A stretch of DNA of 64,000 nt from Trichodelitschia bisporula. Its lineage: Eukaryota. A program made the position numbers and the translations under genes. Where the stretch lies: assembly GCA_010356995.1 (NCBI GenBank), contig ML996699.1, forward strand, positions 651,697 through 715,696, given 5' to 3'. Positions 1 to 64,000 of the stretch are shown piece after piece. The notes beneath the pieces were generated by a model. That model worked only from the letters and a program-made list of their open reading frames with translations. It made no database searches and was not told the DNA's origin. Positions within the stretch are counted from its first letter, which is position 1. Each line of letters starts with the position of its first letter.

Positions 1-609
1 AAAATCGACTACGCCGTATACCGTATATGTGGAGAGCTTGAGCATCTCCATCGCAAGACATCCAAGCCGATGCTTCATGTGAACCTAGTAACTTGTGCCC
101 TTACAGTACTAGAATACTCCATTGAAAACGTGAAGTTTCCCACTGCCAGTGTCACTTTCCTCCCTCGGTGCCGAGAAAACGCCGATCGGCGGCGCAGACC
201 CGACTCCGAAAGGTCCCCTTCAACGTTCTCCAACACTTTCTCCGCCATCAATCCATCATCAAGACGTCCAACACTTAGCGATTTTCTTCATCCACTATCC
301 ACCCCGCCGCCTGGTCATTTTGTACGGTTCAAAGCTGTACACCCTGCGCGTACATCTCGCAGTCATCTCAGAGACTCCAGCTTAATTCTCGATATTCGGA
401 ACCGCAAAAGCCCCCCAACTTCTAATTCACGGGTTTTCCATTGGCACCACGAGTGACGCGATGGATTCTGCTTTGCAACAGTAAATAAATACTTCAAATC
501 CCCGCTTTCGTTCTTCTATTCTGAAGCTCTCGTTGCTTCCTTACTTTTCTCTCCCCTCCTTCCCCTTCATCTCTCTGCTCTTTTTCTTTCCCCCCTCGCT
601 TGGTTCATA

Positions 610-2261
610 ATGAATGATTTCGACTTTGAATCGACTTGCGCCGACGATACAGCATATACGCCACATGCTTCACTTTTCTCTCAAATCGACCGGTTCAAAT
701 GTGCTGACATTAATAGGAATGCTCTGGTCGAGGCTAGTATACTTATATACTTTGCCGATAGTTAGTTAACCCCGTCTAGGAGCTTGTAGCTCGTCACGAA
801 ATGGCCCAACAGGGGTGCGCTGACGCATTAATGGAACTCGAGCGCCAGAGGCGGCTGAATATTCAGCTGCAATACGAAAAAGATCAGCTTGAGAGCGACA
901 TGTGTCACCTCAAGATTCAGATGGTCGGTACTGCGCTTTTCCTTGGGCCAAAGCTAACCATGATAGACCATGGATCCTTTTATCGTTGTTCTAATCGACG
1001 GCGATGGCATGATTGTAGGCGTTCTGTATATACGTTAAAGTCTTTACTAATATATATTAGTTTCATGACTCTCTTCTCGTTGCTGGCGAAGATGGTGGCA
1101 AAAGGGCTGCTCGTCTCCTGGAAAGCTCCGCAAAATTGTTCCTTCATCATCTGTTTCCCGAGCTCCCAACGGGCGTCAAGGTCCAAGCTCGGGTGTATGC
1201 TAACCTCCAAAAGATGGCACACGACTGTGCTGAAATGGGCTTGGTTAACGATCCTTCGGTCGTTGTGGACTTCGCGCATGGGCTTTCGCTAGGAAATTCC
1301 CTAGTGGACTTCATTGATGTTGGGAGCGATGATCTGACGAAGAAAGTCTTCGGTGTGTTAGACCCCACATGAAAGAGCTCGCAGGAACGGCCTAGTTAAC
1401 AAGATCATAGATGTTTTCCAAGTCTTCGCCCACGACTCCCACTGTCGTCAGGTTATTTTTGGATGTTCCCATGAAAAGGGGTATGCACCGCGGCTTGTGC
1501 AATACACCAGCGACCCGAAGATGGTTGATAAAATTACCTTGCTCGTGGGAACTCCGTTTGAGCCGGAGCTCGATGCGTTGCCTTTCCGCAAAGAGCAGTT
1601 TGGCAGCCTGTTTCGAACGAAAAAAATCAGCCAAGGCCGTATGCGCTCGGAAAACGGCTCGCCTGCTCCCTCGTACAATAGCCCGGCTGTTTCTCAGGCT
1701 CCCCTTGCTCCCTCGCACAACAGCCCGACTGTTTCTCAGGCTCCTCTTGCTTCATGGGCACAGACGGCGGCTGCGGTAGCCGCGCTCCCAGTCCAGGACA
1801 ATGTCCCAGTCCAGGATAATGTCAAGAAGCAGGATCGCGAATGGCCCACGCCGCAGACCCCAGATGATATTCCTCGCAACACCAAGGGGCAGCGTATCGA
1901 CCCGCCTCCTCCGGCATACAACCAGGTGGAGTTGGCCCGCGTTCGGAAAATCAAGATGTGCAATGTCCACTACTTGCGAGGGGCTTGTACCTTCGGCAAC
2001 AGATGTACTCATATTCATACGTACAAGCCTACTCCGTCTGAGTTCGAGACCTTGAAGCTTATCACGCGCCTTGAGCCATGCATCTACGGTACCGGCTGCG
2101 AAGTAGTCGACTGTTTGTACGGCCATAGGTGCCATCTTCCCAAGCGCGATCGCAAGGGGAAGGGGAAAGGAAAGAACTGCATTCACGGTGAGACCTGTCG
2201 GTTTTCGGGCGAACTGCACCACATCGACTGCCGCGTTGCGAAGCTCACGAAGGTCACCTAG
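610..2261 (+). CDS. Tandem CCCH zinc-finger protein with an N-terminal coiled coil and an NYN-like (DGDG motif) domain; 5 exons
   Basis: Splicing (introns ending at 779, 966, 1060 and 1410) gives MNDFDFES...TMDPFIVVLIDGDGMIFHDSLLVAGEDGGKRAA...CRQVIFGCSHEKGY. The C-terminus has C-x8-C-x5-C-x3-H-type fingers (CNVHYLRGACTFGNRCTHIH, CIYGTGCEVVDCLYGHRC). Stop TAG at 2259-2261. The first donor site is uncertain. Confidence 0.8.
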
Positions 2262-2663
2262 TCTGGATTTCTGGACGATGACAGCATCGGCTCAGGCTTG
2301 TTTCTCCGATTTCTTTGCCGTCATGGTTTAACTACTGTGATAGCGAGGGTGCGGAGTTACATAGACTCCGATGTGCATAGCTTGTCGAATCGGGGGTATG
2401 ACTGACGTGATGCTCGAATAATGCATGGACGGCTTGTCTGGCTGATAATACTTGAAATGATGATGATTTTTATGAATCAAGTGGAAGTGCAAGATCAAGG
2501 AGAGATGAATTCGTCTAGAGGTGTCTTCCAGCCACTCAATCCCCAATTATGAAGTGAGATGTACAGGAGAATCGGTTCATAAGCCACGATATACTACAGG
2601 GACTTTTGCCTCATGCTTCCCGTCCAAGGCCATCATAATAAACCCACGCATTCACTACGTCAC

Positions 2664-3242
2664 TCATGGTCTCAGCACACGGAGACCGTCTCTGGACTCG
2701 CGCGCCGCCCGCTTGAACGACTGACGGCATTAGCAAAGGTGCTGCATCCACAAGATCCGCCCACACTTACGTTGTCGCATTCTTCAACGGCACGTCCAGC
2801 ACCGAATCCGAGACCCACGTACGCTGGCCAAGCCCTACGCTTGAAGAGGAGAACCGAGAAGATGACGCCGAAGGAGAGACCGAGACCGGAGCGGATCAGG
2901 AGCGATGAGAGACAGCGATCCCACTAGGGGAAAGTTAGCCTAGTAAGTAGAGAAAGTGGCGACACTGAGTGGAATCAACGTTGAAATGAATTTCAACCTT
3001 CCTCACACCACGCTTCCACTGCGAGACATCCTTTGGCGGGGAATACCGGAATCCAACGCCGAGCTCTCCAGTCTCGCCAACGACATATCGTCGGAACCAG
3101 ACCATGGAAAGAACGGCGCAAGTTTCCGAGGCAAAGAGAGCGCACAGCTTCATACCTTATCATTGAGCAGCGCTTCGCTCAAGGGACGCGCTGACCGCGC
3201 AGCGGGAGCTTGGGTCTGAGGTGCGGAGCTTTCGTCGGCCAT
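2664..3242 (-). CDS. MIC10: MICOS complex subunit Mic10
   Basis: Exons 3242-3156, 2923-2771 and 2720-2664 give MADESS...LSEALLNDK|WDRCLSSLLIRSGLGLSFGVIFSVLLFKRRAWPAYVGLGFGAGRAVEECDN|SFKRAARESRDGLRVLRP. Two GxGxGxG-type transmembrane segments flank KRR, as in Mic10. Confidence 0.93.
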
Positions 3243-3592
3243 GTTTGCTGCAGTCAATTGAACAGTTAGCGCGATGACGAGGTGGCATTTCACAATGAAG
3301 GTCAAGGCAACGTACAGTGGACCGATTGGGGAGATGCAACGGGTGAGAGTTGAGCAGTAGCGAGGCACGCGAGATTAGGAACGGGCAGCTGTCCCTTCGA
3401 CTTCCGCGCCTTTCTTCCGAGGGCAGGCGTTGACGTCTCGGCCCGCAAATCTTGGCGGCTGCACGGACCACGGAACTTTTTTTGGAGATGAAGCATGCGC
3501 GACTTCGATGTGACAGGCGCAAGGCTACGAAGTGGATCAAGATCTCGACTCGCACTCGTTTTTGACCTACACTGAAAGAAGCACCCGGCAAT

Positions 3593-6500
3593 ATGGCTCC
3601 TCCTGTATGATTGACTTCTCTCTCCCTTTTTCAGTTACTAACGCCAGACAGACGGAGCATAAGCCTTCGCTTCCCCAGCTGCTGGCCCTGGACAAGGACT
3701 ACGAAAGCTTCGAACGGCGCCTTCAACAAGCTGCCCGCCTCGCAGGCATCCGATCGGATATTTTGGACTCGAATGAGATAGCCTCAGCTACATTCGCAAA
3801 AGGGCCGACCCAAAGCCGTGCAGAGTGGGTACTTCGGTGGCTCCTCGATAAACTCCGGGCGCAGGATGACGCGGGCAAGAAGGCAAGGGCATCGTCACGT
3901 TCATGGACACTCCTGAAGGAGCTCGTCCTTTCTGTCCCGATGTCGAATGCTTCTCGATTGTTGAATAGCAACCAAGTCCTCTCCATCGTCCAGACTACCC
4001 TCGAAGAGAACCAGATGGTCCTCCGCGGCCTACTCCCAGGCAGTCGGCAAAGGGATGTGCGTTGGTATTGGCCGGAAGATTTGGAGACCTCCGACTCCAG
4101 CACCACGGTTGATGGATACGAGGCAGTGTCTAAGAAGAGAAAGCGATGGGCTGAAAGCTCGCCCTCCCAGCGCCGTATTATCGACGGGTACCACCCAGGC
4201 AAGTTACTGGAAGTCATCGGCGCATTCATAATCGCTCTAGTCGACCTATCACGGTCGTCTAGCTCGGAAATTAATGCTGTAGCATCCGAGCACATCAAGT
4301 CAGTTCTACGTCTGGACACCGCTCGAGCATCTCGGCTGCTTTCTCTCTGGCTATCTGCAATTCACGCCGCCAGCACCATGGAGCCATCTTCATCTTCTGT
4401 GGCCCCTGCTCTAGCAATTTGGGGAATGAGATCAGTAGATGCAGAAGGACCCGATGTTGCGTCGGCGGCCTTCTGTGCCGACTGCCTCATTCCAGCTCTA
4501 AAGCTCCACGACACGCTCAAAACCCGGAGTTCAACTCAAAAAGCAACTGAGACATTGCTTGAACAAATTGCTTCTCTTGAAGCGTTGTTCGCAAAGCATC
4601 TCCTACTACCGGCGCGAGCGTTTTTTCACGCAGCCAGCCGGACCGAAGGCTTCGCAGAGACATATGGCCACACGCGACTGAGATCGTACCTTGAGCCCTT
4701 GAAAATTGAGCTGCAGCAAGCTAAAGGCACAGCAAACTTCACGAACCTGTCCCGGAAGCTGGTTTACGGGTTGTTCAGTGAAGCCATAAAGCTTTCGCCT
4801 CGGTCCTCCCCCAGGCAAAAAAGTGCTGAGGTTCCGTGGATTGAGGCTGTGATCGATGGCTTGCTTGAATGCACGGGCGAGCCTACTCTGGACAGCAGCA
4901 CGTTTCTTTCGTACAAATATGGTCTCTCGCCTTTAGTACCAATGCTCCAGCTTGCCCAGAAGTCTGACATCAAGCTCAGTAAGGACTTTTTGAAGAAGAT
5001 TCTGGACAAGTATTCGGGTTTGTCCGACGTTTTCGATGCCGCCTCCCCGACCTTTAGGCCGGAAACTGAGGCCAATTTTGCGCCCGACCCATCCAAGGAA
5101 GGGCCGCCTCTCCGTTGGACCCTTATATCTCAGGTCTTGAAGCTCAACGGATCACTCTTCCTGGATGAGCGGATTGCAGGCAATGATGAGCTATTGCTTA
5201 CCGCGTTGCTCAAAGCCATATCTGCAACAGAATGGTCTGTCCTTCCCGGCGAGGGATGTGGCGCTTATCATAAAGGTTCTGATTGGTGGCAATGGGTTAA
5301 TTCCTTCCATTCGGTTGCTCACGACATCATCATCCCTTTAATGGAAACCTTTATCGGTTCTCGCAACCTGGGCGGATTTTTGTCACTCTGGCATGAACAG
5401 GCAGCTTCTCATGCCCAAAGAGCGAGATACTGCTTTCCGTGGTTATCAGATAAAATTGCTCCAGCTTTACGACAACATCTTGAGAGCAGCATGACCGTGG
5501 ATCAGATCAAGTACTACCTTGATGTATTCAGTAAACCAATTGCGAATCTCAACTCCGATCTTGAAGACCCCATTCTGCGAGATAGAGTAGCGGCCTCTGT
5601 ACTGGTGGTGGATGCGATTCTCGGCTCAATCGTCCAAGCTGAGACCATTCAGAAACTGAAGTCGACTTTGCTATCATCACAGCTCCCAATGCCGGATTGC
5701 AGCGTTGCCAAATGGCAGTTTTCTGGCTATATATGGAGTATTCTCAGGCGACGCCAGGAGTTTTCCAGAATCACGGGCATTCCCGAGACCTTCAACGGTG
5801 GAGTGGCACTTCACTCACCCTGCGCCCTCGAGACCGTGACCAGTGCCATCCGATGGGCTCTGGAGGAGGAAGGATTGGAGGAGGACGGCTTTGTCGAATA
5901 TTTTGAGGGTCGGTTGGATGTATCACTGAATGCGCTTCTGTTTGTCACCGTTCTCTGTTCGAAGGTGGCTGATTCGCCAGACTCTGCCAAACTGGCCCAG
6001 AAAACGATTGCTGAGGCTGTCGAGCCGTTCCAACGAGTTCTTAGTTGGGATCATGGAGTTACTCCATACTGGGCCTACCGCATCTTCAGTGCATGTCTGG
6101 TCGCACTCTCTGAAACGCCCCGGAGTCTATTGTACGTTGGCTTCTTGGTGGTGGCATCCTCTAACGTTGACAGGCTCCTTGCATCGGAACCAAGGCAGCA
6201 GTTGTTCGAGAACATCAGCATTTTGAGGTATCCAGCCTCCGAAAAGCTACGTGAGGCGACAGGAGATGCCGTACTACTTGCCGCTTCCAATACTGTTCGA
6301 GGTGAGAGGCTTCGGACCTCGTTATATTCATCTAACGGCTTCTAGATGAGTACTTGGACGCCCTGATCAAGTGCATTCGCCCCTCCGGCTGGGACCTATC
6401 TCTAAAAGCCGCCATCAAGCAACTTCAGAAGTTCCCCTCGGCTGCTATTCCTCGCAGGAGTCGAGAAAGAATATTGGACGCTTTGCTCACTTGCTCCGTG

Positions 6501-8308
6501 GACTGTTCACATCCTATTGCCGCAGACATGATTCCTGAAATCCTCAATCTGATGGTTAGGCTCTTGGAGTTTTCTAGTCCGGGCGCAAAGATGTGCACTG
6601 ATGCCGAGACTCTTTTCGCATTTTGCAAAACTCTCGATGCGCGCGCCTCCTTTGTGATCGAAGGCGACGGATCCTTACGGTTGCTAGACAAGCTATTTTC
6701 CGGTATATTTCAGCACATTGAAGCGGACGCCGCGCTCGATCGCAGCAGGGAATTCGTACGAAGCTTCAATGCTGCCTTCGAAAAGGTATTCACAAAAGGC
6801 TCAAGCTCAAGCGATGAAAAAGCCGCCAGTTTTCTCAAGGCTCCCGTAACGTTGGCCATGGTCAAGACGTGGCTCCAAACGCTCTGCAGAATTCCTGGCT
6901 CACCAGAGATCACCCCACAGTATCGCAAAGTCTTGTCCTCTGACTTTGAGCATCTGGCTGCGAACGTGGACGACGACAAGCTTTGGACTCCAAGGAGAGC
7001 TGTCTTCTTCGCCGTTCTTGACTTCCCCAAGGTGTTCTTGCCTGAAGGCAGCATTGCCACAACTTCCTCACGCCCTCGTCTACAGGCCGTGGAACCGAAA
7101 CTGGACCTTGATGTTGCGAGGCTCTACCCCTCTGAAGATGGCAAGGATTCTCTCAAAACTGGCAAGAGCAGTACTGAAGTTGGAGCTGAGTTTGCAAAAT
7201 TCATGGCTCTACTGCCGGCAACTGATGAAGAGATCGTTATTTTGAGACAGGCTTTGAAGTTGCTAAACCTAGACCTTCCCCCTGCTGAGAGAGCTGCTAT
7301 AGACGAGTCTTTGCAGCTTAGGCCTCTCAATGATACCCGTGGTTACGCGGAGATTGACTGGTTGATGGAGCAAGCCGAGCAGAAGCGAGATGCGGGCTAC
7401 TTGAAGTTGCTAGGGATCATTCTCAAGCGCAAGGATGGTAAGTCGCCCGCATCGCGAGACGTATCCCATGCTGACTCTCCAGCTGCTCCCCCTGGGGCCG
7501 CTACAGACGGTAGTAAAGCTCTGCTCCCCAAGCTGTGCGGGTACATGAAAGCAGCATCAACAATCGCCGACTTCGGCGCCTCAATCTCCTGCATCGACAT
7601 CATCCTCAGGGAAAAGGTAAAGCCCCTCTCCCCACCTTGCAGACCAAGTTAACCCTCCAGCCCTGGCTCATAACCCAATACGCCATCGACACCCTCCTCA
7701 CCACCCTAACTGCCCTCGCCTCCCCCACCTCCCCCTCCCTTCCACCTGAACACGCCCTCTTCATCCACACCCACCTCACCCGCACCGCCACTACCCTCGT
7801 CTCCCTCCACCGCAAGCGCCTCGGCGGCCGCATGCATCTCCTCGTCCCTCTCCTACAGGCCCTGCTCACGTGCCTCTTCACCCAGCACCGGTATGCGACA
7901 GCGCGCACACGCCTCGCCCACCCGCCCTGGCTATCCGAACCGCTCCCCGTCGGCGCCGCGACAGCATACACGCGACTGTTGACTACGCTGTGCGATCCCA
8001 CCGTGTCGAGCGCAACGGCGCATCGGCGGCGCGCGGGGGCGGAGTTGGTGGACGAGACGAAACGGGCTCGGCAGTATGTGGGCGAGTTCGTAGGGTATGT
8101 GCTTATGCAATATTGCACGTGTCAGCTGGGGGGCACGATGGAGAGCGAGGTGAGGGAGGTGCTGAGGCCGGGGCTGTGGGCTATGATGGATGTGGTTAGG
8201 ATGGAGGGGATGAGGGCTATGAATGCAGGGATGGGCAAGGATGAGAGGGTGCTTTGGGGGGCGATGTATAGTGAGTGGAGGAGGTTTGGACGGTGGAGGG
8301 GGAAGTAG
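3593..8308 (+). CDS. URB2: Nucleolar pre-ribosomal processing protein Urb2/Npa2
   Basis: Long helical protein joined across introns 3605-3651, 6132-6173, 6302-6345, 7438-7482 and 7617-7660. N-terminal EWVLRWLLDKL. The C-terminal domain HRKRLGGRMHLLVPLLQALL...YTRLLTTLCDPT...LRPGLWAMMD...LYSEW-like...GRWRG matches the fungal Urb2 pattern. Confidence 0.85.
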
Positions 8309-8503
8309 GAGACCGAGGTGATGGTGTACGAGAAGGAATAATAATGATTATACGGTGCTTCGCTGACGTCGTTCTTACTCTGTGATTCATGGTATCATCT
8401 TTGATTTCGTCACGCTAACTTTGGCCTCCCTAGTTCTAGACGCCTAAGGGAACATGTTCTACAACGCCAGACCAGCCGCCCAGCCCCCCCCCAATGAACT
8501 AGT

Positions 8504-11500
8504 CTATCTCTTCCGGCAAATATCCGACAACTTGACCACAATATCGTTGTTATGCTGGAACCCCTTCCCCATCCCCGACGCCACCTTCCCATCAATCTGA
8601 TTGCGAATCTTCGCCATCCCCTGCATCTCCTCCCTCGTCCCCCTCCCAATCGCCCCCCCCGCAAACCCATTCATCAATATCCCCATCACCGCCAACGGCG
8701 CTGACTCTGGATTGATCACCGCATCCGCAACTCCGAGCCCGATATCCGCCCCAACGCCCATGACTGCAAACACGCGCGCCATGTTCGCCAGTCCCGCGGA
8801 GAGCGCGCCTAACTCACCGATGAAGGGCACGACGGCGAAAATGGCGCCGAGGATCGTGAGGATGAGCGCTTGCTGCTCGCGCTTTTTTTCTTTCTTCCCG
8901 ATATCGCGCACCGTGCCGATTTGTTCGATCGCCTGGGAGAGCAGCATTGCGGGGACGGAGTACACTTTGAATGGGTCCGAGAGCGTGCCTTCCTGCCCCG
9001 AGGTGACCATATCCAGCTCGCTCTCGGTAACGCGGAGGAGCAGATCCTGCGCGTTGGGCAGGGCGAGCTCGATGATTTCCTTGGGATTCGGAACCGGATA
9101 GTCAGAGTTCATCTGCGGGATACCTAGGTACTCCCACGTGGAAATGGGGGTGCGATCAATCCCGCCATTGAACCCACTATCCTTACCATTGAAATTCACC
9201 CAACTCTTATCAATCCCCGTCTTCTCCGCCAACTCCTTCCAAAACCCATTCGCATCCCTTAGCGTAAACCGCATGCTGAATTTCGCGCTCAGGCCCGGCT
9301 TGTATTTAGTCAGATAGTCCTTGTCGCCGCAGGGTCCCTTTTCCGCCACGCTGTTGGAGCGCGTGGATTGGCAGTCGAAGTATTTAAGTCCCGGGCCGTC
9401 GCCCTCCCACCACCCCATGAAGTCCTTGATCTCACGGGCCATGTAGCTGCGGAAGACTTTACTGTAGGCGTTGAACAGGTCGTCGTAGCCTGGTTTTGTC
9501 TTGTTGTACTCCGACAGCGCGGTCTCGATCATAGTCCCTGATGTCGCGATGCCGGCGATGTACACGCAGTACGGGTCCATGGTGCTGGAGGCCTTGTCCA
9601 GGGCGTCGAAGGTGGGGAATTCGAGGTTAAAGTTGCACATCAGCGGGCCTGGTTCTTCGTCCTGGCGCTCGAGGGCGCCTTTCCGTGTGCCGCCGATGGT
9701 GGCGCCTTTGTTGGAGAGCAGGAGCCAGGCGTTTGTTGCGGTGGCGAAGCCGTTCTCTTCCGTTTTGCGCTCGACGGTTTTGAGGCTGGGAATCAAGTCA
9801 GCATCGCTCGGGATCCGCGGAACAGCAACCTACCCCTGAGGACTGATCACCTCCTTGCCCCCAACGGTAAACAGGTTGAACATCCACACGCCCTCCGAGT
9901 AATCCGTATCAATCAGCCTATCCTGACACACACCCCCAAACTTCGCACAGTCATCCTTATAATCCGTAAAAAAAGCATAAAAACCCCCGCCATACAGATA
10001 CACATTCCGACTCTTAATAACCCTCAGCGCCCACGCCTCGCGACACGTATCAAACCCCTTCGCCGCCCCACAATCCGCAAACTCAGGATCGTAGGCAAAG
10101 TGCTCGCTCGGCGGGTACGGGCGGAGGGACGGCGTCTGCCCGGCCTGGAAGTACGGCGTCTCGGACTGGATGTGTCCGAGGTAGATATTGTTCGCGCCAG
10201 CCAGCTGCCAGTTGTACAGCGTAGAGTGCTCGTTCGACACGCTGTACACCCAGCTCGGGCCCTGGGACTCGATGAGGACGCCGCGGGCCCCGTAGATGTT
10301 GATCCGGGTCTGTAGCTTCGATTCCACATCATGATCTGCGCCTCGCATTAGCATCATCCCTTCAAACCCTCCCCTCTCCTCTCCTCCTCTCAAAAAAGGA
10401 AAAAACATACCAGCCACCCAGAACCACATATTCTCCATATAAATCGAGCTGCCAGACCTAACATGCAACATCATCGCCGCCGCCATACAGCTCTCCTGTT
10501 TCTGCGCCCCAAACTGGTGACAATTGCTCTCGAGCAGCCCACTCCCCGCCGCGCCGCCCACGCGGAATATCACGTCGAACATGGCAGCGCTGCCTTGGTT
10601 CGATTGGTAGATGTTCCATTCCATGAGCACGGCGCCCGCGGTCGGGCCGGACTGCGTGAAGAGCATATCTGAGATTTCGACGGCGCCGACGTCGCCGGGC
10701 TGGCCCACCCTGCTCACGTTAGCTTTATCGTCTGTGGATGGGGGGTGGTGGAGCGACCGTACCTGGCGAGAATATAGGGATGATCTGGATCCGCAAACTT
10801 GGCCCCCGTAGCCACAATCTGGCTCCACAGCACACCCACCATGCGTGTCCCTGACGGAATGAAAAGCGTCTCATCAACCAAATATATCCCGGCGGGAAAC
10901 ACAAGAACCTTCTTCTCCCCCGCCGCCTTTGCCAACGCCTCATTAATCCCCCGCGCATTCCCCGCCGCGCTGGTCCCATCGTTCTTAACCCCGAAGTCTA
11001 GGACGTTGATGAAATTTCCCGCGGGCTCGCGGTGGTACATCGGTTTCTCGCGCTCGTACCAGTCATCCAGTAGCAGCAGACCAGGATCCTTCTTCGGGAC
11101 CGGAATCGGACCCATGGTTATCCGCCCCTCGGGCGACGCATCGTCAAACCGCCGCCCTAGGCCCCAGAGCGGGATTTTCTGCGGCCCGCCGGCGAGGAGC
11201 GCGTCCCCTGTGTTGGAGGCGACGGCGACGCGGGAGGAGCCCGCGAGCTCGATGTTTTCGAGGAGGACGGTGGCTTGGTACCCGGTTGTTTGGAGGACGA
11301 TGAGCATGGTGTCGACGTTGGTGAAGCTGCTGCCTTGGACGATCAGAGAGCCGGTACTCTGCTTCTTCTGCGTGTTGCCGTCGACGCCGAAGCCTGTTGC
11401 GTTGATGCCGACTTTGCAGTCGGACACGAGCATTGATTTCCAGGTGAAGCCCCAGGACCAGAGCATTTCGATTGCCGTCCTAAGCCGTTAGCAGCGTCCA

Positions 11501-12589
11501 ATTGGGTGCGGAGATTACCCTACTGGCACTTCGAGAAGCGCAGGTTACGCGCCGTGTACTGCTGACTGCCCGCCACGAAGCCAACCGCGCCGCCAGTGAA
11601 AGATAAGTCGCTCACGAAACCTAGCCCGTTAGCCGGTCCGCTCAGCCCCGTGGAGCTTACTCACCTCCGCTCCCGTTTTCCATGAAGACACCGCGGTGCG
11701 TAGCCCCCGCCGTGGTCGGCATCTTAAAGTCGAGATTGTGCAACGTGCACGCCTGTGACACCTGCCAATGAATACCAGCCGGGAACCCATTCCCCACCCC
11801 CCCCTCGACATAATTCGGCATGAGCGTAAGATCCAGCACCAAATTCCTAATCTGGCGATAAAAATTGTTCTGATTGATCCACCTATGCACCCAAATTAGC
11901 CCGTTCCCCACCCCCATACTCAAATCAACTCACCAGTTCTGCCCATTGCTCTCCGGGATATAAACATCCGTATCAACCAGCGCAATGCCCTTGAAATCCT
12001 TCGCCCCGAGGATAACAGCGCGATCGGACGGGTCCCCGGCGAAGACCGTGAAGTAGTACTGGATGATAGGCTTCGTGATCAGGTACTTCCCCGGCGGGAA
12101 GTACACCACCGCCCCTTTGGTCGAGGTTGCATTGCACCCCTCGCCACACCGGCCCCCCCTCGTCACAGCGCTCATAATCGCCGCCCAGTCATCCGTGACC
12201 CCATCGCCCTTCGCACCATACGCCTTCACGTTGCGCAGGACGGGGTAATCAGCGGATCCGGCGAGGGGCTGCTTGTGCGCGTATTTCGGGTCAGCCATCC
12301 AATACGCCATCGGGGCTTGGGCGAAGCCTTCCGTGCTGGAGGTGAGGCGGAAGTTGGCGGTGACGTTGGCGAAGCGGGGGGGGGAGGGGGAGGAGGAGTT
12401 CAGGTGGGTTAGACCTGGGTTGGAGTCGAGGTGCAGGGCGAGGATTTCGGAGGTTAGGGCGGCGGTGCTGTTCATGTATGCTGCGTAGGGGGCGCCGGGG
12501 GGGCCGATGGCCATGAAGCTGCATGTTGAGAGAGTGGAGAAGTAGATGAGGAGAAGGGTGGTCAGGAGGGGACCGTAGGAGACGGCCAT
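8504..12589 (-). CDS. Secreted GH55 exo-beta-1,3-glucanase (two beta-helix domains) fused to a ~425 aa C-terminal region ending in a hydrophobic hairpin
   Basis: Signal peptide MAVSYGPLLTTLLLIYFSTLSTCS. GH55 motifs RNVKAYGAKGDGVTDDWAAI, VYFPPGKY, NQNNFYRQIRN, GIHWQVSQA, ENGSGG, WVADHD, QSETPYFQ. Introns 11883-11933, 11621-11664, ~11480-11524, ~10711-10762, 10336-10410 and 9786-9833. The last intron joins ISPQG in frame to LKTVERK of the 8504-9785 exon. Confidence 0.85.
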
Positions 12590-13381
12590 GTTGGGCTATA
12601 GCCTATGAATGATGGTGATAGAGAAAGCGTCGTTCGCACAAGAGAAGCTTAGGGAGAGGACGATGTGGATGTGGGGATACAGCGGGAGAGCGCCTTGATA
12701 TCTCCACGATAGGACCTGAAGTCGGAGAACCGTGCCATGGTGAGCCGGGTCCAGGTATGCGGTCAATTGATGCCCAGACCACAGCGACTTCGCAACCCAT
12801 CCTCGCATGACCGGCCGCTGTGCCTGAAACGCGTTTATTCCTTCGCGCGCTTGCGCGTCGAGCATCGTCGTCACCAGGCACAGCCCGAAAGACCCGAAGA
12901 TAGACTGATTCACAGCGCTAGCGACCGGGAACCAAGAAATGTTGCCGGATAGCTCGCCGAAAAAAAAACCCTGTCCTAGGCATAAAAGTCGTGATAAGTA
13001 GAAAAAAAGGGCCGAGTAGAGACGCCGACGACAGGACAAGCTACTCGGCACTTTCTAGTCTTGGTTAAATGCCTTTATTTTGGACACGGGTACGTACCTT
13101 GACCCCGAAATGGTAATTTGAGGTGCATGGAAGGATCCGAAGGGGTAGATATTCATCTATTTTAAATTAGCATCGTGCACTGTTCAGTGACGTTAGCTTA
13201 ACCCCAAAGATAGCCCAATAGAGCAAAATAATTGTTCACCGCGTACAGACTTAGACAAAACGCAACTCACAGTTCGACATAATTTGAACGAAGCAATTCG
13301 TCCTCAGGCGTGTCTCTCTTCGCCATCTCTCTACCAGCCTCGCCAGCCAACTCCTCCATTGGCCAGCCAGCAACCGCAACC

Positions 13382-14248
13382 ATGCATCTCAGCCTCAGCC
13401 TTGTCCTCCCCCTCCTCCTCGCCCTTCTCACCCTCACCAACGCCAAAACGCTGCGCAAGCGTGACATGGACGCTGGGCCTTACGAAGACCTCCTCTTCTA
13501 CTACGCCTACAAAATGAACTGGCACGCCGCAAACAACGGCGGCCCAGGCCTCACCATCGCGCCCAGCTGCGTTGCCAGCGGCCGCCCCTGCACCTTCCTC
13601 GAGTTCCTCCGAGCAACAGCCGCAGATCCGACACAAATCAACATGTCCGCAGGTGCCGGGACTTCTGATCCAGACATCAACGACGCGAAGCTGAACCGGT
13701 ACGTCCAGCCGAGTGGAAAAGCCTGGGCGGGCGTGTACGATGGTGCCAAGCTGCACGGGAAGTACAACCCCGCGGTGAAGGGGTTCGGGCAATTGATCTC
13801 GCTCACAACGGACGCGGTTCAAGCCTGTCGGGTGTGGCAAAAGGGGATAGATCCGAAGTCAGCGCCAGCGGTAGCGATGAAGCAGGCCTTCGACCAGGTG
13901 TTCCCCGCAGTGCGACACATCTATGCCGCGCGGATGAGGGCCACGTGGCCGTATCGGTTGCGGATTGCCCAGAGGGAGGCGAATAAGCTCGGGATTAAGC
14001 TCGAGACGACGCAAGTTGGGTATTTCGACAACCAGTACAGATGGGAGAAATGGAACTGGGCAAAGACGGCGAAGCCGTATGCGACTAATGATCCGAAAAT
14101 TAGGGCGCTGGCGAAGAAACTGAGATCGCTCGAGTCGACCGATTTTGAGGCGAAGGGCCTTACGAGCGAGGAAAGCAAGTCCAGGGCGCATTCGGCGGTG
14201 CTTCAACATGCGTCTAACGCTCTTCAGACGCTGGATAAGGAATGTTGA
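13382..14248 (+). CDS. Secreted protein of unknown function (288 aa), candidate toxin/effector
   Basis: Intronless ORF. Signal peptide MHLSLSLVLPLLLALLTLTNA, then KTLRKR (Kex2-type site), then DMDAGPYEDLLFYYAYKM...IAPSCVASGRPCTFLEFL. Basic helical C-terminal half ending in Cys. Confidence 0.8.
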   Translation: MHLSLSLVLPLLLALLTLTNAKTLRKRDMDAGPYEDLLFYYAYKMNWHAANNGGPGLTIAPSCVASGRPCTFLEFLRATAADPTQINMSAGAGTSDPDINDAKLNRYVQPSGKAWAGVYDGAKLHGKYNPAVKGFGQLISLTTDAVQACRVWQKGIDPKSAPAVAMKQAFDQVFPAVRHIYAARMRATWPYRLRIAQREANKLGIKLETTQVGYFDNQYRWEKWNWAKTAKPYATNDPKIRALAKKLRSLESTDFEAKGLTSEESKSRAHSAVLQHASNALQTLDKEC

Positions 14249-14448
14249 GTGTACGATGGCAGGCGGTGAAGTATGCTGAAACCTCATGTTTTTGGACACA
14301 AGTTCTCATCCGCTACAATTGTCTGTATCTAGATGCGCTGGCTTACTGTTATTCATCATTGCTACCACTTCGTTAGCTGCCATCATCAGCTAGCAGGTAG
14401 CTAGCATTCTTCTGAGCCCATGAAGACCTACCTCTGACCCCTACCTTA

Positions 14449-15686
14449 CTACCACATCAAAACCGGCTTCACCACTTTCCCCGCCAGCATATCCTCCACC
14501 GCCCGGCCAAAGTCCTCAACTTTATAAGGCGTGATGAGTTTCTCAATCGGGAACCCGCCCTCGCGGCACCACCCCACGAGACGAGGCACAAACTCAGCAG
14601 GAACACACTCGCCCTCAATAGCCCCAACAATCCGCTTCCCACTCGCCATGAACTCGAACACGCCGAGCTTGAGTTCGACCTTGGGATTTGTAGTCCCAAC
14701 CTGCACGTACGTGCCCGCCGGCCGCGTGAACCCGATTCCCGCCTCGATCAGCGGCAGGTACCCGGTCGTGTCGAGCACGACGCTGGGACCCACGCCCTGC
14801 GTCACTTCACGGACCGCGTCCGCCAGGCCATCTCCTAGTTCCGTCGTGTTGAACGCGTGGGTTGCGCCCAGCTCTTGCGCTAGTGTCAGCCGAGTGGGCA
14901 ACCTGTCGATAGCGATGATGGTGGGGCACCCAATGCGCTTTGCGGTCATGAGCGCGGCGAGGCCGACGGCGCCGAGCCCGAGCACGGCGACGGTGTCGGA
15001 CGGGGTGGTTGCGGCGGCGTTGACGATGGACCCAGCGCCGGTTTGGAGGGCACAACCGAAGGGGGCGAGTTGGAAGAGGTCGGTGGGGAAACGCAGGAAG
15101 GGGGTTGCCGGGATGAGGGAGGACACGTGCGCGATTGTGTGAGAGGCGAAGGAGGATTGCCCGAAGAAGGTTCCGAGGATGGAGGGAGAGGAGGGCGAGG
15201 AGTCGGAAGTGGGCGAGGAGAACGTTAAAGTCCCGTGGAAATTGAGTGTGTCATAGTGGGTGCAGTGGCTGGGCCGGCCGGCGACGCAGAGTGGACAGGT
15301 GCCGCAGTAGGAAAATGAAAGGACGACGGGGTCATCGATAGCATAGTTCTCAACGCCGGGGCCGAGGGCGAGAATGCGTCCAGCGCCTGAGAGGATATGA
15401 GTTCGGATGGTGTGAGATTTGAGGATGTGGGAAAGCGGTATGCAATGGAACTGAACAGCGAAGACGACCAACCTTCATGACCCATAACCCTCGGATACCC
15501 TCCAATATCCTTCGCATCATCACCAAAGTGTATGTCCGTATGGCAAATTCCCGACGCCCAGATGTGGACCAGAACCTCATCCTTCTGCAACGGGCGGATG
15601 GTGACATCCTCCAAAGTCCATTTCCCCTCTTTATACGGTCCCCGCGTCACGATTGCTCGACCAGAGGTGGGCGTTGAGGTGGACAT
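14449..15686 (-). CDS. Zinc-dependent medium-chain (aryl-)alcohol dehydrogenase
   Basis: GICHTD, GHEG|AG across intron 15387-15472, structural zinc cysteines CGTCPLCVAGRPSHC, GLGAVG Rossmann motif, C-terminal GKVVKPVL. Confidence 0.92.
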
Positions 15687-15737
15687 GATGTCTGAGGCTA
15701 TTGAAGGCTCGTAGGGAAGTGTTTAAAAACGCCAGGT

Positions 15738-15990
15738 TCGATGGATAGAGGCTGGAGATGTGTCAACGTTCGCCAACTCCCCGCTCGATGGATAGAGGCT
15801 GGAGATGTGTCAACGTTCGACAACTCCCCGCTCGAAGGTTAGAGGTTGGAGATGTGTCAACGTTCGACAACTACCCCGCTCGAAGGATAGAGGTTGGAGA
15901 TGTGTCAACGTTCGACAACTACCCCGCTCGAAGGATGGAGGTTGCAGATGTGTCAAACGTTCGATAACTGCCCACTCGAAGGATTGAAGT
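15738..15990. repeat. Minisatellite, 5 copies plus a partial copy of a 47-48 bp unit
   Basis: The unit TCGA(T/A)GGATAGAGG(C/T)TGGAGATGTGTCAACGTTCGACAACT(A)CCCCGC starts at 15738, 15785, 15832, 15880 and 15928, with a partial copy at 15976. Confidence 0.95.
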
Positions 15991-16564
15991 CGGCCCTGTT
16001 GTACAGCTGGTCGGACCTTCCCCGCCTGCCGTAGGTCGTCCACAAGCGCGTCATCACGTGATTTCATCAAAGAGCGCCGACGTATCACAAGGCACCCTGC
16101 AGAAGCAGACGCAGGTACAAAGCTATCAGCATGCCGGGCATAATCCTCACCCCGAGAAGGGGGGAAAGCTCAAGATATCGAGAGAGTTCTGCGAAACGGG
16201 AGCTGGCAGCGGCCCCCAAGGCTGGCTCAAGTTGCCATGACGATACATGGCCAGGGCGGGGGAAGTGGAGAAAAAAGATCGGAGGGCCCGCTGGGTCCGG
16301 TGCGAGGCTGAGGCTTTTGACGCTTGCGTTCGCGTTGCTGCGGCGATGACAACCGTGCTGGCCGGTTTACAATGGAGTCTTGCGCGGGAGTCTTGCGCTT
16401 GTGGGATGAGTAAAGGCCGAGAAATGCGGTGGTAGAGTGGAGTTGGGCGATGCTGCCTGCGGCATTTGCCACTGGCGCATGTAAGGGTGTGAGAATTTGG
16501 ATGCGCGTGGAGGATGGTGGAGTTGAGGGAATCGAGTACGGCAGAAAGACTTAGAGACGACAGA

Positions 16565-16882
16565 ACGCGTTGATATCACTCATTGACGCGATGATATCAC
16601 CAATTGAAGGGCAATTGGGAAGCACAAAAGCGAGAGGCTGGCGTTTGGCGGGACATTATTTGGCTGGTATTCGGTTACATCTCGCGCTTGCTCGTGTCGT
16701 GAAGACGCGCGCCGCCAAGCGCCCATGACGCGCCACCACTCCTCTCACAAGGATCACCACCAACCCATTGCTGCCCCTCCCCCCACCCATTGACCCGCCA
16801 CCAGCCACTCACTCTTCCTCAGGCATACACGCGCGCTGCCCATCACAACCAACACAAGGCCCGTGCATCCGCGTCGACGCGT
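16565..16882 (+). promoter_or_regulatory. Cluster of MCB (ACGCGT)/CGCG elements upstream of the RNR small subunit gene
   Basis: Perfect ACGCGT at 16565 and 16877, plus several ACGCG half matches in 16585-16835. MBF control of RNR genes is established in ascomycete yeasts. Confidence 0.6.
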
Positions 16883-17080
16883 CGAGCTTTCTCTTTAAAG
16901 CTGCTCCCCGTGTCTGCCGCCTTCTTTGTGTCTTTTCTCTCCCACTCAACACACATTCACAACACGAATTCACTCCCCCCACTCGCCCTCTTCCACATAT
17001 CTCTGCTGCTCTTCTGCTTCATCTTTCCCACCGTCATATCTACACCGCCGTCCGTTATCCTTTCCCGCAAAGCTCCCGCA

Positions 17081-18482
17081 ATGACTGCTCAGGTCACTCC
17101 CTCCAAGAAGGTACTTCAAGTCAAACCCCACTACGTATCGACGCGACAATTGACTAACCTGACGCGTCTGCAGGCCGCCACCGCCATCGAGTCCCTCAAG
17201 ATGTCCGACTCGCCCGTCAAGAAGATCTCCTTCACGCCGGCGAACAAGGAGAATGCGATTGCGAAGCCCATCGTCGGCATCCCAGACATTGTCGAAGAGG
17301 TGCAGAAGAGCGCGTCGGTTGCTCCCACCATCAAGCCCGAGGAAGCGAACGAGCCGCTCCTGCAGGAGAACCCAAACCGCTTCGTCCTCTTCCCTATCCA
17401 GAACCACGAGGTAAGTCCCTGCGTGCGAACTCGACGCGTAAAGTGGCAGACGCGCTAACGCGTCCCAGGTCTGGCGCATGTACAAGAAGGCCATGGCGTC
17501 ATTCTGGACGGCCGAAGAGATCGATCTGTCGAAGGACGTCGGCGACTGGAACAACAAGCTCAACGACGACGAGCGCTTCTTCATCTCGCACATCCTCGCC
17601 TTCTTCGCTGCGAGCGATGGTATCGTGAATGAGAACCTGGTCGAGCGCTTCAGCGGCGAGGTCCAGATCCCCGAGGCGCGCTGCTTCTACGGCTTCCAGA
17701 TCATGATGGAGAATATCCACTCTGAGACTTACTCGCTGCTCATTGACACCTACATCAGCGAGCCCAAGCAGCGCACCTACCTGTTCAATGCCATTGACAA
17801 CAGTACGTTCGCGTTTATCCCCCTCTAGCTCTAGCTAACCCGTCCAGTCCCCTGCATCCGCAAGAAAGCCGACTGGGCGCTGCGCTGGATCTCCGACGAC
17901 AACAGCACCTTCGCCTGCCGTCTCGTCGCCTTCGCCGCCGTAGAAGGCATCTTCTTCTCCGGGGCCTTCGCCTCCATCTTCTGGCTCAAGAAGCGCGGCC
18001 TCATGGCCGGGCTCACCTTCTCGAACGAGCTAATCAGTCGCGACGAAGGCATGCACACCGACTTCGCCTGCCTGCTCTTCAGCCAAATCAACAACAAGCC
18101 CGACCCGCAGCTCGTGCGCGACATCATCACCGAGGCCGTGACCATCGAGCAGGAATTCCTCACCGAGGCCCTGCCCTGTCGCCTCCTCGGCATGAACTCC
18201 GACCTCATGTGCCAGTACATCGAGTTCGTGGCTGATCGTTTGCTCCTCGCTTTGGGCAATACGAAGATTTACAACGCGACTAACCCGTTCGATTTCATGG
18301 AGAATATTTCGCTGGCGGGGAAGACGAATTTCTTTGAGAAGCGCGTGGGTGATTATCAGAAGGCGGGTGTGATGGAGAATACCCTCAAGCGCGAGAAGGA
18401 TAATGCGAGCGCTGCGGCTGGGGAGGTGAAGGCTGAGGCCCCAGTCCAGAGCGGCGACTTCTGCTTCGATGAGGACTTTTAG
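17081..18482 (+). CDS. RNR2: Ribonucleoside-diphosphate reductase small subunit
   Basis: Introns 17111-17173, 17411-17469 and ~17803-17848. Motifs [69 protein letters not shown]-terminal FDEDF. Confidence 0.97.
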
Positions 18483-18848
18483 ATGCCTGCACGTGTGGCT
18501 TGTACATTAGGTTTTGCGGCTGGACTCTTTACTCTCTTCAGCGGCGGTGGGACGGATGGATGACGGGGACGGATGGGCATGGCTTTGCGCTGCGGACATG
18601 TAACTACGATGCTTACGCGGCGTTTTGAGGCACTGGATATGGGGCGTGGGCGTTTGTTGCGGATGGCAGATACCGAGGAATAATCTGATTTAGACAGTTG
18701 CTGTGTTGATGTGATGCCCATTCTATGTTCCCGCACTGAAGACGACGCCTAACGCCTGGCTGTATGCTCAATGGCCTCCTCAGACCATCCCATGTCCTCT
18801 CCCCTCCCCATCCTCGCGCCTTGAAGCTCAAATTGCCCTTCGCGCCGC

Positions 18849-19490
18849 TCAAAACATCCCAAACCCATTCCACCACATATATCCCGCCACAACAGGCAAA
18901 TGCACCACCGCCAGAGTAAGATCCATCTCCACCACACTCCACACCCAGAGCGTCCCCACCGGCGGCGCCCGTTTCATAACCGCATAATACCCAAACACAT
19001 TCCCCGCATACACCAAATACACGCCACTCGCGACAGCCACCACAAAGAAAACTCCCTGGCGTACCCACGCCCACCGTCTAGCCCATCCCGTGTGCAACAC
19101 CCAGATGAGCAAAAACAGCGCCGGGAGCATGCTCGCCGTCCGCAGGAGTATTTCTTTCCAGACGACTTCCTGCCGGTATTGGTGGAAGACGAGCACGTCG
19201 AGGGTGAAGTGGAGCATGCCGAGCAGAATCGTATACACCACTGCTTCTCCTCCGGCCCCAAGAGGTTCGTCGGACATGAATTCCCAGTCGCCGTCACGCT
19301 CTCGTCCTTCTGGTTGGAAGGGGGTGCCGCCTTGTAGTTCCGCTTGTCGCTCGGCGGCGAGTTCGTAGAGGGTTTTGCCTCGTGGACCGCTGCGGTCGGG
19401 TTGTGCCATCGGAACGGTGGTGGATTGGTCCAGATGGGATGTGGGTTTGGGGCTGCGGCGTGCTTTGCGGTTTTGGGGTTGGGTCGACAT
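18849..19490 (-). CDS. Conserved fungal hypothetical membrane protein with about four C-terminal transmembrane segments
   Basis: MSTQPQNRKARR...PDRSGPRGKTLYELAAER...LHFTLDVLVFHQY...YYAVMKRAPPVGTLWVWSVVEM. Start taken at the first good ATG (19490) after a C-rich leader. Confidence 0.8.
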   Translation of the reverse strand: MSTQPQNRKARRSPKPTSHLDQSTTVPMAQPDRSGPRGKTLYELAAERQAELQGGTPFQPEGRERDGDWEFMSDEPLGAGGEAVVYTILLGMLHFTLDVLVFHQYRQEVVWKEILLRTASMLPALFLLIWVLHTGWARRWAWVRQGVFFVVAVASGVYLVYAGNVFGYYAVMKRAPPVGTLWVWSVVEMDLTLAVVHLPVVAGYMWWNGFGMF

Positions 19491-19541
19491 GATTGTTGCG
19501 GTTGCGTGGGAGGAGATGGGAGGGGGAAAGGGTGTAGTTGA

Positions 19542-19578
19542 GGTGGTGGTGGTGGTGGTGGTGGTGGTGGTGGTGGTG
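19542..19578. repeat. (GGT)n microsatellite in the leader of the 18849-19490 gene
   Basis: About 12 perfect GGT units. Confidence 0.95.
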
Positions 19579-19836
19579 ATGGGTAGCTTGAAGTGATGAC
19601 AGGGGGAGCTCGCTGGCGCGGCTCTGCGGGAGCGGCGCGTCCGAGCTCCATCAATCATCAACGTCGCCCGACCGGCAACGTCACCCAACCGCGGCACGAC
19701 TGCCTGCTCGACAAACCGACCCAACATCACGACGCGAAGGAGGTCAAGCAGTTTGAGCTACCTGATCAACTCACCTTGCACCTTCTGGCCATTTCTCTCG
19801 CCAATTGCACGGCCGCCCTGCCCCCAACCGCACACC

Positions 19837-20685
19837 ATGAACCTCCTCCTCCTCGCCGCCGTCCCCGTCTTCATCCTCGGCCTCTGGGCTTACACCGCCC
19901 TCCTCGTCTCCTCCTTCCCCACCCTAAAAAACAAACGCATCGTCCTCCTCATCGCCCACCCCGACGACGAAGCCATGTTCTTCGCCCCAACCCTCCTCGC
20001 CCTCACCGCTCCCCGCCTCGGCAACACCCTCAAAATCCTCTGCCTGTCCCGGGGTGACGCAGATGGCCTAGGCGCCGTGCGCGAGAAGGAAATTGCAGCC
20101 AGCGCCGAGCGCCTGGGCGTGCGCAAGGGGGACGTACTCGTGCTAGATGACCCCGCGCTGCCGGATAGCATGACGGCGGCGTGGGCGCCGGAGCGGATCG
20201 CGGGGCACTTGGCGGTCGCGTTTATACCGGAGGGGGACAAAAAGAGGAAGGGGAAGAAGGAGGGGGGGCCGGAGGCGGCGATTGATGTGCTCATTACGTT
20301 TGATCAGGGGGGCGTGAGTGGGCATCCGAATCACATCGCGTTGTATCATGGTGCGAGGCTGTTTATTCAGAATTTGATGAAGGGCTGCGAGGGGTGGAAG
20401 TGTCCCGTCGCGGTGTATACGCTTGGGAGTGTGGGATTGGTGCGGAAGTATGCGGGTTTGCTGGATGTTGTGGTTAGTCTGGCGAGGGCGATTTTTCGCC
20501 GGAAGGAGGCGGGGGGGTTGCCGACGCCGTTGGTGTGCGTGAGTGGGGTGGGAGGGTATGGGCGCGCGAGGGGGGCGATGACGGAGGCGCATAGGAGCCA
20601 GATGAGGTGGTTTCGGTGGGGGTGGATTGGGTTGAGTAGATATATGTATGTTAATGAGTTGGTTAAGGTTAAGGTTAGGGGGTAG
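19837..20685 (+). CDS. GPI12: N-acetylglucosaminyl-phosphatidylinositol de-N-acetylase (PIG-L family)
   Basis: N-terminal membrane anchor, LLIAHPDDEAMFFAPT, ITFDQGGVSGHPNH, AHRSQMRWFR, YMYVNEL. Intronless. Confidence 0.95.
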   Translation: MNLLLLAAVPVFILGLWAYTALLVSSFPTLKNKRIVLLIAHPDDEAMFFAPTLLALTAPRLGNTLKILCLSRGDADGLGAVREKEIAASAERLGVRKGDVLVLDDPALPDSMTAAWAPERIAGHLAVAFIPEGDKKRKGKKEGGPEAAIDVLITFDQGGVSGHPNHIALYHGARLFIQNLMKGCEGWKCPVAVYTLGSVGLVRKYAGLLDVVVSLARAIFRRKEAGGLPTPLVCVSGVGGYGRARGAMTEAHRSQMRWFRWGWIGLSRYMYVNELVKVKVRG

Positions 20686-21691
20686 AGGGCGGAGGGGGTA
20701 AGGAATGTATTTGTAAATGCTGAGATGCTGAGATCGAGTGGTGATATTGAGCAATATTAGCACCCAGAGGCCATCCCGGACCGACTGCGTAACCACTGCC
20801 ACTGCTCCAGACAAACTGCAAACTGAACGCCAGAAGGGCAGAGTCCTCTCAGTGGGAAATGTAAAGAGGCCAGAGACACCCAGCGTGCATCTTTGTCAAG
20901 CTGGAGTCAAGCTTCCAAGTAGCCTCTGAGCAGGATTTTGGCGATGGTGGGGCTATGGAGCCGGCCAGGCTGAGGACAAGGTAGGCTAAGGCTTCTGATC
21001 CGATTCGGAGCCTGCTCACAAGTGGCTCAAGATCTATCTACGGGGGACACTGCCTCATTGACGCTTCTTACACGCTGAACAGGCGATAAACGTTCGGTCT
21101 TTTCTGGTAAGCATGTTAAGGCTTTGTATGTGACATGCCAATACCGTAGTCGGATAGCAAAGAGTTCATACCTAGGCTGGTGCAAGCGTGATGATCACGC
21201 TCCCTTGTTCCTGAGATATATCAAGGTCCAGATCACTATCAAAAGTCCCGACATCGTATACAGAGTCGCAATCTAGAAGAGGCGTGTCTACTCATCCTAC
21301 AGTCATTCAAACATGTGAATACCGCACGGCCTCCCATGCTCCTATCCTCCCATCCTCACTCACCTATCCCAGAATCAATCCTAAACAAAATTCAATCTCA
21401 TTCAGCACTTCACGATATCAACATGCAATAACTTCCCACACAAACAAACACCCCAGTTCACCTTCCCAAGATGGCAACTACCACCCAGTCGTCCCTTCCC
21501 TATTCACCACCCTCATTCACTCTCCATCGCATCCTCCTTCAACTCACCCATTCACGCTCCGCCCTCTCGGCATCAGCATAAAACCCAATTTCCACTCTGC
21601 TATGCTTCCATCGAAACTCCACCCCCATCTACATACGCACACAACCCGCCTTTCAGCATCACCACCAGGAATCTCCAATTGAACCGCCACA

Positions 21692-22438
21692 ATGGCAAAG
21701 AACGACATGAACAAAGATAAAGGCAAAGGCAAGGATAAGAGTCAAGGTAAAGCAAATGCCTCTACCCCTTTCCGGATAGAATACTCCGCTAAATGCACCC
21801 CGGGCGTCTTCGGTTGGATTTTAAACCGCGCCGTTAGTCCACAGCGGGAGTCATCGCGTGCGGCTGAGGCCCGTGGACCGGTGAGGGACCGGCCTGGGAA
21901 AACGCCGGGTAGGTTTGGGGACAAGCCGGGTTCTGATGCTGGAAATTTGCCGGCTGGTGAGGGGCCGGTGAAGTACCCGCCTGGCCGCATCCCGGGGAAA
22001 TTTACGCCGCGGGCTACGGTTGATGCGGCTGAGCATAAAGCGGCGGATGACGGCTGTGAGCAGCTTGCGGATTCGGTTAGTCAGTTGAGTGTGAAAGAGA
22101 GAGGGGAGAAAGCAAAGGAAGAGAAGGAGAAGCAGGATATCGAAGAAGAGCAGGGGAAGCAAGAGACGAGAGGGAAGAAGCGGAAGTGGGCGGAGTATGA
22201 AGAAGATGAGATGGAGACTGACGAGTGGAAGGATGATGACGACTCTGACCACGCGGATGACGAGGACGACGAAGCGGTCGAGCTAGGGGTCATCAGGCAA
22301 GTGTGCTGGAGGGACCTGGGGGGCGGTATTGGACAATGGTGGGTTCGCTGCTATGTTCGTGGACGGTGGTGTTGGGAGAAGAGGTATGAACCGCCTGTGA
22401 TCCGTGGGACTGGAGCTAGGCGTAACTGTTCGGATTAG
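21692..22438 (+). CDS. Hypothetical low-complexity Lys-rich/acidic protein (orphan-like)
   Basis: 248 aa ORF with a good start context (GCCACAATGG) after a C-rich leader. It has a KKRK NLS-like motif and an acidic tract. No family recognised. Confidence 0.45.
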   Translation: MAKNDMNKDKGKGKDKSQGKANASTPFRIEYSAKCTPGVFGWILNRAVSPQRESSRAAEARGPVRDRPGKTPGRFGDKPGSDAGNLPAGEGPVKYPPGRIPGKFTPRATVDAAEHKAADDGCEQLADSVSQLSVKERGEKAKEEKEKQDIEEEQGKQETRGKKRKWAEYEEDEMETDEWKDDDDSDHADDEDDEAVELGVIRQVCWRDLGGGIGQWWVRCYVRGRWCWEKRYEPPVIRGTGARRNCSD

Positions 22439-23334
22439 CATGGGGCTGGCATGGCTGTGATATGGGATTCGGGTTGTAGTAGAGCTCGGAATGCGATACG
22501 GCGGTACATTGACGGACAAGATGCCCTGATATACCGTTAGCTACAAGTATATCTCATGAAGTGAAAGACCCACCCGAGCCGATAACCCACATGTCTCCGC
22601 CGCCAGGATCTTCAGATGCCGTTACCTGCATGCTCGATTCACAACCCGAAAGTAGCACCAGATCTCGAGAACCTCAGTAACTATCACAACCTAGCATCCA
22701 CCCTCAGGTCACCATCCCCGAATACGCTACCCCCTAATATTCCCTCATCCGCCTCCTCTTCCGATCCCACTCCCCCCCATCCCCGCTCTCCACCTCACCC
22801 TCACAAACCGGACTCGCAGGACTCTCCGGCACAAACACCGCACTCTCCTCCCGCTTCGCCCCCTCTCCCCCATCGCGCATCCCCTCCTCCCGCCCCAGCG
22901 GCCGCGTCCTCAAATCCCCCGTCCTCGCAACCCTGGCATCAGGCGTGGGCGGGCAGCGCGGACCAGGAGTTAAAGTACGGTCTCGGTCGCAGTGTGTAGG
23001 CTTAGCCTTGCTTTCGTGATCTCCGGTGTAGCGGTGCTTGTCGTCGCGCCGTTCGCGTTCGTCGTCCCTGCGGTCATGCTTTGCGTACTTCTGATGGAGC
23101 TTAGACTCTCTCCGGCCGTGCCCGTCGTCCCTTTGGTGATGCCTTGACTTCCTCTTGCCGTCTGCGTCATCTCTACCGCACTCGTGATCATCGCTGCATG
23201 GCTCGTTAGTCCTTGACCAACCTACCTGTGAGAGTACGAGTACGAAACATCCAATGCAGCTTAGACATCAAAGCGCTTGGCTGCAATTAGCAGTAATCTG
23301 CAGGCATTATGTCCGCTATGAAATCCACAGCCGC

Positions 23335-23675
23335 TCACTCCGCACTCCGACTCCTGCTCCTCTCCCNNNNNNNNNNNNNNNNNNNNNNNNNNNNNNNNNN
23401 NNNNNNNNNNNNNNNNNNNNNNNNNNNNNNNNNNNNNNCTCCTTCCTCCCCCCCCCACCACCAGGTACATACCGATCAATCTCCACCCAATCCCTCTGCC
23501 GGCGCAGGGCATCCTTATCCCTACCCCTATCCCTATCGCGGTCCTCTCGGCGGCGGTCGTCTCTATCGCGGAATCTGTCTCGATCACCCCGACGGTCCCG
23601 ATCGTCACGCCGGTCGTTGTGGAACTCGCGTCTATCCCCCCTTTCCCGGTCTCGCTCGCGGTCTCGGTCTCGCTC

Positions 23676-23744
<69 letters not shown>

Positions 23745-25417
23745 ATCGTCACGACGCTCGCGCCCAAGCTTACTCGTATCCCTGTCATCTCTCAACCCTC
23801 CGTCCCGCAAACCACGCCCCTTGATCCCAGGTACATACCGATCAACACCACCGCCGCCACGGCTGCGACTCCGACTACCCCGTCGCGGGCGCCGCCGGTC
23901 TCGTTCCCTCTCACGGGACACTTCCCTGTTATCCCTGTCCCTGTATCCCCCCCTGTGGCTATGGCGCCTTGACGAGCGCGAGCGCCGCCTGTGCCGACTG
24001 ACACTGCGAGTCCTTGAGCGGCTACGCGAGCGGCTGCGGCTCCGACTGCGACTCCGGGAGCGACTGCGCCTCCTCTCGCCGACAGACGCGCTGCGCTCCG
24101 AGGACGCGCGCTCGCGCGGCTCGTACCTATCGTAGTGTCCATGCCTCGGGCGGTCATCCTTGCGGCGCAAACCCGGGGAAAGCGAAAGGCTCGGCCTGTC
24201 GCGGGAGCGGCTGCGGCCCCTTACCGACTCCGGTTTCGTAGAAGAATGAATCTCGACCGGGGGCGTAGACGCCGGTTTCGAATCCAAGCGGGGCAGGCGC
24301 GAGAGACGAGCCGCAACGGGATCGCGCGGGACTATGGACTTAGGGGGCAGGATCTTGCGCGGCGGGGGCTCGAGGGAAGCGTCTATTTCTAGTTCTGGGC
24401 GGTGGCGCGATTTAGTCAGTTTCTCGCTTTCCTTGAGGAGCTCACGCAGGGCGATTTCCTCTAGATCCTTGTCCGTTTCTGGCAGCACAGGCTCTGGTTC
24501 AGGTTTGTGAGGGTCGATGCTAGGTCGGCGGGAGTCGCGGCGATCGTACTCGCGATCGCGGTGATCGCGTCCGCGGTGCCTATTCCTATCGTAGGACGAG
24601 TCGCGGCGGCGCTCGCGCTCGTCGCGGTGCCTCGCTTCATCCTTGCGGCGGCGTTCGCGGCGCTCTTCGCGCTCGCGCTCGTACTCGCGCTCCCTATCGC
24701 GTTCCTCCTTCTCTTGTTCGAGGCGTTTGGCCTCCTCGCGCTCGGCGCGCTCCCTCTCCAATTCCTCTTCCTCTTCGCGGAGGCGGCGGCGCTCGGCCTC
24801 GGCTGCTTTGCGCTCTTCCCGCTCGCGCTGGCGGTCGAGCTCGCGCTCCACTTCTAGTTTCTGCAGGCGCTCCGCCCGGCGCTCTTCGAATTCGTGCGCG
24901 TAGTCTTCTTCGGTTTTGCTGCCGCGGATGCGTTCTTCCTCCGCTGCCTCGTCGCCAATATCCTTGCGGCGCATGTCGCGCAGCGTGAGCTCCGTCTGCT
25001 CCATGAAGCGGGCGAGTATGGCGTCGACGGTATCCTCGGCCGAGCGGTAGACATCGCTGCGCTCGGCGGCGCCCTCAATCAGCGCGGCGGCGTTGCGGCG
25101 GTCTTTGGAGAGAAGGGAGGGTTGGCGGTCTATTTCGGCGTCCGTGAGTTCTTCGAGCGCTTTCTGCATCTTGGGCTTTACATCCTGGGGCGGTTAGCGG
25201 GGTCCTAGTATATAGTCCTACGCACGCTCTGCTCAAACTCAGCGAAGACGGTCTTGCGCAGCTTGTCGAACTCGCCGCTCTTCTTGAATGTGTTGAGGAG
25301 GGTTTCGATGGCGCTGTTTTGTGCGGGGTTGAGGGGGAGGTCGGCGAGTTTAAACGGTTTGCGGACGAATTCCGACTCGTCGGGCTCTGGAGCCTTGGGG
25401 CGCTTGTTGTGCGCCAT
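23335..25417 (-). CDS. BOD1/Shg1 (COMPASS-associated) domain protein with a long RS/RD-rich tail
   Basis: KLADLPL...FKKSGEFDKLRKTVF, intron ~25188-25225, then LLSKDRRNAAALIEGAAERSDVY, a coiled coil, RS and DR repeats, and DRYVPG twice. The end crosses an N gap. The frame ERSRSRSAE-TGA (23335) fits the composition better than the ORF-track frame. Confidence 0.8.
23367..23438. other. Assembly gap (N run)
   Basis: 72 Ns. Confidence 1.
23647..23743. repeat. (CGGTCT)n coding hexamer repeat, giving an Asp-Arg repeat on the minus strand
   Basis: Tandem CGGTCT units inside the RS/RD protein. Confidence 0.95.
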
Positions 25418-25705
25418 GGCGGTTGATTTTGGGGGACTTCAGAGAAATTGGGTATGTTGAGGAGTTTCGTGGAAAGTTCACCGCAACTGTCTGAAAGACG
25501 CGGCGAGTCGGCGGGGGGACGCGATGTCGTCGGAGCCACGTTGTTCCGGGTGACCTTCGACTCTCCCGCAACTCCCCCGACGAGCTCCATCTATCAGCAT
25601 CAACCTCGACAAGTACCAACCACCAACGCCAGCCTGTAGGTGCCAATTCCCCGCACACCCATAGACCGCCGCATCTAACCCTCTCCAGGCTCAACCCTCC
25701 CCACC

Positions 25706-26043
25706 ATGGTGTCCAAGCTCCTCTTTTGGAGCGGCTTCGGTGCGTCCCACCCTCCACCCTCCCTTTCCCCCCACCCATCAAACCCCCACATCCCTCCCAT
25801 CCCCCGCTAACCCCCCCAGGTGTCGCTGTCCGCCTCTGGCAACTCGGCATCGAAATGCGCCCCCTCCTAAACAAGCAAAGCCTATGGGCATACCCCGCCT
25901 ACGCAATGGTGGGCGGCAGTTTCGGGTACTGGCTGCAGGGCGTGGAGGACCGACAACTGAAGATCATGACGGATAGGCGGGATCGGTTGCTGGAGAAGAG
26001 GAAAAAGTATGGGTTGGTGAGGGGGGATGAGGCGGAGGCGTGA
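25706..26043 (+). CDS. NADH:ubiquinone oxidoreductase 14 kDa accessory subunit (NDUFC2/B14.5b-like)
   Basis: MVSKLLFWSGF|GVAVRLWQLGIEMRPLLNKQSLWAYPAYAMVGGSFGYWLQGVEDRQ across intron 25740-25819. Probable 5' UTR intron at 25636-25688. Shares a short divergent promoter with the RS protein gene. Confidence 0.88.
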
Positions 26044-26483
26044 GGATAGGCATTGAGTGTTGGCGAGAAGGGATGCTGGATGAAGAGTGGTACCTGGCAC
26101 GGTCTGCTCGAGGGAGGAGCGTGAGATGTGTATATATCTACTGGATCTTGCGCTTCGGGTTGTGATCGTGGTGGCTAGATGGTTGAAAGGCTGAATTCTC
26201 GTGCCTACAACTCAACGACGTCCTCGTCGCGCATACCTCGAACCCAGGCGCTAACGTGCACATCTCCCTTCACAACCCCGAGCTATCCTTCCCTTCCCCT
26301 TCTCCACACTAAAACCTCGTAATTCCCTAAAATCCCGCGCCCAGGCACCAATGACGTGACCACAAGCGCCGAGCAAGCCAGATCTTCGTTCCGACCTCCC
26401 TTGAACATAAAATTCGTACCACGAACCTTAAAAGGAACCTCCCGCAACTAGCCGTGCAAACCCCCCACCAACAACAACCGACA

Positions 26484-27952
26484 ATGACCACCCCGCCCTC
26501 CCTCCAACGCCCCCGCGGCATCGTCGTTTTCTCCGGCGGCAGCGCCGCCAACAGCCTCGTCGACGTATTCTGCAACGTGGCGGAGGAGCAGCAATGCACG
26601 CTCAGCTACGTCATGCCCATTAGCGACAACGGCGGCAGCTCGTCGGAGCTGATCCGCGTGTTTGGCGGGCCGGGTGCGTATTTCCAGCTCTCTTGCCATA
26701 AAACCATGATCTAACGCGCAGACAGGCATTGGTGATATCAGGAGTACGTTTCTCTAGACACGGCAGCTGTGCGAGGCGTGGTGTAGCTAACCCCCCAGGC
26801 CGCCTCGTGCGCCTAATCCCCTCGTCCCCCGACCCGGAACCCACGGCCATCAAAGCGCTCTTCAACTACCGGCTCCCACCACACTCCGCCTCCGCCCGCA
26901 GCGAATGGCTCGACATCGTCGAAGCGCGGCACGCGCTCTGGACACACATCTCACCGGAGAAACTCGAACTAATCCGCTCCTTCCTCAACCTCCTAAACCT
27001 CGAAATTGTCAAACGCGCCCGGCCAACCAGCGTCTTCGACTTCGCCGGCGCCAGCATCGGAAACCTGTTCCTAACCGGCGCACGCCTGTTCCTCGGCTCT
27101 CTCGCCAGCGCCATATACCTCTTCACCAGCATAACCCGCACGCCAGAAGGCATCTCCGTCCTGCCCGCGCTGAACACGAACTTCACGCACCACATCGCGG
27201 CGGGGTTGGTGGACGACTCCCCGCCCATCATCGGGCAAAACGCCATTTCCCACCCCTCAGCCCCGACTTCGCTCCCTTCCCTCGCCGACGTCGATGCAAC
27301 CGAGGACGCCAATCCGCCGGGTAGTCATCCGCACCTGCGTCGCTCGGCACTGGCGTTCAGCAAGGCAGACCAAGATGCCCTCACGGCCCGGATTCAGCGT
27401 GTGTGGTACATAAACCCGTACGGCGCGGAGATCCGCCTGTCCGCCTCCCCGGCCGTCGTCTCCGCCCTGGGACAAGCCCGCGCGGTTATCTATTCGATTG
27501 GGAGTCTGTACACGTCCCTCGCGCCGACGCTAATCCTCCGCCATGTGGGCGAGGCGCTGGCCACCGGCCCGGCGCGGTACAAAATCCTCCTCCTGAACGC
27601 GACGATCGATCGCGAGACGGGCCCGCCGGGGGACCCAATGGGGGCGGTGGAGTTTGTCGAAGCAGTCGTGCGGGCCGCAGCCTACAGCCGTGGTTTGGAG
27701 ACAGAGGTCCCGCGGTCCGAGTGGGCGGCGTATGTGACGCATGTTGTGTATCTGGACGGGGAGGGAGCGCCGGTTGTGGATCGCGCGGAGCTGGCGAAGT
27801 GGGGAGTTGAAGCTGTACGGTGCTATGGAAGGAACGAGGGCGGGATGTTGAGGTTTGATGGAAGGGGATTGGAGCAGGTTCTTACGGCTATTATGGGGAA
27901 GGGGGAGGGCGGGAGTGGGAGGATGGCGAGGAGGTTTACGCTGGGGCAGTAG
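26484..27952 (+). CDS. CofD/UPF0052 (YvcK-like, yeast YNL011C-like) protein
   Basis: IVVFSGGSAANSL, ISDNGGSSSELIRVFGGP|GIGDIR|SRL via an 18 nt microexon at 26726-26743, ASIGNLFLTGARLF, GQNAISHP, YSIGSLYTSL. Confidence 0.92.
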
Positions 27953-28221
27953 GTTGTAGTGGAAGCAAGGCTTCACACTTGCAACAGGCAACTGTGTGAA
28001 GTGAAGATTGGGGCAAAGTCGAGGAGAAGAAGAGTGTCCGAGACTCTCGAGACTATACATGATGCCATATACCCTCCTATGCTCCTTCCTCCCATCATGC
28101 GCACATCACATCATGTTACTTCCCAAGAGTGATAGCTCCTTTCTCCCATATCAACGCTCCTGCCTCATTTCTACATCAGTTAGTGATAGGAGAGGGTCAC
28201 GGTCAAAGGCATACGACAAAG

Positions 28222-29125
28222 GCACTTCATTCCCTCTCCGTATCGTATTCCTCGTCCATCGCCGCCATCGCAACCATCCCATCCCGCCAGCGCCGCACAC
28301 CGTACCAAGCGTTCACGTAGTAAAACTCTGTCACCACGTTGGTGGCCTTCGGGGACGACCTCAAGGTAAGATAAGTCCCTTCACGACGCCAACGTGATGA
28401 TCGAGAACGATTACGCAAGCGCTTGCAACAGCGCGCAGCGCCAGCAGCACTTCCTTCCACCTCCGCACCATCTTTCCCGCCCATCGCCGCCAGCACACAC
28501 CGTCGCATCCCCCCAGCGCCGCACACCGCACCAATCCTTTTCCTCATTGTTCTCCGTCATCACGTCGGCGTCGTAGAATGGCCCCAAGGTCGTCCTGTCT
28601 TCCTTTTCGCGCCTCCACAACACCACCGTGATGTCCGAAAACAGCGAAGAAAACACTTGCAACAGCATGTGGCGCCGGCGGACCCTTCCTTCCGCCCACA
28701 TTACCTTTCCCCTTCATGGCCACCATCCCATACCAGACCGTCCGCTAGCACCGCGCACCCAAGCAAGCGTTCGCGCAGTCGGATTCTGTCCCGACGATAG
28801 TGTCCTTCGGGAATGGCCTCAAGGAAGTCCCTTCACGACGCCATCGTCATGAGCGAGTTTGACAACGCAAACGCTCGCAACAGCACGCAGCGCCAGCGCC
28901 ACTTCCCTCCACCCACGCACCATCCTTCCCGTCCACCACCGCCATGCAACCAGACCGTCCCGCCAGTGCCGCAGCACTCTCACCACCATTGCCGAAATCG
29001 GATCCAGTCACGACGATGGCGTTCTTCGGAGACGACCTCGCGGTAAGATAAGTCCCTTTACGACGCCGACGTCATGTCAGAATCGGATTACGCCGATGTT
29101 TGCGAGAGTGTTGCAGCACTGGTAG
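28222..29125 (+). repeat. Degenerate tandem array of about four ~226 bp units
   Basis: AGTCCCTT(C/T)ACGACGCC at 28374, 28826 and 29051. GGTAAGATAAGTCCCTT at 28365 and 29042. GCAACAGC followed by a CTTCC-containing motif recurs once per unit. Confidence 0.8.
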
Positions 29126-29905
29126 GACGATGAAGGGGGGAAGGGAAGCCCCGTCGGATGATCTGTGGGAGAGGAGAGGTATATACACGCTGCGTGCGTC
29201 ATGTGACCTGATAGCCGGTAAAGTGAAGTCGCCTCGACAAGTGGGTGGTTGAGGGCGGGGTTCGGATGAGGGGGTCAGGGTCGAGGCATGATCATACGGT
29301 GTCCCATTCTGTCTACGTATGGTCTTTGTATCGTTCATCATTCCCATCGCACACCATCCCGTCCAGAGACGGCTCGAAGCTTGCGTAGAAGTTGCTGTAG
29401 TCCGCTTCAGTCACGACAATGGCGTCCTTGGGAGTGAACTCGCTGTCGTCATGGTTTTCCTCGAGACCCTTCCATGACGCCTTCGTGATGACAGAAGCAG
29501 GACCACATCGACTTCTGCGCAAGCTTCGAGCCATTTCAGGACGACGGGGACGCCATGGAGAGACAGGACCCAGTGCACCTCCCTCTGGAACAAGCGGAAG
29601 CTTCCCGGTCATGGCATGCACGTTTTCGCTCATTGTATCGACCCGAACCATCCAGGGTGTGACTCTCCAAGTGTAAAAAGGCATCGACCTTGTGCAGCGA
29701 GCAGTGTGTGAGCCAGCGATTGGCGCGCCCTGGATACCTCAGTTCGATTACAGTGTGCAGAGACGTGCATGCCATGAACGTGGAGCCCGGTACGCGTGTT
29801 CCAGAGAGTTGTGAACTGGGATCTGATATCGTGTCAACCATCGCCATTATTCGTATTCATCGTCAGACCTCCCTACAACAGACCCATCATCCTCAGCACG
29901 CACCA

Positions 29906-30559
29906 CTACGTCCTCCCCCCACCCCTCCCCTCCTCCCCCGTCTCCCACCCATTCCTCTCAAGCCACTTCTCCAGCCCCCTCTCAAGCCACCCTTCCATCC
30001 CCATCCCCACCCCCCCAACCCGTCCCGGCTCACTCTGCACACCCAGCCTCCGTCCCCTCAACTCACTCCCAATTTCCAAACCCCTCTGCCTCTCCGCCTC
30101 CGGCACACCCCCACTCGCCACATTCCTCCCCCCCGTCCCCACCGCGCCCACCCCATCCGCCCTCCTCCCCAGCGCCTCAATCTCCTCCACCAACCCATCA
30201 ACACCCGCATCGCGCCACACCGCGGCACCTGGCTTGGGCCGGGACAGCGCGCGCGCGATGCCGAAGGCGGCGTGTTGGGGCGGGATTACGTCGCTGTCGT
30301 CGTCTTCTGGGACTGGGGGGTCGAGAGCCGGGGGGAGAGGGATGGGGTCTGGAGCCAGCAGGCCCCAGGTTGGGGCGGGGCGTGGGTGGTGGAGGAGGTT
30401 GGGGGGGGTGGGATTCGGGGCGTGGGGCGGGCGGGTAAAGTCTTCTAGTAGGTCGGCGTGGTGGGGGGCGTGCAGGTGAAGGGCGGTGCGGGAGGAGTCG
30501 CGTGCCTATGGGGGGTTAGTCATTTGCATGTTTTTGAGGGGACGAGTTGGAGATACCAT
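29906..30559 (-). CDS. APC13: Anaphase-promoting complex subunit Apc13-like protein
   Basis: The first coding exon is ATG only, followed by intron 30506-30556 (GTATCT..ACTAAC..TAG). Then ARDSSRTALHLH...ADLLEDF...EDDSDVIPPQHAAFGI...VWRDAGVDGL, resembling fungal Apc13. Not given intact by the ORF track. Confidence 0.7.
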
Positions 30560-32153
30560 TTTGTGTGTGCGTTTGTGTCTGTGAAGAGGTAGAGCTGGAG
30601 GTGTGTAGAGGAAGGAGGATTGTAATGTAGAGTGGTTGGAGAGGTTGAAGGCGGATTTGCGGGGTAGAAAGCAGAATTGCTTAACTGGAGGTGGTCGGAA
30701 GTCGCGATGGGTTGTGTGGGTGTTGATGCTGTAATGACAGGCAGATGAATTTAGAAGGTGAGGTTGTGGGCACGAAGTAGGGTTGATTTTGGTTGGAGAA
30801 GTCGAGATGTCGTGACGATGACCGTTTGGTGTTGACGGGCGGGCATGCCAAGCAGCCCCACCCCGACCCCTGCCACCAACATCACCGCCACAGTGGCTGT
30901 CCACGCCGTTGTGGCTGACCACGCCGTAGCGAGCGGCGCAGCAATTGGGCTGGCGAAGGCGCATCACCACTCTCTTCCCTCCTCCATCTAACACCCACAC
31001 ACTGCACATCATCAGATGCATCAAGCATCAGAACGAATCAATCGCACATTCGCAGGATGATACGCCAGACTTCCAGACTGTCCAGACCACATCAGGCCAC
31101 CCCATCCCTTACCCCAACCCGCGGCACCATGGAGGCTCCATCCCGCTGCATCCGTCAAACCTAATACCAGCATACATTGCCCGCATCCGGCTCTTCCATA
31201 TTACCTCAATCCTGGAGGAAGCGTGGCCTCGACGCGGATGGCCCCGCTTTCTCGCTTGCGTGTTGCATGTGTACTTTTCTATGGTAAACAAGCTTGACGG
31301 ACCGAAAGTCACTCGCTTGCGTTCTCCGTCTCGTCTCGCCTTTCGTCTACTTCTTCTTCCCCGCTTCGCTCTCCTCATTTCGTCCGCGTTAGCTCCCCAA
31401 GACATGAGGCTAGACGCCGAGCGCAAGGCCGACTGTCTGGCGCAAAGGGTCGAGCAAAGCTTCTTCTCCTGCCCTGACGGATTTCCCGAGAACAGCGAGC
31501 GATTGACATTGAGATTGAGATTGAGATTGAGCAAGATGATCCAAGTTCTTCATCAGACACTGTCATCAAAGACTCCCATTGACCAATCCACCCCATCCTC
31601 ATCACGCAAGCACGGGAACGTCAATGCCACTCCACCCCATCCACCCGCGGCATCTCCCCCTCCCTCCCCTCCACTCCCACCATTACACCCGTCCCCGGCC
31701 GAAGGATGGCCCACGCCCGTGCGATATTGTGCCCCCAAAAGCGCGCGTCTCGCGCTGATTTGGCCCGTCGAGCATTCCCGGCCACATTTGCTACGTTCTG
31801 GCTCCTACGCTGATCGACGCTGCGTGCAGAACGTGCAGTCAGTCGAGTCAGGTGAGGGATGGGACGAATGGACCAAGGGGGCCTTTTCCGCCCCGCATGC
31901 GAGTAGAGAGAAGGATCACTATGTAAGAAGATGGGGGCGGCGCGGGCGGGCGGGCTTTGTCCTTGTAGTTCTTGTTGCCGCTTGGCCTTTGTTCACCGGT
32001 TGCTTTAGGGAGAGGGTTAAAGAGAGGCTTAGGGAGCGCGCTTGTGCCGCCGTGCTGACGGAGGTGAGATGAGCTTGTGCGTTGCTTGGGGTTGGTGCCG
32101 ATTGAATACGGACTTGTTTCGTGTTTGAAGCTTCGCCTTACTTCTTCCTTTTT

Positions 32154-32190
32154 CTGCTTCTTCTTCTTCTTCTTCTTCTTCTTCTTCTTC
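32154..32190. repeat. (TTC)n microsatellite
   Basis: About 11 TTC units upstream of the WD40 gene. Confidence 0.95.
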
Positions 32191-32351
32191 TCCCTTTTAC
32201 CGTACTCTCTCCCCTACGGCGAAAACAGAAGAGAAAGACGCAGAAGGTGCGGCGGTAGAAGTGCGGTCGAGTACTTCCCCAAAGAGTCGCCTCGAAGCCT
32301 CATGAACCTGTCGCCCTACTGCCAGCCAAGCGTTGTCTCGTCAGCCACGGG

Positions 32352-34909
32352 ATGCGAAATGATGCCATGGCCGTGGCCGCCTCCAGTGCCACAGCACCGG
32401 CAACCACACCAGCGCGGAGCGACAACATCAACACCAACAACTCGTCGCAATCATTATCAACATCCGCATCCACAGCGACAGCAGCATCGCGCCGTAAATA
32501 CTCCGACACCTATATTCCCTCAGCACCATCCGCACCCTCACCACCCTCCAAATCACCCAATCTTAAAAGCCTCAAATCCAACAACGCGCGCTTCTTCACC
32601 TTCACCCTCCCCTACCCGCACCCGCACGCCTCCCCCATCCCGGCTACAATCGAAGAAGAGTCCGATCTCTCCGACGATCCCAGCGTCGAGGCGTCGCAAC
32701 CGCATTCACTCTACTCCCATGGTACACCTTCTCCCCCCTCACCCACCCTCTCACCCCTTCTTACCAGTCCCATAGGAATCCCCCCAACCTCAGCGGCCAT
32801 GATATCCCCCCGACCCTCCTCCCCCACCATGCGCCGCACCCGCACAACCGCCCTCCCCGTCTCAACAAGCACAACAACCCCCTCCCCCTCCCTCTCCCCC
32901 ACCACCACCGAGTCGCCCGATGACCGCGCCCGCGCCGATAAACCCCCGCCCGCCACCAAACGCGCGCAAACAATGCAAGTCCCCAAGCACCGCGACGTGG
33001 ACAAGCTCGCCAGCGCATCCACCTTCCCCGTCGACCCCAACAGTGGCATAGACGGCCCCAGCGACATTCCCGGCCGGGAGAAAAAGAAAGGCGTCTCCTT
33101 CCTCAGCCGCTTTATCGGCACCAAGAAACGGCCCGAGTCTATTGCTCCCGAAGGGTCGGATGCGGGGGAGAGCACCCGGCCCGAGGGCACGGATGCGCAG
33201 GTCTTCTCGCACCCGGTGGGGGATAACTTTAGTTTTACCCCCCGGCACCCGCAGCCGCCGGCGTACATCAAGGTCCGGGCCAAGAACAAAAAGGAGCGCG
33301 ATTTCGACCGGCTGTTTCTAGCGCAGGAGCTGCGCGCCGGAGTCGAGGTGCGGCGCGCGCCCGGCGTGCGCCCCGCGGGCTCTTCGGGTGCGGCGGACGA
33401 GAATGCGGTTTGGGCGACGGAGTGGAGCGAGGATGGGAAGTATCTGGCCACCGGCGGGGGGGATCAGGTCGTGCGTGTGTGGGCCGTGCTGGGCACGCCT
33501 GAGGAGCGGCGAGAGCATGAGAGGGAGGAGGATGCGGCGAGTAAGGGGGGAAGTAGACTGCGGCTTGACGCGCCTGTGTTTCGGCGGAGTGTGGTCCGCG
33601 AGTATGAGGGGCATGAGGGGGCGGTTATCGATTTGAGCTGGAGCAAGGTATGCGCCTTTAGGGGAAACGGGGCGCGCGCTGACAAGGGCAGAATAACTTC
33701 CTCCTCTCCTCCTCCTACGACAAAACGGTGCGTCTGTGGCATGTTTCCCGCGCTGAATGTCTGTGTACCTTCAAGCACAGCGAGCACGTCCTCAGCATCG
33801 CCTTCCACCCCCGCGATGATCGGTTCTTCCTCGCCGGGAGCCGGGATATGAAGTTACGCCTCTGGAGCATCCCGGACAAGAGCGTAGCCTTCTGGAAACC
33901 CCTCCCGGAGATCATAACCGCCGTCGCCTTTTCCCCCGACGGCAAAACCGCGATCGCGGGTACTATCGCCGGCACCCTCTCTTTCCACGACACAGACGGG
34001 CTCAGGCCCCTAAGCACCCTCCCCCTCCGCCCCCCCCGCGCCGCCCGCGCCGCCGCTAAAATCGCGTCCCTGAGCACGTTCGCCTCACCCCCAGGGTCCA
34101 CCAATATAAAACTCCTCGTCAGCAGCGCAGACTCGCGGATCCGCATTTTCAATCTCCGCGATAGGACGCTCGATCTCAAACTCAAAGGCCACAAAGCAGA
34201 CTCCCTCCCCATCCGCGCCGCCGCGTCCAGCGATGCGCGCTTCGTGATCGCGGGGAGCGAGGACCGAGGCGCATACATCTGGTCCCTAGACGGCGGTGCG
34301 CCGCCCGATGTGCCGGTTGAGAGCTTCGCGCCCCACGCATCCAAAACAACAGCCGCGCTCCTCGCCCCCCTCCAAACGCACCACCTCCTCTCCGCCTCCC
34401 GCGACCCGCTCTTCGACCTCTGCAACCCCCCGCCTATAACCCTGCGCCCGGCAGGCGGAGCCGAAGGCGACGCCCCCATCCCCGCCCCCCCGCCTCCCCC
34501 TAGCGCAGCGTATCTCGCCCGCTGCGCCCACCCGGGCGGACACATCGTCGTCACAGCGAGTTCCACCGGTGCCTTACGCGTGTACCGCCAGGACTGCGCC
34601 GCGCATAAGAGGGACGGGGATGCGGTTAGCGTGTTTAGTAGGAGGACGGGCGGGTCGAGACGCGGGGTTAGGAGGGGGAGTGATGCGAGTCAGGCCCCGC
34701 GGGAACGGATTTTGAGTTGGAGGGAGGGGGTTGGGAGTGTGGTTAGTTTGGCGGAGAGGGGGAGTCCGGCGGGGGGAGGGAACGCAAGCGTGGGGTTGGG
34801 GGTAAGGGCGGGAGGTGGTGGGAGGGGGGATGCGGCGAGCGTAGCCTCGTTCCCCGGGACGGCAGCGTCGGGCGCTTCGCTCCCTGCCTCGCAGCAGCCG
34901 GCGGCGTAG
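32352..34909 (+). CDS. WD40-repeat protein of the WDR44/Dgr2 type
   Basis: Disordered N-terminus, PQPPAYIKVRAKNKKERDFDRLFLAQEL, AVWATEWSEDGKYLATGG, DLSWSK|NNFLLSSSYDKTVRLWH across intron 33648-33691, FHPRDDRFFLAGS. The start codon is uncertain and the true end may be 35023 (see findings). Confidence 0.9.
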
Positions 34910-35480
34910 AATGCGGGTTGGGTGCAGAGTGCGGGGCAGAGTGCGGCGTTTTGGAATACGGCGGAGGGGAGTGAGAGGGCGAGTGTGCTTACTAGTGAGG
35001 TGGAGGGTGAGGAGCGGAGGTAGTCGAGGAAAAGGATGGGAGGAGTTGGGCGGAGCATGGTATTTGGCATTTCGGCGATTTGGTTTGTACTTATGTGGGA
35101 GTAGATGGCGGAGGATCATTGGGAAGATGGTAGACTAAGCGTATTCGCGTTTAGGCTAGAATACACAGCGGCGTCGCGAGAGGCGCCGGAACCCAAAACC
35201 GTGTTGTTCGCGGTAAATATCATGTCCACAGCACATCAGCAACATGGCGTGATGTTCTTCTTCCCCCGCAAAGCAAACGCAAGACAAGACGACCCGCCAC
35301 CCATGCAGAAAGCACACGATGCCACATACTCACCATTCCCGCTTTGAGAGCGCGTTCCACACACACACCATCCGTGTCCAGATGTATTCGTGATCCATAC
35401 GTCGTAAATTTTTGGTCTTCTCCATGCTGCTCTTCCTCCGCCTCCGCTCATTACCCCGCCCAACCTCCGCCTGCTCCCCT

Positions 35481-36675
35481 CTATGTGTTCTGATACAACA
35501 GCAACGGCTCACCCACATTCTCAATCTCCGGTATCGTACAGCGGAGATCGAACGCCTTGCTCAGCACAATCTTGAAGATCTACACCCAGGTTAGCCCTTT
35601 CCCCCCAAACCATCTCCTTACTCACCTTCTGCACATTAATACTATGACTCGTACTCGAAAAGATCAAAGACGCCTTCATAGCCTTCGCAAACCTCTTCGC
35701 CTGATTACTAATCTCCTCCTGCTCCTCGCGCGGAAAGTTGACAAACGTGTCATACTTCGTGCCGACGAGGAAGGGGATCGCAGTCTTGTTGAACCCGCGC
35801 CCCTGGCGGTACCACTCCTTGATCGAGTTTAGAGTGGATTTGCGCGTCAGGTCGAACATGAAGAGTATGGCGACGGCATCGTTGCACACCAAGGGAAGCA
35901 TGTTGACGAACTCGCGCTGCCCGCCGAGGTCCCAGATGCTGAATGTGATTTCCGTGTTGCGGATGCTGATCGTTTTTTCCATGAAATTGACCCCTGGCAC
36001 ACCATTATCATTAGCCACCCCCCATAAAATCCCCTCACTCCCTCCCTTAACCCGGGCCGCGACTCACCAAGCGTCTGAATATAATCCTCATCCCAACTCC
36101 CCTCCACATACTTAACCATCAAACTCGTCTTCCCAATCTGCGCATCCCCCACCATCCCCACCTTAATCACAACACTCGGATTCTTCCCCGCCTCCTCCTG
36201 CTGCCTCTGTGCCTGCGCGCCCCGATACGCCCCCGCCCCCGCACTCCCCTGCCGCGGCGGCGTCTCCGCGTCGCTGCTGTGCGCGAACCCGTACCCGCTC
36301 GGCGCGGGCCGGCTGAAGCCTGTGTCGCTGTAGCTTGTTTGCGGCCGGTCGTTTGTGTGCGCCCTGTCGTACGGTTGGCCGGGAGCGGGTGGGGGGGAGG
36401 CGAGGGGCGGCGAGGGGAGCCGGTTGTAGGCTTGGGCTTGGGCGGGGAGGGGCGGGGAGGGGGCGTAGGGGGAGTTGGTGTATGTTGGGGGCGTGGCGGT
36501 TTGCGTCGGCGGCGTGTAGGTCATTGGCGGGGTCTCGCTGTAGTAGCTCGGTGGGGTGTGGTACGATGCCGGCGGGGGCTGGTATTGAGCTGGCGGCTGG
36601 TACTGCGCTGGGGGCGGCTGGGCGGGCGGCGTTTGGTACTGCGATTGCGGGGCGTATTGCGGCGCGGCGTAGGAG

Positions 36676-36708
<33 letters not shown>

Positions 36709-37034
36709 GTGTTCGGTTGCGGATCTTGCTGCCGGGGCGCGGCGTACGCGTGCTGCTGCTGCGCCTGCGTGCTCGATTGCTGTTCTTGCATCCGGTGTGC
36801 GAGGGACTCGGAGTACGCGTACTGCTGCTGCGCCTGCGTGCTGGACTGGTGTTCTGCAGCGCGCTGCTGCTCCTTCTCCCGGGTCCCGAATGGTCCGGCG
36901 GCGGCGAGTGTGCTTTGCGTGATGGTTGTGTTCATGCTGTCGTCGTCGGGTTCGTGGTGCGAGGAGGGGTTTGCGGCGGTGGACGCGTCGTGGGAGGCCG
37001 CGGTGCCCATGGTGGTGGGGGGTGGGTAGTCCAT
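35481..37034 (-). CDS. spg1: Septation/mitotic-exit GTPase Spg1/Tem1 with a long Q/P-rich N-terminus
   Basis: [65 protein letters not shown]. Introns 35994-36067 and 35580-35625. Confidence 0.95.
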
Positions 37035-38287
37035 GCGTGGATTGAGGGGGGGTGGTGGTGAAGTAGGTGTTTGCGGGCGAGGAAGTCGTGATGTTGTTGT
37101 TGCACGGTTGTTGTTGTTGGGTTTGGTGGGTGGGTAGGGCGGAGCGGGTGATTGGGTGGGGGGGGCGCCAAGAGGGCCGGGGAGGGGGAAGGGCGTGGCG
37201 GTTGTGTGATGGGTTAGGTTTGAGGCGGTTGATGTCAAATACGATTCAGTGCGGCTGATGATGGTAGCTGAAGGGGGTTGGATCGTGAAGTGCTGTGAGA
37301 TGGGGGGGAAGTGGAAATGCTTTGGTGGAGAATTGAATGCTTGAGTTGAGTTAAAAGTTGACGGCGAGAGGCGCTTTGAGACGGACATGATATCGCGCCG
37401 GGCTTGGGCTTTTTGCTTGCAATCGAGCAGGCAGGTAAGGGCATCCAGAGATCTTATAGCGGCACAGACACGCGTGTTACTGAACTCGGGTAAGTCTTTC
37501 CCTTCATGAGGCACACTCGCAGCTAACGGCATATCAGAGCATAAATTCGTTTCCGTCGACATACGGCCATATTTCATTCCAAGCTCCAATCAACATCGTA
37601 TCTCAAGGCATACTAATCCAAGAAAACCAGCCTGATCCTCATGCCCAGCGTCTGACCTTTACCCGTCTCCCAAATCACATGCCGTTAACACGGCCGCAAT
37701 TGGCACTACTATTCTAATCACGCCCTCTCATCAGCCTCCGCGAAAGAGCATGACAGTCGAGACGCCATACACGACTACGGGAGCTCTGAGCGCGACCACT
37801 GTAGGGAGTCCAAGCACCACGCCGCTACAGCGACCGCACTCTTACTCCAGGCTCACGCCACCGGAGGGGGGGGGGGGGGGGGCATATGGAGGATGTACGC
37901 TTTATGCCGAGAGTCCTGCGGGTCCAGGTAGTGAGGGAGAGACGGGAAGAGAGAAGGGAGAGCGGGATCGGAGGAGGGCGGACTAAGAGGGGGAAGAGGA
38001 GGTGACCTTGGGCTGGACACGGCTGGGAGAGTCGGTGCCGTGTTGAGGCTTCTAGTGGCTTGTTCCACTTCTAGTTCCGAGTACTGAAACGGCGTTTGGC
38101 AGACATCAGTCATGTATCGACCTATGATTTCCGTCCAGGAGCGTCTCCAGCATGCGCTCCCATCTTGATGCCAAATTGACAGTCCCCAACCACAGCCGTT
38201 ACCCCGATCTTCCTATCCGTCTGTAACCCTCACCTTCGCCCAACTTCACATTCCCGCAACATATTTTTTTCAAACACTTAATCCAGC

Positions 38288-38405
38288 ACATACGGCCACA
38301 GGTTGTAGAAAGCACCAGTCCCCGTCTGCTCACTGAAGTTAAGCTGCAAACCGGTTGATTAGTAGTTGCGTGGGTGACCAGCAGCGAATCCCGACTGCTG
38401 TATGT
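38288..38405 (+). rRNA. Dispersed 5S rRNA gene
   Basis: 118 nt from ACATACGGCCACAGG through TTAGTAGTTGCGTGGGTGACCAGCAGCGAATCCC to GCTGTATGT. The ends pair as helix I. It is followed directly by T runs (Pol III terminator). Confidence 0.93.
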
Positions 38406-38748
38406 TTTTGCCTTTTTTGGCCTTGATGCTCTGGTTTGTTTAGCTTTTTTTGCTGGGTGGCCATGGATGGTGTTGTATCGTGAAGCCTGGGTCACAGCTT
38501 CGGGGCAAGGCAGGGCAAGGCTGAACCGCAGGCCGGGACATCGCGCAGCTCCTAGAGCAAAGCAAGGCACGGCTCATGGCATCTGCATTGTAGAACTAGC
38601 AAAGTCAACCCTTAGCACCGAATGGGTATACCAGAGTAGTCATATCTCCTCGCAGTCAATCCCTCATAATCTGCATCTCTCATCTACCCATGCCCCACTC
38701 GCCCAAAAAGCCAAACGCTCCCCATGCAAAGGTATGGTATCATCCAGC

Positions 38749-41700
38749 CTACCGTCTAACACTCCCAAACCCCCTCCTCAACATCTCCCCAATCTCCGCA
38801 CTCTCCCTCCGTCTATCCAACTCCCTCATCTCCATCTCCACCCCCTCGCCCCTCGTCCGCAAAATCTCAAGCACATGTCCCTCCCGCTCCGCCTCCTCCC
38901 TCCGCTGCCTCTCCGCCTCATCCTCCGTGTCAAGGGCTGCATTTTCCGCCTCTGCCGCTGCGGCGCCGGGCATCCACACGCCCACGCTCTCTGCAAAACG
39001 GCGTCGGACAGCCGGATCCTTTTCTAACTGGCGGAACACGTCCGCGTCCTGCGGGGCCAGAGCCACGCGCGCTGTTTTAACACTAACTTCGAAGACGACC
39101 ACGGCGGCAATGATGAGGAGCAGCACAGCCCACCAGAGCGGATTCCTTCCAAAACTCGTCAGGAACGCGCCCTTGACTAAATAGATCACGTTGTGCGTGT
39201 ACGTGGTCGCCAGGATGATGTTCCAGAGGAACCAGCCGCCTATACTGAGGACGAAGCTGGCCGCGGTGAGGAGCGTCTTGGTGTGTGTTTCGAGGAGCCT
39301 GGGTCGGGGGTTAGTTNNNNNNNNNNNNNNNNNNNNNNNNNNNNNNNNNNNNNNNNNNNNNNNNNNNNNNNNNNNNNNNNNNNNNNNNNNNNNNNNTGAG
39401 CACGACGCACGCGGAGAACGTGAGGTCGCCCATAGCAAACAACCCGTTGTCGCGCGTGAACGCGACTTGGCCGAATAGCGCGTACATGCAGAAGTAGACG
39501 ACCATCGCGCTCCCCGCGGCCATGAACATCCAGGCTAGATAAATGCGCGCGTTGAATGCGCCATCCCGCTGGCCCAGGGCGTAAAGCTCGGGGACGGCGA
39601 GAAGGGTGGCGGCGGACAGGTCCTGCTCGAAAATACCGATGAAGATAACGGGCAGGCTGGTGAAGAGCGTGTTGAACATTGACATGCTCCACGGTTCGTA
39701 CAGGCTGGTGGCTGTGTACCCGTTCCAGCGCTGGTAGAGCGCTTGCGTGAGGTAGAAGAGCTAGGATCATCAGCCTCGCCCTCCCCCCCAAAAAAAAAAC
39801 CAAAGACATAACAAACTCACCATCTCCTTGTAAAACGTCCCCACCACATACTTGCACGTCCGGACATAATTCCACCGCCCATGCACCAGCAACAACTTCC
39901 CCAAGAACCGAAACTGCGCAACGCTGTAATCGCTCGCGCGCGCCGCCTGCAGGCCCTCCCTCCCACTAATCCCGATCCCAACATGCGCCTCCTGTATCAT
40001 GGCAATATCATTCGCCCCATCCCCCACCGCCAACGTAACTGCGCCCTTGACCCTCTTCCGCACACCCCGTACCAGCGCCGCCTTTTGAGCCGGACTCGCT
40101 CGACAACACACCACGCTATCCGCCAGCATCGCGAGATCGAAGAAAAGCGCAGTCGCCGCAGGTTTCGAGGTGACATACCCCAGCGTCCCCCCATCGACGA
40201 CAACGACGCTGTGCGCCGCCTCGCCCGCGCGCAACCGCACCACCGCCGCGCCCATCATGCGCTCGACCGCACCGGCGGAGCTGTCCAGCACGATGACGTC
40301 GGAGTAGTCCTTGATCAACCGGCACGAGTGCCCGATGTTCACCGCCGTTTCGCGCTTGTCGCCCGTTAGCATCCAAAGGCGGATATTCGCGCGGCGCAGC
40401 TGGTCGATCGTCTCGGGGACGCCTTGCTGGAGCTTGTCCTCGATGGCGGTCGCGCCGGCGAGCTCGAGCTCCGTCTCGATGACCTCGCCTGCTTCTTCGA
40501 TTTTGGCTTCGCGGTCGACGAGGCTGGTGGATGCTTCTTGGAAGCCCTTCTTCCAGCCCGCATACTCCGCTTCCGTCATGAAGCGATACCCGTAAAGCAG
40601 CGTCCTGAGCCCCTCCGTCGCAAAATCGTTAACGTGCTGGAAACACCTTTCCAGCACCGCGGCATCATCCCCCACAAGCCCCTCCTCAACAACCTCCTCC
40701 GCCTGGCCCCCCGCCTCCCACGCCCACGAGTTCCTTCCCTCGCTCACCGCCACGCTACCCCGGCCCATCTGCGCCGACGGCCTTGGGCTGTAGAAGCGCT
40801 CCTCCCGCTCCGGCTCATCCACAAGCTCGATATCCCTCTCCCTCTCCCTCAACCACATATCCAACTCATCACGCGCAGGCTGCAGCCTCGCCGCATTAAG
40901 ACTCAAGCGCCCCGCCACACTCAGTCCCCCCAGGCTAGGCCGGCCAATCGACATGCTAACACGGTTAACACTCGCCCCGCGCTCAAGCTGGCTGCTCTTC
41001 CGCGCAAGCGCAACATGCGCCTCCAGGCTGCGCCTCCGAGAGACCCTCTTCTCGATCTCAGCCACCTTGCGCCCCGCCAGCGCAGCTAGACGTAACCGCG
41101 CTTGAATCACGCTATCCGCGCCCTTGCAAATAAGGCAAATGCGCCCGTCCGGAAAGCGCAGCAGGACAGACATGCGCTTGCGCTTCGAGCTAAACTCAAT
41201 CACATCCAGCACCTCATACACCTCATCTCGCTCTTCACCATCCCCACCAATAACCCGCAGCGTGATGCGCCCCATCTCGCGCGCATAGTTCAGCAAGCCC
41301 AATTCACGGGCCGCGTGCACAAGGGCTAGTTCATCTGGCGAGGAGGCCTGGAAATCGATACTCCCGTCGGGTTGGGTCTCGGGCAGACAGGTGTGGCACA
41401 GGGCGATGCTGAGCAGGAACATGCGCGCCTTCATGGCGAAGAGGGTGTGCGGCTTGGCGCGGATGTAGGCTAGCATGGCGGGGGTGCGGAGTTCGGGGCG
41501 GGAGCGGGTGGGGCGGGCGGAGGAGCGCCAGCGGGGTTCGTTGGTGAGGGTGGCGGGGGAGAGGGTGGTTGAGGGGCGGGGGGTGCCGGAAACGGAATCC
41601 ACGAGCCTGGAGTCGCGGGCGGGTTTTTTGCCTTTGTTTGGGAGTGGGGGGGCGGGGGAGGCGAGGTCGACGTCGTGGAGCCAGGCTGTGCCTGCGACGC

Positions 41701-43798
41701 TGAGTTTACGGAATTTCATTTCGTTGTTGGTTAGGGTGCCGGTTTTGTCAGAGAAGATGTAGCTAGGGGGGTTAGAAGGGGGTAGAGTACGAGGGGACAG
41801 TCTGACAAACCTCACTTGCCCCAGTTCCTCGTTGATGGTGGATGTATGCGCCTCGAGGGGGCGGTCCGCCTTCTCGTCATACATGTCGATGTCGTTGAGC
41901 AGCACCATCTGGCCCAGCTTGATGATTTCCATGCTGACGTAGAGCGACAGCGGAATCATAGTGTTGAACATGATGAAGAAGCTCGTCAAAATCGGGAAGA
42001 AGGGGACGCGAGCATGGTCCAAATACCACGACTTGCGCTCCCGGCTGCGCTGCCAGATCTGGTACGCAATAGTGTTGAACAGCGCGAGCGCAACGACGAA
42101 AATAACAACCGCAATAACAACCTTGTTGACCACGGACTGCAGATGCGGCGCCTTGATACGCGGGTTCTTGTTAGCGTTCATGCGAATCTTGCACTCCTCG
42201 CCCGAGTAAATCACAACGCCAATCGCTTCAGGCGTATTCCGAATAATGCTCCCCCGATACACAACCTCATTATTCGTAAGCGCACACGTCTCGCCACCCA
42301 CCGTGACCCGGCCCTCAAACCGATAAAGGTCCAGATTCGGATCTTCAACCACCAGCTCAGCGCGACACGCCGCGATGCCCTCCTCATCAGCACACGCGCC
42401 CGCCAGGCCCGCCGTCGTGGTCTTGCCCTTGAGATTCGTCTCGCCATCCAGGGCCATGGTCTCGACGTACGCGACGCCCTGGTGGCCCGTCGAGTGCAGC
42501 AGGACAATGTCCGCGGGGACGGGATCGTTGCGCTTTAGCTTGATGACGTCGCCGACGCGTAGGTCGCGCCACTTGATGGTCGCCCATACTAGGGGGCCGA
42601 AGGGCTCGGGGCCCGCGTCGGTAGAGCGGTAGGCGTGCAGGACGGAGACCTCGGAGTTATTTTCCGCCTTGTCGAGTTTGTACCGGCGGAAATCGTCGTA
42701 GGCCTCCTTGGCCATGGACAATCCGACGAAAAACAGCAGCGGGACGATGGTCGTATAGTTCCCCGTCGTGGACAATCCGGGTATCATCTGCAGAATGGAC
42801 ACGCTGAGGAAGTAAAAGTTGGCCAGCTTCGAGAACTGCGCAAACAGCTGCCGTGGCACGAAGTTCCATATCGTGTACCGACATGATCTGATGGTGTTGT
42901 CGATGTAGTCCTTTCCGGTCCGTTCATCGATCAGGGATTTCTTGCGCGACGCATCAAGGGGAATATGCCGCCCGTCCTTACTCGGCGGCAATTCATGCGC
43001 GCCGAATATCGCCTTGCGCACTTTCTTCGCTGCATCTCGGGCGCGGCGGAGCAGAGGGGCGCGCTGCATGCGCCGCTCGACCCAGTTCTCATAATTCGGC
43101 AGCGCCGGGTCTGCCTTCTTCGTTGTGGTCGACCCATCCAATCCAGATACCGTAACGGTCGGCACCTTATCATCACCAGCCCTTTCCAGCACCGCCTGGC
43201 TCGACGACCCCGACTCCTGAAGTTCCAGTATAGCACTCTCAGACCGGTCCTCCAAATTCCGATTAAAGATAGCTCGGCGAAGCGAGTACCCACGGGAACG
43301 ACTGGTCGGAGAAAGCGGGCTGGTAGGAGAAACGGAAGAGCGACTAATCGGAGACAGAGGCGTAGGCAGTGACCGCCCCGTAGGTGAAAGCGCCGTCTCC
43401 ATCCCACGTCCCGTCGGCGACAAAGGCCATCCCGACTCATGTTGCCGTGCACCCTCACTGCTGGCCGAAGACACGGGCGACAAGCTCCCCGCGCCAGGGC
43501 CGATGCTCTCGCGGGGCATGCGCGGCGCCAACGGCGAGACCTCGCGCCTGCGACTGCCGTCGCCTAGGTCGGCGGAGAAGCGCACGCTGCGGGGCTCGGG
43601 TGCGTCTCGTTCTCGGGGGGTATGTGTGCTATGTCGCCCCGTTGTTCCAGCGGCGTCTCCCCCATCGATTCGCACCGGAGGCGTCTCGTTCGTGCTAGAT
43701 GGGATGACAATGGAGGGCAATTCAACGCCGTCAGCACCGTCTTCCGGGTGCGAGGGTCGGCGGCGGCGGAGCGGCCCTGAGGGGTCCATTGGTGCCAT
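38749..43798 (-). CDS. DNF3: P4-type ATPase phospholipid flippase, Dnf3 clade
   Basis: DGETNLK, IPLSLYV, SDKTGTLT, QASSPDE, KGAD, GLRTL, MLTGDKRET, CCRASPAQK, GDGAND. Introns 41763-41810, 39761-39820 and one overlapping the N gap (acceptor at 39299). Confidence 0.93.
39317..39396. other. Assembly gap (N run)
   Basis: 80 Ns inside the flippase gene. Confidence 1.
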
Positions 43799-46361
43799 GG
43801 TACCTGTGGATGTCAACGGTGCAACGAGGATGAGGTGGGAAGGGGGACTGGACGTCAACGTACATCCGGCAGCCGGCTTCGCGGCTCACGTTCTGCGCTG
43901 CTAGTCCCCAATTCCAGCCCTTGTTCAAGCAACACAGTCGGTAATGCAGATATCCAGTATCCCACGCTCTTCCACTCCAGGCAAAGTCCAGTATTCGATT
44001 CCAGCGCAAAAGCGACAGACAGTCACACCTCGAGCTCTTCACGCCGTTTCAACCCCAACCACCGCCCCACACCACGTTTCCTTGCTCTTGACAACTCGGC
44101 TCCACTACACGCGGCCGGCGGGCCCGCTAAGCGTTAGCGGCGTGTGTGGTTGTGGGGGTTCGAGTAGCCGGGTCTGAAATGCGGCTCAGCGGAGGGACGA
44201 GAGTAAGGTTATCGTAACGTCGTGCGGCAGAGTGAGGGTAGCGAAGGGATGGATCGAAGTCCAACGTGCTTCAGCGAAAGGGAAAGTCGTCCCTCGCCGT
44301 CGATCGTCAACGCCGCCTGCGTAGCCCAGGCCAAATATATCCGACTCCCCGCGTCGGCTTACACGTACCTCGTCGTGTGCTCGCCCTGTTCTCTTCGTCG
44401 AATCGTACGAAGGACAATCGTCAAGATCGCGGTATCACAAACGATACTTCCAGCACCCTCGCCGCATGCGCAACCCTCTCTTTAGAGCAGAGCGCAACGC
44501 TTGCGTCTTACGTCTGACTTCTCCGCGTTCCTCTCCGCTGGTGGCGGATTGGGCGGCTGCTGGCGTGCTCCGTCCTATCCCGTGGCGTACGGGAGTGGAT
44601 AGGCGTGTCCCGAACCCGCTTGCGCCGCGCAGCTGGTTGGCTGGAATGGCGTGCAGAACTGCAGGGGCAGTCGCCTTGGAAAACGGGTCTTAGAGTCGAA
44701 GATCGTGCTTTCTCCCCAGCCTCGGGAATCGTGAATTTGAAGACAGAGAACAGCAATTGCAGCGTGAAGCTCAAGCCATCATCGCAAGTATTCACATAAC
44801 CTTACAAAATCTACCCACGAGTCACAAGGCAGCCAAGCCCCGTTGCCCCCAACTCCCACATCGCTCTGGCCCCCATCATTCCCACCCCGTGGACCGTGGC
44901 CCCCGGTTTCGAAATATAGTGCCCAATAACTGCACACTCTACCGCATGGCCTGGAGCTACGCCGCTCAGAATGCTAGTACTTTTGCTGTGAAGTGCTGTG
45001 GTATGTGAGCGTCTACATGCGGGGGGTCAGGATGAGGGAGGTGCTTGTTTCGTGGTGATGCTTTCCCCCTACAGATGATACTGCAACTGGGGACCCGCCT
45101 CCAATGCTCGAGAGTATGTAGTATCGTCGCTTGCTTGATGCTTGACCTTCGGGGAAGCAACCGCCGGCCTTTCGAATCCTCCCAAGGAAACGAGGCTTGA
45201 AAGGCTGTGTTGCAGATATCCATCAGATCCATCGGATCCAGAAGGTTGCCCACCAACCAGCCAACTGGCCTCAGCCTTCAAACAACAGTCAACCCAGGCG
45301 TCAACCTCTGCTGAAACACCACAACTCCCAAAAAAAAAACTATAGCCTCTCTTCTCGAATCCAACCCCCCAGCGCACATCCATTCCAGTCCCCCCCCCCC
45401 CCCTGCCTCACCTTTAAACACCACAACACGGAAAGCACTCAAAACGCACTCACAGGCCGCAATCCGCCATCAAATCATCCAATCAATAGACCACGCTCCA
45501 TTCAGTCTAACACCACTACATACCACCGTCGTAGCCGTAGCCACAACACCACTACTCAGAACTCATGATTTTTCGCCGCTTTGTTTGCTTGCCTTTGCCT
45601 CCTTGCTTATCCACCTGGCATTTGCTCCCTTCGCTCTCCCCATGCCGTTGCCGCGGCTGATATCAAACTGAACTTCCACACCAAAGGCCGCTCACGACCC
45701 CCAGAAGACACATCCATATGCACAATCCCTCCGCTTCAGAGCCCACAGTGCCCCCTCAATTGACACCAACAACACAAATCAATAGCCACCCCACGACCGA
45801 GGAGCAACCTCCCTCCCTCGCTGTCCCCGGAGACCTAAAGAATGCCAGTGAAGAAAACAAAAAGATTGGAGTAAGACGTCGTCCTCACTGCCTTCCCCTC
45901 CTCCCTCAGCGGGCGAAAGCAGCAGTTCCGTCCAACAGCGTCCGAGAAAGGTGGAAGATGGCGAAAGGAGACGCTAGATAGCAGTATAGCAGTAGTGGTG
46001 ATAGGTATCCTCTCGCGCAAGGTCCACCATCCGAGCTCGAGCGTCGAGTAAGTGTCGATAAGATGTCAAAGAGAAAAAAAAGGGACAGCGTGGTCGTAGT
46101 CATTAGTGGGCTTTCCGGCAACACAACCGAGTCCACTCAGCAAGAGCGAAAAGAAAAAAACGCCCCAAATGCGCCCAACCGCCAAACACGCCCCCAATGC
46201 TTTCCCGTCATATGCTTCCCAGACGGTGTTCTCGCACGCGCACGCTCGAGAAATGCAGACGCTCAAACAAGTGCCACAGCTCGCCTCGGATGCTTCGAAA
46301 AACCGCGATGCATTCAAGGAGATGATTAGGATGTGCCAACGTCACTGCCCTGCGCGCGGCA

Positions 46362-48140
46362 CTATGGTTGCGCCGCTACGCACCAGTGCCGATGGTACAC
46401 CCATGCGCTCTTCTGGCACTCTTTGCTGCAGTACTTCGTCCGGCGGCACCGACGGCATTTGGCAAATTGCCGCGTGAACTCCTCCCACTTGCCGCACTGG
46501 TAGTATGCGCACTGGCGAATGCCTCCGCGCGCGTCATCCTTGCGGCATAGGTTACGCATGACAACGCCCGCCCAGTACTGCATGTCCGTCGTGTGATGCC
46601 GCACGGTAAACTTCTCCACCAGCGGGAAGATGTTGAAGTCGTCCGGTTGCAGGTACTCTTCTATCAACTCTTCGTCCATGGCGTCCCGGGCCGCTGCCTC
46701 TCCGTCCAGTAGTGCGATCTCTGATGCTGGAATCTTCAGCTTCGGCACAAGGTGCGAATGCTGAAAGTAGCTGCGGAGGTTGCAGTACTTGGAAACGTAT
46801 GCTAGCAGCTGTAGGCACATGAGCACGTCCTCGTCTCGGGGCATCGACGGAAGGCCACCCGTGGTCGCGCTGCGTTCCTGAATGTACCGCACATAAGGGT
46901 TGAGTTGTGGCTGGGGAGCGGTGAGGGTGATGTTTTGGATTGGAGAGATAGCAAGGTTGGTAGCGGGAGGTGCCGTGTTGGTGATACTGCTCTCAACCAC
47001 AGCCCGCGCCATTTCGAATGTGTCGTCCGCCTGTTCCGATGGGCGGGGCTCGAGCCGCATGGGAGATCCACCACCGTCGAGCATAGCATCGTCGCCCATG
47101 TCTTGCATATTGATGTCATTTTGCAGATCAATCAGGGGCTCGTTGTTGGCGACAGATGTGACGGCACTGGGGCCGGCTTCTTCTCCGGACCCCTCGTCAC
47201 TCGACGGAGTGGAATGCTGCTGCAGCAGCGACGGACGGCCAGGAAGCGTGGGCTGCAGATTGTGACCAGGCTGCAGTTGTACAGGGGCGAGGGGAGTTGT
47301 GGGTGAATCAGGTTGCATGAGTTCAGTCGGCAGTAAGGGGACCATGGACGGCAGGCGATCCGCAACGCGCACTGGCCGAATTCCGAATGTGTCTTGCGGC
47401 GCGTCTGTCGGCACCGACGTCAGCAGTGGTTGACCCAACGTTCGCGGTCCAGCTGGCGGCGCGCCTGGCGTTCGACTTTGCATTCGGTATACGTGGCTGT
47501 GGCGGTGGTGGTGGGTGTGCGCGAAAGTCGTCCGTTCCGGAGGCGAACTTAACGAGAAAGTTGGGATGTTGACCATGTTGTCGGCAGGGCTGTCGCGCTG
47601 GCCCATGTTCAGGGGAGAAGGTATTTCGATAGGCGGCGGTGCCTGACGTCGGATGCGGTTGTCGAGGCCTTGGCTAGCGAGAAGATCGTGAACGCGCGCC
47701 TTCGTTGATGATGGGTTCACCTTGCGCTTGAACTCGGCATCGGCCTTCTCTCGGCATCGATCGATGACCTTGATGTAGTTGTCGAGAATGGTCGCGATGA
47801 CAGGGACCATGTCGGCCTCCACGACGCGCGTTCGCACGACTTCGGAGCCACGTACGCCGATATTAACGACGCACTGAAACGCGAGATTCCACTTCCAGCA
47901 ATCCATGTTGTTCGTGCGCCGGCCCTCCTTGAGGATGCACACGAGACGCTCAACACCGCCATCGAGGGTTAAGATGTCGCGGATGCGGGCCGACGAGGCG
48001 GTGAGATATGCCAAGTTATTCAACGAGTTGATGAGTGGAAGTGTCGAAGTGCAATCGAGGGCGCGCCGGTCATATAGAGCCGTAGTGATCCCCACCGACG
48101 CCTTGTTTGCGTTTGGTATGCTAAAATTGACCTCCCTCAT
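46362..48140 (-). CDS. samB: MYND-type zinc-finger protein SamB/Mub1
   Basis: MREVNFSIPN..ASVGITTALYDRRALDCTSTLPLINSLN N-terminus. C-terminal MYND finger CAYYQCGKWEE...CRRCRRTKYCSKECQKSAWVYHRHWC. Confidence 0.95.
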   Translation of the reverse strand: MREVNFSIPNANKASVGITTALYDRRALDCTSTLPLINSLNNLAYLTASSARIRDILTLDGGVERLVCILKEGRRTNNMDCWKWNLAFQCVVNIGVRGSEVVRTRVVEADMVPVIATILDNYIKVIDRCREKADAEFKRKVNPSSTKARVHDLLASQGLDNRIRRQAPPPIEIPSPLNMGQRDSPADNMVNIPTFSLSSPPERTTFAHTHHHRHSHVYRMQSRTPGAPPAGPRTLGQPLLTSVPTDAPQDTFGIRPVRVADRLPSMVPLLPTELMQPDSPTTPLAPVQLQPGHNLQPTLPGRPSLLQQHSTPSSDEGSGEEAGPSAVTSVANNEPLIDLQNDINMQDMGDDAMLDGGGSPMRLEPRPSEQADDTFEMARAVVESSITNTAPPATNLAISPIQNITLTAPQPQLNPYVRYIQERSATTGGLPSMPRDEDVLMCLQLLAYVSKYCNLRSYFQHSHLVPKLKIPASEIALLDGEAAARDAMDEELIEEYLQPDDFNIFPLVEKFTVRHHTTDMQYWAGVVMRNLCRKDDARGGIRQCAYYQCGKWEEFTRQFAKCRRCRRTKYCSKECQKSAWVYHRHWCVAAQP

Positions 48141-50833
48141 GATGGCGGCGAGTTATGGTTGTCTCGGAGACATCAGCGCCGAACAGAGGCGGGGATGAGA
48201 AAATGACAAACCTACTCGAGGCGATTGTTGCCCAGGGGAGAGAACCAACCACCTTAAGGGACCCAAGTAGGCCGTCGCAGGAGAAGCGACCGGCCGGGCG
48301 AAGCGTCTGTCGTGGTACGGGAGGCGGGTGGTAAGGCGAGCTAGAGGCTCGGGGGTTCGATTCGGGGTGTGGGGGGAGGGAAGATTCTCAATCGACAGGC
48401 GACAGACGAACCGTAATCTTCTGCGCAGTTCGCATGCACAGTATGGGGGAGACTGGGATTCGGGGATGGGAAGAGAAGGCTCGATGCCGGGCGGGTGGAG
48501 CGTTGTCGGTACAGAGCGGTCGCAGGTATTGTTTGCTGCGGACAAGTTTGAGGGGGTGAGGCCCTTCGGGAACCTGCTGCACCTGCCTGGGACTGCGCGG
48601 GCAGCCCGTGTCTCTCTCTGTTCTCTTTTCCTTCTGGTCCCTCTCTCTCGCTTTTGCCACGAGTTTGCGTCGACGGAGAAGACGATGAACAACGGACTCG
48701 ACCACTCGACGATGATTATGAGTGGGAGCTCTCACGGGAGGAGGAGGAGGAGGAGGGTTTGGGGATGGATAGGGCTTGTTGGAGGTTGTGTGATGAAGAG
48801 AGGCGTTGTGGTGTTGCTGGCGATGACAGGAGTCGGACTGCAGGCAGAGGGACTGCAGACTTGCCGAGCAGCGGCTTGGGGACTTGGTGATTGGACTGTG
48901 CTGGGGCCTTGGGGGGAGGGGGCAGACTGGGGGTTTTCTGGGAGGGAGGGGGCGAGAGATTCTGGATGAAACCTCATGCGCAGCGATGGTGCAGGTCTTT
49001 TCTAATTTACCATCACAACGCCGCCCTCTAGTCTCTCAACGCCATCATCTGCACCAACTACAACTTGTTCGGCAGCTAGAATGCACAGTCTAGGATGCTA
49101 TATACAAAGATATTGTCTTTGTTTTGAGCCCAGTGCTTCTACCAACTTGACTCTTCTTGGCTCCCTTCCGCAATGCACTGAGCTGGCATACATCCGTACA
49201 GATAGAACTTGCTCCTTTTTTGCCCTCGTCTGCCTTCGCACGGCCTCATGCTCAAGGCTGGCGTTTTGGTGCCTGTTCACGCTGTGCTCACGGTACATAG
49301 GTACATGTCTTTACTAATATACGTTACTTACAGTCGTCTACAGTCGTCTACAGCCCTCTCTCGCCGCCTTTGAAATCCATCTTCACAGGGCAAAAACCGA
49401 TTCCCCCCCGCAGTCAGCCCACGTTCAGCCCATGTGCAGCCCAACAACCAGTCGCCACTCTCAACTGCCCCTAGTCGCCATGCGTCCCCAACTCCTCTGG
49501 GCAGCACTGTGCACGGCTCTTGATTCGAGCGGCAAGCGCCCTTTTGGCCAAAATTAGGCATAGAGGGACACGGCTTTGTTGTGGGATTGGCTACATTAGC
49601 TACATATATCTTGCCTACACGCCTATTGCTCGCGCTTCTCGCTTGAATATTTTTGCTGGCCCATTCACAGCGTTGCCTGCATTTGGTCCATTTAGGGGAG
49701 AATATTCGGGCACGCAATAGGTGCATATCGAACATGAAGCGTCGTGATGATATTCTCGTTCTTCACGGTCTATATGCTTCTGCGCCACCAACAACATAAT
49801 TTTGTCATCACCCTGCTTAGATAGACGCAGGAAGAACGACTACACTGATGGGTCGAGAAGCTGATGACAACGGCCGGGACAGCTCGACTCATGCCGAAGG
49901 CAAGTGCGAGTCTTGTTGGGTGTGTTCTTGTTTGGTATGCGTTAAAAACTTGTAAGCCTGCCTCCAAAGCTGTGCACTCTTACTGGCAGTCCATCTGTTG
50001 TGTGGACACAGTTGCCAACAAGAGACAGGCTATACCATTCGCACCTTGGGTTGCACCTTCTTCCAGTCCGAGATTTGGATGTCAACCCTAATGCGGCCAG
50101 CTGCCTGCCGAAGAAAGACGACTACCTGAGTGAAGGCTAGAGGGCGGGCCTGTGTAGGGCAAAGATACGGCTTGATGTTGTACAGCAATCATCGATACTT
50201 TCCGTCCATCAGGGTCTCAACCTCACGAGACGTTGGCCTTGAGTGGTGTAGGTAGTCGAGCATTCTGAGACATCGATTATACTTTGGCGATCGACTAATT
50301 TCGTCATGGGTAGAACATTGTTTCTGATGGGCGATGCCAGAGCTGGACCTTGGACGAAGATCAAAACACCAAGTTAGCAAATGTGGAAATATCCGAAGCG
50401 GAACAGTAAAAGAGCTCGGGAAGCTTTTGAGATCTGGTAGCACAGAAGAGCCCGCCCTTACACTGTGCCGCAGTGAATGCTGGCGAAGGTATCCGTACCG
50501 TACAAGTAGTTGGTGATGACATGCGGGAAGTCGTGCCGTGCCGTGCTTCCCCCGTTCCCGCTCTCCACATTTTCGCACGCGCCGAAGCTGAGGGCAGAAA
50601 CCACGTGACATGGCGCCCTATCAGCAGCCACAACGCCAGCCTCCCCCACCACGGCACTCGGTCCGAATCCGGACAAGCAAAAGGGTGAGAACGCGGTTCG
50701 AGCTCTCGGACCTCTTCCAATGCGCGTCTCATACGCACTTCTACAGCTCCAACGCCCTTTCCATGGACTCGTCCTGCCACGCTTCCCCCATCACGCCGTA
50801 GCGCGTCCCTTCAGCTACCCCGGCAGCCGCACA

Positions 50834-52603
50834 ATGGCTACTTCACCACATATCCAGGCGCGGGACTTCGACGGCACCGCTCCTTCTGCGCCCGTGAGCG
50901 GGGCGTCTCCTCCGCCGCTTTCGATCGTTACCTCGCTTCCATCAATTCCTCCTAATCGGCCGTCTCTTGATGTGCCCTCTCCGCTGACGCGCCGCATAAC
51001 GCGGAGCAACACTGTGCGCAACTACCATGCGAACCCAGCCCATGGATGGGAGGAGCCCGGCGCTGAACCAGGAGTAGATACAGAAGCGGAGCGTCTGTCG
51101 CAATTCGACCACCTGAGGCAAGAGACGCAGGTTACCATTGTGGACTTTGCGCCTGGTCGAATGACCAAATATGAACTTGGCAATGTCGATCTCGGAGGGT
51201 TTCTGGCGCGGCCACGCGAGGCGTGGGTAAAGTCCCGGTGGATCAATGTTAATCGCCTGGACTGGAGTGTGATCAAAATGCTGGGGAACACGTACAAGCT
51301 GCATCGGCTGGCCATTGAGGATCTGATGAACACCAATGGCCGGACCAAGGTCGATTGGTACTCGGATCATGCCTTCAGTGAGTTGAACAGTGAAGGGGGC
51401 TTCGGTTTCCCGCTGCTAACCTCTCGCAGTTCTCCTCACACTTCAAAAGCTCATCCGCTTTAACCCCGAAGTCGACTCAGATAGCGACTCCGACACGTCG
51501 AGTCTCAAGCCAAAGTCCTACTTGCAGCGCCTATTCGGCAAGCACCAGCACCCTCGTGCGCCATCCATCGACAGCGAGAACGGCTCTCCCAAAATTCCCG
51601 CTATCAAAGCCCTCGATCTCAATCCGACGCCCAATTCCTCTTACCGCACCCTGCACCGCTACCGCGGTGGCGTCAATACGGAGAGAACGCTGTACATGGA
51701 GCGGAACTCAGGGCTTACACGTAAGAATTTGGCAGTGAGCGTAGAACAGGTATCTCTCTTCCTCACAGCTGACAACACCGTCATCGCCTTTTTTGAACAC
51801 TCAGCCGACGACATCGAGGGCCCGATTTTGCGCCGCTTGAGCTCGCCGGACACCATCCTGCGCCGCACAGCCGATGCGTCCATGCTGCTGCAGGCCATCA
51901 TCGATGCCATCATCGATCTCGCCCTGCCAGTGACTGCCGCCTACGAGGACATCATGGGCGACCTCGAACTTGATATCCTCACGGATCCAAGCATTGAGCA
52001 CTCCCGCGTTCTACACGTTCTCTCCTCTGAGCTTTCCTTGCTCCGAAACAACCTCCAGCCTATGGCCAACGTGGTGGCCGCACTGCGGGACCACGGGCGG
52101 CCCGGGCCGAGCGAAACGGGGCTGGTGGGGCGCGTGGCGACAGAAGTCAAGATCTCAGGAGCGACGCACACATACCTGGGCGACGTGGAGGACCACGTGC
52201 TGCAGATGATCCAAAACCTGGAGATCATGCGGCGAACAACCCAGGACATGGTCGACCTCATTTTCAACCAGATGGGGGCGTTTCAAAACGAGAGCATGAA
52301 GCAGCTCACGGCCGTCACGATCTTCTTCTTGCCGTTGACCTTCTTGACTGGTTACTTTGGCATGAATTTCGAGCACTTTGCTGCGATTCGCAATTCAGAT
52401 GCGTTTTTTTGGAAAATCACGATACCTGTAATGGTGATTACGGTTCTGGTTTTGATGTAGGTTCCGAATATTTCCCTGGGAGGAAGGAGAAGTCGCTAAC
52501 CTTGGCTAACAGGCGTCCGATGCTCTGGCGCACTCTCACGCGTACATACAATAAGGGCCAGATTCGGCATCGGGCACGGCGCGCTCGGGATAAGCAGGAG
52601 TAG
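50834..52603 (+). CDS. CorA-family Mg2+ transporter
   Basis: [61 protein letters not shown] (GMN signature). Introns 51378-51429 and 52457-52512. Confidence 0.93.
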
Positions 52604-54203
52604 AAGGGCACGGGAAATGCTGGGAGACAGGATACCAATAGACGATATGATGATGTCATTCGGACGGACGGGCCGGAAGAAATAAGAATAATGTACGAAG
52701 CAGTAGATCTCACCCCGTCCCGATGCTTACCTCCGGTAATCCGTAGTCGAAGCTGTTGTGGGCCCGAGCCGGATCACGGGTAGCAACTCATCTTGGCCCC
52801 GGATCTTGGACAAGCCGTCCGATTTTGTCATCCACACCAAACAAGGGTACGGTCAATGTAAGCAACGCCTCCAAAAGCCATCCGCTTTTTTTCTTCTTCC
52901 AATCGTCATGCAAGCGCGCGTCGTGCGTTTAAGGCCGCCACCCCAGTCGGCGAGTTCAGATCCGCCGGCGCTATTCCGCCGAGAAAGTAATCAAGCGGCG
53001 GCGCGTGCACGCCCAAATCTTCCATCAACGAGTCACAGCGCGCCTCGCTCTGCCCTCACAAAAACTGCCGTTTCTAACCAGCCATCCCATTCATCACCGA
53101 TTACCCGCGCGATATCCAACGCACAGCGCAAACATTTACCAGCCACACCTCCTCCCCCCTCCCCCCTCCCGGCTCTCCTGCAAACACTCGGACCGACCTC
53201 GCGCCCCTACTTTCCCATCCTGGGAGCCCTGTCGAGCCCTACCACCCGGTCGTCGATGAAGAACGGGGTCCAAGCCTGGTAAGCTTTGCCCCGCGCATGC
53301 TGATTGGATGGCGATTCGTGATTGTGCCGGCCCGGATGGGGGCGGATGTGTTTTGGTGGGCTTGGCGGGCTTGGCTGGAGGGGTTGGTCGCGTGCTAGTT
53401 TGTGGATCGAGATGGGAGTTGATGGGGACGGAGAGTGATGGGGATTGAGAGATTGAGTGGCGTGGAGCGCGGGGAAGAGATGGGGGCAAACAGGTTCGAG
53501 GGATGAGTACGGATAGCGAAGTTGGAAATGCGGTGCCCGGCTGTGATGCGGCTCGATGCAGAAGCTTCGCACGTGGACAGGGGAGGTGTTTCCTCCGCTC
53601 TCCGGGCCGGAAGTGACATCAGATGCAGTATTGCCATTCGGAGCCGACTGGTGTTTCGAGTGGCTGATTCGTGTCTGCTTCGGGGAAGATAAGCGACTTA
53701 ACAAGCACTCCGTCGCCAGGAAGATGGAGCAAGAGACAGGTGCATCTCTCGGCAAATGGACATCCTAACTGGCAGTGGGATAGTGGCATGAGTCCGACCG
53801 CCCCGTCCTGCTTGCTGGCAAGCTTAGTGCCTGCCTTGCTAAGCTGCCAGGCCGGCAGTGGTTGGCACGCACCCTAATACCGTCGTGGGATCCACTCCCA
53901 TTTCCCATTTCCCTTTTGCCTGTCCTTTTTTCCTGTTTATCTTGTGTTGCTTGACCCCGTCCTGTTGCAGCATCTCTTGTTGGTATCTTCTGGTACCTAT
54001 CTTTTCTTGCGGCAGAGGAGATCGTGTGTGTGTGCACGGTAGTCGGAGTGTACCTCATCCTACCTCGCTTCCTCGCCTTGCCGTCGACGTCCACCGCACG
54101 ACTCGCTCATTACTCGGAACTCATACGCAGGACAAGAACACGCCGTAACCCCGCCGTCCCCGATCCGCTCCCGCCCGCCTCCTTCCATCCTTCATCCTTC
54201 AAG

Positions 54204-55662
54204 ATGACTCTCGGCGCTGTCCTAGAACCGGGCCTCGTCGTCTCCCTCCTCGCAACCGGCGTCCTCCTCAACCGTCGCCGCGCCCCGATCCCCCGCCGTC
54301 CCAACCCAGACGAGGAGGATCCGTCCCCCCCAGGCACACCGGGCTCCGATGCCCCCCTCCTCGATTCGCTCCCATGGGGCAAGGACGAAGCTCCGTCCAC
54401 AGCGTCGATCTCAAGGACCGAGATCGCGAACAAGAGGCGCGAGGGATGGCGTCCGCGGACACTGAAGGCGGGGCCGTGGCGGCGAACCGTGTGGACGCCG
54501 GATACGGCCGTATATAAGAACCGGTGGTTCAGCCGCGTTGTTGCGCAGTTTCCGTTCCTAGTGGAGGTGCGTCCGAGGAGATAATAAGCCAGGGGCCTCT
54601 GCTAATTCCCTACCAGGCACTATACTGGGCCTTGCTATACTGGGTAAGCCTTTCTCTTGCGGGGCAGCTGCGGCTCGGACCCCACTCCGCCCTTGCATAT
54701 CGACTAACACCCCCCAGGTCTACCAACTCGGCCGCGCCTTCACCGCCGTAACCCTCCTCCAAAGCACCGTCTCCGTCGCCCGCCGGCACGCCCTGCAAGT
54801 CATCCGCACCGAGCGCGCGCTGCACATCTTCTGGGAGCTCGACATCCAAGCCTGGTTCCTCGCCCGGCCATCCCTGCTCAAAATCATCAACAACATCTAC
54901 TCCTTCGTGCACATCCCCGGCACAATCGCCTTCCTCGTCTGGCTCTACTGGTACACCGACGCAGCGCCGCACCTGCGCACCCGCTCGCGCAACAGCAAGC
55001 CGGGCGAGCGCAGCTCCCCAGCCCGGTCCCCGACCCGCGCCCTCGCCGACCAGGCCATCTACCACGCGCGCCGCCGCACAATGGCCATGTGCAACCTGCT
55101 CGCCTTTGTCGTGTTCACGCTATGGCCATGCATGCCACCGCGCCTCCTCTCCGACTCCACGCTCAAAGACGCCGACACGCCCGCCGGTCTCTCGGGCCAG
55201 GGCTTCGGATTCGTAGACACAGTCCACGGGAAGGGCAGCGTCGCGAGCGTCTGGACGCAGAACAAGTTCTGCAACCAGTATGCCGCGATGCCGTCGCTGC
55301 ATTTCGGGTATTCGCTGCTGATTGGCGCAAGTATAGCCACTGTGCCGGTGAGGGGCGCGGCGGGGGCGCCGGAGTGGGTGTTTAGTTTGCATGGCGTGCA
55401 GTACCGCCTTAGGGTACCCGGGTGGAATTGGAGGAGGCTGGGGTGTGTGGGCGTTGGTGTTTTGTATCCGCTTACGATTCTGGTTGCGATTGTGGCCACG
55501 GCGAATCATTTTTTGCTGGACGCGGTGGCGGGGGCGGGGGTGTGTGGGCTTGCGTGGTGGGGGAATGAGGGGATGGTGAATTTGAGGCCGGTTGAGGATT
55601 GGGCGCTGTGGTGCGTGGGGTTGCATTTTCCTGAGGGCGAGGATGAGAGGGAGGAGGTTTAG
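54204..55662 (+). CDS. PAP2-superfamily (Aur1/Ipt1-like domain) integral membrane protein
   Basis: FPFLVE|ALYWALLYW|VYQLGRAF via a 27 nt exon at 54617-54643. Motifs WPCMPPRLL, YAAMPSLHFGY, IVATANHFLLDA. Confidence 0.88.
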
Positions 55663-57040
55663 GGATGTGGTAATGCGGGGGTAATGGGGTTGTCGACGTT
55701 GGGACGGGATGATGGTGACGGAATGACGGCCGCTTGTGTGTTGTGTGTGTGTGTGTGTGGACGGGCGGTGACCCGGGTGTATGGGGTGCATTCTTACGCG
55801 GATGGGATACCCCTTGTCTTTTTGTTTATGGTACCTGGTAATGGCAGTGTGACATCTCACTTTGGAAGATGCCGAAGGCGGTGGTGATAACTCCAGAAAC
55901 TACAACGGCGTATCTATCGTCGCTGTCGATGCCTCGAAGTCCAGCCGCCCCTCGGCCCTTTCCGTTCACCCGGCCGAGGGTCGTCGTCGGGCCGGCCTCG
56001 GCAAGCTAGCGAGTTTCGGTACCGCCTGGCGCTCACCCGACTGCCACTTTAACTGCCGGACCCGGCTGACGCGGACTGATTGTCCCTACATTCTCACTGC
56101 AATGAATCCAGACTCTCCGTTGTCCGCCGCCGGCATGACACTTGATCTTTAAGTACCGGTAGAATATCACGACAGGTGGAGCTGTGGAGAAGGTGCAGGG
56201 CTATCAAGTGAACTGCAGGATTTGCTCCGACGGCGAGCTCGCCTCCCAACGGCGCGGTGTTAGCTGAACGCTGGCCGGTCCGCCAGCTCCATTCTCGACG
56301 CCTACGGTAGAGCAAGATCTCCACATGCCCAGCAGTAACACCGCAGCAACACGGGTACGACAGGCTCACCAAGTCATGACAAAGCGCTCTCAAATCCGGT
56401 GGTCTCCCCATTGGGCGCCAACCGCATTCCCAATTCACTCTTCATCCAATTTGCTTTTATTGGTATTAAGGTTACGAGATCCATTTCGAATCGGGTCGCC
56501 CAGATTTGCGTCTGCGAACAGGAGCTGCCCCGCACTCGCTGACACACACCCCGTCAGCCGCTTTGTGAGCCCCGCCCTCGCCCCAGCTGCCCCGCCGGGA
56601 GCTCCGTGCGTCATGTCAAGCGCGGGGCGGGGCACGGGCTAGAACTAGGCGTGCGTGGTGGGGTCGTGATGTTCACAACCTCAATGCAAAGTATCTCCTT
56701 CACCCAGAATCAGAACCTCAATTGCAATACTGCGGTATCAGGACTGAGGCGTGATAAGCCTAGCCGTGGTGATTAGGACCTCAAATCAATGTCGTCATGT
56801 CTACGAGTGCATGGACAGATAGCGGGGTAGCAACGCGAGGCAGGGCAACCCCGCGGGTCGCATCGGGCAAGTGGGGCAGGGCCCGCGCGTCATCGTGACG
56901 GGGCCGTCACACATCGCAGTACTCGTAGAGGCTCGAAGGGGCCAGGCGCTGCTTGCGCGGGAGCGGGCGGGTTGCACGGGCATGACGGGGTAAGTTGGGT
57001 GGAGAGGATAAAAGGCGTGGGTTTGCTTTTGCGCTGTTAA

Positions 57041-58045
<1,005 letters not shown>

Positions 58046-58779
58046 GTCAATACAACGTGTGGGGAAGATGTTGGAGGCAGGAAGTGAGAATGGTGGGGAG
58101 AAGGGTTGTGCGTGGCGCATGTGTACTCCGTACGTTGCTAGCAACGCCGAGGTCGCTTAAAATCGTAACGAAGAAAGCCAATGATCCTCCACCATACCAC
58201 TTCAATTATATGCTCGTTTGAAGCTGAGAGTTGACTGTGTCACATTGTAGATGGCACGTATCGTGCCTTCACCATACCCCGATGGCCCGGTCTGTGGCTC
58301 AGCCTTGTTCAGCCTTGGCCCCAGCTGGCCGAGTCATGGACACTCCCGGCGCTGACATTCACGGCATCGGCAGTTTCCAAAGCCGATCGATCCAAAATCG
58401 GGATGAAGGGCGAGTGGAGCAGCCTAGAGGTGGAAAGTAAGAGGTCAACGCATGGGTGGTAGCTACCGAAAGCCCTTTTTAATATTCGGAATCCATCAAG
58501 TCCATGTGTCACAGGAGCCCCGTACCACGTATGGAATTTGTGTGCATGACGAAGATTCTTCACTTGAGGAGTATAACTACCACCCGGAGACCACAAATAA
58601 CAACACTCCACTCTGCCCTGCGGTAGAATGTCATACCTGGCATGCAAGTGTGGAGAAGTGAAAAGTGGAACAGATGATTGAGATGAACCGACGAAGACTT
58701 CTGGAGGGATAAATCTCGTCTAATGTACACAGGCAATGTTCATCAGTCGTAATGCCCCTACTGCAGAAAGGCATACAGA

Positions 58780-60550
58780 CGCGGCCGCTCACTACCACCA
58801 AACCGACCCGCACGACCCCTACCGCCACGAATATCCCGCGTGTATGCAGTTGGGTGCGCGCTTCCTGACCCGGCCGCCGCCGAACCTGGCCACTGAGATA
58901 GTCCTTGACTAACTTCTTTACGTCTTTGGAACTATTGTCACCGGGAAGGATGGACAAATTGCTTGCGATGGAGTAGCAAACCTTGCTGAAGGCCAGTCGT
59001 GGTGGAGACCTACACTTCTAACTAGTTCGTTTCAAGCACCTCTCAAGACCTGCGTCGTCCTTGAAGGGCGTGGCAAAGGCCACGGCGAACGCCATACGCT
59101 GGATAGCAGTATTAGCATAGTTGACGGGGGGCCAAGGACCATGAGAGCGCTTACGGACTTAATATAGCATCGACTTCGTCATCTACAACGTAGAGAGGCT
59201 ATAGGACAAACCGCTGCTTACGGTGCTCTTCTCTTACGGCGCTGAGCTTAGGGCTTTCATTATCGCAGTCCAGTAGCTCGAGTCTCCCGTCGCCAATATT
59301 GAATCCGTGAATGTAATGGACTATGGAAAGGAACTGTTCCTTAGAAACACGCACAGCTCCGAGATTCTGACGCGGCATAGCATGGAACAAAAACCATTCA
59401 GTTTCATCTCTTCCCATAAATTCCCGCATATCCTTTCGACTTCTCCAAGCGGATAGACGGGCCGCAAATGCGGACCCGAGCAGGCACTCTGGCGCCAGAA
59501 CGATCAGCAACACCCATCTTTTCTTTGTCCAGACTTGATAAATGTCACGTTGGGGTCGACTCCATCCGGTGAGCGAATGGAGCTGGATGTGCCCAGGTAC
59601 TGCAAGGTACAACAGTGACCAGGTGCATAAAAGAAGGACTCCAGTACAACTGGGAAGCGCCTCAGCCGTCGACACTGTTGTCGGAATCGCTCCAGGATGA
59701 CCTCGAGACGTCCCAAGCCCGGCGAATGGAGCCGTCAGCCGTCTGATGCCGGCACAGTGGGGGTATCTGCCGATATTCTTGAAAAAAATTCTCTCGCCCG
59801 GCTTCATGTTCTTTCGCAGGCGTCTGAGCTCCTTGGGAACTTTCTTGGAAACTTCCTCAGGATCCCACACGGGAACATCTTCGTCGCCATCGGATGGTGT
59901 ATCTTCGTCGCTATCGGGTGTTGGGTGCTCAAAAAGCAAGTCCCGAAGGGCCGTATAAAAGAGCCAACTGTCCACGATGCCCTGGTCTTTCGGGGTGCGT
60001 TTGATCTCTACTCTGCCACGGACGCAAAGACCTGCCATCAGGGAAGAGGTGCCATCGGAACGCTCTTGGCCACAAAAAGATCCACATCCGCCACCGCTGT
60101 CTCTCCCTCAGACTGTACCCACTCCAGGTAGTCGTGCGAAAAGACTGCCGTCATGACGGCAAGCCGAGTGTGCATTGGGCACAGCACGTACACAGGCCTG
60201 GTGCCGCCAGCCAGCTCTGGTGAGCCTGGGAAATCGGGGGCAATTTGATGGTTCCCCATAACCATTGTTCGGTCGGTATTTCAATCGCCGTCATATGATC
60301 CTCGGTCCACTTGGAAGTGGACACCATAAAATTTGGATCTTCGAGGGTTTCCAGGAGCTCGTTAGCCACAATCGTTGACTGGCTTGCGCGGGGGCGAAGG
60401 TTGATATCGCTTTCCATTATTGTCTGAATTCTGTTGATGCGAAACGGTGGTCGTTAAGCATGCGTGTGAGTTTGCCACATCCAGGGTTTTGATGTACGGG
60501 TACCGAGACATGCGCCATTCAGACAGTTTGTCGTGCTCCGTTAGCATGAC
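58780..60550 (-). pseudogene. Probable decayed gene fragments, including a piece of a common fungal membrane-protein family
   Basis: Broken, protein-like frames. The segment SCTGVLLLCTWSLLYLAVP...KRWVLLIVLAPECLLGSAF...W.LFHA lies inside a chimeric-looking ORF (59199-60038) with no ATG start. No coherent splice model was found. Confidence 0.45.
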
Positions 60551-61742
60551 GCTGACCTTTAGGAGGTCACGGAGTTGCAGCCAGGCACCGGCATAGGTAG
60601 AGTCTCAACTGGAACCTTTCTCCCGTTGGCACTCATGAAGAAGAGGTGCATGGCCTCGACAGTGAAGCGGCCATCACACTCACAGAGGAGCGTGCGCAGC
60701 TGGCGAAGTTCCGGGGCTGACATGTTCACCTGCATGTCAACGCCCTAAGTGCCGCGAGTGGGTCCTACTAAAGTGAAAAGCAAGCGTCAGTCCTAGTAGG
60801 AACAGGCACATTGGGGGCTGTACAACGTACTTGTTCTTTATCGTTCACTGGGCCAAGTGTGGCCTAGAAGCTTCTTCTCGCGATATAAGCAATGCATTGG
60901 GCATGGCATGACAGATCCTATTCACCTAACAGGCGATGTCAGCTGGCAGCCCTTCGCACCTATAGAGTGAGGCACTCACCCTATCTGTGATCCCCAAAAG
61001 CTTCTTGAGTTCTTCCAGCAGGACGTGAATCCTCTGAATGGTCCTCAGGACCATCTAAGTTCACCCGCACGATGGTACTCGAGACGAGCTTGGAACACGC
61101 TATCTGACCATCGGGGATCATTGGAGTTCCCGACCAGGTCTTGGTCGATATATAGCTGAGTGATATCGGTATCGACGTAATGAAGGGACAGAAGTGAAGA
61201 AGGAGGTACATATCATGATGAGTGTATAGATGAGGGAAGCACCAACGACGTTCAAGTCTGGAATGATGGATGGTGACGGTGATGTTTGATGATTCTTGAT
61301 TGATGTTCGATGGAGGTTGAGAAAAGCAAAGCGATGAAGTCCCATCCAACGTCAACCACAACCCCAGTTGTACCTTCCTCCCGAAATCCCGCTCTCTGAT
61401 TCGCCCATTCCCCCATGCCCGGCTCACCCAATTACCCGTCAATCATTTCTCGATCTGCACCGCGTTCCTGCGGATCTCGCTGGGAACACAGAAGCAAGCT
61501 GACCACGTCACCTTGGGCCGGCTGACGTTCAGCTCAGAGGGACAGGAGCGGGGTGCGCTCGGAAGATGAAGCCGCCCGAGCAGGCGGCGGAAATTATACC
61601 TATTATCTGGAGCAGGCACACCGCATATCAACATTTGTTTTGCAGTTCGATGATTCAAGATATGCAATAAGATGGTAACGACATCGCCAAAGCCGCAGTG
61701 CCTCTCCAAGTTGCCGTCTATCACGAAATCCTCACACTCATC

Positions 61743-63709
61743 ATGAACCCTCCCACCGGCCCCCCTCAAGCCTCGCCAGACTCCCCACCCGAACTGGCCG
61801 AGCATCTAACATCCACAACCGACCCCGCCCTCCAATCCCTCCTCCGCACCGCCCCATCCCGCCCCTACACCCCCTCCCCAACAGCCTGGGAAGACCTAGT
61901 CCTCTACTTCCTCCTCCCCGACCGCTTCTCCAACGCCCTCGAACAGCACCGCGACATCCCGACCACCCAACAGCGCACACCACCCTACACCCCCAGCGCA
62001 GCAGGCTCCGTCCTGCGCCCCCCCAACTCCGCCCAAAAATGGCGCGACGCCGGTGCCCGCTTCGTAGGCGGCACCCTCGCCGGCGTCCGCTCGAAACTCG
62101 GCTACCTATCCCGACTCGGCGTCGGCGGCGTGTGGCTCGGCCCCGTGTTAAAGCAGGTCCGCGGGCTGGAAACGTACCATGGGTACGGGGTGCAGGATTT
62201 TCTGGCCGTGGAGAGCCGGCTGGGGACAAGGGAGGAGTTAAGAGAGGTGGTGAGGGAGGCTCATCGCGTGGGGATTTGTGTGGTGCTGGATGTTATATTG
62301 AATCATGCGGGGGATGTGTTTGCGTATGAGAAGGAACGGCCGGTGTATGATGGGAGGGAGTATAAGGTGAAGGGGTGGTATGATGCGCGGCGCAAGGCTG
62401 AGATTGCGTTCGGTCGTGGGGAGGTCGGGAAGGTAAAGGGGGTGTACCCGGATGGTGCGGTCTGGCCGGTGGAGTTGCAGGATCCGAGTTGCTGGACGCG
62501 AAAGGGGCGGATTCGCGACTGGGATAAGGCGCCAGAGTATCTTGAGGGGGATTTCTTCGGGTTGAAGGCCTTGAGCCTGGGGGCGCACGCGGTGGATAAA
62601 TTTGTTCCTACGCCCACGCTCAAGGCCTTGGTCGAGGTGTACAAGTTTTGGATCGCATACGCTGACCTCGATGGCTTAAGGATCGATACTGTCAAGCATA
62701 TGGGCCATGGGCCGACGCGCTATTTCACCTCTTGTATAAAGGAGTTTGCGCAGGCGCTGGGAAAGGACAACTTTCTCATGGTAGGTGAGATTGCCGGTGC
62801 AGGCGCGTTCGAGACCGTCGAAGTGACAGGTCTGGATGCAGCGCTGGGGATTGGGCACATGCAAGAAGCGCTGTGGAAAGTACCCAAGGGGCTTGAGGAC
62901 CCGTCAGTAAGTGCGCTTCAGCCTCCCCCACCCGTCTGACAGCGTAGAAATACTTCTCCCTGTTCCGCAACGCCCCCTACAAGGAAAAGGGAAGCGGCCC
63001 TTGGTTCCGCAACAAAATCGTCACCATGATCGACGACCACGACCAAATCTGGCGTCTTACATCCAAGGGCCGCTTCTGCTCCGATCCTGTCGGCCAGAAA
63101 CTCATCTGTGCCGCGCTGGCGCTAAACCTGTGCACGTTGGGCATCCCATGCATATACTACGGCACCGAGCAGGGCTTCGACGGGGCCGGTGGATCTGGCA
63201 GCCAGGGACATCACTCGGACCAGTATATCCGCGAGGCGATGTTCGGCGGAGAGTTCGGAGCGTTTCGCACGAGGGATGTGCACTTCTTCCTTGAAGATAG
63301 TGAGATCTACCGCTTTATAGCCAATATCGTCAAGCTGCGCAGCGAGCACATTGCATTGAGGCGCGGGAGGCAGTTTCTGCGCGAGGTATCGTCGACAGGT
63401 ATTCGGTGGGGCTACCCAAAGATCAAAGGACAGCGGAGACGAGGCATTGTTGCTTGGTCCCGGGTGTTCAATGAGGTGGAGCTGCTGTGCGCGATTAGCA
63501 CTGACCCGGATAAGGCAACGGTGGCTTGGGTGGAGGTTGATCCTAGAATGAGTGCGGAAGGAAGTACCTTGGGTTGCTTGTATCCGGGAGGTGACGATGT
63601 CACTGTTCAGCGTAGGGGAGGCAGAGCGATGGTGAAGTTGATTGTTGAGGCGGGCAAATTCGTGGTGTATGGGCAGTCGAGCCATGTCGCAGTTTCATCC
63701 AAAATCTAG
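61743..63709 (+). CDS. GH13 alpha-amylase-family glycoside hydrolase without a signal peptide
   Basis: LYFLLPDRF, YHGY, DVILNH (region I), GLRIDTVKH (II), GEIAG (III), MIDDHD (IV), GIPCIYYGTEQ. Single intron 62907-62947. Confidence 0.93.
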
Positions 63710-64000
63710 ACACAACTTGATAGATGACGAATGCGCAGTTCTCCGCGTGCTTGATGGGGCTTCGGCTTTAACAAAGCGTGACGGCATACTTCAAGTGGAT
63801 ATCGGTTAGCCGGGGATGATCGATCAGAATTTACGATGGCCAGAGATGAGTCGGAGACATAAAATGATCCAGACCCTAATGTGAGGATGCGTGGGCGCAC
63901 ATTCCTGTCTCAACGCTCTCCAATGAAGCTCCGAACCTCATCACCACAACCAGCACCAACGTCAAGATAGACTCTTTTATGGCGCTTCCCAAGCGGCAGC

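Follow-up and report, generated by a model that had tools for sequence, protein, structure and literature searches.

A GH55 glucanase with a chitinase-type tail and its divergent small secreted neighbour: a candidate nuclear zymocin-like system in Trichodelitschia bisporula

Two divergent genes and their transcripts

The window analyzed here, a stretch of 64,000 nucleotides from contig ML996699.1 of Trichodelitschia bisporula, contains two genes for predicted secreted proteins between an Urb2 gene (PF10441; 7832-8305) and a zinc ADH gene (14452-15686). The GH55-tail gene, hereafter the carrier gene, lies on the minus strand at 8504-12589 (ATG at 12589, stop at 8504), and an intronless ORF of 288 aa, the candidate cargo gene, lies on the plus strand at 13382-14248. 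Their start codons are separated by a divergent region of 792 bp (12590-13381), which was characterized from RNA joints and contig pieces. An earlier note on this DNA had listed the two secreted proteins, the divergent region, the Urb2 and ADH flanks and the C-termini ICRKR and KEC, and all of them were recovered where it had placed them. The interval from Urb2 to ADH yielded no immunity gene and has no further ORF of at least 100 aa outside the two genes.

The carrier gene is composed of seven exons (12589-11934, 11882-11665, 11620-11524, 11479-10763, 10709-10411, 10335-9834 and 9785-8504) and encodes 1256 aa ending in ICRKR. Its introns have GT..AG ends and CTAAC-like branch points. In transcript contigs from runs X1 and X2, which represent one sample, each of the six predicted introns is skipped exactly, with CT..AC ends that correspond to GT..AG on the minus strand. 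Because the RNA contigs skip exactly these introns, the GH55 head and the tail belong to a single spliced mRNA, and the fusion proposed from sequence in the earlier note is confirmed. The fusion is hidden in the public gene model, which is only partial here, so that similar cases are probably under-annotated.

The part of the carrier gene at 9834-12589 (minus strand) encodes a signal-peptide-like N-terminus, hydrophobic over residues 7-30, and a GH55 beta-1,3-glucanase head at about residues 95-830 of the precursor (signal peptides of both proteins were judged by eye and by hydropathy). PF12708 matches were found in exons 1, 2 and 4 (E 2.3e-30, 2.2e-17 and 1.9e-12), and the head matches the solved GH55 enzymes 5m5z at E 9.7e-50, 3eqn at E 2.3e-37 and 8jhh at E 1e-22 for the ORF of exons 5-6 alone. 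A domain search of the head gave no match to GH18 or LysM. The sequence SNEHS in the carrier aligns with SSEHS of 5m5z, an S-x-E-H-S stretch in which we presume the catalytic Glu of GH55 to lie. Like these ordinary GH55 exo/endo-beta-1,3-glucanases, the carrier head has two tandem right-handed beta-helix domains of pectate-lyase-like type, but the solved enzymes comprise 752-758 residues and end after the second beta-helix, whereas the carrier continues for 426 residues more.

Transcripts of the carrier gene include most of the 792-bp region as their 5' UTR. Introns of minus-strand type occur within it at 13051-13097 (both runs) and 13157-13270 (X2 only), and record 2 of X1 extends to about 13179, as reckoned from the joint. 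RNA contigs cover both genes. The three splice junctions around the small ORF (the two above and 14362-14431) all have minus-strand polarity, and one X2 contig spans the 3' end of the ADH gene and the small ORF and continues into the carrier gene. Because the flanking junctions are minus-strand and this contig bridges the ADH and carrier genes, the RNA over the small ORF could be antisense.

The carrier tail and its relatives

The tail consists of 426 aa (precursor residues 831-1256; 8507-9784, minus strand) encoded in the last exon. From its residue 47 to its last residue it aligns with the C-terminus of the LysM-CBM18-GH18 chitinase P0002 (residues 1002-1384) at 27% identity (E 2e-33), with ICRKR opposite ICPRR. 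The tail is thus a homologue, by sequence, of the C-terminal part found in LysM/CBM18/GH18 chitinases, whose domain set is that of the 'killer toxin-like' group C chitinases.

An AF2 model of the tail has a pLDDT of 78.3, with values below 50 at residues 320-359, which make up most of a hydrophobic region. This Gly/Ala-rich region (precursor residues 1136-1210; 8645-8869, minus strand) is preceded by KKR, with a KR at 8879-8884; of the 25 aligned tails, only 7 have a KR or RR at this place. Three hydrophobic stretches were detected on the Kyte-Doolittle scale, at residues 1133-1163 (maximum 2.33), 1165-1188 (1.73) and 1191-1210 (1.45). Cys1253 (tail residue 423; codon at 8516-8518, minus strand), four residues from the C-terminus in ...DICRKR, is invariant in all 25 aligned tails and has a counterpart in each of the 136 database relatives that match the profile through to its end. 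The tail of the relatives is likewise C-terminal, with a median of 0 residues beyond it.

A phmmer search of 1.84 billion representatives with the tail returned 581 relatives at E<=1e-3, including 63 at E<=1e-30. Among the best 150 of these 581, 33 have a GH18 head, 9 a GH71 head and 11 a GH55-like head; no head family was detected in the remaining 97, many of which are fragments. A GH71 head on the same tail occurs, for example, in Aspergillus bombycis. Sequenced fungi with candidate GH55-tail or GH71-tail genes include Myriangium duriaei (KAF2153724.1), Colletotrichum chrysophilum (XP_053041241.1), Acrodontium crateriforme (WPH01347.1) and Claviceps maximensis (KAG6009923.1). The tail tree groups by head type (three changes for GH55 compared to 11.8 in shuffles, with 0 of 500 shuffles as low). 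Heads have been swapped within the tail family.

The small protein and its linkage to GH55-tail genes

The small protein starts with signal-peptide-like residues 1-21 (13382-13444, plus strand), followed by KTLRKR at residues 22-27 (13445-13462, plus strand), of which the KR occupies 26-27. From this KR site we assume processing by Kex2. If cut after KR27, the mature protein would comprise residues 28-288 (261 aa, 28.9 kDa, pI 9.3) and Glu35 (codon at 13484-13486, plus strand) would be its residue 8; counted from the likely signal-peptidase site TNA/K (the slash marking the cut), Glu35 is residue 14. Residues 33-83 (13478-13630, plus strand) hold a conserved N-terminal motif, PYE..LFYYAYKM ... 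C-x6-C-x-F-x-EF, and Cys288 (codon at 14243-14245, plus strand) is the last residue of the protein, which ends in KEC.

Coding statistics support a gene at this position. In 300 shuffles of 12590-14448 the longest ATG-ORF had 227 codons, compared to 288 here, GC3 is 0.734 compared to 0.767 in the carrier CDS, and the codon log-odds is +0.256 in the ORF's own frame and between -0.31 and +0.04 in the other five. A search of 5.8 billion proteins left the small protein an orphan, and the one sequence search that covered proteins of its size returned only the protein itself. Sequence comparison with solved proteins, including gamma-toxins, found no similarity, and sequence and fold comparisons tied it to no nuclease.

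As a test, the earlier note suggested looking for homologues of the small protein divergent to GH55- or GH18-tail genes. Two metagenome loci, L001 and L002, each carry one GH55-tail gene and, about 3.3-3.6 kb upstream of it, a divergent gene for a secreted protein of about 338 aa. The N-terminus of this family, VAA/NGASLG[YF]E..QFYYVYKM..C-x7-C-x-[FY]-DEF, resembles that of the small protein. Its Glu is at mature position 8 directly after VAA/N in 5 of 5 members, and Glu35 of the small protein aligns with it. In blastp comparisons the small protein matched the L001 and L002 proteins with E values of 6e-5 and 0.003, and hhalign against the family gave a probability of 81%, short of 95% (E 1.2e-5, 50 columns). 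The tblastn scores were 29.3 and 27.7 bits (E 0.004 and 0.011), and 200 shuffled queries reached up to 30.4, 28.5, 28.5 and 27.7 bits, so that p is about 0.01-0.02 by score alone. For all four family members compared with the whole 64-kb window, the best match was the N-terminus of the small ORF. The similarity is weak and confined to about 50 residues, and the C-terminal Cys of the family is not terminal; in 4 of 5 members a KRRR site follows it at a distance of about 15 residues.

These comparisons point to a remote homologue of the small protein linked to GH55-tail genes at both metagenome loci. L001 and L002 are syntenic and thus count as one further lineage rather than two, and in the tail tree they fall in a GH55-rich clade other than that of the window.

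A candidate zymocin-like toxin and the alternatives

The beta subunit of Kluyveromyces lactis zymocin is hydrophobic. In zymocin, an enzyme that hydrolyses a wall polymer is combined with a C-terminal part and with a toxin that has a signal peptide of its own, is attached through a disulfide and acts inside the cell (10.1101/2024.10.25.620242; PMC13442484). This logic of the pGKL1 alpha/beta precursor and gamma-toxin would be common to the gene pair described here. Zymocin differs, however, in that its genes lack introns and are carried by a linear plasmid in the cytoplasm, and in having a chitinase head, whereas the present pair is nuclear with a GH55 head, and no site corresponding to the alpha/beta processing site is identifiable in the carrier. 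The putative homology between the tail and the yeast beta subunit is taken from statements in the preprint 10.1101/2024.10.25.620242.

That 2024 preprint, by Heneghan, Salzberg and Wolfe, has already described zymocin-like clusters in filamentous fungi. According to its account, chitinase genes of Pezizomycotina that belong to GH18 subgroup C-II, usually with LysM, adjoin small secreted toxin genes, and 29 of 31 chitinases adjoining a toxin gene have a terminal Cys. Glu at mature position 8, given there as the hallmark catalytic residue of zymocin-like nucleases, occurs in all but 4 of 50 toxin candidates, and all but 5 have a Cys close to the C-terminus. The toxin groups are reported as mutually unrelated in sequence; two toxins stopped yeast growth and one of three candidates tested was inactive. 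Some C-II chitinase genes are described without a toxin neighbour, and an immunity gene related to pGKL1 ORF3 is given for some clusters only. Two loci have a GH71 (Aspergillus flavus) or a xylanase (Xylaria arbuscula) instead of GH18. As far as the preprint's account goes, no cluster was found in Dothideomycetes and no GH55 is named.

The gene pair shares with these clusters a predicted secreted hydrolase whose C-terminal tail is homologous to the tail of chitinases with the domain set of the cluster carriers and closes with a conserved Cys (Cys1253). It also shares an adjacent gene for a small, predicted secreted protein (288 aa, 792 bp away and divergent) with a C-terminal Cys, here Cys288 as the last residue, and with Glu-8 if KR27 is cut, as well as a nuclear location, the presence of introns and a setting between unrelated housekeeping genes. 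It differs in having a GH55 head in place of a C-II GH18 chitinase with LysM/CBM18, a Dothideomycete host, from a class without a cluster reported in the preprint, an orphan small protein, no immunity gene seen, and a Glu-8 that requires the KR cut on top of signal peptidase. The GH71 and xylanase loci also have a non-chitinase hydrolase adjoining a toxin candidate, but their head families are different and the preprint's main text is silent on the tail there. Because nuclear zymocin-like clusters, two with non-chitinase hydrolases, were already described, the idea is less new than first implied. The zymocin analogy drawn in the earlier note gains from the homology of the tail to LysM/CBM18/GH18 chitinases, the conserved terminal Cys and the gamma-toxin hallmarks of the neighbour, with Glu-8 among these hallmarks only if KR27 is cut.

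By analogy with these systems, the two genes most likely encode a killer toxin of zymocin-like type, borne in the nucleus, whose wall-targeting head is GH55 instead of the usual GH18 chitinase (probability of roughly 0.55). Both proteins would enter the secretory pathway, and in the wall of a rival the GH55 head of the 1256-aa carrier would bind beta-1,3-glucan or cleave it. The conserved tail, about 380 aa long, is predicted to contain a folded domain of alpha/beta type, three hydrophobic helices rich in glycine and, at the C-terminus, a helical piece with Cys1253 at its end; it would hold the 29-kDa basic partner by a disulfide to Cys288 and help it across the target membrane. The bond would be reduced inside the target, where the partner would then act as a toxin, putatively an RNA-cleaving enzyme using the Glu at mature position 8 of the N-terminus made by the KR27 cut.

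The alternative to which we give the most weight, though we consider it unlikely, is that the tail does belong to the chitinase-tail family but that the small secreted protein beside it is lineage-specific and unrelated to it. In that case the tail would act without cargo, for example by anchoring a glucanase that remodels the wall to the membrane of the producer, or as a module for pore formation or wall stress. The three hydrophobic stretches could serve as a membrane anchor, and the C-II chitinase genes without a toxin neighbour in the preprint (10.1101/2024.10.25.620242), the orphan status of the small protein and the roughly 50 residues that tie it to the metagenome family speak for this alternative. 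However, the terminal Cys, the Glu-8 after KR27 and the basic 29-kDa mature protein would all have to be coincidences. For 4 of 4 family members the best match within the window is the N-terminus of the small ORF, and the family's genes are themselves divergently linked to GH55-tail genes. Retention of the tail Cys in 136 of 136 relatives also suits binding of a partner better than an anchor.

Alternatively, the two proteins might be partners, with the small protein being no ribonuclease but a toxin that acts in a different way, or a factor that assists or protects the carrier. Sequence and fold give no evidence for any nuclease, one of the preprint's three candidates was inactive in yeast, and toxin activity cannot be read from sequence given that the preprint's toxin groups are mutually unrelated (10.1101/2024.10.25.620242). 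On the other hand, Glu-8 is the nuclease hallmark in that preprint, is invariant in the metagenome family and aligns with Glu35, and we regard a different activity as quite improbable. Least probable by far, and in our view barely credible, is that the 288-codon ORF is no gene and that its RNA is antisense read-through or a 5'-UTR isoform of minus-strand genes. The minus-type junctions and the X2 contig bridging the ADH 3' end to the carrier gene would fit this, but an intronless plus-strand gene yields no strand-informative junction and an unstranded assembly may fuse overlapping transcripts. Moreover, the ORF is longer than in 300 of 300 shuffles, its GC3 and its codon log-odds, clearly positive only in its own frame, are those of a gene, its start resembles a clean signal peptide, and the match to the metagenome family protein falls in this frame.

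Returning to the zymocin-like reading, it is possible, and we suggest it only tentatively, that a polymorphic toxin system of fungi is defined by the tail of about 380 aa, as its delivery module, rather than by the chitinase, with at least three wall-polymer heads, GH18 (chitin), GH71 (alpha-1,3-glucan) and GH55 (beta-1,3-glucan), and many unrelated cargos. Which rivals have their walls breached would then depend on the head, and the GH55 form could reach chitin-poor organisms such as oomycetes. If the zymocin-like reading is true, zymocin-type killer toxins would not be tied to chitinases; their wall-targeting head would be exchangeable and their possible target range wider. The known range of zymocin-like systems would extend to Dothideomycetes, among which plant-associated fungi are numerous, and the tail profile together with the terminal Cys would offer a search handle for antifungal toxin cargos that are otherwise missed by sequence search.

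The carrier gene and its transcripts

The carrier, a GH55-tail gene on the minus strand, runs from an ATG at 12589 to a stop codon at 8504 and comprises seven exons with an open frame of 1256 codons; in the gene model, all introns have GT..AG boundaries and a branch point resembling CTAAC. All six introns are skipped exactly in RNA contigs from two public runs of one sample (X1 and X2), with minus-strand splice ends. Spliced RNA is thus present in these runs, and the glucanase head shares one message with the long tail. A public protein model of this gene (P0001, 'pectin lyase-like protein, partial', 870 aa) was recovered as a 100% identical match in the protein search. Its coverage is limited to residues 94-953 of the 1256-aa model supported by RNA, from which it departs by 1, 2 and 7 residues at three junctions between exons, such that neither the signal peptide nor the greater part of the tail (about 300 residues) is visible in the public record.

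The pectate-lyase-like beta-helix family PF12708 matches in exons 1, 2 and 4, and a single exon pair of the head matches the solved GH55 beta-1,3-glucanases 5m5z (E 9.7e-50), 3eqn and 8jhh. No dibasic site separates the GH55 head of the carrier from its tail, and a zymocin-style alpha/beta cut could therefore not be placed. As a separate candidate, a conserved Kex2 site ahead of the tail's hydrophobic region was rejected, KR or RR being present there in just seven of 25 tails.

The RNA contigs cover both the carrier gene and the small divergent ORF. The carrier's 5' UTR reaches far into the nominally intergenic region and has an intron of its own at 13051-13097. Two additional minus-strand-type introns are located at 13157-13270, within this long 5' UTR (run X2 only), and at 14362-14431, just past the small ORF and just downstream of the stop codon of the neighboring zinc alcohol dehydrogenase (ADH) gene (both runs). 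In X2, one contig extends from the 3' end of the ADH gene across the small ORF and into the GH55 gene. This bridging contig might reflect overlapping transcripts from both strands that were merged by the assembler, or it might represent a minus-strand read-through RNA that is antisense across the small ORF. Because the contigs cannot separate these two possibilities, a plus-strand mRNA of the small gene is a candidate only.

A tail shared with chitinases

Searches with the C-terminal 426 residues of the carrier (the tail) found nothing in Pfam or among PDB sequences. A word-indexed search among longer proteins led to a Humicola protein of 1384 aa carrying LysM, a chitin-binding module and GH18, the last 383 residues of which can be aligned to the tail, starting at its residue 47 and reaching its last residue (27% identity, E 2e-33). 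The terminal motifs, ICRKR in the carrier and ICPRR in the Humicola protein, lie inside this alignment. The earlier note had likened the carrier to the chitinase subunit of zymocin, with GH55 replacing GH18, and this analogy is upheld by the homology of the tail to that of a LysM and GH18 chitinase, with a GH55 head in place. We regard membership of the carrier in the chitinase-tail family as close to certain.

In the AlphaFold2 model of the tail (102 rows, pLDDT 78.3), confidence is high for an alpha/beta domain (45-305) and for the C-terminal helices (384-425), and low for the hydrophobic region between them (about 306-380). Foldseek returned 0 PDB matches at E<=1e-3 for this model, and in the wide VIA-align search the best Z was 6.6, with none at Z>=8 and no clear solved relative.

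Searching 1.84 billion representatives exhaustively with phmmer recovered 581 tail relatives at E<=1e-3, 63 of them at E<=1e-30. We examined the heads of the best 150 of these 581 by Pfam scan and by blastp against the carrier's own head. Among these 150, 33 have a GH18 head, often with LysM and/or CBM18, nine have a GH71 (alpha-1,3-glucanase) head, as in XP_022386813.1 of Aspergillus bombycis, and 11 contain a stretch like the carrier's GH55 head. The GH55-tail proteins include XP_053041241.1 (Colletotrichum chrysophilum), KAF2153724.1 (Myriangium duriaei), WPH01347.1 (Acrodontium crateriforme) and KAG6009923.1 (Claviceps maximensis). In the other 97 no head is recognisable; many of these are short and probably represent fragments or gene models that were split.

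The tail consistently occupies the C-terminal position, with a median of 0 residues beyond the match and more than 30 residues in only 5 of 136 cases. Each of the 136 relatives matched as far as the end of the profile has a cysteine in the final stretch, and Cys138, Cys152 and Cys423 are invariant in a 25-row tail alignment. Two database proteins have unusual architectures: in P0097 (1175 aa), GH18 and the tail are followed by a HeLo domain (PF14479, residues 1068-1150), and P0066, a tail-family representative, continues as an MFS transporter. Both may be true fusions or gene models that were merged.

Head type clusters strongly in a tree of 130 tails, though without strict monophyly. GH55 requires three changes on this tree, compared with a mean of 11.8 when heads are shuffled, and none of 500 shuffles was as low. 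Such clustering fits a few ancient head exchanges.

The small divergent gene and its remote relatives

The small ORF (13382-14248, plus strand, divergent from the carrier gene) encodes 288 aa, of which residues 1-21 are signal-peptide-like and are followed by KTLRKR. A cysteine, Cys288, is the last residue, and Glu35 would be residue 8 of the mature protein if cleavage occurs after KR27. From its composition, the mature part is computed at 28.9 kDa with a pI of 9.3. Shuffling the region 300 times gave no ORF of this length (maximum 227); the ORF's GC3 of 0.734 is of the coding type and its codon log-odds are positive in its own frame only. Urb2 and the ADH gene border the gene pair on either side. 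The locus is thus as the earlier note had described it in every particular. Just upstream of the ADH gene, at 15758-16067, overlapping ORFs on both strands repeat one peptide-like unit (…VNVRQLP.R…), which suggests a short tandem DNA repeat.

Database searches with the small protein gave little. Among proteins of 158-504 residues in a collection of 5.8 billion clusters it matched only itself, and searches of Pfam (E<=10) and of PDB (single sequence and profile) yielded no family and no solved relative, returning chance-level rows or nothing. The ESM Atlas offered no usable language-model neighbor for it, nor for the database protein P0161. Its AlphaFold2 model from a 5-row alignment (pLDDT 38.6) was too poor for a fold search, and a complex prediction pairing residues 44-426 of the tail with residues 28-288 of the small protein scored 0.01 and 0.00, which is uninformative either way.

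A scan of metagenome contigs with a 7-row tail alignment gave two loci, L001 and L002, each encoding a GH55-tail protein. That of L001 is intact, intronless and 1321 aa long. The L002 gene is divided between two frames, 7143-9836 and 9833-11137, that overlap at 9833-9836; this could stem from a frameshift, from a short intron or from an error in assembly. At both loci a secreted protein of about 338 aa is encoded divergently, about 3.3-3.6 kb upstream of the GH55-tail gene. The genes in between (L001 2444-3175 and 3870-4358; L002 4601-5044 and 5728-6237, in locus coordinates) encode one CFEM-repeat protein and one Ser/Thr-rich secreted protein, neither of which has a counterpart in the window's pair.

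After their signal peptides the two metagenome proteins start with NGASLG[YF]E..QFYYVYKMEY..C-x7-C-x-[FY]-DEF, and the small protein of the window starts after KR27 with DMDAGPYEDLLFYYAYKMNW..C-x6-C-x-F-x-EF. Pairwise blastp between the small protein and the L001 and L002 proteins gave E values of 6e-5 and 0.003, and a profile of the five known members of the L001/L002 family matched it with a probability of 81% (E 1.2e-5, 50 columns). By tblastn over the whole 64-kb window, the best match of all four family members used was the position of the small ORF (E 0.005-0.19). Shuffled queries (200) reached up to 30.4, 28.5, 28.5 and 27.7 bits, similar to the 29.3 and 27.7 bits of the true query, so the score alone is only modestly significant. 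The case for kinship is instead made by the combination of the score, the position directly after the signal peptide, the same Glu register and the shared neighbor. The late cysteine of the L001/L002 family is not terminal; in four of the five members a KRRR site follows it at a distance of about 15 residues.

L001 and L002 share synteny and are counted as a single additional lineage, and in the tail tree both fall in another GH55-rich clade than the window's carrier. The linkage that the earlier note proposed to score, of small-protein homologs lying divergent to GH55-tail genes, is supported in part: a remote homolog is so placed at L001 and L002, but in one extra lineage and at a modest score.

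Relation to zymocin-like clusters

The retrievable text of a preprint by Heneghan, Salzberg and Wolfe (10.1101/2024.10.25.620242) describes small clusters in many Pezizomycotina genomes that consist of a C-II chitinase and a small secreted toxin candidate, sometimes with an immunity gene, and reports that two of three tested candidates stopped yeast growth. Toxin candidates are recognised there by Glu-8 of the mature protein (in all but 4 of 50) and by a cysteine close to the C-terminus (in all but 5), and 29 of 31 chitinases beside a toxin gene have a terminal cysteine. At two loci the toxin candidate lies beside a GH71 or xylanase gene in place of a chitinase. The same text reports no cluster in Dothideomycetes, to which T. 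bisporula belongs, or Leotiomycetes.

Relative to the clusters in that text, the window's pair lacks the defining GH18 C-II head and shares the other testable features, except that Glu-8 would require a cut after KR27. It is therefore neither a member of these clusters nor categorically new. A term search of the retrievable text of two later papers from the same group found no mention of GH55, glucanase, GH71 or Dothideomycetes. We found no literature linking GH55 to zymocin-like toxins: no paper mentioned GH55 together with zymocin, co-mentions of GH55 with killer toxins were, judged by title, general papers on genomes or enzymes, and those listed of zymocin-like toxins with glucanases had no title of relevance.

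The most likely reading, to which we assign a probability of roughly 0.55, is that the pair constitutes a zymocin-like two-part toxin, with a carrier whose head is a beta-1,3-glucanase rather than a chitinase. The neighboring small protein is probably the cargo of this carrier; that such a cargo might be an RNase is only an analogy. More generally, the data suggest that the constant element of these systems is the tail, on which heads directed at chitin, alpha-1,3-glucan and beta-1,3-glucan have replaced one another.

What the first reader, a model, noticed from the sequence alone, without database searches (positions are those of the whole stretch)
8504..9833. GH55 enzyme spliced onto a ~425 aa non-catalytic tail with a pore-former-like hydrophobic hairpin
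The ORF track shows 8504-9796 as a separate ORF. However, a canonical 48 nt intron (9833 GTAGGT..GCTGAC..CAG 9786) fuses it in frame to GH55. The tail has a Cys-containing helical region, a charged helix KKEKKREQQ, then LILTILGAIFAVVPFIGELGALSAGLANMARVFAVMGVGADIGLGVADAV..PLAVMGILM. I recognise this charged-helix-then-Gly/Ala-hairpin pattern from the C-termini of killer-toxin-type GH18 chitinases, which would imply domain shuffling between hydrolase families. That homology is recalled, not computed.
Basis: partly seen in the sequence, partly recalled or inferred. Interest (0 to 1): 0.7.

Follow-up and report, generated by a model that had tools for sequence, protein, structure and literature searches.

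The report
Glucanase-headed zymocin-like toxin carrier pair
This fungal gene really does join a cell-wall glucan-cutting enzyme to the same tail that killer-toxin chitinases carry, and it sits back to back with a small secreted protein that has the hallmarks of a killer-toxin payload, so it is probably a weapon against other fungi that uses a different wall-attacking enzyme than the known ones.

Summary
Observation confirmed. The 48-nt intron 9833-9786 is skipped in transcript-type contigs of two runs from one sample, giving one 1256-aa ORF. The last GH55 strand lies beyond the intron. The remaining ~380 aa are the C-terminal module of killer-toxin-like (C-II) GH18 chitinases (27%, E 2e-33). 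It has 581 relatives; of the best 150, 51 sit behind GH18, 19 behind GH55, 14 behind GH71, and 66 are unassigned. A terminal Cys is kept in 117 of 119.

A second GH55-tail gene in this genome has the same kind of neighbour, and a motif scan found a relative beside a LysM-GH18 chitinase with this tail.

Best reading: a zymocin-like antifungal system with a beta-1,3-glucanase head, in a Dothideomycete, a class where the published survey found none. Not shown: toxicity, the disulfide link, membrane insertion, sense transcription of the partner. No pore-former fold match was found.

The parts
8504..12589 (-). Seven-exon gene for a 1256-aa secreted GH55 beta-1,3-glucanase with C-terminal tail (exons 12589-11934, 11882-11665, 11620-11524, 11479-10763, 10709-10411, 10335-9834, 9785-8504)
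   Evidence: Frame check; all six joints in one contig; match to 5M5Z E 3e-160 and 3EQN E 1e-155
9786..9833 (-). 48-nt phase-2 GT-AG intron that joins the GH55 body to the last exon
   Evidence: skipped in both runs; an intron at the same place in the C23 paralog (44-45 nt)
9713..9785 (-). Last strand of the GH55 fold, encoded after the intron
   Evidence: Aligns to the final residues of 3EQN; the tail-less GH55s on C1 and C21 end at this motif
8507..9646 (-). ~380-aa tail shared with C-II GH18 chitinases and GH71 glucanases; helical bundle with a small beta insert; Cys 50, 73, 138, 152, 423 conserved
8651..8869 (-). Gly/Ala-rich hydrophobic segment (tail residues 306-378) after a charged helix; candidate membrane-inserting part (inferred)
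   Evidence: Hydropathy; model confidence under 50 at 308-357
8516..8518 (-). Terminal Cys423; candidate partner for a disulfide to the small secreted protein (inferred)
   Evidence: Cys in last 12 residues of 117 of 119 full-ended relatives; 86 of 86 in its column
13382..14248 (+). Divergent intronless gene, 288 aa, signal-peptide-like N-terminus, KR site, Glu35 (position 8 after KR), His270, Cys288; candidate gamma-toxin-like payload
   Evidence: GC3 0.73 like the GH55 exons; same kind of gene beside the C23 paralog and beside a GH18-tail gene in L015
13051..14431 (-). Minus-strand spliced RNA across the spacer and the candidate payload gene (introns 14431-14362, 13270-13157, 13097-13051): antisense to that gene
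   Evidence: Joints; GT-AG ends on the minus strand

Best explanation
The locus is a two-gene, zymocin-like antifungal system in which the usual chitinase head is replaced by a GH55 exo-beta-1,3-glucanase. SHOWN: one spliced GH55-tail gene; the tail is the C-terminal module of C-II killer-toxin-like chitinases; a divergent small secreted gene with Glu-8/9, late His and terminal Cys accompanies tail-bearing genes in all three loci whose surroundings could be read. INFERRED from the zymocin model: both proteins are secreted and joined by a disulfide between their terminal cysteines; the GH55 head binds and erodes beta-1,3-glucan in a competitor's wall; the tail's Gly/Ala hydrophobic segment engages the membrane and helps the payload in; the payload acts inside, most likely as an RNA-cleaving enzyme. 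The tail is thus a delivery module that has been paired more than once with different wall hydrolases. My odds by step: fusion 0.98; tail is the C-II module 0.97; carrier-payload pair 0.7; hydrophobic segment inserts in the target membrane 0.55; payload is a tRNA or rRNA nuclease 0.5.
For: Splice and single frame. Tail homology to a LysM/CBM18/GH18 protein over 89% of the query. Terminal Cys 117 of 119, against 7 of 59 window ORFs of 150 aa or more with Cys in the last 4 residues (a narrower span, so only a rough background). Published marks of gamma-toxins: secretion signal, Glu-8, C-terminal Cys, Cys at the chitinase end (10.1101/2024.10.25.620242); Glu-9, His-287, Cys-317 of PaT (PMC11848437 passage); 226-366 aa in Pezizomycotina (PMC13348850 passage). 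P0002 (288 aa), the C23 neighbour (340 aa) and the L015 protein (303 aa) all have the Glu motif, His 17-18 residues before a terminal Cys, and fit the size. Within this genome 2 of 2 tail-bearing GH55 genes have such a neighbour; 0 of 3 tail-less GH55 loci show the motif in the 10 kb fetched. The motif scan gave 9 metagenome hits, 2 in signal-peptide ORFs; the one of those two with enough flank (L015) lies divergent to a LysM-GH18 gene with this tail (E 5e-69). Outside the scanned motif the next 45 residues are alike beyond shuffles: 10, 32 and 3 of 2000. GH55 tails do not form one clade (AU p 0.0003, 55 rows).
Against: The pairing rests on three loci, two from one genome, and the motif was derived from those two. 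7 of the 9 scan hits were noise. Beyond the N-terminal ~75 residues the three small proteins are barely or not alike (48, 1410 and 907 of 2000 shuffles reach the score). P0002 found no relative but itself in two word-based searches. Glu-8 in P0002 needs a Kex2 cut at KR; counted from the likely signal cut it is residue 14, and signal sites were read by eye. Every splice seen across the P0002 region is on the opposite strand, so its sense transcription is not shown. No immunity-like gene was recognised beside either locus (I had no immunity query). Homology of the tail to the yeast zymocin beta subunit itself was not tested. The published survey notes C-II chitinases without any toxin neighbour.
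Confidence: 0.68

Rival explanations
1. The tail is itself the effector: the glucanase brings a membrane-damaging domain to the target, as chitinases carry Hce2, and the neighbour gene is incidental or only a helper.
For: Long conserved hydrophobic segment in 92 of 92 tails; low-confidence segment in an otherwise confident helical model, as would be expected of a part that refolds; weak ESM feature neighbours under 0.9 include a cluster with ToxA_N in 30% of members (lead only).
Against: An almost invariant terminal Cys matched by a terminal Cys in the neighbour, and the same kind of neighbour in three loci with two different enzyme heads, are not explained.
Confidence: 0.12
2. It is a carrier-payload pair, but the payload is not a ribonuclease (another enzyme or a non-enzymic effector), so it works like zymocin only in delivery.
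For: No sequence match of the small proteins to solved structures or Pfam; the three are unlike each other over most of their length; PMC13556262 itself speculates on other cargo for chitinase carriers in non-Dikarya.
Against: Glu-8/9, His and Cys spacing match the nuclease criteria; published gamma-toxins also lack mutual similarity, so a blank search is expected.
Confidence: 0.12
3. The tail is only a membrane or wall anchor for a housekeeping wall-remodelling glucanase, a leftover of a chitinase, and the system is no longer a weapon.
For: Transcript-type contigs from what is probably plain culture cover the gene; it lies among housekeeping-type genes; no immunity gene recognised.
Against: Three ordinary tail-less GH55 genes exist in the genome; two diverged paralogous loci (about 65-75% DNA identity in the matched GH55 pieces; tails 27% identical) both keep tail, terminal Cys and partner gene.
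Confidence: 0.08

Closest known systems
Pezizomycotina zymocin-like toxin clusters: C-II GH18 chitinase + gamma-toxin (+ immunity) (Heneghan, Salzberg, Wolfe; bioRxiv 10.1101/2024.10.25.620242, parts 1-4 of 5 read)
   Same: Large secreted hydrolase ending in Cys beside a small secreted protein with Glu-8 and terminal Cys; introns; same C-terminal module as a LysM/CBM18/GH18 protein.
   Different: Head is GH55, with no GH18, LysM or CBM18; no immunity gene recognised; host is a Dothideomycete, a class in which that survey found no cluster. The preprint mentions one GH71 and one xylanase locus but has no occurrence of GH55. Its supplements and the journal version could not be read.
Kluyveromyces lactis zymocin (alpha/beta/gamma) and PaT
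   Same: Wall hydrolase + hydrophobic C-terminal part + separate Cys-linked payload; Glu/His/Cys marks (passages of PMC11848437 and PMC11119588).
   Different: Nuclear and spliced, not on a linear plasmid; glucan rather than chitin is the likely receptor; sequence homology to the beta subunit or to PaT not shown; alpha/beta cleavage not shown.
Fungal GH55 exo-beta-1,3-glucanases (PDB 3EQN, 5M5Z, 8JHH)
   Same: Full-length match; the glutamates in SNEHS and QSETPY align with Glu residues of 3EQN (that these are the catalytic ones, Glu610 and Glu633, is recalled).
   Different: The solved enzymes end about 755 aa; this one continues for about 400 aa.
Pfam PF26794 (LysM11_ab)
   Same: Carried by 55% and 19% of members of the two nearest ESM Atlas clusters to the tail (scores 0.96, 0.95) and listed for P0004, so part of the tail is probably already catalogued.
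   Different: Not in the Pfam copy I could scan (one search found nothing); which residues it covers, and its description, were not seen.

Membership tests
GH55 beta-1,3-glucanase | Two beta-helix (PF12708) domains and full-length match to solved GH55 | tested here: met
   PF12708 twice, E 9e-87; 5M5Z E 3e-160, 3EQN E 1e-155
GH55 beta-1,3-glucanase | Active-site glutamates kept | tested here: met
   SNEHS and QSETPY align with SEHH and QTETPY of 3EQN; catalytic roles recalled, activity not measured
Zymocin-like cluster (Pezizomycotina) | Carrier has a C-II GH18 chitinase domain, usually with LysM | tested here: not met
   Only PF12708 in the head; no GH18 match at this place in the genome search
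Zymocin-like cluster (Pezizomycotina) | Carrier ends in a conserved Cys | tested here: met
   DICRKR end; 117 of 119 relatives
Zymocin-like cluster (Pezizomycotina) | Adjacent small secreted protein of 226-366 aa | tested here: met
   288 aa, divergent, hydrophobic N-terminus read by eye; no signal-peptide predictor was run
Zymocin-like cluster (Pezizomycotina) | Glu-8 of the mature payload | tested here: inconclusive
   Position 8 after the KR site, 14 after the likely signal cut; position 8 after the likely signal cut in the L015 relative
Zymocin-like cluster (Pezizomycotina) | Late His and C-terminal Cys in the payload | tested here: met
   His 18 before terminal Cys in P0002 and L015, 17 in the C23 protein; spacing is 30 in PaT
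Zymocin-like cluster (Pezizomycotina) | Payload belongs to a Tox-P sequence group | not testable with these tools
   The published sequences are in supplements that are closed; journal version not held
Zymocin-like cluster (Pezizomycotina) | Immunity gene (present in only some clusters) | tested here: inconclusive
   None recognised in ORF lists; no immunity sequence was on hand as a query
Zymocin-like cluster (Pezizomycotina) | Intracellular toxicity, RNA cleavage, beta-gamma disulfide | not testable with these tools
   Needs bench work
Alpha-helical pore-forming or translocation domains (colicin, diphtheria T domain) | Buried hydrophobic helical hairpin in a matching fold | tested here: inconclusive
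   Hydrophobic segment present but modelled under pLDDT 50 at 308-357, so fold searches cannot decide

The most novel reading that the evidence does not exclude
The tail is a general, swappable fungal protein-delivery module: the same Cys-ended membrane-engaging domain has been joined several times to hydrolases for each of the three main wall polysaccharides (chitin GH18, beta-1,3-glucan GH55, alpha-1,3-glucan GH71), each paired with a disulfide-linked payload. Zymocin would be one chitin-directed case of a wider polymorphic A-B toxin system, and glucan-directed versions could reach targets with little exposed chitin, such as oomycetes.
Probability: 0.45. Interest if true: 0.8.

Novelty: new variant of a known kind. 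Interest (0 to 1): 0.64.

Why it matters
Zymocin-like toxins are thought to reach their victims through chitin, and how the payload crosses the membrane is poorly understood. A natural version with a beta-1,3-glucanase head separates targeting from delivery: the part kept across three unrelated enzyme heads is the tail, which names it as the thing to study. It also explains long GH55 and GH71 proteins now annotated as plain glucanases or hypothetical proteins, offers a way to find payload genes that chitinase-based searches miss, and extends these systems to Dothideomycetes, where the published survey found none.

Tried and rejected
Fold of the tail: AlphaFold2 model pTM 0.73; Foldseek against PDB no match at E 0.001; VIA-align best Z 7.1 (rmsd 4.3, 139 aligned, designed bundle; CAMP factor Z 7.1, rmsd 3.9, 127 aligned), none at Z 8, within the range of common helical bundles; no colicin or diphtheria T domain among the rows listed, which excludes nothing. 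Tail profile against PDB sequences: nothing under E 0.01. Complex of tail and P0002: no verdict (score 0.01, folded without alignments). Model of P0002: pLDDT 41, not searched. P0002 relatives: only itself; ESM Atlas no usable hit; Pfam and PDB sequence searches blank for the small proteins. Tail-pattern scan of metagenomes: 223 pattern hits, none confirmed, so I have no genomic context for the named GH55-tail proteins of other fungi. Plasmid collection: no yeast killer plasmid among the 10 of 68 rows listed, all matching only the GH18 part. The run search listed no holder on record as RNA. Earlier findings of this scan: nothing relevant in 5 look-ups. Rejected: tail as a separate gene (GH55 would lose its last strand; contig joins across); the public model's shorter intron (contigs skip 48); a coding immunity ORF in the spacer (spacers of the two loci share nothing).

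Full report
1. The observation. The window is fungal. A protein 100% identical over the shared part is named by its source as from Trichodelitschia bisporula, a Dothideomycete. On the minus strand, six GT-AG introns give one frame of 1256 aa from ATG 12589 to the stop at 8504; of six donor positions tried for the third intron only one gave a single stop. Three independent lines support it. (a) Contigs of two runs from one sample skip exactly these 48 bases, and one contig carries all six coding joints; the runs are only guessed to be RNA, but they skip nine GT-AG introns. (b) The last residues of the solved GH55 3EQN align beyond the intron, and the public model's 7-residue insertion at that place equals what the longer intron removes. 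(c) A paralog on contig C23 has an intron at the same place. Two relatives (P0005, P0007) read through head and tail in one piece.

2. The tail. It matches the C-terminal 385 aa of a LysM/CBM18/GH18 protein at 27% identity, E 2e-33. An unfiltered search found 581 relatives at E 0.001 and listed 150. By their upstream parts these are 51 GH18, 19 GH55, 14 GH71 and 66 unassigned, 64 of them fragments with 70 residues or fewer upstream. Eleven of the GH55 labels rest on longer matches; the other eight on the last strand and linker only. Pfam gave GH71 matches in 10 of 30 proteins scanned, 7 over the cut-off. Named GH55-tail proteins come from Colletotrichum, Acrodontium, Claviceps, Myriangium and Microdochium, a GH71-tail protein from Aspergillus (20 proteins looked up, most unnamed). 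Five cysteines are nearly invariant; 117 of 119 relatives that reach the end have Cys in the last 12 residues. All 92 aligned tails have a hydrophobic window of 1.6 or more in the last 140 residues. AlphaFold2 gives a confident helical bundle with a small beta insert, but 308-357 is under pLDDT 50, so the hairpin's shape is not determined.

3. Shuffling. In a quick tree of 84 labelled tails (66 unassigned or short rows and two short GH55 rows left out) the GH55 label needs 5 changes and GH71 6; well-supported branches force at least 2 each. On 55 rows (five long branches dropped, every second GH18 kept) a single GH55 clade is rejected, p-AU 0.0003. The labels were set before the tree, the decision to test after it; the tree is unrooted, so I give no donor or order.

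4. Divergent from the GH55 start, 792 bases away, lies an intronless 288-aa ORF (13382-14248) with a hydrophobic N-terminus, a KR site, and Cys as last residue. The C23 paralog has a divergent neighbour 797 bases away, 340 aa with one intron, ending in Cys-Ser-Ile-Lys. The two share YExxxFYYAYK; the back-translated pattern has exactly these 2 matches in 25.8 Mb. The three tail-less GH55 loci show neither tail nor motif in the 10 kb fetched for each. In metagenomes the pattern gave 9 hits: 7 in short or unrelated frames, 2 in signal-peptide ORFs. L014 is too short to show neighbours; L015 holds a 303-aa protein divergent to a LysM-GH18 gene whose tail scores E 5e-69 on the tail profile. The 45 residues after the motif are alike among the three beyond shuffles (10, 32, 3 of 2000), the rest hardly or not (48, 1410, 907 of 2000). 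All three have His 17-18 residues before the terminal Cys; the Glu is residue 8 after KR in P0002 and 8 after the likely signal cut in L015.

5. What is known. Heneghan, Salzberg and Wolfe (10.1101/2024.10.25.620242; parts 1-4 of 5 read) describe nuclear clusters of a C-II chitinase and a small secreted gamma-toxin with Glu-8 and a C-terminal Cys, matched by a terminal Cys on the chitinase; 2 of 3 candidates tested stopped yeast growth. They found none in Dothideomycetes, and note two loci with a GH71 or xylanase gene instead. [quoted passage not shown] PMC13442484 (passages) added nothing on this point. No held paper has both 'GH55' and 'zymocin'; searches listed no description of a GH55 carrier. 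The journal version and the supplements (Table S1 lists the loci) were not available and could hold a GH55 case. Pfam PF26794 probably covers part of the tail.

6. Mechanism. By analogy with zymocin, both proteins are secreted and linked Cys to Cys; the GH55 head, whose active-site glutamates are kept, binds and thins beta-1,3-glucan; the hydrophobic segment meets the membrane; the payload enters and most likely cuts RNA. Only the anatomy is shown. Against it: three loci only, a motif drawn from two of them, Glu-8 dependent on a KR cut, no immunity gene recognised, and RNA across the payload gene that is spliced only on the opposite strand, so sense expression is open.

7. Verdict. It works like a zymocin-type system with probability about 0.7, but it is not a member of the defined chitinase clusters, because the GH18 head is absent. 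New variant of a known kind; interest 0.64. The bolder reading, a general swappable delivery module for three wall polymers, has probability 0.45 and would deserve 0.8.

Noticed in passing
window 13051-14431, minus strand: Spliced antisense RNA runs across the candidate payload gene, from just behind the neighbouring alcohol-dehydrogenase-like gene towards the GH55 5' end; in run X2 one contig joins these. It could be a long 3' UTR, read-through, or a way to damp the payload gene.
   Followed up: partly
G000:C23:329192-335377 (L004, L005): Second, diverged GH55-tail locus with the same last intron, one extra intron in the tail, and a divergent 340-aa one-intron secreted gene with an Ala/Pro-rich insert after the N-terminal motif.
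   Followed up: yes
L015:1-5525: Metagenome locus with a LysM-GH18 gene bearing the tail, divergent to a 303-aa secreted Glu-8/His/Cys protein: a classical cluster whose payload is related to P0002.
   Followed up: yes
P0003 (public model of window 8504-12589): The public annotation is partial (870 aa), starts late, uses a shorter last intron adding 7 residues, and is named 'pectin lyase-like protein'.
   Followed up: yes
P0098, P0067, P0031, P0061: Some GH18-tail proteins continue beyond the tail: P0098 ends in a HeLo domain (E 2e-11), P0067 in an MFS domain (perhaps a gene-model fusion); P0031 and P0061 have about 400 unassigned extra residues.
   Followed up: no
P0046: Carries the GH55 last strand and linker much like the window's, yet its tail nests in a well-supported mainly GH18 clade: a likely recent head swap.
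   Followed up: partly
L004:3314-3856 minus; L006:5622-7526 plus: Near the C23 locus: a small secreted Cys-rich (CFEM-like, by eye) gene and an NB-ARC/TPR-like gene (by eye) with masked repeats.
   Followed up: no
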